A stretch of 48,941 nucleotides of DNA from Cyanophora paradoxa CCMP329 (GCA_004431415.1 QPMI01000349.1:1-48941), one strand, 5' to 3'. Shown: positions 1-48,941, counted from the first letter of the stretch. Made by a program: numbers and translations. The notes: generated by a model not told the origin, from the letters alone.

Positions 1-175
1 ACATCGCGCTTTTCCGCCGCGAGTTTGTCGAAGGGCCGCGGCACCTCGTACGAGCCGGGACCTGCGTCGGCATCAGCCGGCCCCGCGGAATACGCAAGTT
101 CGCAGCGGGGGCCTGACCAGGATGTCCAGATCCTTTGCTTGTAAACCTCTCACTCTTGTCCTTCGACCAGTCCAT
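1..175 (-). CDS. 5' part of a gene divergent from glyQS, with a PGPGSY motif (STPG/SHIPPO-repeat-like, possibly flagellar); runs off the window
   Basis: ATG at 175 and GT-AG intron 62-117 give MDWSKDKSERFTSKGSGHPGPGSYEVPRPFDKLAAEKRD. Only one motif is visible. Confidence 0.35.
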   Translation of the reverse strand, partial: MDWSKDKSERFTSKGSGHPGQAPAANLRIPRGRLMPTQVPARTRCRGPSTNSRRKSAM

Positions 176-560
176 GGCTGCAGGGCAGGCTGCGTTCAAG
201 GTCAGTGTCGCGGCAATCACTGCAGCGCTGCCCGGTCAGCGGACATCATGCTTGTTCACAAAAGACTATGCATCTTCCATAATCACTGGCGGTAGCCGCC
301 TGAGCCGTGCGCACCTGCTGACAGCTTCCGCGTCTCCGCCCGCGCCGACCGGCTTCCTCGCCTAGCGAATCTGGCCTACAGCACGCTTCCGAGCTCCCGC
401 GCGCTGCCCCACGGTCCCGAGCTCCCCCGCGCCCGACTCCTGATTCAAACTGCAAACGACAAGGGCCAGTTCGCAACAAAACGAGCCGCGAACGAAGCGA
501 GGGTGGTACTCCCCCGTCAAGATTCTCGCCAGTCAATTTCCGGCGGCGAGCGCGCCGGCG

Positions 561-3500
561 ATGGATCCCAGTTCGGCCGCGTTCGTGTCGGGAGCCGCCA
601 TGTTCTCGCGCACCGCAGCACTCGCCCTGGGCGCCCAGTCGCTCCGGTCGGCGCTCGGCTCCGGCCGCCCGAGCGCCGATGGCGCGCGCCGGCTGGCAGC
701 ACGCTCGTTCAACGTGAAGTCGTCTTCTTTCTTCGAGGGCAGCGTACGCGTGCCGGGACTTGTTCGCCGGCCCACTGGCCGGATCGTGCCGGCCCACACC
801 GTCCGCACCTCCAGCATCTCTGCTGAGGCCGCGCCCGCCCCGGTAAGCGCAAACGCTGCCTCGCGAGCGACCGGCGCGTTGGCGCAGCGCGCCGCTGACG
901 CGAGCGCGGCGCAGGCGGCGAAGGCGAAGGTGAGCGCGGCGAAGGCGGGCGGCTCGAAGGTGGTGACCTTCCAGGAGGCGATCCTGCGCCTGCAAGAGTA
1001 CTGGGCGAGCGTCGGCTGCATCGTCTTCCAGCCGCACAACACCGAGGTGCGCGTGACTCCTCCCCGCGGGGGCGCGGGTGCCGCGCGCCGGGCCTCCCGG
1101 GGCCTGAAGGCGCGGGACAGGTCGGTGCCGGCACGATGAACCCGGCGACGTACCTGCGCGTGCTCGGCCCGGAGCCCTGGAACGTCGCCTACCCCGAGCC
1201 CAGGCCCGTGCCGCGCGCCGCCCGGCTCCGCGGCGGCTGACGCGGGGCGCGCAGCATCCGGCCCGACGACAGCCGCTACGGGGAGAACCCCAACCGCATC
1301 CAACGTCACACGCAGTTCCAGGCGCGCGGGGCGGGGCGGGGCGGGGCGGGGCGGGGCTGACGGGGCGGGCAGGTGATCCTGAAGCCGGACCCGGGGAACC
1401 CGCAGGAGCTGTACCTGCGCTCGCTTGAGGTGCTCGGGATCGACGTGGAGGCCCACGACGTCCGGTCCGCCCCGCGACCCCCGCGCGGGCGGGGCGGGGC
1501 GGCGGGGCGCGGGGCGAGGCGGGGCGGGCAGGTTCGTGGAGGACAACTGGGAGAGCCCCGCGCTGGGCGCCTGGGGCCTCGGCTGGGAGGTCTGGATGGA
1601 CGGCATGGAGGTCTCCCAGTTTACCTACTTCCAGCAGGCCCCCCCGCCCCCGGCCCCCTCCCCGCCCCGCCCCCCGCGCCGGGGCGAGGGGGCGGGGCGG
1701 GGCGCAGGCGGGGGGCTACCCGCTGGAGGTGGTGTCGGTGGAGATCACGTACGGGCTGGAGCGGATCGTGATGGCGCTGCAGGGGGTGCAGCACTTCCGC
1801 GACATCGAGTACGGCAACGGGGTCAAGTACGGCGAGATCTTCGGCCAGAACGAGTACGAGATGTCCGTCTACAACCTCGACGCCGCCGACATCCCCACCA
1901 ACCTCCAGGCCCGCCCCCGCCCCCGCCCCCGCCCCCGCCCCCGCCCCCGCCCCCGCCCGGTGCGACGCCGCGCCTGGGCAGATGTTCGAGCTGCACGAGA
2001 AGGAGGCGCGGATGCTGCTGGACAAGAACCTGCCGGTGCCGGCGCACCAGGCCGTGCTGAAGACCTCCCACGCCTTTAACGTGCTGGACGCGCGGGGCGC
2101 CATCGGCGTCACGGAGCGGGCGCGCTACTTCGGGCGGATGCGGAACCTCTCCCGCGACGTCGCCGGCGCCTGGATCGCCCGCCGCGCCGAGCTCGAGCAC
2201 CCCCTCGGGTCCCCCCCGCCCCGCCCCGCCCCGCCCGCCCCGCCCCGGCGCGGTGGCGACGCTGCGGCAGGGTGACGGCGGCGCTGCCGGAGGCGAAGGC
2301 GGCGGGGGCGCCCACGTGGGACGAGGGGAAGCAGGGGCAGACGCTGCTCGTCGAGCTCGGCTCGGAGGAGCTGCCGCCCGACGACGTGCAGGGGGCGGCG
2401 GCCAAGGTCCGCGACGGCCTCGCCCGCCTGCTCGAGCGGGAGCGCCTCGCCTACTCCTCCCTCGTCGTCCACGCCACCCGCGCCGCGTCGCTGCCTCGTC
2501 TCCGTCCGCCCCCCCCCCCCCCCCCCCCCCTCCCCGCCGCCCCGAGCCGCCGCAGGGGCTGGCGGGGCGGCAGCCGGACGCGGAGCGGGAGGCCAAGGGC
2601 CCGCCGGTGAAGGCGGCGTTCCCCCAGGGGCGCGACGGCCCGGCGAGCAAGGCGGCCGAGGGCTTCGCGAAGAAGCAGGGCGTCGACGTGGCGGCCCTCG
2701 AGGTCAAGACCATCGACGGCGCCGAGTACGTCGTCGCCCGCGTCACCGAGACCGGCCGCCCCACCGGTGCCCCCCGCCCCCGCCCCCCGCCCCGCGCCCC
2801 GCCGGGGGCCGAGCGGGGCGGGGCGGGGGCAGGGGAGGTGCTGGGGCGGGTGCTGCCGGAGCTGGTGGCGGGGGTGACGTTCGGGAAGAGCATGCGGTGG
2901 AACAGCGCGGGGGCCCTCTACTCCCGGCCCCTCCGCTGGATCACCGCCCTCCTCGACGACCAGGCCCGCCCCCCGCCCCCGCCGCGCCCCCTCCCCCCCC
3001 GCCCTCAACCCGCCCCTGACGCCGCCCGCAGGTAGTCCCTTCGTCGCCGCCGGCCTCGCCAGCGGCCGAACCACCCGCGCCTTCCGCCACGGCCCCGTGC
3101 GCCGCCGCGGCCCCGCCCCGCCCCCGTCCCCGGCGCGAGCGGGCGGCAGGGGGCCGGGGAGGTGGAGCTGGGGAGCGCGTCGGAGTACGAGGGGGCGCTC
3201 GGGGAGCGGGGCCTCGTGCTCTCCTTCGAGGAGCGCCGGGCGCGCATCCTCGCCGCCGCCGAGGAGCTCGCGGCGGCCGCCGGGGGCCGCCTGGCGGGCG
3301 CCGACGGCGGCCTCCCCGACGAGGTGGCGAACCTCGTGGAGGGCCCGACGCCGCTGCTCGGCTCCTTCGACGCCGCCTTCCTGGAGCTCCCCCGCGAGGT
3401 CCTCGTGACGGTGATGCGCAAGCACCAGCGCTACTTCCCCGTCGAGGACGCCGCCGACCCCGACCGCCTCCTCCCCCACTTCGTCACCGTCGCCAACGGC

Positions 3501-5005
3501 GCCTGCGACGCGGGGGTCGTCCGCGCGGGCAACGAGGCGGTGATTCGGGCGCGGTACGCGGACGCGCAGTTCTTCTGGCAGCACGACGTCTCCCGGCCCC
3601 TCGAGGACTTCGTCCCCGCACTCGCATCCCTCACCTTCCAGGAGAAGCTCGGCCCGCCCTGCCCCGCCCCGCCCCCGCCCCGCGCCCCCGCCCCCGCGCT
3701 CACCCCGCGCAGGCTCCATGCTCGACAAGAGCCGCCGCGTCGAGAAGCTCGCCCCCGCGCTGGCGGAGATGGCGGGGCTCTCGGGGGAGGAGCTCGCCAC
3801 GGTGGCTCGCGCGGCGGCGCTCGCCAAGGCGGACCTCGCGACGCAGATGGTGGTGGAGATGACGGAGCTGGCGGGGACGATGGGCCGCTACTACGCCCTC
3901 CGCTCCGGCGAGTCCGCCGCCGTCGCCCAGGCCGTCTTCGAGCACGCCCTCCCCCGCTTCGCCGGCGACGCCACCCCGGCCTCGCGCCCCGTCCGCCCCG
4001 CCCCGCCCCGCCCCGCCCTGCCGCGGGCCCCAGCGACGGGGCGGGGGACCAGGGGGCGGTGCTCTCGGTGGCGGACCGGGTGGACTCGCTGGTGGGGCTC
4101 TTCGCGGCCGGCTGCCAGCCCAAGGCGACGGCGGACCCCTTCGCCCTCCGCCGCGCCGCCCTCGGCCTCATCGCCACCCTCCTCAGCACCGGCGTCCGCC
4201 CCCCGCCCCTCCCCTCGCCCCGCCCGCCCCGCGTCGCGCGTGGCGAGGGGGCGGCGGGCGGGGCGCAGGTGCGGCTGGACGTGCGGGCGGCGGTGGCGGC
4301 GTCGGCGGCGACGCAGCCGATCGCCGTCGCGCCGGAGACGCAGGCCGAGGTCCTCGACTTCGTCGCCCGCCGCTTCGAGGCCTACATCGCCGAGCTCGTC
4401 CGCCCCGCCCCCCGCCCCGCCGGCCCGCCCGACGCCGGCGCAGGAGGGCGCCTCGGAGGCGGAGCGGCGGCCGGACCTGATCCGGGCGGTCCTGGGGGCG
4501 CGTGGGGCGGACCCGGCGCTGGCGGTGGCGACCCTGCGGGAGCTGGCGGCGGAGGCGGAGAGCGAGCGCTTCGGGCGCGTCATGACCGCCTACGCCCGCC
4601 CCGCCCGCCTCGTCCGCTCCAAGGCCGTCGCCGACGTCCCCGAGGCCCGCCCCGCCCCCGCCCCGCCCGCACCCGCGCCAGCGCCAGCGGCGGGCGGCGG
4701 GGCGGCTGACGGGGGGGCAGGATGCGGCGGTGGAGTCGGCGCTCTTCGAGGGGGAGGAGGAGCGGGCGCTGCACGCGGCTCTGGCGGCCTTCGAGGCGGC
4801 GGTGCCCGACCCCGCGGCGGCCTCGCTGGGGGCCTGGCTCGAGGCCTTCGACGCCGTCCTCGCCGGCCCGATCGACGCCTTCTTCGAGAAGGTCTTCGTG
4901 ATGGCGGAGGAGGCCGCCGTGAAGCGCAACCGCATCGCCCTCCTGCGCCGCGTCGCCGCCACCGCCACCGGCCTCCTCGACTTCCCCGAGATCCAGGGCT
5001 TCTAG
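561..5005 (+). CDS. glyQS: Fused alpha/beta glycyl-tRNA synthetase (GlyQS, plant GlyRS-2/EDD1 type) with N-terminal organellar transit peptide; 16 introns
   Basis: Spliced alpha motifs: [70 protein letters not shown]. Beta motifs: [62 protein letters not shown]. Ala/Ser/Arg-rich leader with AAFVSG. Apparent 1-nt deletions near 2477-2497. Confidence 0.95.
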
Positions 5006-5417
5006 GCCCCCGCCCCGCCCCCCCCCCCCGCCCCCGCGAGACCCCCGCCACGAGATCCCCGCTTGAATTCAACTTCGATCGTCTTCCCTCCGTGCACTGC
5101 GCGGCACATGCATATGATCGCCCAAGGATCCGAAGGCGATCACTGACTCCGTGAGTTATAATTACCGGCCATGGCCATCACTGGCATGCGGAACGCGCCT
5201 TGGCGACCGTAGGAGCAGCCTCAAGCACTGTGCAAAAACTCCAAAACTCTCCAAACTCAGGGCCCGCGCGCGGGCGGAGTCGCTGATTAGATTTCTGGTT
5301 CCAAGTTCGGCCAGCCGCTAGCGCGCGCTGAGCCTAGGCCTGGCAGCGACTTCCGAACTTCAACCTGGCAAGGCTTATCATAGTATATTACTTAAGTTAG
5401 TCATGATCACGCGTACG

Positions 5418-6699
5418 TATATAAACGGCCACTGACTTGCCGCGCGCGTCAGTTGGGTCCGGGGAAGGGCATTTAACCTCGGCGAATCCAAGATCTAGAT
5501 GCAGAGGGCAGCTGCAGGGACCTAAACTAGCGCTTAAGCTTAAGAAGGCGCGCGCGCGGTGGCCGGGCGAACCGCTGGGCCGGCTCCGGCCGAGGCTGGC
5601 CATGCCAGGCGAGCTCAGCGGCTGCAGCTGTCTTCGCGATCGAGGCGAGCTGTCCTCTCAGAGGTAGGCCTCATGATCAGGGCCTAGCGAGCTAGCTATA
5701 GCTATGTAAGGCGCGGGCCGGGCCTTGGGAAGGGGGAGGGAACCTTGTCTGGCCATGGACGTGCTCGAGCTCCTGCAGCTGCCAGGCTGCGCATGCCCCG
5801 CGGCCGTCGCGCGCGGAGGCGTGGCGGGTGCACGAGTGCGCATGTGCTGCGGGTGCACGTGCGTCACGGCGCGCGTGGCTACATAGCTAGCTATAGGGGC
5901 TGGCCGGCGCCTCGGCCTCCGCGCGATCTGGGCGCGGGCGCGGGGACGCTGCTCAAGCTCACGTTCCGCTCAAAAAGCGGCGCAGCGGGCCAGCTCATGA
6001 TCAGCGGCGCCGGCTGCAGCAGCTGCAGGCATGCGCATCGCGCGCGCGGGGGGGGGCTCTGCGTCGCGCGGCGCGCGCGCCGCGCTGGCATCGGCTTGTT
6101 GCAAGTGGCATAGCCGGCCAAGTGCGGCCGGCTTGCGGCCGGCTTGTGCAATTGCGTCGGGGCGCGGTTGGCGCGGGTGAAGCGTGCGCGGCTGGCGCGG
6201 CTAGCCGCTGAGCCACAGCAAGCTGCCGCGCGCGCGAGAGGCGTAACCATTGTTGAGCCGAGCCGAGCTGCGGCGCCCGGGGGAGAAAGCGGCCGGGGGG
6301 TACTTTAAGAGGTTTCCCAGGGTAAGTTAACTGACTCTCCAATGTGATTGGCTAGCGCGCGCGGCGTCCTCCCACGCGACCGCGCTCGCGCCCGGCCTTG
6401 CGCTTGGAGTACGGAATGTCGAACATGATGCGCGCATCGACCTCGAACTGGTCTGGCCCGTATATCTGCTCCCTGTGCGTCGCTGGACCCATTTTTGTCC
6501 CGGGTGTTGGTGCCTGTTCCTGGATCACCCTTTCGTCGCCGGTCGGACGGGACCGGGAGACATGGTTTCGAGGTCCCCTTGGGATGCGCTTTCAGGACGT
6601 ACCGCGCGGCCCGGGTTTTGCGGAGGTCGGGGAAATGAGATTTGGGGTAGGGTTGGGCCCAAAGGAGAGGGACAGGGGAAGTGTTTTACCCTTCCCCAA
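5418..6699 (-). mobile_element. Non-autonomous Helentron/Helitron2-like element H1 (interior largely palindromic DNA)
   Basis: On the minus strand the 5' end is TT-GGGGAAGGG (6689-6699). The 3' subterminal IR is CCCTTCCCC (5461-5469), followed by hairpin CCAACTGAC...GTCAGTGG (5429-5456) and TTT/ATA. Its ~400 bp 5' region (6295-6699) is homologous to 7881-8275. Confidence 0.6.
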
Positions 6700-7306
6700 C
6701 AATCAACCGCCCCATACAAGCCTGATGAAAATTTCACGGCCGCACAGATGCTTGGATTCCTGGCGAGGCGACGTGCTTCTGAGCACTCGGGCGGCCCGGG
6801 GCCTCCCAACCCCCGCCGCAGCGGACTCCGCGCGCGCGCGCGCCAGCTGGAGGAGGTATCTCTCGGCCGAGGAGCACAGGTCGCCGGCTGCGGCCGGCGA
6901 TGCTGTGCGCCCGCCGGTTTTCACCCGGGCTCTCACGGGCTCCGGTTTCCGGCCCTCCCTGGGGTTAGTCGGCCTTGCTCTCTTAGTGCGCTTCTTCCCT
7001 GCCAAATTGAGGGCTATAGTTCAGGCTCAGCCGCTTCGACCTCATCCTCGCTTATACATCGGTCCTCTCTGTAGGCGCCCTTGTCCTGAGGGGGGTTATA
7101 GTAGCTCTGCTCTGCTTCGGCTCTCTAGGCAGGTGTGGGCAGTGTTTCTAGGAAGGTATAGGCCCCTTTCTCCAGTACAATAGCTCCACCCGGTCCGATG
7201 TCCGAAAGGCTTGCTCCCGTAGGCTCATCTCTCGACTTGACACAGATGGACACTGCAGTCATATCCCTAGCCATTTGTCTCGGTGTGTGCGAATTCATTT
7301 GTTATA

Positions 7307-7463
7307 TTGGACGGGACCGGGAGACATGGTTTCGGGGTCCCCTGGGGATGCGCTTTCAGGGTGTACCGCGCGGCCCCGGTTTTGCGGAGGTCGGGGAAAT
7401 GGGATTTGGGGTAGGGTTGGGCCCAAGGGACAGGGACAGGGGAAGTGTTTTACCCTTCCCCAA
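7307..7463 (-). mobile_element. Isolated 5'-terminal fragment of the same Helentron-like family
   Basis: Near-identical direct copy of ~6544-6699, ending at the same CCCTTCCCCAA terminus. Confidence 0.7.
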
Positions 7464-7880
7464 TATACGCGTACTACCGTAGTATACGTACGGTGCGATC
7501 GATCATGATCCGATGATCATCGGCCGCGGATCATCGGATCCATATATATGCCATGATGCATGATGCCATGATGATCATGCATCCATCGATCATTATCCGA
7601 TCATCGGATGATACGTGACTCAGTGACTCAATACTACTAGGCTAGTGAGGCCCCGACCGTGGACAAGCCTCAGGTATCAGGGCCTGACTCAGTGCATGAA
7701 GCTGAGCACTCAGAAACTTGAAAGAAAGAAAGAAAGAAAGAAAAGACCGTCGTCGGACGTCGACGTCTCATGATTGACCAGTGACTGGCAACTTGGCAAC
7801 CTACTAGGCTACTTTGATTCGAGCACAACTTGCAACGCGTTCACGTTTAGCTGCGCTACTACTGCGGCTAGCGCTAGCTA

Positions 7881-10335
7881 TTGGGGAAGGGAAAATCACT
7901 TCCCCTGTCCCTGTCCCTCGGGCCCAACCCTACCCCAAATCCCATTTCCCCGACCTCCTCAAAACCCGGGCCGCGCGGTACACCCTGAAAGCCCATCCCC
8001 AGGGGACCCCGAAACCGTGTCTCCCGGTCCCGTCCGACCAAAGGGTGATCCAGGAACAGGCACCAACACCCGGGACAAAAAGGGGTCCAGCGAGGCACAT
8101 GGAGCAGATATACGGGCCGGACCAGTTCGAGGTCAATGCTTGCATTATGCCCGACATTCCTTACTGCAAGAGCGAGGCCGGGCGCGAGCGCGGTCGCGTA
8201 GGAGGACGCCGCGCGTGCTAGCCAATCGCATTGGAGAGTGCGAACTTACCCTGCGAAACCTCTTAAGGTACCCCAGAAGCTGCGCGGGAAATGCTGTCGA
8301 GCAGCGCTCTGGGCGGGCGCCCGCGTGGCTCGGCTCCACCCGCAGGCATCGCTATCGGAGTCGATATCGAGCCGGCCAGCAAGCCCTGCAGTCAGCCAGG
8401 CTGCGGCGGATCTAGGCAGAAGTACGGCGGCAAGTGCCTGCACTGCGGCCAGCACTTCTGCACGAGGGACGCGCTTTACAGTCATGTGCTGCGATGTAGA
8501 CATCCGGCGGCAAGCAGCGCAGCCGTGAAAACCCGGGCAGCTGGCGCCCACGCGTTCAGCGAGCGGCCTGAGTGCGGGGACTGTCAGCAGAAGAGCAAAG
8601 CCACCGGCAGCAAAGACGTGTGGGGCTGTGACCTCTGCGCTGCCCACTTCGTGCGCTTCGGCCCGGCGAAGGTGGTGGCACACCACGCAACTGCATCCTG
8701 TGAAAAGAACCGCTCACGTGGTACGCGGTCATTATGCTTTCGAAGCGTTCGAAACTTACCTTTTCGCTACGTGTATACGCTGTCGCAGATGAGCCGGAGC
8801 TGCAGAGCATCGCTGCGCGCGCGGAAGCCGCGACCGCCGCCTCGGCGCCTGTACACGTCGGTCCGCGAGGCGCACCAAGTGCTCGACTTGCGATGCGAGC
8901 TCACAGCGCTCAATCGCAGAGCACGGGAAGCCGGCTGCTGCGGGATCGATTCCGCCTGCTGGCAGTCACAACCTCGCCTCGCGGCGCGGCTGCAATCGCT
9001 GCACGGACAAGCAGCTGCAAGCGGCGGCCGGTGCGAACGTCTGGGGCTGCGACTACTGCGGCGAGCACTACGTCGGCCGAGGTCGTCGTCCTCGAGTGCC
9101 TGCCGGGCCAGTACGTCCACTCGAACCAATACACGTTCCACAACGTCCTGGTTGCTTCCGCCGATGGGCGCGTCCCTCTGCTGGTCCCTCCGCCTCTCCG
9201 ATGCTGTTTTGACCCCTCCTGCTCAGGTGCACTGCAACCTTCCATCCCTACAAGAAGTCCCCTGGCCGCAGCCAAGTTTACCAGCTCGACTACCAGGCCG
9301 GCGACAAGCTTCAGCTCGTCTACACTACCTTTGAGTCGGACCTTGCGGGTTCGTGGGTCTCTCCGTGCTCTGCCTCAGTCTGCCCTTGCTGAGCTCTCCC
9401 CCAGATGGCCACGTCCACTTCATCCCCCAGCAGTACACTCGGGAGTACGTGATCACGGCCAAGGACGAGAAGACCCAGGCGCTTGACGCCCTCTACGACG
9501 CATTCCGGTGGGCACTTTCCACGCCTCTCCCGCTTCTGTTTGCTTTCGTGTGCCCACCGCCGTCCCTGCAGGAACGGCACGGCCACTCTGCAGTCCGGCC
9601 CCAAGTCCTGCCTGGTGATGCCGGCCCCGCCTGCCCCGATTGCGGCCCCGCCTGCGCCACAGCTGCCCGAGGACGACGACGAGTGCGTCCCTCTTTCTTG
9701 CTCCCGGATGCTCCAACGATCCTCAATCCCAGCCCGCAGGGATACGCCAAAGCGCCGCTCGGGTGGCCGCAAGGCCACCGTGATCTCCTCGGACGAGTCC
9801 GACAACGCCTCCGCCACCGGGTCTGCCGCCCCTCCGTCTCCTTCCCCCACCCCTCCTCCCTCTCCTTACCCGCTCTGCCCTCAGGGACGACCCCATCGAG
9901 GTCTCCTCGGACGAGGAGGGGGCAGCGCCCGAGCTCGACGCCGCCGAGGCGCCGGTCGTGAAGTCGGCCTCCGCCCCAAAGAAGGCCACCGGCATGAAGG
10001 GCCTCATGGCTCTCGCTGCGCCCCGCCTCCTCGGCACCAAGGCCGCGCGCCTCCTGGGCGCCGGCGTCTCCAAGGGCAAGAAGACCAAGAAGACGGCGGC
10101 CCCCAAGGCCGCCAAGTCCAAGGACACCAAGGGCGGAAAGAAGACCAAGGCCGTGCAGTGACAGTGCAGTCCCGCACGGGGCTGCCAAACTGCAGCCCCC
10201 CCGCCCATTTTGTGCGAGTCTTGTGCGCGCTGTGAATGCCAAGCCACTGCAGTGCAACAGTCCCGTTCACATGATTAAATTCCCTTCCCCGGACCCAACT
10301 GACGCGCGCGGCAAGTCAGTGGCTCTTTATATATA
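7881..10335 (+). mobile_element. Helentron/Helitron2-like element H2 carrying one spliced gene, no Rep/helicase
   Basis: Starts TT-GGGGAAGGGAA (7881-7893). Subterminal IR TTCCCTTCCCC (10280-10290), hairpin 10295-10322, then CTCTTT-ATATATA. Both ends are shared with H1. Confidence 0.65.
8291..10161 (+). CDS. Element-borne protein: Cys/His zinc fingers, putative OB-fold-like beta domain, acidic SIM-like motifs, Lys/Ala-rich C-terminal tail
   Basis: CLHCGQHFCTRDALYSHVLRC and CGDC..CDLC..HH motifs. At least six short introns (first at 8721-8788) join an open frame through VLVASADGCTATFHP..DYQAGDKLQLV, TVISSDESD and PIEVSSDEE to KKTKAVQ-stop. Confidence 0.6.
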
Positions 10336-10808
10336 GGCTGCGCATGCGGCAGCTAATCGGAGTTCACTGCACAAAGGCTCCCGGAGTCCGCTCCGCGCGC
10401 AAGCCGCTGATCATGAGCGGCATGGCCCATGGCCAGTGCCACGGTGGCAGGCCCCTAGGGGCCCCGGCCGCGGGGCCTAGGGGCGTTCGAATTCGCGATC
10501 CCGAAGTTCGTGATCATGAGTTTCGTCTTGAAGGGCTTCGAATTCATATCCCCGGCCCGGGCTGCATCCACGGCTTAACTTGTTGGTCGGCCGGCGCCGC
10601 GCTTCGAATTTGGCACTCCCACAGTCAGAAGCAATGGCGGGCATTTAATTTAGATCTGGGCAAAGCACATGAACATATGCATGCTGGAGACGAAGCCGCT
10701 CGCGATCGTGACAAAGACCCTCACCGTGGCACGTCGAACGCAGTATCGATAAAGTCAAACGGCGTGCCCGCGGCCCGGCGGCCGCGGCCGGTCCGATCAT
10801 CTGCTCCT

Positions 10809-11049
10809 TCACTTCTTGCGCCCGCCCTTTGCCGCCGGCTTGGCCTTCGCCGCCGCCTGCTTCTTGGGTGCACGTGCCGCCTTCTTCTTGCCTCCGCCGG
10901 ACTTGCGGCCGCCTGCGCCCCGGCGCCGGCGAGGCGCGGTGGGGAAGGGAAACGAGGATCGGGTGGAGAAGGCTGCGCACCAGACGCGGAGGACGCAGAG
11001 GAGGCGCGCTTCGCCGCCTCCGCCGCCTTCGCCGCCGCCGCCGCAGCCT

Positions 11050-11081
<32 letters not shown>

Positions 11082-12410
11082 TTCGCAGCAGCTGCCGCCG
11101 CCGCCGCCGCCGCCGTGCCGCCGCTGCCGCGGGCCCTCTTCGCCGGCCGCGACCCCTCCTCCTCCGACTCGTCTGCCGCCGCCTTGCGCTTGGCCCCCGC
11201 CTTCGCTTGTGCCTCTCCCTTGCGCTTCCCGGCCGATGCTGCCTTCCCCGCCTTCGGCTTTGCCGTCGGCTTCGGCTTTGCCGCCGGCTTCGGCTTAGCC
11301 GCCGCCTTCGGCTTAGCCGCCGGCTTCGGCTTTGCCGCCGGCTTCGGCTTAGCCGCCGGCTTCGGCTTTGCCGCCGGCTTCGGCTTTGCCGCCGCCTTCG
11401 GCTTAGCCGCCGGCTTCTTCGGCTTAGCCGGCGCAGTCGCCTTGGGCGACTCGAGCTCCTCCTCTTCGCCGCTGGCGGCGCCCTCCTGCTGGCCGAAAGA
11501 AAGGAGGTCAGCCGCAGGCGAGATGCACAAAAAGGCGGCCCGGGGGTGGGGGGTGGGGTTGGGGGCGCGGCGCACCTCCTCCCCCTCCTCGCCCGCAGAA
11601 TCCGAAAGGAGCTCTTCGACCTGCTCGCCTCTCGTTAAAGCTCGAGTACGCGGAACGCATACACGGGGCAGACGGCCGGGAGGGAGGGAGGGGAGGGAGG
11701 GAGGGAGGGAGGGGGGACGGGAAGGGGAAGAGGGGGGGGGGGGGGGGGGCGGGGGGCGCACATCGGGCACGTCGGAGAGGGCGCGCTTTATGCAGTGGCG
11801 GCTGACGAGGAGCTTGAGGGGCCGGAAGCGGGCGAGGAGGTAGCCCCTGGGGGCGAGGTCGTGGAGGCCGGCGAGGGCGGGGCTCTTGGTGCCGAGCAGG
11901 GCGACCTCCAGCACGAAGTCCTCCGTCTCCTCCAGGTCCCCCTCGTCCACGCTCTTCAGCGTGAACCTCTTGCTCCTCGACTTCTTCGCCGTAGCCGCCC
12001 CCGGGAAGCACACCGAGCTCTCGTAGTGCACCTCATCCTCCCGGCCGTCCTCCTCGTCCGCATCCTCCCCGCCCTCGCCCTCCCCCTTGCTCTCGTCGAC
12101 GTCCTCAGCCGGAGTGACGAGCTGCAGCGTGACGCCGAACGGCTGAGGGCGCATGAAGCCGCTCATCGGGTCGTCCTCGAGAAAGAGCTCGCGCTCGCTC
12201 TTCGGCTCGAGCAGTCCGAACGGGAGCTCGCTGTCGGAGATCTCCTCCTCCGGCTGAAACTCAACGCGGCCGTCCGGCGCCGGCCCAACGTAGCGGTAGT
12301 ACACTGAGAACCCCTCTGCCTGGTCGAGGAGCGGTGTCTCCGCGTCCCCGCCTTCGCCGAGGTAGTGCCCCGACGAGATTCGGACCCGCAGGCACACCTC
12401 TCCGTCGCGG
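10809..12410 (-). CDS. Unknown protein with acidic globular region and histone-H1-like (AAKPKP)n tail; start codon uncertain (possibly ~12561)
   Basis: Long coding-like exon (LFRDGEVCLRVRIS...RALSDVPD), three introns, 18-nt tandem repeats at ~11250-11425, end KKQAAAKAKPAAKGGRKK-stop at 10809. Confidence 0.65.
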
Positions 12411-12864
12411 AAGAGCTGCGCCCAACGCGGCTCTGCATGGCGACTTATAGCTTAGCGCGCGCGGGCGTACGCGTGGATCCGGAGCCTCGGAGAAGGAACG
12501 TTAACCATGTGGCAGTGCAGGGATATGCACCAGCGTTCGATCCATTCGTTTTCTTCGCCATTGCTGCAACTAGCCGATCACTCCGTGCACGTGGCGCGCG
12601 CTAGCGCTCGGCGGGCTGTGGCGGTTAGTCCCAGCAGCGCTAGCTGTACCCCCGGATACAGCAAGTAGAGAGCTACTGGCCACCGCCCATGGCAAGTAGA
12701 GAGCGAAACTCGGAATTGAAAGAGCGGATCGGATCGGAGCTGAAGGCCAGGGCCGGATCCGGATCACCGTTATAAGTTCGGGGCGGGGGCGGGGGCGGGG
12801 GCGGGGCGGCGGGGAAGCGTGCGTGGCCGGGCGGAGGGCGGAGGGCGGTGGCGGGCTAGGCCGC

Positions 12865-14426
12865 CTAGGCGACGAGGACTTCTGCGGCGACTGCGAAGTG
12901 GTCGGAGGGGGGCACGGGCTGCTGGGCGGCGGGGGCCTCGGCGACGACGGCGGCGAGGACGCGGGTCTCGGCGGAGGCGAAGACGTAGTCGATCATCTCG
13001 CGCCAGCCGTCGGACTCGCCGGGGAAGCCGACGAAGGAGTAGCCCGGGCCCTCCACCTCCGTCCCCGACACGGCCCGCGCTTCGCTGAAGCCCCCCTCCA
13101 GCATCTGTCCCCGCCCCGCCCCCATCGGCCCGGCGCGGCGGGCGGGGGCGGGGGCGGGGCGCGCACGGCGCGGTGGGCGGGGGAGTTGGGGGCCGCGTTG
13201 AAGTCGCCGACCACGAAGCCCGGCACGCCGGCCGCCTGCGCCAGCCGGCACAGCAGCCGCGCCCCCTCCACCTGCGCCCCGTCGCCCCGCGCCCCCGGGC
13301 GGGCGGGGCGGGCGGGCGGGGCGGACCCGGGCGACGTCGCCGAGGTGGTCGAGGTGCGTGCTGGTGAAGCTGAAGAGGCGCCGCGTGGCGTGGTCGTACC
13401 TGCCGCGGGGTCAGCCCGGGGCGGGGGCGGGGGCGGGGCCGGGGCGCGCAGGAGGGCGATGGAGGCGATGCGGGGGAGGGCGGCGTCCCAGCCCTTGCCC
13501 GGCCCCGACGGGCTCTCGCTCAGCCACGCCTTCCGCGTCTGCAGGATCGAGAGCCTGCGCCCCGCTCGCCCCCGCCCAGCCGCGGCGGGCGGGGCGGGGC
13601 GGGGCGGGGCGGGGACCGGTCGGAGCGGACGAAGACGGGGCTGGCCTCGCCGCCGCGGGCGCCGTCGTCACGCCCGAAGGCGAAGACGGCGTACTCGGGG
13701 AGGGCGGCGGCGAGGTCGTCGAGCTGGGCGGGGAGGACCTCCTGGAAGCCGACGGCGTCCAGCCGCAGCGCCCGCACCACCGCCACCACGCACGGGCACC
13801 GCTCCCGCCACCCGTGCCGGTCCCCCTCGTTCGCGTACCGCACGTTGAACGTCCCCACCCGCAACGACTGCGGCTCCGGCGGCGGCCCCGCGTCCACCCC
13901 GCCCGCCTCGTACGCCGCCCGCGCCGAGAGCACCCGTCCCGCCCCCGCCCCCGCCACCGCCAGGCTCCGGTTCTCCCCTGCGCCCCCCGCCCCTCGCCCC
14001 CCGAGAGGGGCGGGGCGGGGCGGGGCGGGGCGGGCGGACCGCGCTCCCAGCGGAAGGGGATGGGGGAGGCCTCGGGCCCGATGCCGAACTTGAACTCCAG
14101 CGCCTCGACCCCCGTCCGGTGCCGCACGCTCACGCTCCCCACCCTGCCCGCCCCCCGTCACAGCCCCGCCAGCCAGCCCGGGCAGCAGGCCGGCGCGGCG
14201 CCGGCACCGCTAGAGGCGCACCAGAGGGGATACAGCCTGGCATTCGTGTGAAGGCGCACGGCGCGGTCGCTCGCCCACTCGCCCAGCTCCGGCGCCGAGC
14301 CGCAGACGTACACCGCCTCGCCCACCTTCGTCGCCCGGCACTCCACCTGCCCCGCAGCGACACCTTCGCTTCGGAAGGAGAGGGCGGATCCGGGCGTGCT
14401 CATCACACCTCGAACAGCACGCGCAT
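12865..14426 (-). CDS. CBM20 starch-binding domain fused to an endonuclease/exonuclease/phosphatase (EEP) domain
   Basis: N-terminus MRVLFE|VECRATKVGEAVYVCGSAPELGEWASDRAVRL..YPLW...LEFKF...RWE.GENR matches CBM20. EEP motifs GTFNVRY, GFQEV, GRDDG..GGE, THLDH, GDFN, IDYVF, SDH are all present. Confidence 0.85.
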
Positions 14427-14970
14427 GGGCTCGAGATTCGGCTCGCCGGGAAGAATGTCCAGGACCTGCGCGTCCTTTCGACCCGCCGCGCGTACAAGCT
14501 CACACTTGCACAGCCCTCGCACCTTGTGTATGAATGATTTGCGCAGGGGGTCGCTTCCAGGCTCGCCGCAGAGGACTCGGGTCGCTGCGGCGGAATTCAG
14601 AGCGCGGCCGGCCCGTAGCACGGGCCCGTCAACAGATTGGAAACTATAGCTTCGCCCGCCGCCACAGTCGGCACTCGATGCGCCGCGCGGCTAAGGCCCG
14701 CCGACGACGGCGTGAACACCAACGGTGTTCGCAGGCTCGCAGCTAGTTCACGTGAAATCGTAATCGCTTTCTGCGCTGCGCACCCCACTCCTTGAATGAC
14801 ATCGAGTTGCGCAAGCGGTTGTCTCGCGGCCGAAACGACCTACCCCCCAAAAGAGCTCGGGCTGCTCGGCCCTGCTGCTCGGGCCTGCTGCTCGGCCCTG
14901 CTCGGGCCGCTCGGGCTCGGTCCACTTGGCCGCCACCGACGCGCCGGCGTCCAGTGCGGCCGGCGGCAGC

Positions 14971-17105
14971 ATGTTCGTGTCGGCCGGGCTGCCCTCCGCC
15001 GGCCTTTCTGTGACCGTCGCGCCGATCGACGTGCAAGCATGCGCCCGCTGCCCGCGCTCAAGACCGCCGTTGGCGCTGCCGAGTCGACGTTTCGAGCTCG
15101 GCCCAACTAGTCGTCGCGCTCGACGTGTCGAGTTCGTTCCTGTACATGTGCACCCTGTTGCAGCGGCGTCGCCGGCAGCGCCCTCGCCGGACGAGAGCGC
15201 CGTTCCGCCGCCGTCGGTGACCCCGACGCCGCCGCCGGCGGGGCCCGTCGGGGAGGAGAGGAAAGAAAAAAAGAGCGTGTCGAGTGTGAGCGACAATTAC
15301 AACCTGGAGCGAGCGATCTCGGAGGCGTGCGACCGCCTCGCGGAGAAGCTCGGCCGGCCGGGCCGCGAGCTCCTCGAGGTCGACCTCTGCCTCGTGCGCC
15401 CCGCCCCCCGTCCCGCCGCCGCGCCGCCGCGCCGCCGGCCGCCCGGCGCTGACGGCGCGGCGCGCAGGTCTTCGTGAACGACGTCTTCAGCAGCGACTTC
15501 GAGCGGGTGCTGCCGCTGCTGGGCGAGCGCGTGAGGGCCGGCGTCGTGCTCGGGTGCAGCGGGGGCGGCGTCGTCGGGTGCGACGAGGACGGGGTGCCGC
15601 AGGAGCTGGAGGCGCGCCCCTCGGTGGCGCTGGCGGCCTTCCAGCTGGGCCCCGGGGCCTCGCTGCGGCCCTTCCACGTGCGGCACGACCAGCTGCCCTC
15701 CCCCGACGGGGCGCCCGAGGAGTGGTGGGAGGCGCTCGGCGTGGACCCCGGGCGGGAGCGCGTGGGCGGCGTGCTGCTCTTCAGCGACCCCGTCTCGGGG
15801 GCCCTCCCCGAGCTCCTCGCCGGCCTCGACTTCGCTCTCCCCGCCGCCCCCAAGGCCCGCCCCGCCCCGCCCCCGCCCTCCGCAGAGCCAGTGAGCTGGG
15901 GGCGCAGGTGGGCGGAGTGGCGAGCTGGGCGGACTCCTCGACAGCACTCTTCCTCAACCACAAAGTCCCCGCCCCCGCCCCGCCCGCCCCTCGCCCCGGC
16001 GCCGCTGAGCGGGGCGGGGGCAGGTGCGGCGGACGGGGACCGTGGGCGTCGCCCTCTGCGGCGACGTCGCCGTCCGCTCCGTCGTCGCCCAGGCGCCTTC
16101 CCCCCCCCCCCCCCCCCCCCTTTCCCCCCCAGGCGCCACGCCCGCCCCGCCCCCCGGCGGCGCTGAGGGGGCGCAGGGGTGCCGCCCGATCGGGCCGAGC
16201 GTGATGGTGACGCGGGCGGAGGGGAACGTGATCCACGCGGTGGGCGAGGAGCCGCGCGGCCTCTCCGCCGGCCTCCGCCTCGAGCTCGAGGGTAGCGTCC
16301 CGCCCCTCGGTCCGCCCCTCCCCGCCCCCCCCGCCCCGGGCCGAGGGGGCCGACGGGGGCGGCAGACTTCGTGAAGGACGTCGTCCAGCGCCTCCCCGTC
16401 GACGGCACGCCCCCGCCCCGCCCGCCCGCCCGCGCCGGGCCGGGGGGCCGGGGCGAGGGCGGGGCGGGGCAGAGCGGGTGCTGGTGCAGCGCTCGCTCTT
16501 CGTGGGGTCTGCGCGGACCCCTTCGTGGAGCGGCCCGAGGCGGCCGACTTCCTCGTGCGGGACCTCCTCGGCGTCGGGCCCACGGGGGCCATCGCCGTCG
16601 GCGCCGACGTCCGCCCCGGCCAGCGCCTCCAGGTCCGCCCCCCGCAGCGCCCGGCCGCCCGCCTGCGCCTGCGCCGCCGCCCGCCGAGCGCCGGCAGTTC
16701 TTCGTCCGCGACGCCGCGGCGGCGAGCGCGGAGCTCATCGAGCGGCTCGACGAGTTCACCGCGTCCCCCGCCTCCGGTGCTCCCCGCGCTGCCCGCCCGC
16801 CCCGGCGTCGCCCGACGCGCGGCAGAGGGCCTGGGGCAGCCGCTGGGGGCCCTCATGGTCGCCTGCATGGGCCGCGGCGAGGGCCTCTACGGTGCCCCCC
16901 GCCCCGCACCCGCTGCCGCTCCCCAGCCCCGCTCACCGAGTCACCCCCCGCAGGCTTCCGGGGGCACGACTCGCAGCTGCTGCGGCGGGCGCTGGGCCCC
17001 GTGCCCGTGTGCGGCTTCTTCGCGAACGGGGAGATCGGGCCGGTGCGGGGCGGGGCCACCACGCACCTCCACGGCTACACCACCGCCATCGCCCTCATCT
17101 ACTGA
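14971..17105 (+). CDS. FIST-domain (FIST_N + FIST_C) sensory protein with probable plastid transit peptide
   Basis: VLGCSGGGVVG, LLFSDP, VGGVAS, VVAQGCRPIG, VTRAEGNVI, DFLVRDLLG, QFFVRD, CMGRG, GFFANGEIGP, LHGYT. Leader begins MFVSA and is Ser/Arg/Pro-rich. Confidence 0.85.
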
Positions 17106-17439
17106 CCCCCGCCCCCGCACCCCGCCCGCGCGCTGCAACCCGCTCCCCGCACGCTGCGCCCCGCCCCTGCACCGAAAGCGGCGCACACGCATGCAACGGC
17201 GCTCAGCGCGTCTCTGCAGCTGCTCGGCGACTCTGCTTGCGCGAGATACGTGTAGGGATGGAGGGGGTGTTGACACGGAGGGAGCGCGCGCCCCAGACCG
17301 AGCTCGAGGGACGGACGCGTACGTATACGTATATACGGGGGCCGGGAGGCCTAGGGTGGGGACGGGTGGGGGATCCGGAGAGGAAATTAAAGGAAATGCG
17401 AAGAGGACGTTCAGAGGAGGAGGCGCAGGGGGCGCGCGC

Positions 17440-18582
17440 TTAATATCATGGCAGTGGCCACGTGCGCGCATGCACTGGCGCCGGCGCCGGCCGGCCGCGC
17501 GGCCGGGCCAGGCGACAAAGGTTAAATGGGGGTACACTCTCCATCGGCCTTGTGGACATGTATACCCGTCTTCTCTGTCAAGTCTCGAGCCCACAGTCAC
17601 GAGTCAGTCACCTGACGGTTGCCAACCGCATAGCTCGCCACTGGGCCAAAATGCAGGGCGTTGGCATCAACATTGATCGCCAGCGTTGGTCTCCAGCCGG
17701 GCGGCACGCCGGGTTTGCTGCTTCAGTCGGCGCCGGCTTTCGCGGGAAGCCCAGCTTGCTAACTACAGCGGACAGTGCGCGTAATATTCTCTTGGTAAGT
17801 TCTTTCCCCATGTTTAGATACTGCGCCCCCGCCTCAATATCCCTTCACTTCAGTGCTCAAGTTCGGCACCGGCCGCGGTTACCGCGACGCCGCCGCGTCG
17901 CCAGCTAGCGGCAACATCTCCAGGCGTCACTCATGACGCAGCACCAAAAGGGAGAATGCGCGCCCAGAAGTTTTTCGGCATCCGTGTGCAAGTCTCCGCT
18001 GCTTTGCGAGGTGAGCGATGGCGAGTGCTCGAGGGCAACGCTGTTTGTGGGTTCAGTTTCCTGTTTTGGGTGCGATCGATCCTATCCCCTTGACCGGCGC
18101 TCCAGCTCATGTAAGTTGACTTCATTCGTAGAAACCGAAAGAATCAGGAGACCAGGATCAGGACCAGCAGGAGCAACTCGTTTTCATGGACACCATCAAA
18201 GTGGACGACGTCATCACGAAGGCGTTCAACGACCAGCAAGCTTCGGCACTCAAAACTCTGTGTTCTGCCGTGCTTCAGAAGCTGGACCAGATGCGGCGGG
18301 CGCTGGCAAGGGTAGAGCGGAAGGTCGACGCAATTCTCTCCGTGCTGGTTAGTTGCCGTCTCTACTTGCCCGCTGTGCTTTTCTTTTGCTAACGTCAGAA
18401 ATGCAGATTTTCGGAGTTTTCTTGCTTCTTCTTCCACCGGATGCCAGATTCTTTCTTTGTAAAACCCTGATCGCTGTCGCTAAGAGCTGCTTAGCTAGCT
18501 ATATATGAAAGGTACATGTAAACTGCAGTTGTACTGCCCTTGAACCTTGGGAGGAGGAGTTCTAACAGGAGCGCCGGCCGCG
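17440..18582. other. Lower-GC insertion between the two FIST copies, with palindromic borders and a short coiled-coil ORF fragment (18186-18347)
   Basis: Abrupt composition change, no homology to the flanks, and fragment MDTIKVDDVITKAFNDQQASALKTLCSAVLQKLDQMRRALARVERKVDAIL. No recognisable termini. Confidence 0.4.
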
Positions 18583-19790
18583 GCTGAGCTCGAGGGGGCG
18601 CAGGGGTGCCGCCCGATCGGGCCGAGCGTGATGGTGACGCGGGCGGAGGGGAACGTGATCCACGCGGTGGGCGAGGAGCCGCGCGGCCTCTCCGCCGGCC
18701 TCCGCCTCGAGCTCGAGGGTAGCGTCCCGCCCCTCGGTCCGCCCCTCCCCGCCCCCCCCGCCCCGGGCCGAGGGGGCCGACGGGGGCGGCAGACTTCGTG
18801 AAGGACGTCGTCCAGCGCCTCCCCGTCGACGGCACGCCCCCCGCCCCGCCCGCCCCGCCCGCGCCGGGCCGGGGGGCCGGGGCGAGGGCGGGGCGGGGCA
18901 GAGCGGGTGCTGGTGCAGCGCTCGCTCTTCGTGGGGGTCTGCGCGGACCCCTTCGTGGAGCGGCCCGAGGCGGCCGACTTCCTCGTGCGGGACCTCCTCG
19001 GCGTCGGGCCCACGGGGCCATCGCCGTCGGCGCCGACGTCCGCCCGGCCAGCGCCTCCAGGTCCGCCCCCGCAGCGCCCGGCCGCCCGCCTGCGCCTGCG
19101 CCGCCGCCCGCCGAGCGCCGGCAGTTCTTCGTCCGCGACGCCGCGGCGGCGAGCGCGGAGCTCATCGAGCGGCTCGACGAGTTCACCGCGTCCCCCGCCT
19201 CCGGTGCTCCCCGCGCTGCCCGCCCGCCCCGGCGTCGCCCGACGCGCGGCAGAGGGCCTGGGGCAGCCGCTGGGGGCCCTCATGGTCGCCTGCATGGGCC
19301 GCGGCGAGGGCCTCTACGGTGCCCCCCGCCCCGCACCCGCTGCCGCTCCCCAGCCCCGCTCACCGAGTCACCCCCCGCAGGCTTCCGGGGGCACGACTCG
19401 CAGCTGCTGCGGCGGGCGCTGGGCCCCGTGCCCGTGTGCGGCTTCTTCGCGAACGGGGAGATCGGGCCGGTGCGGGGCGGGGCCACCACGCACCTCCACG
19501 GCTACACCACCGCCATCGCCCTCATCTACTGACCCCCGCCCCCGCACCCCGCCCCCTGCGCCCCGCCCCTGTGCACCGAAAGCGGCGCACAATTACAAGC
19601 ATGCAACGGCGCTCGGCGCGTCTCTGCTCGGCGACTCTGGTTGCGCGAGACACGTGCGGGGATGGAGGGGGTCTCGACACGGAGGAAGCGCCCGCCCGAG
19701 ACGGGGGGACGGGCGGGGGCAGGTGGGGGAGAGGAAAGGAAATGCGAAGAGGGCGTTTGAAGAGGGCGTTCGAAGAGGGGGCGCAGGGGG
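18583..19790 (+). pseudogene. Direct duplicate of the 3' half and 3' flank of the FIST gene
   Basis: Near-identical to ~16162-17435. Starts within an intron, lacks the 5' exons and has small deletions at ~19013-19070. Confidence 0.85.
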
Positions 19791-19878
19791 CCCAAGGCAG
19801 GGCCCGGGGCAGGGCAATGGGGCTGGCCAAAGGAGGACGGAACCTGGGGGCGCGCCAAGGGGGCGGGGTGGCGGGGGG

Positions 19879-20486
19879 CTAGAGGGCGCCGATGTGCTTC
19901 CTGCCGAGGGCCTTGACCTTGGCGTCGAAGGCGGGGGACGTGATGCGCCCGTTCACGCCGTAGAAGGGGTTCAGCAGCGTCTGCCGGCGCCTCAGGCACG
20001 GGTGGCGGCGGGGCGGGCGGGGCGGAGCGGGCCTTGAGGTAGAGCTCGTGGACGTCGGCGAAGAAGTTGCGGATCCCGTCGTCGTTCCTCACGTCGTGCA
20101 GCACCATCAGCTTCACATGTGCGCCGCAGTCAAGGAGCACCCGCCGCACGCGCCCGCGCGAGCAGGGGGCGCGCGGCCGGCGTCAAGGATATGGCCAGCG
20201 GTCACGTAGGCAGACACGAACAGGTCGTTGAACTTGTCGACCGTCTTGAAGTACCTGCCGTGCGCGAGCCGCCGCGTCAGGCGCAGCAGGCAGCCGGGAG
20301 CGCTCGCAGAGCGCACATCTGGTTCGAGGTCCAGACGAGCTCGTCGATGACGTCGAGCGCGGCGTGAATGATGAACTGATTGAGGTGCGCGTTGTCCTCC
20401 TTTTGCTTCGGGTTCGCCACGAACTCCGCCTCGTACAGCGGCGTGTCTCCCTTCCCGACGATTACGAAAGTGTAGTTCCCGGCCAT
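19879..20486 (-). CDS. TRAPPC2: Trafficking protein particle complex subunit 2 (Sedlin/Trs20)
   Basis: Four exons: MAGNYTFVIVGKGDTPLYEAEF..HLNQFIIHAALDVIDE..M|YFKTVDKFNDLFVSAYVTAGH|VKLMVLHD..IRNFFADVHELYLK|TLLNPFY..ITSPAFDAKVKALGRKH. Confidence 0.95.
20119..20192 (-). other. U12-type (minor spliceosome) AT-AC intron in TRAPPC2
   Basis: 5' ATATCCTT, branch point TCCTTGAC about 11 nt before the terminal AC. Removal restores TAGH|VKLM. Confidence 0.92.
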
Positions 20487-20831
20487 GCTCGGTTACGAGC
20501 ACCTACTCTGGCCGCCTGCGCTTCGATCCACTGAAAAGAGTGGCTACGAGCAACTACTCTGGCCGCCTGCGCTTCGATGCCTGTACCGCCGACAGGCGGC
20601 ACGCGGCTTGCGCGAGCGCCCCGCGTCGCTCTTCCGGCTGCCGTGTTGCGCCTGAAGCTCGGGCGGAGAAGGGTCCGAAGAAGCGCTGAGTTGCCGGTAT
20701 CCCCCTCCTCTTCCACGCTCCGAGTCTCTCCTTCGCTGCTCGGCATTGGAACACCGCTGCGGGAAGCTACTGGGACCTCGACGATAGGCTGGCCCTGCAG
20801 CGCATGAGCCGGCTTGTTTAGCTAGCAATAT

Positions 20832-21575
20832 ATGTACTCGCCGGCGCGAAGGGAAAGCGCCGCGCTCCTGTCGCCCGGCGCGGCTGCTTCTCCGCGCTGG
20901 GCCCAGTTCGCACAAGCCTCGCCGAGGGCGCCCAAGCCGCGTGTATCCCTTTCACCGCCGCCAGCTTCCAGCGCGCCGGCGGCGTCCTCCGGGGGGGCGC
21001 GGGGGCGGCGGTCGGACCTCGGTGAGCAGCTGGGTCGGCTCCACGAGGAGCTCGACGGCGTATGGGAGGCGATCGACGAAGTCCGAACAATCTCCTGCAT
21101 CGTCCAGAAGGCCGACCCGCAGGCGGCGGAGCTGCTGCTGCTCTCCTGCCGGATCTCGCGGGGCAAGGATGCCGTCGGGCGCATCCTGGCCGGCATCGAG
21201 GGGCGCGTCGGGGAGTTCGAGGCGGCCTACGGGGAGATGGAGCGCGAGAACGCCGAGGCGCTGGAGAGCCGTTTCCTGCTCGACAGCGCGCCCCGCGAGC
21301 TCCGCGCCAGGCTCCACTCCGCCCTCCGCACCGTCCGCCGCCCCCGCCCCCGCCCCCGCCCCCGCCCCGGGGTGGCGCGAGCGGGGGCGCAGGCGGCGGC
21401 GGTGCGGTCGCAGAAGAGCGTGGAGGGGTGGGGCCGGCTCGTGCGGGGGAAGCTGGCGCAGGTGCAGCGGCGGCAGCAGCGCGCCGTCTTCCGCCACCTG
21501 AGGGACCTCTACGCTCGCCCCCGCCCCGCGCCCCCGCCCAGCCCCCGCAACCCTGCCCCCGCCGCCCCCTCCTGA
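20832..21575 (+). CDS. Hypothetical coiled-coil protein (one probable intron at ~21333-21392)
   Basis: Open helical-looking frame (LGEQLGRLHEELDGVWEAIDEVRT...) interrupted by a typical GTCCG...GCAG intron. The 3' end is uncertain. Confidence 0.5.
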   Translation: MYSPARRESAALLSPGAAASPRWAQFAQASPRAPKPRVSLSPPPASSAPAASSGGARGRRSDLGEQLGRLHEELDGVWEAIDEVRTISCIVQKADPQAAELLLLSCRISRGKDAVGRILAGIEGRVGEFEAAYGEMERENAEALESRFLLDSAPRELRARLHSALRTVRRPRPRPRPRPGVARAGAQAAAVRSQKSVEGWGRLVRGKLAQVQRRQQRAVFRHLRDLYARPRPAPPPSPRNPAPAAPS

Positions 21576-22146
21576 GAAGCACCGCCCCCTCTCCCCCCTC
21601 GACCCCCTCCCCCAAGGCCGCCTCAGGCTCGAGCCGGCGGCTCTCGCGTGGCGCCGGGCCCGGCCGCCTCTTCGCGCCCAACGCGGCCTGGCCTCCGGCG
21701 CGTGTCTTCTAGGTCAGCGACGGCCGCCGCAGCGGAGTCTAGCAGGCCCAGCTGTGCGCGCCACATGCCCTGCCAGCTCCAGGCCTAGGCCGTGCACGTA
21801 TCTCGGTGCCCCAGCACGCGTACGCTTCCCGCATCATCTCTTCTGATTGCGCGCGCGAATCGCTTCTAATATCTAGCCCTGAACTCGAGCTCATCGCTCA
21901 CATTCTGCTGTGCCGCTGGGCCACTACTAGTGTAGCTACAGCTACTAGAATCTCAACTCAACTCATCACTCACATTCTGCCGTGCCGCTAACTGTATATA
22001 CAGGCCACTACTCAGGGACTGGTGTAGCTAGAGCTACCAGAAACTCTACACACAAAAGAGCTGCGAAGGGGAAAGGGTGACAAGCGAATGAAAACAATGC
22101 CAGCCGATGGATGCCGGGGTGCGGGTCGACCGGTGGATTTGTGGGG

Positions 22147-24451
22147 TCAGGGGCGGGGGGAGGCGGGCGCGGGGGCGCTCTCCTCGCCGTACTTGCCGAG
22201 GAAGACGGAGTGGGCGGGGGCGTGGTTCCGCGTCGCGGCTCCCAGCGTGCGCCGCAGCACCGCCATCTCCAGCTCCAGGTTCACCTTCTCCAGCGCCCCC
22301 ATGTCGCTCCCCGCCCGCGGGTTCGGCTGCCCCGGGGTCAGGGGGGCGGGGGCGGGGGCGGGGCGGCGGGCGGCGGGCCTGGCGGCGGGCCTCGTCCTCG
22401 AGGCGGAGCATGAGGGAGACGAACTGGGGGTAGCGCGCCCCGTACTCCGCAACCCGCTCCACCACCGCCCCGAACAGCGCCTCCGCCCGCCCCCGGCCCC
22501 CGGGCCCCCGTTGGTCGGGTCCCCCACGCCGCCCCGCCCCGCCCGCCGCGCGCCCCGCGCCGCCGCCGTCGGGGCGGGGGCGGGGTCGGGGGCGTGAGGG
22601 GGCGCGGGGCGAGGCGGAGGCGTGGGCGCGGCGGGCCTCGCGCAGCTGCGCCGCCTCGCGCGCCTCGAACTCGCCCGTCCGCAGCTTCAGCCGCAGCTGC
22701 CCCCGCCTCAGCGCCCCGCACAGCGCCCCGGGGGGGCGGTGCGGCGGACCGTGCGCGAGTCGAGGTGGGAGTCCACCTTGCAGGAGATGGCGGCGTAGCG
22801 GCCGCCCCGGGGCGGGCTCTCCAGGGAGCGCCGGCGGGCGGCGCGGGCCTGGACGCGGCGAGCGAGGGCGGCGAGGGCCTCGAGGTGCGCCTCGTTGCGC
22901 TCCACCTCGTCCTCCGGCTGCCCCACCCTCAGCGCCCCGCCCCGCCCCGCGCCCCGCAGCGGGGCCAGAGGGCCGGGGCGCACGAGGTGGGGGATGGAGA
23001 GGGCGTGCTGCAGGGAGCGCTCGCTCGCCTCGCGCGCCACGAGGCCCCGCCCCGCCCGCAGCGCGGGCAGCGTCACCGCCCGGCGCCCCGCGGGGCGCGG
23101 CGAGCCCTCCCTGCCCCGGCACCCGCTCCCCGGCGACGGCGACGCGCTCGACGGCCGCCCCCGGGGGACGGCCCCGGCGACTCCGCGGCGCTCCGCGCGG
23201 AGGCCCGCGGGGAGGGCTCCGGGGAGGGCGGGGCCGGGGCCGGGCGGGGGCGTGGGGCTCGTGGCGGGCGGGGCGCTGGTCGGGGCGGCGCGGGCGGTGA
23301 GGCGGCGGAGGTGCGGGAGGGCGGCGAGGTCGGGGGCGGGGAGGCGGGCAACGGCGTACGCCATCGCGGCCTGCCACATCGCCGCCAGCGTCGCCTCGTC
23401 CGCCGCCCGCGCGAAGAGCGCCCCGGCCACCTCCAGCGCCGCCACGGGGCCGCCGGCGGCGAGCACCGAGGCCGTGCGCCGCCCCCGCGAGAGCAGCGCC
23501 AGCTCGCCCACCACCGCACGCGGGCCCACGCGCGCGACCACCAGCCCCCGGCCCCGGCCCCGACCCGCGGCGAGAGCAGCGCCGCCGCCCCGCGCGACGG
23601 CAGGCCGCCCACCGCCCGCACCACGTCTGCGCACGGGGCGACGGACGTGGGCTTGGGCGGCGGGGCGGGGCGGGGCGGGGCGGACTGCAGGCGCCCTCGC
23701 GGATGACGAAGAGGGAGGAGGCGGGGGCGCCCTCCTCGACCAGCGCCTCCCCGGCCCCGAAGCGCCGCCCCCGCGCTCCGAGCGCCAGCGCCAGCAGCCG
23801 CTCGTTCGGCAGCTGCCGGAACGCATCCACCCGCGCCAGCAGCTGCAGCCGGGCCCGCGCCTCCCGCAACCGCTCCCGCCCCAGCAGCGCCCCCACGCCC
23901 CCGCCCGCCGTCGCCACCGCCGCCCCTCGGGCCCCGCCGTGAGCGCACGCTGCCGGTACCCGCTGCCGGCGCCGAGAAGCCTGCCGCCGGCGAGGGGCGC
24001 CTCGCGGCGGCCCCCGGGGTGACTCACGCCGAGCTCCCCGGCGACGGTCACCCCCGCGAGCTCCTCCTCCCCGCCCGGCGCGCACAGCGCCGCGCCGGCC
24101 TCCAGCCGCCGCAGTTCCAGCAGCTGCCACAGCTCCCGCATCCCCTCCCCGCCGAGCACCGCCTCGAAGCCGCGCAGAAGCCCATCCACCCCCGGCGGCG
24201 GCGCCGACCGCGAGCCTCCCGGCTCCTGCAGCCACTCTAGCACCGGCTCGATTTGCCCTGCGCATGCCCCCGCGGTTACGCGAAGCCGGCGGCGGCCGCG
24301 CGCCGCGGGTAGCGCTGCGCGCACGGTCGGAGATAGGCACGCCGTCTGCGAGGAGCGCCGGGTCGGGCACGTCAAGCGCCTCAAGAGCGCCAGCGCCCTC
24401 CGCCTCTGAGAGCAGCCTCCACAGGCCGCGCAGGTCGCGCCTCCGGCTCAT
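22147..24451 (-). CDS. Cyclic-nucleotide-binding domain protein with C-terminal coiled coil; both ends approximate
   Basis: LLARVDAFRQLPNERLLALA...FGAGEALVEEGAPASSLFVIREGAC...VVGELALLSRGRRTASVLA is a CNB fold with phosphate-binding cassette. A degenerate first CNB lies upstream. Confidence 0.65.
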
Positions 24452-24807
24452 CTGTCTTGTGCGCGAACCAATTCCGAGGACCGCGAACCACGAGCCAGTT
24501 CCCAGCTAGCGTCCGCCTCCAGCAGCATGCTCCAGCATATACGGCCTCCTCGCGTATCGCGGCTACAGACTTCTCGATTTTGGACAGCTCCAAGGGGTCG
24601 GAGTTTGTAGATTTCTCGATACCCCAACGCTCCTTTGTCGCGATACCCCAAATCACACGAAAAACATTGTGCGGCCGCCCACCCGCCCGCTGGCGCTGCT
24701 TCCGGTGAGCGCTTTCGTCGCATTGATTTCTCGGAGTCGCAGGTCAGAGAGGTTGGGGAGTTTGACCACCGCGGCGCTCCTGGTGTTGACAGCGCTTACA
24801 GCGTGCG

Positions 24808-26048
24808 ATGACATCGATAGGCACAGGCGTAAGCAGCGCCCTGTCGATGGTACATCCCCGTTTGACGCCTGCGCAGTATGACCTCTCCCCCACGACATTC
24901 TCGCCGGATGGCCGTGTCTTTCAGGTCGAGTACGCACTGAAGGCCGTCGACAACAGCGGGTACGCGCCGCAGCGAGAGCTCCTTGCGCTCGTCGTGAGCC
25001 ACTGCGTAGTACCGCGGTCGGCATCAAGTGCAAAGATGGCGTCGTGCTGGGCGTGGAAAAGCTTGTGGTTTCCAAGATGCTCGTCGAGGGCACCAACAGG
25101 CGGATTATGACCGTGGATCGGAGCGCTGGCATCGTGCGCATCGCCCGGGCGCTCCAATGGTTTTCGGCGCACACTGACGTCGGCCCGGCACGCCTGCCCG
25201 CGCGCTTCGCAGGCTATTGCTGGCTTGGTAGCAGACGGTCGGGCGCTCGGGAATCGGGCGCGGGAGGAGGCGTCGCAATACAAGAACTTCTACCAGGAGC
25301 CCATTCCCGGCAAGGTGTGGACACGGAGGCTGCCAAGCGTTGCCTCCGCCCATTTCCGATCATTCGTCTGATACTTTCCCGTCTGCAGGTCCTGTGCGAG
25401 CGCGTGGCTGGTTACGCGCACATGTACACATTGTACTGGTCGGTGCGGCCGTTCGGCTCGTCTCTGCTGCTCGCGACGTACGACAAGGACGGTCCTCAAC
25501 TATACGGCATCGAGCCCTCGGGCATTTCCTACGTGCGTGCACCGCCCGCGGAGCTGGCTGTGGCGACGCGGCTGATGGGTGCGAGCAGAGGTACTTCGCG
25601 ACGGCGATAGGGAAGGGGAAGCAGCAGGCAAAGACGGAACTGGAGAAGCTGAAGCTCAACGAGATCACCTGCAGGGAGGCCGTAAAGGAGATCGCCAAGA
25701 TGTGCGCCCCGCCCCGCCCGCCCGCCCCTCTAAACCAACCGGCGAGGATGTTTTGTTAATTAGCTCTATCCGAACCGCGCGCGCCTCGTGCGCGCGCTTT
25801 GAGGTCAATCTTAACGCTGAGCCCTTCCTTTCTCCTCCCATCCCCCCCCGCGGCGCTTTTGGGGGGCGGGGCCGACGCTCTGGCGCAGCATCTACAAGGT
25901 GCACGACGAGGTGAAGGACAAGGCGTTCGAGCTGGAGGTGTCGTGGGTGTGCGAGGAGAGCGGGCGGCAGCACCAGCTCGTGCCCAAGGAGCTCAAGGAG
26001 GAGGCCGAGCGCGCCGCCAAGCAGATGCTCGCCGACATGGAGGACTAG
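24808..26048 (+). CDS. PSMA3: 20S proteasome subunit alpha type-3 (alpha7)
   Basis: MTSIGTG|[72 protein letters not shown]; six introns. Confidence 0.97.
25741..25823 (+). ncRNA. Candidate intronic box C/D snoRNA in the last PSMA3 intron
   Basis: Intron is about three times the usual length. Terminal GGC/GCC stem, C-like box AGGATG (25745), D' CCGA (25770), internal GC hairpin, D box CTGA (25817). ATTAGCTCTA just before D' is antisense to conserved 18S UAGAGCUAAU. Confidence 0.6.
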
Positions 26049-26177
26049 GCCCCCGCCGCCCCGCCTGCCCCCGCCGCCCCCGCCCCGAGCCCCTCCGCCC
26101 CTCCGCCCACCCTCCCGCCCCCGGCCGACCCCGTCCCGGCCGCCTCCCGCTCCCGCTCCCCTCGCTCCGTCTCCTCC

Positions 26178-26548
26178 CGTGTACATGTGTTTTTTCAGTG
26201 CGGACAGTCCGGTCTGCATGCGGCCGCTGCCTTGCTCAGCGCTCCGGCGGCGCCCCTTGACGACGCAATGCGTGGCGTGCATGGCCTCCGGAGTCGACCG
26301 GAATTAACGGACACGAATAGATAGTACAATAAGCTTCTGGATGGTGGAGCGGGGTGCGGGGGGCGGGCTCGAGCTCAGGCATCCTCGGGGGGGGGGGGGG
26401 GGGGGGGGGGGGTGCTGTCGGAGAGCTCGAGAAGCTCGAGAAGCATCTTGAAGGGCGTGCGGCCGAGGAGGGGGGCGGGGGCGGGGTGCCCCGCCCCGCC
26501 CCGAAGCTTAAGATCGGTGTCCTGCTGAACGCATCCACCCCGCTTCCT
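26178..26548 (-). repeat. Diverged direct duplicate of the last coding bases and 3' flank of the CUB gene (35443-35790), bracketing the 9 kb island
   Basis: Colinear match, e.g. TTTTTCAGTGC.GACAGTCCGGTCTGCATGC and GGCCGAGGAGGGGGGCGGGGGCGG, with transitions and 6-nt palindromic insertions. Confidence 0.9.
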
Positions 26549-26683
26549 GCGGCCGCCGGCGCAGGCCGTTCCCGATTTGATTACTTTCAGTACTCAAAAC
26601 AAAAGGGCATAGGCGACGAGCTTGGTGTACCTTACACCGCGGTTGGGCGGACCTTCGCAACCCTAACCCTAGGTTAGTCGGAG

Positions 26684-26941
26684 AGAGAGAGAGAGAGAGA
26701 GCAAGTAAAAGACACGCCCACACCAGCAAGACTGGAAGAAGAAGAAGAGTATGTATAAGACACGCCCAAGCCGGTTGTGCGGTTTTGACGAAAGGCGAAG
26801 GACCCGAAGGCCCGAAGCACCAGCAAGACTGGGTATGACAGAACCGCAGAGGCCCCTAAAGGAGCTTGCAAGGCTCCGTCAGGGACCCACTAGTGTGGGT
26901 AGTGATGATCATGAGAGATGCTCTCGAGAACCTGCGAAAGA
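26684..26941 (-). mobile_element. 5'-truncated copy of retroposon A2 with 16-bp TSD
   Basis: Reverse complement of ~31910-32062 including the (CT)n tail. TSD CCTAGGTTAGTCGGAG at 26668-26683 and 26942-26957. Confidence 0.9.
26736..26817 (-). mobile_element. 5'-truncated copy of retroposon B nested in the A2 fragment, 15-bp TSD
   Basis: Matches 28433-28506 with a (CTT)n tail. TSD CACCAGCAAGACTGG at 26721-26735 and 26818-26832. Confidence 0.9.
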
Positions 26942-28430
26942 CCTAGGTTAGTCGGAGCGACAGATTTCTCCCTCTTATAATGCCATTGCGCGCGGAGGTA
27001 TGGAGAAAACCTCTAGGGGAGGGTTCTGCCTTCATCTCCGGTCTCCTTCTACTCGTGCTCTTGATCACCTTCAGGCTGCTTCTGTTGTTATGGTGCACCC
27101 TCCTTCTGGTGATTCTCCTCCTTCCAGCTTTTTGTATGAATTCGGGTATCAGTCCCCCACACCTCGTATGCTTGACTCAGTGAGCTTGATGAGGCTCTTC
27201 GTTTCTAACGAAGAATTCCTCGATGAGCTTGTGGCTTTTGAGGCAGCCCTTCGATCTGAAGACGACCTTTATCTTTCTTCCAAATATGCCACATATCCTC
27301 ATTGGCTGTCAGATAAGGGTGTCACTGTGCGCTCCTCCCTTCTGGGGGATGGTGACTTCCCACGCCTTCTCGCAGTGGCTTTCCACTTGCCGGTCACATC
27401 TTGTTCTCCGACTATCTCTGAGTCTGTGGATAGATCTTCATATACCACTTTTTGCCGGCCAAATTTCCAGCCTTGGTCTACTGTGTCTGTGTCCTCTTCC
27501 CACTGCCGTTTTTCCCTGCTTGTAGAGGTTCCTGTCACTCATCCTCTCCACTTGGCCTCTCGTGGGCAGTATGACAAGCTAAAATCTTCTTTGGGCCATC
27601 CTACTAAGATTCAGTCTATTGGCCTACAGGGCCCTCATGGTGTTAGTCGATTTCATGTCAACTCTCCTCGTCCTGAGTTTGCTAGCGCCCCCTACTGGGC
27701 TTCCGTCGCTGATCCCACCCGCTCCTCCAACATGAATTACTTTTCTGCAAATACTGCAGCCAATTGCAGCCTCCCTGCAGTCCAGGAGTGTACCGATCAC
27801 ACCCATCCCATTCGTACTGCGTATTATACCATTCGGGCTCTTTCTGATTCTCGCATCCTGTATCATTTCCACCGTGATCCTACTTTCTACTTTTTGCCTG
27901 CTGCTGTTTCTGACGCTACTAAGTCTTTCCACATTAAGCAGAAGGGTCAGCATGTTGCAGATATCATTACTCGTGAGGCTCGTGATGCTCGTCAGTCTTC
28001 TAGCGCTGCTGCTTCATCCTCTGGTGTCCGTCGTTCTCCTTCTCCTCCTCCGAAGCGTGGCCGTTCTTCTGGAGGGAGCCATGGCTCTAAAGATGATATG
28101 GATGAGGCAGTTTTGTAAATTGATTGTGCTTGCTCCTGCTTCTACCTTTGTCTTGTGGGTTGCCACCCTCAATACCCCATGCGGCTCGATAGGGAGCGGG
28201 TCGTTTTGGGATTCGGGGTTTTCCATGGCGGGGACCCTGTGGGTCTCTGCATGGTTGCTCTCTTTTTGCTCTTTTGGCACAGGGGCTGTCGCCCCTGTCC
28301 CTAGCGGTGCGTACGCACATCACTACCTGTGCCAGGAAGGTCCCTGGCGTGCCTTGCACGTCCCTTTAGGGGCCTCTGCGGCGCTGCTATACCTTTTCAC
28401 CCTGGTCCACGGGCGTGTCTTTTGCTTCAT

Positions 28431-29622
28431 AAAGAAGAAGAGTATGTATAAGACACGCCCAAGCCAGCTGTACGGTTTTGACGAAAGGCGAAGGACCTGA
28501 AGGCCCAAGGCACAATCGACAGTGAACCAGCCAGACAAGGGTAGTGGCGGCGCAGACATGCGCCTATACAGTTCACCATGTATGCCCCGGCGGTCCGGCG
28601 CTCATACACGCAAACCTGGAAAGCAATCGGCGAAATCCCAATGCGGGCCTCTTCCTAATGCCGGCCTGGGGTATTCCCGATCCCGTTCACATTTGTAAGC
28701 CCGAATTGTAGTGATAGAGAGAGAAAGATTAAAGAACCATGTCATCAGCATCATCAACACAGTCAATGAGCACAACAGGAGAACCAGAATCGTCACTGAG
28801 AACCGAAAGGTCAGCAGGAGAGGAAAGATGCAAACGTTTAACGGAAGGAAGAAAAGATGGGTCACTGGATCCGTCCGTGAAACCATCAGAGAAGCAAGGA
28901 AGAGCAGGGGAAGAGGGTCGACGGCGCTTCAGGGTGAAACCAGGGAGCAAATCAAGGTCAGTGTCCATAGGAACAGAGGGAGAAGGAAGAGATGACGAAT
29001 GGCTCCCAACATCGTGAGCATCATCAGTGATGTCAGCAGCATCTACAGGAGAAGACAGAGGTAATTCAGCGTCGAGTTCGGGATCAAAGAGGTCAATAAT
29101 CACTTGAGGAGAGAGTGGAGGCGAACTGGTATCATCCACCGTGTCATCGACAACGTCAGACGCTGGCACAGGGGGTCCCAAATCATCGACACGGCGACGA
29201 CGAAGAGGCGGTTCGTCTTCAGTGTCGAAATCCGGCGGAGGGTGAGGGGGAGTGTGAGGGGGCGAAGGAGACGGAGGAAGCATAGGGTCAGGAGCAGGAG
29301 CAGGATCTGGTGCCCCAGGGGGGTCGTCGTCGTCCGAAGAGGTGCTAGTGGAAGAGTCATCAGGAGCATCAGGGCCCAGGTCTGAAAGGTCAGAGGAGTC
29401 CGAACCATCATCAGGGGGGGACATATACCCTGCAAGATCTTCCTTTTCAAGGCGTTGCAGCAGGACAGGCCGCACACTGGCATAGGCAAACTGAGCAACA
29501 AGGGGGCTAGGGGCCAGATCGGGGCTAGGAGCAGGCTGAGCGATATGTTCGCAATGCTCATAAGAGGCTAGGGAATGGTCATAAGCACGAGCAGCGTCCA
29601 AGAGATTAGCGCAAAATGAGGA
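28431..29622 (-). mobile_element. Retroposon family B, 5'-truncated, encoding an acidic Pro/Ser/Asp-rich C-terminus (open frame 29622 to 28729)
   Basis: TSD CTTTTGCTTCAT at 28419-28430 and 29623-29634. 3' end GGGCGTGTCTTATACATACT(CTT)n. The listed ATG at 29634 comes from the TSD. Confidence 0.85.
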
Positions 29623-29825
29623 CTTTTGCTTCATCTCTCTCTCTCTCTGCCTTTGCAGAATACAACCCGGCCCTCGTGCCCTCGGAACCTAGAATTTTGC
29701 CCGTCAGCGGAGCGAGTAACATCCAGTAAGGAACTTTTAGCAACAGCATATACCACTCCGCTTAGACTAGATTTAGCGTAACCCATATACCTTAACCTTC
29801 ACTTAGCTTAGCTAGTGCTCGTTAC

Positions 29826-32062
29826 CCCCCTCGTTGGCCATCGGCCCCATTTCTGGCCTCTGGCCCACATACCTCTCGCCCCGTGTGCACGGGTGCGCTC
29901 TTTACGCAGATCCTGGCCGCCAGCTGCGCGCTTAGACGCCGATTTGTGGCTCGCCCAGCCAACGTTCAAATCTTTCCATCTTGGACAATCCTGACCTTTG
30001 CTCCACTGTACGCAGCTTTTAGAATGTCCGCCAATCCGCCCCGTGCTCCGGGGCAGCGCCGCCAGCAGCAGGGACCGCCGCCGGCTCCCCGTGCACTTGA
30101 GGGTTCTGTGGAGGTTGCCGACTTCTTCGCTGTTGACGCTCAGTCACCATCGCTTTCGGGCAATTCCCGCGTCCCTGACTACCACCACCTTCCTCGCGTC
30201 CGCGAGTTTGCCGCGTTCATGACGCGGCCCGTCACCCGCAAGATTGGCGGCCTGCCCAAGTACATGCATGTTCAGACTGTCCTTGCCGATGCGCTTCGCT
30301 CTTGCAAGCCCTTCGATGATGTCTCCGTCGCCATGCGCTTCTGTATCCAGGAAGGTGTCATCGTGAATGAACCTGCAGACTTTGGCCGTGACCTCCCTGA
30401 ATCTGTCCGCCTCTCGGCCTTCCAGAACCGCCTTGCTCCCATCAATTCCATGTTCTCTCAGCACCCATGGTCCTCCTCCGCGAAGCACGGCTTTGTTAAG
30501 CAGTCCACTTCTCAGGATTCCTATAGTGGTGCTACCTTCAATGCTTTCACTTATCAGTTTTACTATCGCTCAGTTGTTGGTGGCTTTGGCGCCTATTTAG
30601 CTCATCATCGTACCTTGTCTTCGATTTTCAACTGTACTCCAATTTCTCACCCAGCTCGTACCATGCTTTCGACCCTCACTCCTTTGCAGACCAAGCCCCA
30701 TTTCCTTCAAGCATATGATGTCTTTTATGGCCTTAAGACTGTTGGTGTCTCTGATGTGGTAGACCAATTTTTCCCGATCGAGCTTTCTTATTATCAATCT
30801 GTTCTCCGTACTGCCCCTGAGTCCTCCAATGGTGCTGGCCCCTCTGGTGCTAAGCCACCCCGCTTCCTCATTCGCCTTGGCGCCCAAGCCTTCCTGGCTG
30901 AACTCAAAACGATGGCACTTAACCTTTCCAAGCCAGATTGTGTCTTTATGTCTTCGCTTCCTGTTGAGCGTGTAGAGCTGAATTCTGAGAACACCATCCC
31001 CTTCAATCCCTTCAAACTCGCTGGCTTGGATAAGTCCATTCCTTCTCCAGTTTTTCTGGCAGCTGCCTTTACTCAGCCTGTACTTGATATGGTCGCTAAG
31101 ACCACTTTCACTGGCTCTAGCTCCCGCTATGATCTTCTTTGTCGCCCTGAGCTTGGTGATTTCCCTGCTGCTCATACCGATCGTGCTCATCTTAGTCTCA
31201 TTTTGAAAGTGCCCTTGGCTTCTATGCTCTTCCAGAGCCTCGAGCGTCGTACTAGTTTCATCAAGCCTCGGCCCGCTCGGCCCTCGCCATGCGTTCCCTC
31301 ATGATTCTTGGCTCGGATAACTACATTCACAAATTTTATGTGCAGACTCTTCTTCCTGAGTACTCTTCTCTTGAGTATTATTCCTCTCTTGCTCACAATG
31401 GCAAGGCTCTCGATCCTTCTTCTTACTCTTTTGCCTCCACCTCTCCTTGCTACCAGATCCCTTGCCAGGAGCCTGACAAAAATTACAGTATTCTTGATGT
31501 TGATGAGCACACCTTCTTGTACCACTTCCATCAGGATCCCATGTTTTACTTTTTGCCTGCCTCTGTGCGCCCCCGACTCGATGCTTTTTATGATGAGGCT
31601 CGCAAGCAGCTGGCCCTTGAGAAATCGTTTTCTGATTCATTTGAGGAAGGTCAGCATCTCGATGGCACTGCCCGTAGCCCTAGTGCTAAGCGTTCTCGCC
31701 CCTCTGATCCCTCTACTCCTTCTGGTTCTAACGACACCATTGTGTAATTTTCTTCTGTACTTCTAATCTTGAATGATCATCTTTGGTTTCCCTCTCTCCC
31801 GTCTTCCCTAACACCCTGTCTGGCCTGTTAGGGAGCAGGTCAGTTCAGGAAGTTAGGGCTTTTTCTTTGCATGGGGTCCCTACGGCCCGGGTAGGGACTT
31901 TGTGCAGCTTGTCTTTTGCAGGTTCTCGAGAGCATCTCTCATCACTACCCACGCTAGTGGGTCCCTGACGGAGCCTTGCAAGCTCCTTTAGGGGCCTCTG
32001 CGGTTCTGTCATACCCAGTCTTGCTGGCGTGGGCGTGTCTTTTACTTGCTCTCTCTCTCTCT
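29826..32062 (+). mobile_element. Retroposon family A2, apparently full length (2.24 kb), no RT domain
   Basis: TSD CTAGTGCTCGTTAC at 29812-29825 and 32063-32076. 5' UTR, single intronless ORF, 3' GGGCGTGTCTTTT (32031) and (CT)n tail. Confidence 0.88.
30024..31747 (+). CDS. A2 ORF, ~570 aa unknown protein with one frameshift near 31265-31290
   Basis: ORFs 30024-31304 and 31289-31747 are jointly colinear with the A1 ORF: PVFLAAAFTQPV/PRLLAVAFHLPV, CRPE/CRPN, HLSLILKVPL/RFSLLVEVPV. Both end in SPS..KR NLS-like tails. Confidence 0.7.
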
Positions 32063-32444
32063 CTAGTGCTCGTTACGTATATGTGTCACACTAAATCCTT
32101 GTTCTGAGTAGTAGTAGGATGGATGCTTGAGCTGAATTAATACCGCGACAAAAAAAAAGGCCCGCCCCAGGCCTGGGCCCCGCAGCAGCACGTGGAAGGG
32201 TGGGCCGGGGCGCCCGGCCATCGGGGGCGGGGGGGTGGGCCGGGGCAGGGGCGATGTCTGTGGTTGCAATTGCTTTCCAGGTTTGCGTGCCACGTGTGTG
32301 AGCGCCGGACCACCGGGGCATACATGGTGAACCGTAGAAGCGTTTGCGCAGCCTCTACTCTTGTCTAGCTTGTTCACTATCAATTGTACGTTTTTTTTCG
32401 CCGCCACTGCTCTTGTCTAGCTAGTTCACTATCAATTGTGCCGT

Positions 32445-32523
32445 GGGCCTTCAGGACCTTAGCCTTTTGTCAAAACTGTACTGCTGGCTTGGGCGTGTTT
32501 TATACATATCGTCTTCTTCTTCC
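32445..32523 (+). mobile_element. Older 3' fragment of retroposon B
   Basis: Diverged reverse complement of 28433-28506, ending GGGCGTGTTTTATACATA..(CTT)n. No TSD recognised. Confidence 0.8.
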
Positions 32524-32599
32524 TAATGATTCTTCCTGATGGGGTGGAGGTGCTGCGAGCTCCTGCATGCCCAGCAGGGCCGGCCTCTCACCATTCATA

Positions 32600-34204
32600 G
32601 AAGTCTGCTGTGCTAGCCTCCTAACTGCTCAACTTGCATTTTGAGGTACTTTGTGAAGATGGCTAGAATCAGGACCCGATCTTTCAGTCTGGAAACATCA
32701 AGTTGATTGGACTCTACGAGACCACGATCATATCTGAAATGCCAGGTTGTGTTAGAGGCGGGAATACTGCAGCAACATTGCAGTGGTACCTCAGCAGTTT
32801 TGCACGTTTAGCAAGTGGTGGGTACACGCCAGATTCCACGAAGTCCTTCAAAAACTGTCTGTTTACGACAAGCTGCTAACATGTAAGCATAAAGACTCAG
32901 GGCACAACAGGTAGGCTTACCCTGTAGAACGAATACTTCGTTCCGATCTGTACACAGATGTGAATGCTGAGAGAATTTACATCAAGCTGCTGAAAATTTT
33001 TCTACGTGCCAATCAGACCAAGACAAGTATTGGATGCCGAACAAACCTGAAGTGCGCCAAATGCATATGCACATGCTTGCGCCAGCGTTCGTCTCGACTC
33101 CACATCTGGCCGTTTCACCTGTCCAGGAAAACAAGGAGCCAATCCAATCAACCATTGCCTTTCCTGAGAAAGATCCAGAAATACCTCGATGATGACTGCA
33201 CTGATCACTGAGCTAGCTTTGTATGCCAAGCAAATGGTCAAATCTGGGCGCGAGCGTACTTCTTTTCCTGCTGTTACAAGAGGAATCCCTTCATAAGACA
33301 CAGTCTAGAGTCTGGTCAAAGCAAGTGATGGAAAGAAAAAAAAGCTACCCGCACCTCAGCAGGACATTTGAGTGCACCCACAAGTTCATCAAGAATAAAT
33401 TCCGACAATTCGAGTGAAGCCATTTCGGAGTTACTGTACACAGTTGCTCTCCTGTAGAGGTTGTTTGCGACTCGTTTCTCAAGTTCGAAGCTGCTAACCT
33501 GACCCGCCTTATGAAGGCGCCGAAATCGCCATACAGCAAGCTGCCAGGTGCGTCATGCAGATCGCCAGCCTCCGTAAACGCGTTGAGAACTTTGCTTGGA
33601 ACATCTGCAGCGAAGTCAGACATCTTTTGCGCACATTTTCTATCATCATGCACGGTTTTTGTCAACAGCTAGGTCAGACTGGAACACTTCATCATACACG
33701 CATCCCCGCTCTTCAACCAGGCGAACAAGCATGCCTGCGAGGGAACAGACGAAAGGCGCTCTTCAAGGCGAACAAGGCCCTGTTAGGTAACAAGTGTCAA
33801 ATGCACCTTCCTTCCATCTTGAAGGTTCGATGGGCTTGAATGTGGAAGTTAGGCGCGGAATCCCGTAGGTGGGCTCCGTGAGGGCTTCTGAAATCTCCAG
33901 CCCGCTGCTTGGAACTTTCTTTCGGCTTGCGTTGCTTCTTACACTCCGAAAGTGGAGACAAAAGGGAAGACGAATTGCAGGGCCGGGCACGGCGCCGAGT
34001 GCGCGGGAAGGCCACATGCACGCTTGCATGTTGCGAATTAAAGAGCAGGCGCCAGAGATGCCGGCGCGACGCAGCATCTGCGATTGCGACCTGCGCCGTT
34101 CCGTGCATATAGACAGAGCAGCGGGCTGGAGATTTCAGAAGCCCCCCCTTACCTGGCGCCGTTTGACCTGCTTTTTCGGCGCTGCCGTTCCAAATGTATG
34201 CATA
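32600..34204 (-). pseudogene. Decayed intron-containing gene for a PD-(D/E)xK restriction-endonuclease-fold protein; boundaries approximate
   Basis: Spliced core SYEGIPLVTAGKEVRSRPDLTICL..AVIIE|VKRPD..TLAQACAYAFGALQ|..IHICVQIGTKYSFY (~33300-32925). Flanking frames are broken by stops. Confidence 0.6.
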
Positions 34205-34740
34205 TATAAACTAGCACGCGGCCGCGGCGGCCTCTAGATCTGCTCGCGATCGGGCTCTGACTGGGCCGGCCGCCGGATGGAAACGGGGTAGCATATAGCT
34301 ATAGCTAGTACTAATACGGTAGGGAATTCGAAATTAAAGCGAGCTCGAGGGGCGCGCGCGCCCGCGGCCCGAGCCGGCGCCGGCGCCGGCCGGGGCGCCC
34401 GCGCGCGCCGGCGCGCGCCGCCGCCGGCCAGGGCGGCCCGCGGCCGGCGGCCTGCGCCGCGGCCGGCAGCATATCACTGAGTCATACTATGCATATGCAT
34501 ATATATGCATATGCATATGCATGCGCATGCCGCGGCCCGGCCGGCGCCGGCGCCGCGCGCGCCTGCACTGCCGCAGTGCCGCCGGCGCCGCCGCCGGCCT
34601 GCGCCGCAGCCGCCGCTGCAGCTGCGCATGCAGGCTAGCTAGCGCGCTAGCTAGCTATAGCTATATGTACGTGCACGCGCGCCAAGTCCAGCAAGCCGCT
34701 AGCCGGAGCTCAGCTATAGCTAGCTAGGCTGGCCAGCTAG
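34205..34740. repeat. Palindrome-saturated low-complexity DNA
   Basis: Overlapping GGCGCC/GCCGGC, ATGCAT/CATATG and GCTAGC/CTATAG runs. Confidence 0.85.
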
Positions 34741-35204
34741 CAAGCCTGTCGGCTCGCCTGCCGGCTAAATTGTGCGCTTGTACCCAGCAATTGGCTCCAT
34801 TCCCCCCTACTCGAGTCTCGATGCGCCACAAACTCGCAGGAGCTCTTTTTTTCCGCATTCGGTACAACAGGTACTTGATGCGGCCTAGCGCGCCACGCTC
34901 TGCTTCCCGAGCACTGGCATGTATGACAAGCTTTGCTGAGCATCGCAAGAGCTTTCTTATGCACTTGATCCGGCCCCTATACGACCACAGGATCAGGCGC
35001 TGCAAGGGATAGTCCAGGAAAGGGTCCGGTCCTTTTTTCCGCGCAGCGTTCTGCTCTTTCCGGGTTCCGACAACGAATTCCGGGCTCTCATGCATGCACT
35101 AGCACTCGGTTAAGAGCTCGGAGCTGGATCGGGAGATGAGCAGACTCGTCATTTTAAATTTGTGAGTTACCGAAAACGGGGGCCCTACCCCGTTTCCAAT
35201 TAAA

Positions 35205-35453
35205 CGCAAAACGCGTTAACGTTAACCCCGCGGCCGTATACTTATAATTACGCGTCCCGGCCGCGGCCGCCTTAATTAAGCTTGTGCCGATATCGATCGT
35301 GCACATGCATGCGCACGTGCGCGCTAGCGCTCCGGATCCTGCAGCTGCAGCTGGCCGGTGCGGCCCGCTCCCCTAGGCCTCAGCTCGCGATCGCACCGCG
35401 GCCGTCTCTTATAGCTATAGCTAGGCCTCCAGCTCCCGTGTACGTACACGTGC
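35205..35453. repeat. Polylinker-like array of overlapping 6-8 bp palindromes
   Basis: ACGCGT, GTTAAC, CCGCGG, GCGGCCGC, TTAATTAA, AAGCTT, GATATC, ATCGAT, GTGCAC, ATGCAT, CACGTG, GCTAGC, GGATCC, CTGCAG, CCTAGG and TCGCGA occur in succession. Confidence 0.85.
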
Positions 35454-35657
35454 TTTTTCAGTGCAGACAGTCCGGTCTGCATGCAGCCGCTTGCAATTGA
35501 GCTTGCTCTGCTTCCCCACTCCGGCGGCGCCCCTTGACGACGCAACGCGTGGCGTGCACGTGCACGGCCTCCGAAGTCGACCGGAACCAACGGACACGAA
35601 TAGATAGAGTGCGATAAGCTTGTGGAGGGCGGGGCGGGGCGGGGGCCGGCCTCGAGC

Positions 35658-38600
35658 TCAGGCGTCCTCGGCGGGGGTGCCGTCGGGGAGGGGCATCTTG
35701 AGGGGCGTGCGGCCGAGGAGGGGGGCGGGGGCGGCGCGCCCCGCCCCGCCCCGAAGACCGGCGCCCCGCTGAAGGCGTCCACCCCGCTCCCCACCGGCCC
35801 GCCCCGCAGCAGCGCGTGGAAGGGCGGGCGGGGCGGTCGGGGCGGGGCGCGGGCGGGGCGGCAGCCGGCTTGACGCGGAGGGGCGGGGCGGCTTCCTCGT
35901 CGGGCGGGGCGGCGTAGAGGCGGCGGGCGGCGGAGCGGCGGCGGCAGTAGAGGGCGAGGGCGGCGCCGAGGAGGGCGGCGAGGGGCACGCCGAGGCAGCC
36001 GACGAGGATGGGCACGAGGGGGTCCACCCGCCCCCCATCCCCCGCCGGCTCCTGCCGGATCGAGACGCCCCGCACCACAAACTCCGCCCCAGCGCCCAAC
36101 GGTCTGCGCGCCCCCGCTCGCCCCGGGGCCGGCGGAGAGGGCGGGCGGGGCGGGCGGACTGGCGGCGGTGAGCTCGCGGACGGTCGCAGCGACGTCGGCG
36201 GCGGTGCGAGCGCCGGCCGAGCGGTCGTCGAGCACCTGCCGGCGGGGGCTCGCTCAGCGCGCCGCCCCGGGGCCGTCGTGCGGGCGGGAGGCGGGCCTCG
36301 AGGGTGACGACGACGCTGCCGGGGCGCTCGCTGAGGACGAGGAGGCGGGGGAGGGGCACGGCGAGCTGCCCCGCCACCGCCCCCCGCAGCCGCTCCCGCG
36401 CCTCCGCCGTCCATCCTGGCCCCGCCCCCGCTCACGTCCCGCAGCGGGGTTCCGGGCTCGGGCTCTGGCGGACCGTCGTACTCGGCGGCGAGGGTGATGG
36501 CGAACACGAGCGAGGCGGCCGCCGCCGCGCCCTCGGGCACCGCGATGGTGAACGAGGCCGTCGTCGCCGCCGCCCCGTCGTCCTCGAGCGCCTCGGCGCG
36601 GATGTAGTAGACCCCGGGCGGCTGCGTGCTCGGGATCGTCCACACCAGGGTGCCCCGCCACGGGCCCCCCGCCCCCGACGCCCCCGCCTCCCCACCCGCC
36701 CCCTCCCCCGTCGGCGCCGGCGTGGGCGAGGGCGTGGGGGAGGGTGTGGCGGTGGCGTTGGTGGCGGCGTGGGCCGGGGCGGGCGGCGGCGGGGCGAGGT
36801 GGGGGCGGGGCCCTGGCCGGCCCCGAAATGCCCTGGACGGGGCGACGGGGGCGATGGGGGCGCAGCCGGCGGCGCCCCCCGGGGCGCAGAGGAGGAGGCG
36901 GATGGAGCGGAAGTGGCCGGTGGCGCGCCACTCGACGGCGTGGGTGCCGCCGCGGGCGAGGACGGCGCCGCGGAGCGGGGCGGCGAGGGCGATGGATCCG
37001 GGGAGGACGGGGAAGAGGCCCGTCGCGTCGTACAGCGCCGTGTCGTCCCCGCTCTGCACCCGCAGCAGCCCGGCGCCCAGCGGCAGGTCGAACGGGACCT
37101 GCACCGCCGCCGCCCCCGTCGCCGGCACGCCGAGCGCCAGCGGCCGGCACGCCGCGGGGGCCGCCGCGGGGCAGGCGAAGAGGGAGACGGTGGGGACGGC
37201 CCCCGCGGCGGCGTAGCGGACGGTGACGCGGGCGCCGCGCGTCCAGGGGCCCGGGGCGCGGGCGGGTCGGAGAGGGGCGGGGGTCGAGGAGGGCGAGGGC
37301 GCCCGGCGAGAGGAGGACGAGGGGCGAGGCGGCGGTCGCCGCGGGGTCCCCCTCGGAGGCGGCGCGGAGGTAGTAGGAGCCGAGGGGCAGCGCGAGGGGC
37401 GCCGCCCACGGGAACTCGAAGGCCTCGGGGCGCGACGCGTTGGCCGGCGCGAGGCGCAGCGCCAGCGGGGAGCAGCCCAGCGAGGCGAGGTCCGCCCCCG
37501 GGGCGCCTCGAGGCCGCCCGGCAGGGAGGGGCCCCCGGGGGCGCGGCGGCGGCGGGGCGGGGCAGAGGTGGAGGGCGAGGCTGGAGGGGAGGCCGAGGGC
37601 GGCGCGCACGCGGACGGGGAAGGGGAGGCGGCGGTAGGCGGGGGCCCGGCGGGGGCGGGGCTCTCGAACTCGAGGAGCGCCGCGACGACGTGCACGACGG
37701 GCGTCCGCCGCAGGAGCCGCCCCAGGCCGTCCCGCCCGCCGGCCCCCGCCGTGCGCACCTCCAGCTGGTAGAAGCCCGGGGCGACCTCCAGCGGGACCCG
37801 CCAGAGCGCCCGCCCTGCCGCCGCCGGCAGCGCCGCCGCGCTCACCCGCACCGGCGCGCTCGTCGCCGTCGGCGCCGCGAAGCCCAGCGGCTGCGCCGCC
37901 CGGCGTCGGGGCGGGGCGGGGAGGGGCGGGCGGGGCGGGGCGGGGCGCACGGGGACGAGCCAGAAGTGGACGGCGGTGTCGAGGGCCCCGGCGCCTCCCA
38001 GCGCACCTCGTACCCTCCCCGCGCGTCCACACCGCCCCCGGCCCCCCGGCGCCCCTGCGCCGCCTCAGCGCCGGGGGCGGGCGGGCGGCGGGGGCGGGGG
38101 GGCGTGCCGAGGGTGAAGGGGGCGCTGCGGGCGGTGGAGAGGGGGTCCCCGCGGCCCGCACGAGGACGACGTAGGCGCCGGCCACGAGCCCCGCCGCGGG
38201 GCCGCCGGCCTCGGGCGAGGGCGGGGCCCACGCGTGCGAGGCCCGCAGCGGCAGCGTCCCGTTCGGCGCCTCCCCCGCCGGCACCGCCTCGGCGATGGTG
38301 TACAGGGCCGGGGCCCCCGGGGGGGAGGCCGGGGCCAGGAGGAGGTCGAAGGCGGGGGCGCAGCCGGCCGTCACGTTCCACTCGATCAGCAGCGGCACCT
38401 CCCACGTCTGCAGCCGCCCGTCAGGGGGGGCGCCGGGGCCGTCGGGGGCGCCCCACGCACGGCGGCGGCGCCCGGGGCGGGGGCCAGGACGCCGATGCTC
38501 GCCCCCGCGACCGTGACCTGCGCCCCCTTCAGCGCCGGGGCCCGGGCAGTGGCCGGCGAAGCGGGGCGGGGGCGGACGGGGAGGGAGCCGTGGACGGCGG

Positions 38601-41600
38601 AGTCGCCGCTGGAGCGGAGGAAGAGGACGTGGGGCCCCTCCTGCGCCCCGCCCCGCCCCACCGCGAACCCGCCCGCAGCGCCGTCCGCCCCACCCCGGCG
38701 AAGAGCGGCGGCGCGGCCGGCCCAGCGCCCCCGGGGCGGCCCCGAGGAGGAGGAGGTCGGTGCCGTTGGAGGGGACGAGGCGGAGGGCGCTCTGCGGGCC
38801 CGTCGCCGCCAGCCGCTCCAGGCGCGCCCGCTGCACCACCAGCGTCTCCGGCGGCGCCAGCGGCGCCTGCAGAGCGCCCCAGCGCAGCTCGTAGCCGCAC
38901 CCGCGCCGCACCACCGGCCGCGGCCCCGCCGCCTCCGCCTCCGCCCCGGGCCACGTCGGGACGCCCTGCGGGGCGTGAGCCGGGGCGAGGGGCGCGGGGC
39001 GGGGCGGGGCGCACGGGGGCCGGGGCGGGGGCGACGCGGAGCTGCTGGAAGTGGGCGGCGGGAGAGCCGACGGCGACGGCGAGGAGGACCGACGCGTACG
39101 GCGCCGCCGGCAGGAACGTCTTCCGCGTCACCGCGATCCCGTCTGGCCCCGCCCCGCTCGGCCCCGCCCCGCGCGGCGCCGCGGGCGGGGAGGGGGAGGC
39201 GCACTGGGCTGGTCGGAGGCGGCGGAGGAGGTGACGAGGGCGGGCGGGGGCGGCGACGCCCGAGGCGGCGGGGTCGCCGGGGGCGGCGGTGCGGAGGGAG
39301 GAGCCGTCGGCGAAGAGGGCGGCCCACGCGCCCCACGGCCACCGCCCTACCGCCGCCTCCGCCTCCCGCAGCCTGCTGGCCGGGTCGGCGCGGGGCGGCG
39401 GGGGCGGGGGCGGGGCGGGCACCGCGGGGCGAGCTCCCAGGCCTCGTTGGGCACCGCCAGGAAGGTCCCCGCCGCCGGGCTCCCTGCCGCCTGCGCCAGC
39501 GCCGCCGCCGCCGCGCTCGCCGCGTCGAAGGTCTGCTGGAGGAGCTCGGCGGGGGCGGGGGGTGGGGCCTGCGCGGGGTGGTGCCCGTCGAGCGCCCCGT
39601 ACACGCTCGTCCCTGCGCCGGCCTCAGGCAAGGCCGTTGCACAGAGGGCGGGCGGGGCGGGGCGGGCCGTCGGAGACGAGGGCGGGCGCGAGGCTGAGGA
39701 GGGCGAGGGCGGACGTGGCGTTCTCGCCCTGGGGGAGGTAGAGGGCCTCCCCGAGGGGCGCGAACGCGAACGCGGGGGGGAGCCCCTGAAGCCCCGCAGC
39801 CCACCCCGGCACCACACGCTGCACCCCCGTCACGCGGGGCGGGACCGGGCGGGGCGGGGCGGGGCGGGGCGGGCCTGGGGGAGGCCGTCGAGGAGGCGGA
39901 GCTTCGCGAGGGCGCCGTCGGCGGCGAGGGCGTAGAGCCAGGCGTCCCCCGGCGGGGGCACGAAGATTGCCACGGGCGGCCCGGGGAGGCGGAAGGGCGG
40001 GGCGAGGGGCGGGAGCCCGCCGGGGACGAGGGCCGCGGCGCGGGAGATGGAGCCGTCGGGGCGCAGGGCGAGGCGCAGCAGGCCGCCCTCGAGGGTCGCC
40101 GCCAGCAGCGCGCCCCCGGCCGGCTCCGCCACCACGCACGCCACCCGCCCGTCCCCGCCCCCAGCGGCGTGCCCGGCGCCCCGCCGGGCCCCGCGGGTGC
40201 GCCACGACGCGCGCGGGGTCGGGGTAGGGGGCGGCGGGGTCGGCGAGGGAGACGGCGAGGACGCGCGAGGGCGCCGCCGTCGAGGAGAAGAAGTAGGCGA
40301 AGGGGGCTTCCGGGTGCAGGGCCCCCGAGTCCCAGCGCAGCGCCGGCCCGGGGCCCGCGCCGGGGGCGGCGAGGGCGGCGGCGGGGATGGAGCGGAGGAG
40401 GGCCATGTCGGCGGTGCGCACAACGGCGACGGCCCCCGCGAGGCCGACCAGCGCGAGGGCGCCGTCCCGCGTCACCACCAGCGCCGCCCCGCCGGCGTCC
40501 GCCAGCTGCGCCGCCGTCACCCGCGCCAGGCTCCCGCGCGCCGTCGAGACCTGCGGGCGGCGGCGGTCAGGGAGCAGGGGCGGGCGGGCTGCGGGGGCGG
40601 GGGCGCCTTGAGGAGGCGGGCGAGGGTGCCGGGGGGCCCGTTGAGGAGCACGTAGGCCGCCTCGTGCGGCCCCGGCCCGAAGGCCACCGCCGCCGGCCCC
40701 TCCTCCCCGGGCCCCAGGCGCAGCTCGGCGCTCGGGCGAGGGCCGAGAGGGCGCGGTCGTAGCGGGCGAGGTGCGCGGGGCCGCCGCCCCGCGGCTGGCG
40801 CGCCACCAGCAGCGTCGCCCCTGCCCCGTCGAACGCCGCCGCCCGCGCCTCCCCGGCCCCGGCGGGGGGCGGCCCGCCCTCCCCCGCCACCCGCGCCGGC
40901 CCGTCGAAGCCGGCGAGGGGCTCGTAGGTGAGGGAGAAGCCGCCGGCCTGCGTGGTGGCCGCCGACACGGGCTGCGCGCCCCCGTCGCTAGCGAAGACGA
41001 CGAGGGCGTAGGGCCCGGAGGTGAGGATGTCTGCGCAGGCCGCTCGCTCGGAGGCCGGAGGGTGCTCCGAGGGGGCGGGGGTGCGGGGCGCTCACCGGGG
41101 ATGTTGAGGCCCGAGGTCGGCGAGGCGGCCGCCGCCGCGGGGTCCGCCCCGCTCACCGACGAGGAGAAGGGGTAGAAGCCGAGCCCGCCCGAGTCGAAGA
41201 GGAGCGGGGCGGCCGGCGTGAGGCCGTCGTAGATCTGCGGGGCAGGTCGGGGGCGGGGCGGGGCGGGGCGGGGCGCGGGGCGGGCTGGCGGACGCGGAGG
41301 GAGTCGGTGGGGTCGATGGCGTAGCGCGTGAAGAAGAGGCGCAGCTTGTCCACCGGCCGCTGCGCCCCGCTGCGCACCCGTCACCCGCCCCGCCGTGGAC
41401 GTGGCGGGGCGGGGCGGGCGGGGGCGGGGGCGGGGCCGGGCGCACAGATTCCCGCCGGTGGCGTTGGCGTTGGGCGCGATGGCCCAGCGGCAGTGGGCGT
41501 TCGGCTCGTACCGCCCGCCCGCCGGCGCGCCGTCCGTCACCGTCCCGAGCGCGCCACGAAGACCACCGCCCGCTGCGCCTCTTCAACGCCGGCGGCGCGG

Positions 41601-44070
41601 GGCGGCGCGGGGCGGGGCGGGCCTGCGGGGGCCGGAGGTGCCGGCCAGGGCTGCAGCGCCGTCCACGTAGTGGTGCCCGCCGGCAGCCGGCGCCAGGACC
41701 GACTCGTCGTAGCAGCAGAGCGCTGCGCGGCGCCGGCCTCGGCGCAGGGCGGGCGGGGTGGCGGGGCGGGCGGGGCGGGGGGGCGGACCCGGGGCGAGGG
41801 AGAAGCACTCGGAGGCGCCGGCGGAGAGGGACTCGTTGACGGCGCGCACGAGCACCTGGAAGGTGGCGGGCAGCTCCCCCGGGGCCCCCGCCCCGTACGC
41901 CCCCCGCAGGCTGCAGGGGACGCGCCAGTCGACGGCCCCCGCACCGCCGGCCACGGGGGCGGCGGGGGCGAGCAGCACGGGGAGCTCGCCCCCCGCGGCC
42001 GCCCCGAAGACCACGCTCACCGCCGCCACCGCCACCCCCGGCCCCAGGCCCCTGCCCGCCCTCCCTCGCACGAGGCGGGGCGGGGGGCGGGGCGGGGCGG
42101 GGGGCGCACTGGAAAGCGATGCGGCAGGTGTCGCCGGTGCGGCAGCGGGCGGGGGCGCCGGCGGTGAGGCCCGAGGTGGACTCGACGGTGATGCGGACGG
42201 GGGTGACGAGGAGGAGGTCCCCCGCGGGGTCCGCCCCCCCGTTCATCGGGAAGGCCCCCGGCGCGGGGTCGCTCGTGGAGCCCCCGACGGGGGTGCCGCG
42301 GGCGGGGAGGTAGAGGCCGGCGGTGAGGGAGGGGGCCCCGAGGGTGAGGAAGCCTGTGTACTTGCCAACCACGCGGGCCCGGTGCCAGCCCACCGGCGGG
42401 TTCCCCGTCGCCGACGTCGCCGCCCCGGAGAGCGCCGGCGCCCACGCGATGCTCCCCGCCGCCCCGGGGCCCACCGCCCCCGCCGACTGGACGGTGACCC
42501 AGGCGGCGGCGCCCGGGGCGGGGGCGACGGAGGGCAGGGAGGCGTTGCTGGCGTCGAAGGGGCCGACGAAGGCGAGCTGCGCCTCCACGCCCACCAGCGC
42601 GTACGGGCCCGTCCCCTTCAGCCCGCAGCCCCCGTGGGCCCCGCAGTCGTACCACCCTGCCACCCCCGCGCGTCGGCCCCCGCCGCGGCCGCGGGGCGGG
42701 CGGGCGGGCGGGGCGGGGCGCGGACCGCCGTCGTAGGTGTAGGAGAAGGTGCAGGCGGAGCCGAGGGTGCAGACGGGGAAGCAGCGGGGGCCCGAGGCGG
42801 CGGCGGGGTGCGGGCGGTGGCGAGGAGGAAGCGGGTGAGGAAGGGGACGGCGTCGGCCGGCGCCGCGTACGCCGCCAGCGCCACCCGCGCCACCCCTGCC
42901 GCCCCGCCCGTCACCCCCGCGGCGCCGCCGGGCGGGGGCCGGGGCGGGGGCACCGGGGAGGACGGAGGGGTCGCTCGCGCAGGAGGCGGCCACGAGGTAT
43001 GTCCCGGCGGCCTGCGCGGGGCTGACGCTATGCTGCGCCGTGGCCCCCGGCAGCAGCGACGCCGCCACGGTCACCGCCGCCCCCGCCGCCGGCGCGAGCA
43101 TCGCGTACGCCACCCGCGCCCGCGCGCACGTCGTCCCCGCCGCCGCCGCCCACCCGAAGCCGTACGCCGCCCCGGCCTGGAGGCCGCCTGGGGCGGCGAG
43201 GGAGAGGGCGAGCTGCCAGGCGGGGGCGATCGCGACAGTGGCCGACGCCGTCGCGAGCACGCCGGCGGCGGCGGAGAGGACCGACAGCCTGCACGCCCAT
43301 CCCTCCCACGTCAGGGAGCGCTTCGCAGCGCTTCGCAGGGGGGCCGCGGGGGCGGCGGAAGCGGCGCACCGCAGCGTGTAGCTCGTCCCCGTGACCCAGC
43401 GCTCAATGCCGCCGTCGGCGCGCGCCACGCACGGCGGGAGGGCCTGACGAGGCGCCTCGCATGCGAGCGCGCGTGAGGGGGCGGGCGGGCGGACCGTGGA
43501 GGGAGGGTCCCAGAGGGTCGGCGGGCCCGTCCCCGCCGTCGGGTCCGCCGCACAGGCGGCCGGCTGGGCGACCCACGTCCCCGGGTCGGAGTTCCTGCGA
43601 CCTCGCTTCGTCGGACTCCGCTAGACGGCGATTCCTGGGCAGCCAGCGCGTACCAGCTTGACGCCGCCGAGCAGTTGGCGCAGTTTGTCAGGGTTGTTAT
43701 GAAGAGATTCCCGCGATAGAGATCGATCTGCGCGCCGTCCGCCAGCGTCGGCGCGGCGGCGCAGCGGCGCGCGCGCAGGGCGCAGCACCTGGTGGCACAG
43801 GCCCGGCGAGTCGAAGTTGCTGCGGCAGCGCAGTGCCGCAGGCGCGCCCACCCGCCACCATCCCGTCGTGCCGAAGCTGAGGCTCCCCGTAAACGACTCT
43901 GATGCCGCGCTGTTCCCAAGTGTGCTCGCTTCCAGCGTTATGATGGACGCCGGCGGCAGCTGTGCGGCGGCCAGCTGCAGGCCGGCCAGGAGCAAGAGGA
44001 CCAGCGCCGCCAGATGGGGCCTGCCCGGTCCAGATGCTCCAGGGCTATCTACAAAGCCCGCGCGGGCCAT
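35658..44070 (-). CDS. Large type-I membrane protein: signal peptide, repeated Ig-like beta-sandwich modules, CUB domain, possible beta-propeller, C-terminal TM helix
   Basis: Signal HLAALVLLLLAGLQLAAA. CUB: VTDG..YEPNAHCRWAI..LRLFFTRYAID..D.L.IYDG..ALVVFASD..GGFSLTY (~40920-41540). Repeated W..P....G.Y.(I/L)R modules. TM PILVGCLGVPLAALLGAALALYCRRR. Exon structure only partly resolved. Confidence 0.75.
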
Positions 44071-44355
44071 CCTGCCCTGCAAAACTAAACTTGCCCTCCA
44101 CGAGGCGCCCGGTCCTTTCGGCGTGGTCTATTCCAAATCCTTAGCTGCGACTCGGACACCGCTTTTGAGCTGAATCCGTGCGCTGCCGGCGGTCAGAAGC
44201 GGTGCTCAGGGGGGTATCGATGCAGCCAAACCTGGCTGAGAGTAGGGCTCGGCGCTTGGCACGCGACGGCAGCTAAGAAAGCTCGGTTGCGGTCATCACT
44301 GAGATCCCGGCGGACGTCGTCGCTGGTGCCGGCGCCTCGGCACCAGCAGTCACTG

Positions 44356-45206
44356 ATGTTTCAGTCCGGGCCGGCCTTTTCCGTGAGCGATGACGACGGG
44401 CGCATCTTAGCTCGATGTGAGTCGGACGCGCGCCCGTCCGCCCGCGCTGGGTCGCTGAACGTGCCTGTCAGCGTGGGCGCGCTACGATGGCGACAGGGAC
44501 GGCAAGCTGACACCGGCCCAGCTGAAGCGGTGCACGCGCTCGCAATGCAGACGCCCATGCCGCGCGTAGCCGCCGAGCGGCTCATGGAGCCGACGCGCGT
44601 CCAGGTTCCTGCAGGATTTCGTGGGCGGGGCGGGGCAGCACGAGGAAGTGGTGCAGATGATCGTGTCGGACCTGGCGCAGGAGCACCAGCAGATCAGCCC
44701 GGCGGCGTTCATGGCCTACGAGCGGTCGCTGCACCTCTCGCTCAAGGACACCTCCTCGGCGAGCCTCCGCGAGCTCTTCGACATCCTCGACGGCGACCGC
44801 GTCCGCCCCGCCCCCCGCCCGCCCCGCCCCCCGGCCCGACGCGGGGCGGGGCGGGGCAGGACGGGCGGATCGGGGTGCAGGACCTGCTGGCGGGGAGCGC
44901 GGTGCCGGCCCTCACGAAGCAGGAGGCGGAGCACATGATCGAGCAGTACGACGCCGACGGCGACGGCGCCCTCTCCTGGGAGGAGGTGCCCCCGGGCCCC
45001 GCCGGCCCCCCCGCCCCCGCGCTGGCGCGGTCGCCCCGCCTCACGGGCCCGCGCAGTGGCTCCGCACGCAGGTCGACGAGAAGCAGTCCCACGGCCACGG
45101 CCGCGCCTCTATACTACGGCCCCGCGGTGCGCCCCCCGCGCGAGCTGCGCCCCTCACTCGAGGGCTCCCTTGACGGCCCAGCGCAGGCGGCAAGCCAGAC
45201 TCGTAG
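44356..45206 (+). CDS. EF-hand (calmodulin-like) calcium-binding protein
   Basis: Spliced loops YDGDRDGKLT, LFDILDGDR|DGRIGVQDL and YDADGDGALSWEE. Confidence 0.8.
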
Positions 45207-45394
45207 GCCGTGGATTCCTCGTGACTGACCTAAATGTAGCGCAACTAGCTCCTAGATAGGCCTAATAGATTTACAAAAAGTGACAAGGAAAAAAACATGC
45301 GCTAGCAAGCTGGCCGGGCGCCAAGGTGGAGAGCGGCGGGCGAAAAAGGAGGGATGCTGATCGAGAGCGCGGCAGGCGCGCGCCGCCTCAAGAT

Positions 45395-45853
45395 CTATCG
45401 GTGGCCCGGCGCGGGGTTCTCCTTCAGCGCGCGGATCCGCCTGATCCACTCGATCATGGATCCGTCCGCCCAGCTGGCCCGGCTGTTGAAGCAGTACCTG
45501 CCGCGGAGAGGTCGGTCGGCACGCCCCGATACTTGCGGGCTGAGCGAATTCCACTCACTCGTGTATGTAGTGGTTGCTCGGGAGGTGGACAGCCCCTGAG
45601 CACGATCGCTTAACCATGAACCACCGGACCAGTAACTGGATTAAATCCACCTGCCACTGTAGGATTGGCCCCCCAGATTAGCTTCTGCCTCATATTGCTC
45701 GTCGTACTTAAGCTCGCAAACCGCTGATTGCACAGTGCTGCGCGGCCCGCACGGTCAAGAAGGCCGAGACGTAAGGGAAATCAGGTGGCAGCCATCCGCA
45801 CCGCATCGAGGCATCCTTTCGCCTATGATGGACCTCGTCCCGTTGCTGTCCAT
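45395..45853 (-). CDS. Possible small spliced hypothetical gene
   Basis: Plausible GT-AG introns and last exon YCFNSRASWADGSMIEWIRRIRALKENPAPGHR-stop. Upstream phases unresolved. Confidence 0.25.
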
Positions 45854-46199
45854 CGCTCGCGGGCCGGCGGCGGCGAAAGCCCACAAAGATCCACGCCGAG
45901 CTCTAGCTAGCGCGCAAAAAGATCGGCGCAGGTAGGCTGTATGTAGCTGCGCCAAAGGCAGCTTGTTGCTTGACGTAGAAAGAAAGTCCCAATATGTGCA
46001 GAAAAGGTGCTCCTCCCGAGACTTGATCGGGCATGAGCGCCAGGGCTCGAATCGCCGGCGGAACGTTCCCGCTGATCCCGCCGGACGTTCCTAGCGAGCG
46101 CGGCGCACAGGAATCGCTGGGAAAGAGCGTCATGCGTCAAAGGCATTGATCTGAGCGCATCAGCACGGCCGCAGGCGCTTTTACGGCTCGCTCAGCGCC

Positions 46200-48941
46200 A
46201 TGCGGGTCCTTAACGTCGCCGAGAAGCCCAGCGTGGCGAAAGAGATTAGCAACATACTCTCCGAGGGCCGAGCGCAGCGGGTGCACCGTCCTCCACGCGC
46301 GCACGGCCTGCGCAATTCGAACCTCATCCGCCGCGCGGCACCCGCAGCGCCCTGGCGTGTCGCAGTACAACGCCGTGTTTGAGTTCCCTTTCGACAATGA
46401 CACGTTTTTGGTCACTTCCGTCACCGGGCACCTCATGGGCATCGATTTCGCGGATGAGTACAAAAACTGGCAGGCGCACGACCCGTCGGTTCTCTTCGAC
46501 GCTCCGATCCACAAGTTCGTGCCACAGGTGCATTCTGCCGCATGCTCGCCCCGCGGCGGCGCTTGAGCCCCGCGCAGGACAAGACCGACATCCGGCGGAC
46601 GCTGGAGCGGGAGGCTCCGAGCTGCCAGCGGCTCATCCTGTGGCTCGACTGCGATCGGGAGGGGGAGAACATTGCGTTCGAGGTGATCGATGTGTGCACG
46701 AGGGTGAACCCGCGCCTGCAAATTCTCCGCGCCCACTTCTCGGCCCTCATCCCGCGGTGCGGGCCCTCCGTCGCCGCGCGGGCGCCGGGGCGTGAGGCGG
46801 GGCGGCAGGGAGATCGTGCGGGCGGCGCGGGGGGCGGGCCCGCCGAACCGGCTCTTCGCGGAGGCGGTGGACGCGCGGCAGGAGATCGACCTCCGCCTCG
46901 GGGCCATCTTCACCCGCTTCCAGACCCTCCGCTTCCGCAACCGCTTCCAGGGCCTCGACTCCGTGATCAGCTACGGGCCCTGCCAGTTCCCCACGCTGGG
47001 CTTCGTGGTGGAGCGCTTCTGGCGGCGCGAGGCGTTCGTCCCGCGGCCCTTCTGGAGCATCGTCCTCGAGCACGAGGCGCCCGGCCCTGGCGGGGAGCCG
47101 ACGCGCGCCATCTTCGCCTGGGGCCGCGGCCGCCTCTTCGACCGCGCATCCACCGTCGTCATCTTCGAGGCCCGCCGGCGCCGCCCCCGCCGCCCCGCCG
47201 GGGGGCGACGGGCGCGCAGGAGTGCGTCGAGGAGCGCGTCGCCGAGGTCGTCAGCGTGCAGCGCAGGGAGAAGCGCCGCTGGTGCGCGAGCCGGCCGCGC
47301 GGCGGGGGCCGCTCTGACGGGGGGCAGGCGCCCGCTGCCGCTGGCGACGGTCGAGATGCAGAAGCAGATCTCGCGGCGCCTCCACATCTCCTCCGAGCGC
47401 ACCATGAAGGCCCGCCCCCGACCCTGCCCCCGCCCCCCGCCGGGGGGGCGGCGGCTGACGCGGGGGCAGCTGGCGGAGGACCTCTACATGAAGGGCTACA
47501 TCAGCTACGTGCGCCGCGCCCCGGGGGCCCCCGGCGCGCGCTCACGGGGCGCAGCCGCGCACGGAGACGGACCGCTTCCAGCAGGGCTTCGACCTCCGCG
47601 CCCTTGTGCGGGAGCAGTTCGACGACCCGCGCTGGGGCGCCTACGCGCGGCGCCTGCTCGAGGGCGACCCCGAGGGCTTCCGCTGGCCCCGCGACGGGCC
47701 CCACGACGACCAGGCGCACCCCCCCATCCACCCGACCAAGGCCGGCGCCGGCCTGCACGGCGACGAGGCGACGGTGTACGAGTACATCGTGCGGCACTTC
47801 CTCGGGTGCTGCTCGGAGGACGGGCTGGGGCACGAGACGGCGGTGACGGTGCGCCTCGCCTCGGAGACCTTCTCCGCCTCGGGCCTCGTCATCTCCGCCC
47901 TCAACTACATGGAGGCCCGCCCCCCGCGCCCGCCCCCGCGCCGCCGCCGGGCCGGGGGTGCTGACGGGGCGCAGGTGTACACGTACGACCGCTGGCGGGA
48001 GAGCTCCATCCCGAACCTCGCGGAGGGCGAGCGCTTCGAGGCGAGGGGCCTGCGGGTGCACGAGGGGACGACGACGGCGCCGCCGCTGCTCGCCGAGGCC
48101 GACCTCATCACCGTCATGGACAAGCAGGGCATCGGCGCGCCCCGCCCGCCCCGCCCCCCGCCCCGGGGCGGGCTTGACGCGGGGCAGGGACGGACGCGAC
48201 GATCGCCGAGCACATCGAGACGATCCTGAAGCGGGGGTACGCGGAGAAGGACGGGCGGACGCAGGAGTTCCGCCCGACGGGCCTCGGCCTCGCCCTCGTG
48301 GAGGCCTACGAGACCATCGGCGTCGACCTCGCCCGCCCCTTCCTCCGCGCCGCCGTCCGCGCCCCGCCCCGCCCCGCCCCGCCCCGCACGGCTCCGCCGG
48401 GCCTCACGGGCGGGGCAGATGGAGGGGGACATGGGGCGGATCACGCGGGGGCAGACGACGCGGGAGGAGACGGTGCGCGCCTGCATTGGCGCCTACCGCA
48501 CCGTCTACACCCGCGTCACCGCCCAGGTCGCCCGCATCGAGCAGGCCCGCCCGCCCCGCACCCCCCGCCCCCGTCCCCCCCTCACCGCCCCCGCAGAGCT
48601 TCGCGCGCTACTTCAGCCCCACGAACCACAGCGACTACCGCGGTGCGGCCGCGCGCCGGGCGCCGCGCGGGGCGGCTGGTGCGAGGGTGCGGCAGTGGCG
48701 GAGGCGGTCTTCGCGAAGTGCGGCGCGTGCCGGCGGCCCATGCAGCTCAAGACGAACGGGGAGGAGCGCATCGCGCACTGCGCCCCCTGCGCCACCTCCC
48801 ACAAGCTGCCCCGCCGCGGCGCCCTCGCCCCGCACCCCGCCGACTGCCCCCTCTGCCAGTTCCAGGCCCGCCCGCCCCGCCCGCCCGCCCGCCGGCCGCG
48901 CCCCGGGCGGGGGCGAGGCGGGAGCGGCAGGTGGTGAACGT
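46200..48941 (+). CDS. TOP3A: DNA topoisomerase III alpha (3' end beyond the window)
   Basis: [59 protein letters not shown] (alpha-type), catalytic GYISY|[17 protein letters not shown]|TDAT, and Zn-ribbon cysteines. Confidence 0.96.

Follow-up and report, generated by a model that had tools for sequence, protein, structure and literature searches.

Insertions and their target repeat

The window analyzed here, a 48,941-nt stretch of the Cyanophora paradoxa CCMP329 genome (GCA_004431415.1 QPMI01000349.1:1-48941), contains a nest of six insertions from three related families (A1, A2, and B), all of them young and piled into one older repeat, which we call H. An initial annotation had already proposed six insertions of three families, and motif placement, element boundaries, and tails all bear this out. 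The elements, with plus and minus denoting strand, are as follows:

~26572-32158, plus: repeat H, older, about 440 bp, 47.5% GC, with an A9 end; reconstructed from pieces at ~26572-26683, ~26958-27031, ~29654-29825, and ~32077-32158, which are split by three later insertions; 5' limit approximate
26684-26941, minus: A2(-), 5'-truncated, the last 161 nt of A2 plus a (CT)10 tail, broken by the B fragment; 16-bp TSD CCTAGGTTAGTCGGAG at 26668-26683 and 26942-26957
26736-26817, minus: B fragment, the final 82 nt of family B plus a (CTT)4 tail; 15-bp TSD CACCAGCAAGACTGG at 26721-26735 and 26818-26832
27032-29645, plus: A1, 5'-truncated, 1,410 nt of its own sequence, ending in GGGCGTGTCTTTTGCTTCAT(CT)7; 8-bp TSD TCTGCCTT at 27024-27031 and 29646-29653; placed from an empty-site joint (27009 to 29646) and a reading of the junctions
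28431-29622, minus: B(-), 5'-truncated, 1,192 nt, ending in GGGCGTGTCTTATACATA and then CTCTTCTTCTTT; 12-bp TSD CTTTTGCTTCAT at 28419-28430 and 29623-29634, read from the window sequence alone
29826-32062, plus: A2(+), complete unit, 2,237 bp; 14-bp TSD CTAGTGCTCGTTAC at 29812-29825 and 32063-32076
32262-32523, plus: B(+), 5'-truncated, ~262 nt that include a 45-nt internal duplication, ending in GGGCGTGTTTTATACATATCG(TCT)3TC

All six copies terminate in GGGCGTGT(C/T)TT followed by a (CT)n or (CTT)n tail, as had been annotated. The window holds six exact matches to GGGCGTGTYTT, every one at a predicted 3' end (26709-19 minus, 26757-67 minus, 28411-21 plus, 28450-60 minus, 32031-41 plus, and 32491-501 plus), and with up to one mismatch allowed eight are found against 1.74 expected, a number equalled by none of 100 shuffles. 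The TSDs measure 8, 12, 14, 15, and 16 bp and include the four exact ones first reported; the (CT) tails run to 7.5-10.5 repeats (tails of (GA)10.5 at 26681-26701, (TC)7.5 at 29634-48, and (CT)8 at 32049-64), and all three B copies carry (CTT) tails of 3-4 repeats. Five of the six copies are 5'-truncated. TSDs that range from 8 to 16 bp, frequent loss of the 5' end, and microsatellite tails that differ in length from copy to copy are the features of LINE-dependent retroposons that arise by target-primed reverse transcription (TPRT), which is how the initial annotation had read the nest. No terminal direct repeats were found inside the units, and an Rfam scan of 25500-35000 at E <= 0.1 returned no hammerhead ribozyme of the kind that would mark a Penelope-like element or retrozyme, nor any other family except two chance-level matches outside the elements. 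No tRNA head was found either, and the definition of a SINE (under ~700 bp, non-coding, with a pol III head) does not describe the A2 unit, which is 2.2 kb long and coding.

H is a seventh, older, poly(A)-tailed repeat and the landing pad of three of the insertions. GC content is 69.7% in the window and 67.6% in the published Cyanophora genome (PMC6704402), and the pile-up at one spot probably reflects a preference for rare ~50% GC DNA in a ~70% GC genome. A low-depth contig found in runs X1 and X20 joins 27009 directly to 29646, and an X1 contig of equal depth joins 29811 to 32063, with 14 letters fitting either side. Together, these joints look like a paralogous copy of H without A1 and A2(+), i.e., a copy with empty sites. 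The start of A1 had originally been placed at 26552, which is wrong: the element begins at 27032, is 5'-truncated, and has its own 8-bp TSD, as the empty-site contig shows. Among the smaller insertions, A2(-) is 93-99% identical to the opposite strand of 31911-32062, and the B fragment is 92.7% identical to 28432-28513. B(-) sits inside the last 12 nt of A1 ahead of the tail, and B(+) lies in GC-rich host DNA about 100 bp beyond the end of H, where a TSD was looked for and none was found.

The complete A2 unit

A2(+) is the only copy in the nest with an intact 5' end, and its parts are arranged as follows:

29826-29892, plus: exon 1, 67 nt
29893-30015, plus: 5'UTR intron, 123 nt, GT..AG
30024-31747, plus: A2 ORF, with its ATG at 30024, wholly in exon 2
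31748-32062, plus: strongly structured 3'UTR of 301 nt, closed by the module GGGCGTGTCTTTTACTTG and the (CT)8 tail

The unit had been credited with a single protein of ~570 aa, which does not hold for the copy in the window, where the ORF is split into 30024-31304 (426 aa) and 31289-31747 (152 aa) by a CCC run at 31281-83 that is one C short. In contrast, contigs of four public runs have an extra C behind 31280 and encode 574 codons without interruption, the dominant version in the family; besides the extra C, these contigs show 0-1 differences from A2 across 30015-31573. A2 is multi-copy and young: 20 runs, drawn from 9 studies, contain 82-93% of its sampled words, contigs of high depth match it without a difference across 1.1-1.7 kb, and many loose contig ends fall at the 3' junctions 26735/6 and 28431.

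The intron is spliced in RNA and kept in DNA copies, the run types (RNA or DNA) being guessed. A spliced joint from 29891 to 30015 (cut +1) is present in X1 (depth 385) and X5 (depth 56), as contigs rather than reads, and the GT..AG joint is seen only in these two runs, both guessed to be RNA, whereas unspliced contigs cross the intron in X14 (29863-31536) and X20 (29841-30933). Because the intron is kept in the window DNA and in X14 and X20, and because the tail is (CT)n, A2 is not a processed retrogene. A kept intron is unusual for retroposed copies, and a DNA-level copying mechanism would also fit it. As a separate observation, the depth of A2 in two non-RNA runs is ~5-20x that of low-depth neighbors, a ratio that is not a copy number.

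The A1 and B reading frames

The truncated A1 and B(-) elements each retain part of an ORF:

27033-28118, plus: A1 ORF fragment of 361 C-terminal codons and a stop
28729-29622, minus: B ORF fragment of 297 codons and a stop, with an open 5' end at the truncation

The ATG at 27000 is part of H, and the 372-aa ORF that begins there takes ~11 of its codons from H. The A1 and A2 proteins are colinear with 26-30% identity (E = 1e-14 and 2e-5), which upholds the proposal that A1 carries a diverged paralog, and both end in Ser/Arg-rich KRxR tails. When A1 is set against a ~7% diverged copy, third codon positions account for 25 of the 38 listed differences (p = 4e-5), and 26 of the 38 are synonymous versus 12 that are non-synonymous. 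For A1, this third-position excess supports the earlier suggestion of selection on the cargo, and the A1 ORF appears from these comparisons to be under purifying selection.

The B ORF is rich in D, P, and S, contains RRRR/KRRR patches, and has no relation to the A ORF. It runs open into the truncation point, so the B copies may be what is left of a longer element, possibly one that encodes an RT further 5'. The joints from 28428 to 29623 (with TGT between) and from 29646 to 31798 were considered as an empty site of B(-) and rejected because both belong to a single 2.8-kb contig, of high depth and from another family, in which a CT-rich 3'UTR start cross-matches 24-nt stretches.

The 3' module and codon use

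A1, A2, and B probably form one superfamily with a common 3'-terminal module. This module consists of a stem with a 3' arm ending in GGG, followed by single-stranded CGUGUCUU(U/A)U.. and then by the microsatellite, with (CU)n repeats for A and (CUU)n repeats for B. The 3'UTRs of A2 and A1 are predicted to fold more stably than shuffled sequences (z = -5.7 and z = -3.5, respectively), whereas that of B is no more stable than its shuffles (z = -0.9). A fold common to the A1 and A2 3'UTRs has 95% of cells paired and four compensatory pairs, versus 36-54% with the partners slid; this conservation covers two families only and is reached by 19 of 500 shuffles. The three ORFs also have the same odd third-position use (T3 39-50%, A3 4-8%, GC3 41-54%), while GC3 in a neighboring host exon is 100%.

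Searches for relatives of the encoded proteins

We searched for relatives of four ORFs, the A2 ORF being queried as two separate pieces in the homology searches. Pfam hmmscan matched 0 families at E <= 1, including RT of the RVT_1 type found in LINEs, and neither a Pfam match nor a homolog of an APE-type or RLE-type endonuclease was obtained. The complete A2 unit thus gives no signal of RT or endonuclease (EN), in line with the lack of recognizable motifs noted at first, and its 2,237 bp, with limits set by TSDs, leave no room for either. Word-indexed searches found no homolog of the A2 426-aa part, A1, or the B ORF, an exhaustive phmmer search of 1.84 billion proteins with the A2 426-aa part found nothing, and PDB sequences gave noise only. 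Exact-product look-ups of the four ORFs retrieved no record, and DNA pattern scans of metagenome and viral contigs for the conserved 3'UTR block and the B terminal 23-mer gave 0 matches. No RRM, zinc-knuckle, or coiled-coil match was obtained for the A proteins, and the AlphaFold models were unusable (pLDDT 34 for the A2 part alone and 40 for A1 with the two A2 pieces as alignment rows).

Mode of propagation

As no copying enzyme was found in them, the A and B elements would have to borrow the reverse transcriptase of another element. Our preferred explanation, which we consider reasonably probable, is that the nest consists of non-autonomous, ORF-carrying non-LTR (target-primed) retroposons mobilized in trans. 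The A elements would be complete transcription units made up of a 67-nt exon, a 123-nt spliceosomal intron, an ORF of ~574 codons, a 3'UTR of 300 nt that is structured, and the tail, and the full-length, unspliced RNA would serve as the template. An RT encoded elsewhere would read the common 3' module, in the 'stringent' mode of LINE/SINE partnerships, prime on the nicked target, and slip on the microsatellite, and such priming and slippage would produce the variable tail lengths, the 8-16 bp TSDs, and the frequent 5' truncation. The spliced RNA would be the mRNA for the orphan protein. As this protein is apparently kept by purifying selection, the element probably needs it in order to propagate; it may be, for example, an ORF1/Gag-like RNA-binding or nuclear-import protein, to judge from the KRxR tails. 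Tails made of microsatellites are shared by the CR1, L2, Rex1, and I clades and, not being RTE-specific, place none of the families in the RTE group.

A more specific form of mobilization in trans is conceivable, though we would not wager on it. A and B may make up a 'divided' non-LTR system in which RT and EN are carried by one family with the GGG-CGUGUCUU module, either full-length B or the family that shares the A2 3'UTR from the stop codon, and in which separate A-type elements have their own promoter, a spliced 5'UTR intron, and a selected orphan particle or chaperone protein. This would amount to a HeT-A/TART-like division of labor across glaucophyte chromosome arms, with a protein fold new to mobile elements.

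The families might instead be the 3' parts of ordinary RT-encoding LINEs, with RT and EN lying upstream in full-length members. The prevalence of 5'-truncated copies is in keeping with this, as is the existence of another family that has the A2 3'UTR from the last three codons on but departs from A2 in the coding sequence ahead of it (contigs of X1 and X5 with a loose end at 31739). For B, the reading may well hold, as its ORF is open at the truncation and longer B-like contigs continue past 29619. A2(+), however, is flanked by an exact 14-bp TSD and opens with a 5'UTR exon, an intron, and an ATG of its own, and high-depth contigs end near its 5' end (29841 and 29863) without running on, which makes the reading unlikely for the nest as a whole.

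A host-gene origin, with the elements forming a young orphan gene family whose protein serves the cell and which LINE machinery copies passively like retrogenes, would agree with an ORF that appears to be under purifying selection and to be expressed and spliced. Such genes would not be expected to have a dedicated 3' module and tails common to three families, one of them with an unrelated ORF, nor codon use utterly unlike that of the host, nor near-identical, dispersed, often truncated copies inserted in one another, and we regard this account as quite improbable.

The initial annotation had also raised a virus-derived cargo, and in a specific form this would be a dsRNA-virus capsid gene of the partitivirus/picobirnavirus type that was captured, retroposed, and then amplified. 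The capsid segment of a dsRNA virus is similar in size to the A2 unit, with its 2.2 kb and one ORF, and when the A2 426-aa part was used for a feature search in the ESM-Atlas, most of the clusters returned were coat proteins of Partitiviridae and Picobirnaviridae (PF20895, PF20816, and PF25666), at 0.90-0.93. This language-model hint is weak: recognition was low (887), common features numbered 147-158, where true members of a family typically have 170, only four of the ten best matches agreed, and the A1 paralog had no usable Atlas match. Family profiles gave no capsid (no Pfam match at E <= 1), the phmmer and PDB searches described above were equally empty, and the A2 unit has a spliceosomal intron, all of which renders a viral origin highly improbable. 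Lastly, we give almost no credence to the orphan protein being a new replication or integration enzyme that makes the elements autonomous; its lack of a recognizable family and of a known partner would allow this, but it has no polymerase or nuclease motifs, the same 3' module occurs on B with a wholly different ORF tail, and the TPRT hallmarks indicate a conventional LINE RT.

Comparison with known systems

Mobilization in trans through a shared 3' end has a parallel in stringent LINE/SINE partnerships, of which eel UnaL2/UnaSINE1 is an example. In partnerships of this L2 type, as in the nest, a short conserved 3' module is common to several families and followed by a microsatellite of varying length, as would be expected if the RT recognizes the 3' end of the RNA and slips on its template (PMC5786205). 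Unlike SINEs, which are small and pol III-derived, the hitch-hikers in the nest would be 2.2-kb, pol II-type, intron-bearing, and protein-coding, with no tRNA or Rfam head, and their ends differ from those of L1-type copies in having the GGGCGTGTCTT module and CT/CTT tails rather than poly(A).

Precedents for RT-less, ORF-carrying non-LTR elements are provided by HeT-A and HAL1 (PMC5537684, PMC5753468). HeT-A, from the HeT-A/TART/TAHRE set at Drosophila telomeres, is likewise a non-LTR element with only a Gag-type ORF and no pol; it is abundant and expressed, its ORF is selected, and its RT is believed to be supplied by a co-resident family. In contrast to the nest elements, which are interstitial with TSDs and have microsatellite tails, an orphan protein, and a 5'UTR intron, it has a poly(A) tail, telomere-specific insertion without TSDs, Gag zinc knuckles, and known partners (PMC5537684). 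The mammalian HAL1 (half-L1), as portrayed in a passage of PMC5753468 citing Bao & Jurka 2010, is similarly non-autonomous and keeps a single ORF and the 3' end, ORF2 having been lost; its ORF is demonstrably L1 ORF1 and its parent LINE is known. In the nest, which had been likened to HAL1, the database searches gave no homolog of the ORF, and two or more ORF lineages, deeply diverged at 26-30% identity, each have a family to themselves.

Very few cases of RT-less protein-coding non-LTR elements are known (HeT-A and HAL1), and in these the retained ORF is a recognizable Gag or ORF1. The nest shows, in an early-branching alga, at least two anciently diverged ORF lineages and a third family with another ORF on one 3' module, in elements that are apparently transcribed, spliced, and under purifying selection and whose protein has no relative in 1.8 billion sequences. 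These families help annotate part of the 11.5% of the Cyanophora assembly classed as 'unknown repeats' (PMC6704402). If the partner is found, the system would offer a natural test of which RNA features are read by a LINE RT, of whether a separate element can supply an ORF1-like function, and of how intron-bearing RNAs become retrotransposition templates.

Anatomy of the insertion nest

The insertion nest described in the initial annotation is real, but three corrections to that description are needed. Its anatomy bears out the count of six insertions belonging to three families (A1, A2, and B), and every insertion terminates in a common 3' end consisting of GGGCGTGT(C/T)TT, a short family-specific stretch, and then a microsatellite. 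The motif has six exact matches in the window, all of them positioned at insertion 3' ends, and when one-mismatch sites are included, 8 matches are observed versus 1.74 expected, a number reached in none of 100 shuffles. The tails of the A copies are (CT)7.5, (CT)8, and (CT)10.5, and those of the B copies are (CTT)3-4. The four target-site duplications (TSDs) reported previously, of 16, 15, 12, and 14 bp, are indeed exact, and the A-type TSDs start with CT, as does the A tail. A TSD was also looked for at B(+), and none was found. A seventh and older element, the repeat H, had been overlooked; it received three insertions.

Elements of the nest and the adjoining host exon (signs in names give the strand)
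End at 26048, plus strand: last exon of the host gene, GC3 = 100%
26572-26683, 26958-27031, 29654-29825, and 32077-32158, plus strand: H, ~440 bp, 47.5% GC, A9 end at 32158
26684-26941, minus strand: A2(-) fragment, exact 16-bp TSD
26736-26817, minus strand: B fragment nested in A2(-), exact 15-bp TSD
27032-29645, plus strand: A1, 5'-truncated, 8-bp TSD TCTGCCTT
28431-29622, minus strand: B(-), inserted in the last 12 nt of A1 before the CT tail, exact 12-bp TSD
29826-32062, plus strand: A2(+), complete unit of 2,237 bp, exact 14-bp TSD
~100 bp past the end of H, plus strand: B(+), no TSD found

Contigs from four public sequencing runs were aligned to the nest stretch. A low-depth contig joins 27009 to 29646, and the 16 letters between match 27010-27023 except for a small indel; in run X1, a contig of equal depth passes from 29811 directly to 32063, and 14 letters at this joint fit either side. 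We read both joints as another copy of H lacking A1 and A2(+), which makes A1 itself an insertion truncated at its 5' end. The 372-aa ORF read from the ATG at 27000 does not belong to A1 throughout, as that ATG is part of H. H itself contains no ORF and no tRNA and has no Rfam match; it could represent the 3' terminus of a LINE of the poly(A) type. Within B(+), a 45-nt segment is duplicated in tandem at 32343-32439 (89% identical, at a spacing of 52), a duplication that is absent from B(-).

The complete A2 unit

The complete unit had been said to encode a single protein of ~570 aa. The window copy of this ORF is split in two, but an extra base in contigs of the sequencing runs restores one ORF of 574 codons.

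ORF parts of A2(+) in the window
30024-31304, plus strand: part 1, 426 aa
31289-31747, plus strand: part 2, 152 aa

All four runs have contigs with one extra C in the CCC stretch at 31281-83, and this C unites both parts into the 574 codons (frames checked). The assembly is PacBio-based and the difference lies in a homopolymer, so the missing C might reflect an assembly error and not a mutation. Across 30015-31573, contigs with high word depth agree with A2 except for the extra C, and 82-93% of the unit's sampled words are present in 20 runs from 9 studies; the A2 family is thus multi-copy and young.

In X1 and X5, both guessed to be RNA runs, 29891 is joined to 30015. When cut one place further right, this joint skips 29893-30015, a segment of 123 nt with GT..AG ends and a pyrimidine-rich 3' end, and contigs from runs X14 and X20 cross the same segment unspliced. 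From these contigs, whose runs are of guessed RNA or DNA type, we read 29893-30015 as a spliceosomal 5'UTR intron that is spliced from the mRNA and kept in genomic copies. The ATG of A2 lies within exon 2.

Encoded proteins, selection, and codon usage

A1 (C-terminal 361 codons) and A2 encode colinear paralogues with 26-30% identity which have the blocks PSGxxPPxFL, LAxAFxxPV, CRP, and LYHFHxDPxFYFLPAxV in common. Neither protein gave a match in Pfam (E <= 1), in a word-indexed search of 5.8 billion clusters, or, beyond noise, among PDB sequences, nor did the 426-aa part of A2 in an exhaustive phmmer search of 1.84 billion representatives. An ESM-Atlas feature search with part of A2 retrieved partitivirus and picobirnavirus coat-protein clusters at 0.90-0.93, with low recognition and shared-feature counts, and gave no usable match for A1; the capsid link of A2 is a weak one, to be treated as a lead only. 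AlphaFold models of the A proteins were unusable (pLDDT 34 and 40). The B ORF is still open where the copy is truncated. Its final 297 codons encode a stretch rich in D, P, and S that contains basic patches, and a homologue search with this ORF found none.

The proposal that the cargo is under selection holds up for A1. One contig family is ~7% different from the window's A1, and 25 of the 38 listed differences in the ORF, a best-supported subset of the full set, fall at third codon positions (binomial p = 4e-5), with 26 being synonymous versus 12 non-synonymous. The A1, A2, and B ORFs are also alike in third-position usage (T 39-50%, A 4-8%, GC3 41-54%) and are wholly unlike the adjoining host exon. 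This peculiar usage in all three families argues that they probably have a common life style and are not ordinary host genes.

Predicted RNA structure of the 3' ends

Compared with shuffled sequences, the 3'UTRs of A2 and A1 form much more stable predicted folds (z = -5.7 and -3.5, respectively); that of B is no more stable than its shuffles (z = -0.9). The A1 and A2 3'UTRs are only ~75% identical, yet the same helices are predicted for both. The 3' arm of a predicted long-range stem (CCCACG/CGUGGG in A2, CCUGUG/CACGGG in A1) ends in the GGG of the common motif, and a predicted hairpin is nested inside this stem around the invariant CCTTTAGGGGCCTCTGCGG. No pairing is predicted for the CGTGTCTT.. 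stretch and the tail. Pairing is possible in 95% of the cells of the A1/A2 alignment, with four of the pairs being compensatory, versus 36-54% with the partners slid; with two families compared and 19 of 500 shuffles reaching it, this is suggestive of a conserved 3' fold.

Runs X1 and X5 both show a loose end at 31739 that reveals another family: it matches A2 in the last three codons (..IV*) and the 3'UTR, and its coding sequence upstream, of which 30 letters are visible, is different. This family could be a relative or a partner element.

Genomic setting

The GC content of the window is 69.7%, which is compatible with the 67.6% of the published Cyanophora genome, a PacBio RSII-based assembly with 11.5% unclassified repeats (PMC6704402). 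It is 73% outside the region of interest and drops to ~50% across 26.5-34.4 kb. The seven elements (six insertions and H) occupy what was originally ~600 bp, and self-comparison of the window found no further copies of them elsewhere in it. Given the genome's composition, an insertion preference for moderate-GC DNA would be the simplest reading of this pile-up.

Several other features lie in the window. Between the host gene stop codon (26046-48) and the nest is an unbroken run of 26 G (26387-26412) with GGGGC/GCCCC repeats on either side. Immediately right of B(+) lies ~1.9 kb of ~50% GC DNA (32524-34400) that lacks ORFs longer than ~120 aa and resembles none of the A, B, and H families; it may consist of decayed repeats or be intergenic DNA of unusually high AT content. 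An array of the palindromic hexamer GCCGGC and related units (34352-34467; period 6, ~16 copies, also period 39) gives inverted self-matches at 34354-34465. At 6398-8160, a ~200-nt segment containing ORF fragments ...RDRETWFRGPLGMRFQ.VPRGPGFAEVGEM.FGVGLGP... occurs in three copies, near 6550, 7330, and 7900 (inverted), and constitutes a local family of repeats with no relation to the retroposon nest.

Proposed mobilisation of the A and B families

The initial annotation interpreted the insertions as gene-carrying, non-autonomous retroelements mobilised by an unseen LINE, perhaps of the RTE group. The hallmarks of target-primed reverse transcription stand, as does the absence of reverse transcriptase (RT) and endonuclease, but the RTE affiliation is without support. 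Variable-length TSDs, 5' truncation, slippage-type tails, and A-type TSDs starting with CT all point to target-primed reverse transcription. The complete A unit encodes neither RT nor endonuclease, as had been claimed, and is therefore probably copied in trans; no RNA-gene head or ribozyme was detected by Rfam and ARAGORN. The common terminal module would be an obvious handle for a 'stringent' RT, a type of recognition known from LINE/SINE partnerships (PMC5786205). Since the B ORF continues upstream, B could be the 3' end of the partner element. A role for the A protein would be deduced from the selection on it and from precedents, the closest of which are HeT-A (PMC5537684) and HAL1 (PMC5753468), likewise ORF-carrying non-LTR elements without RT.
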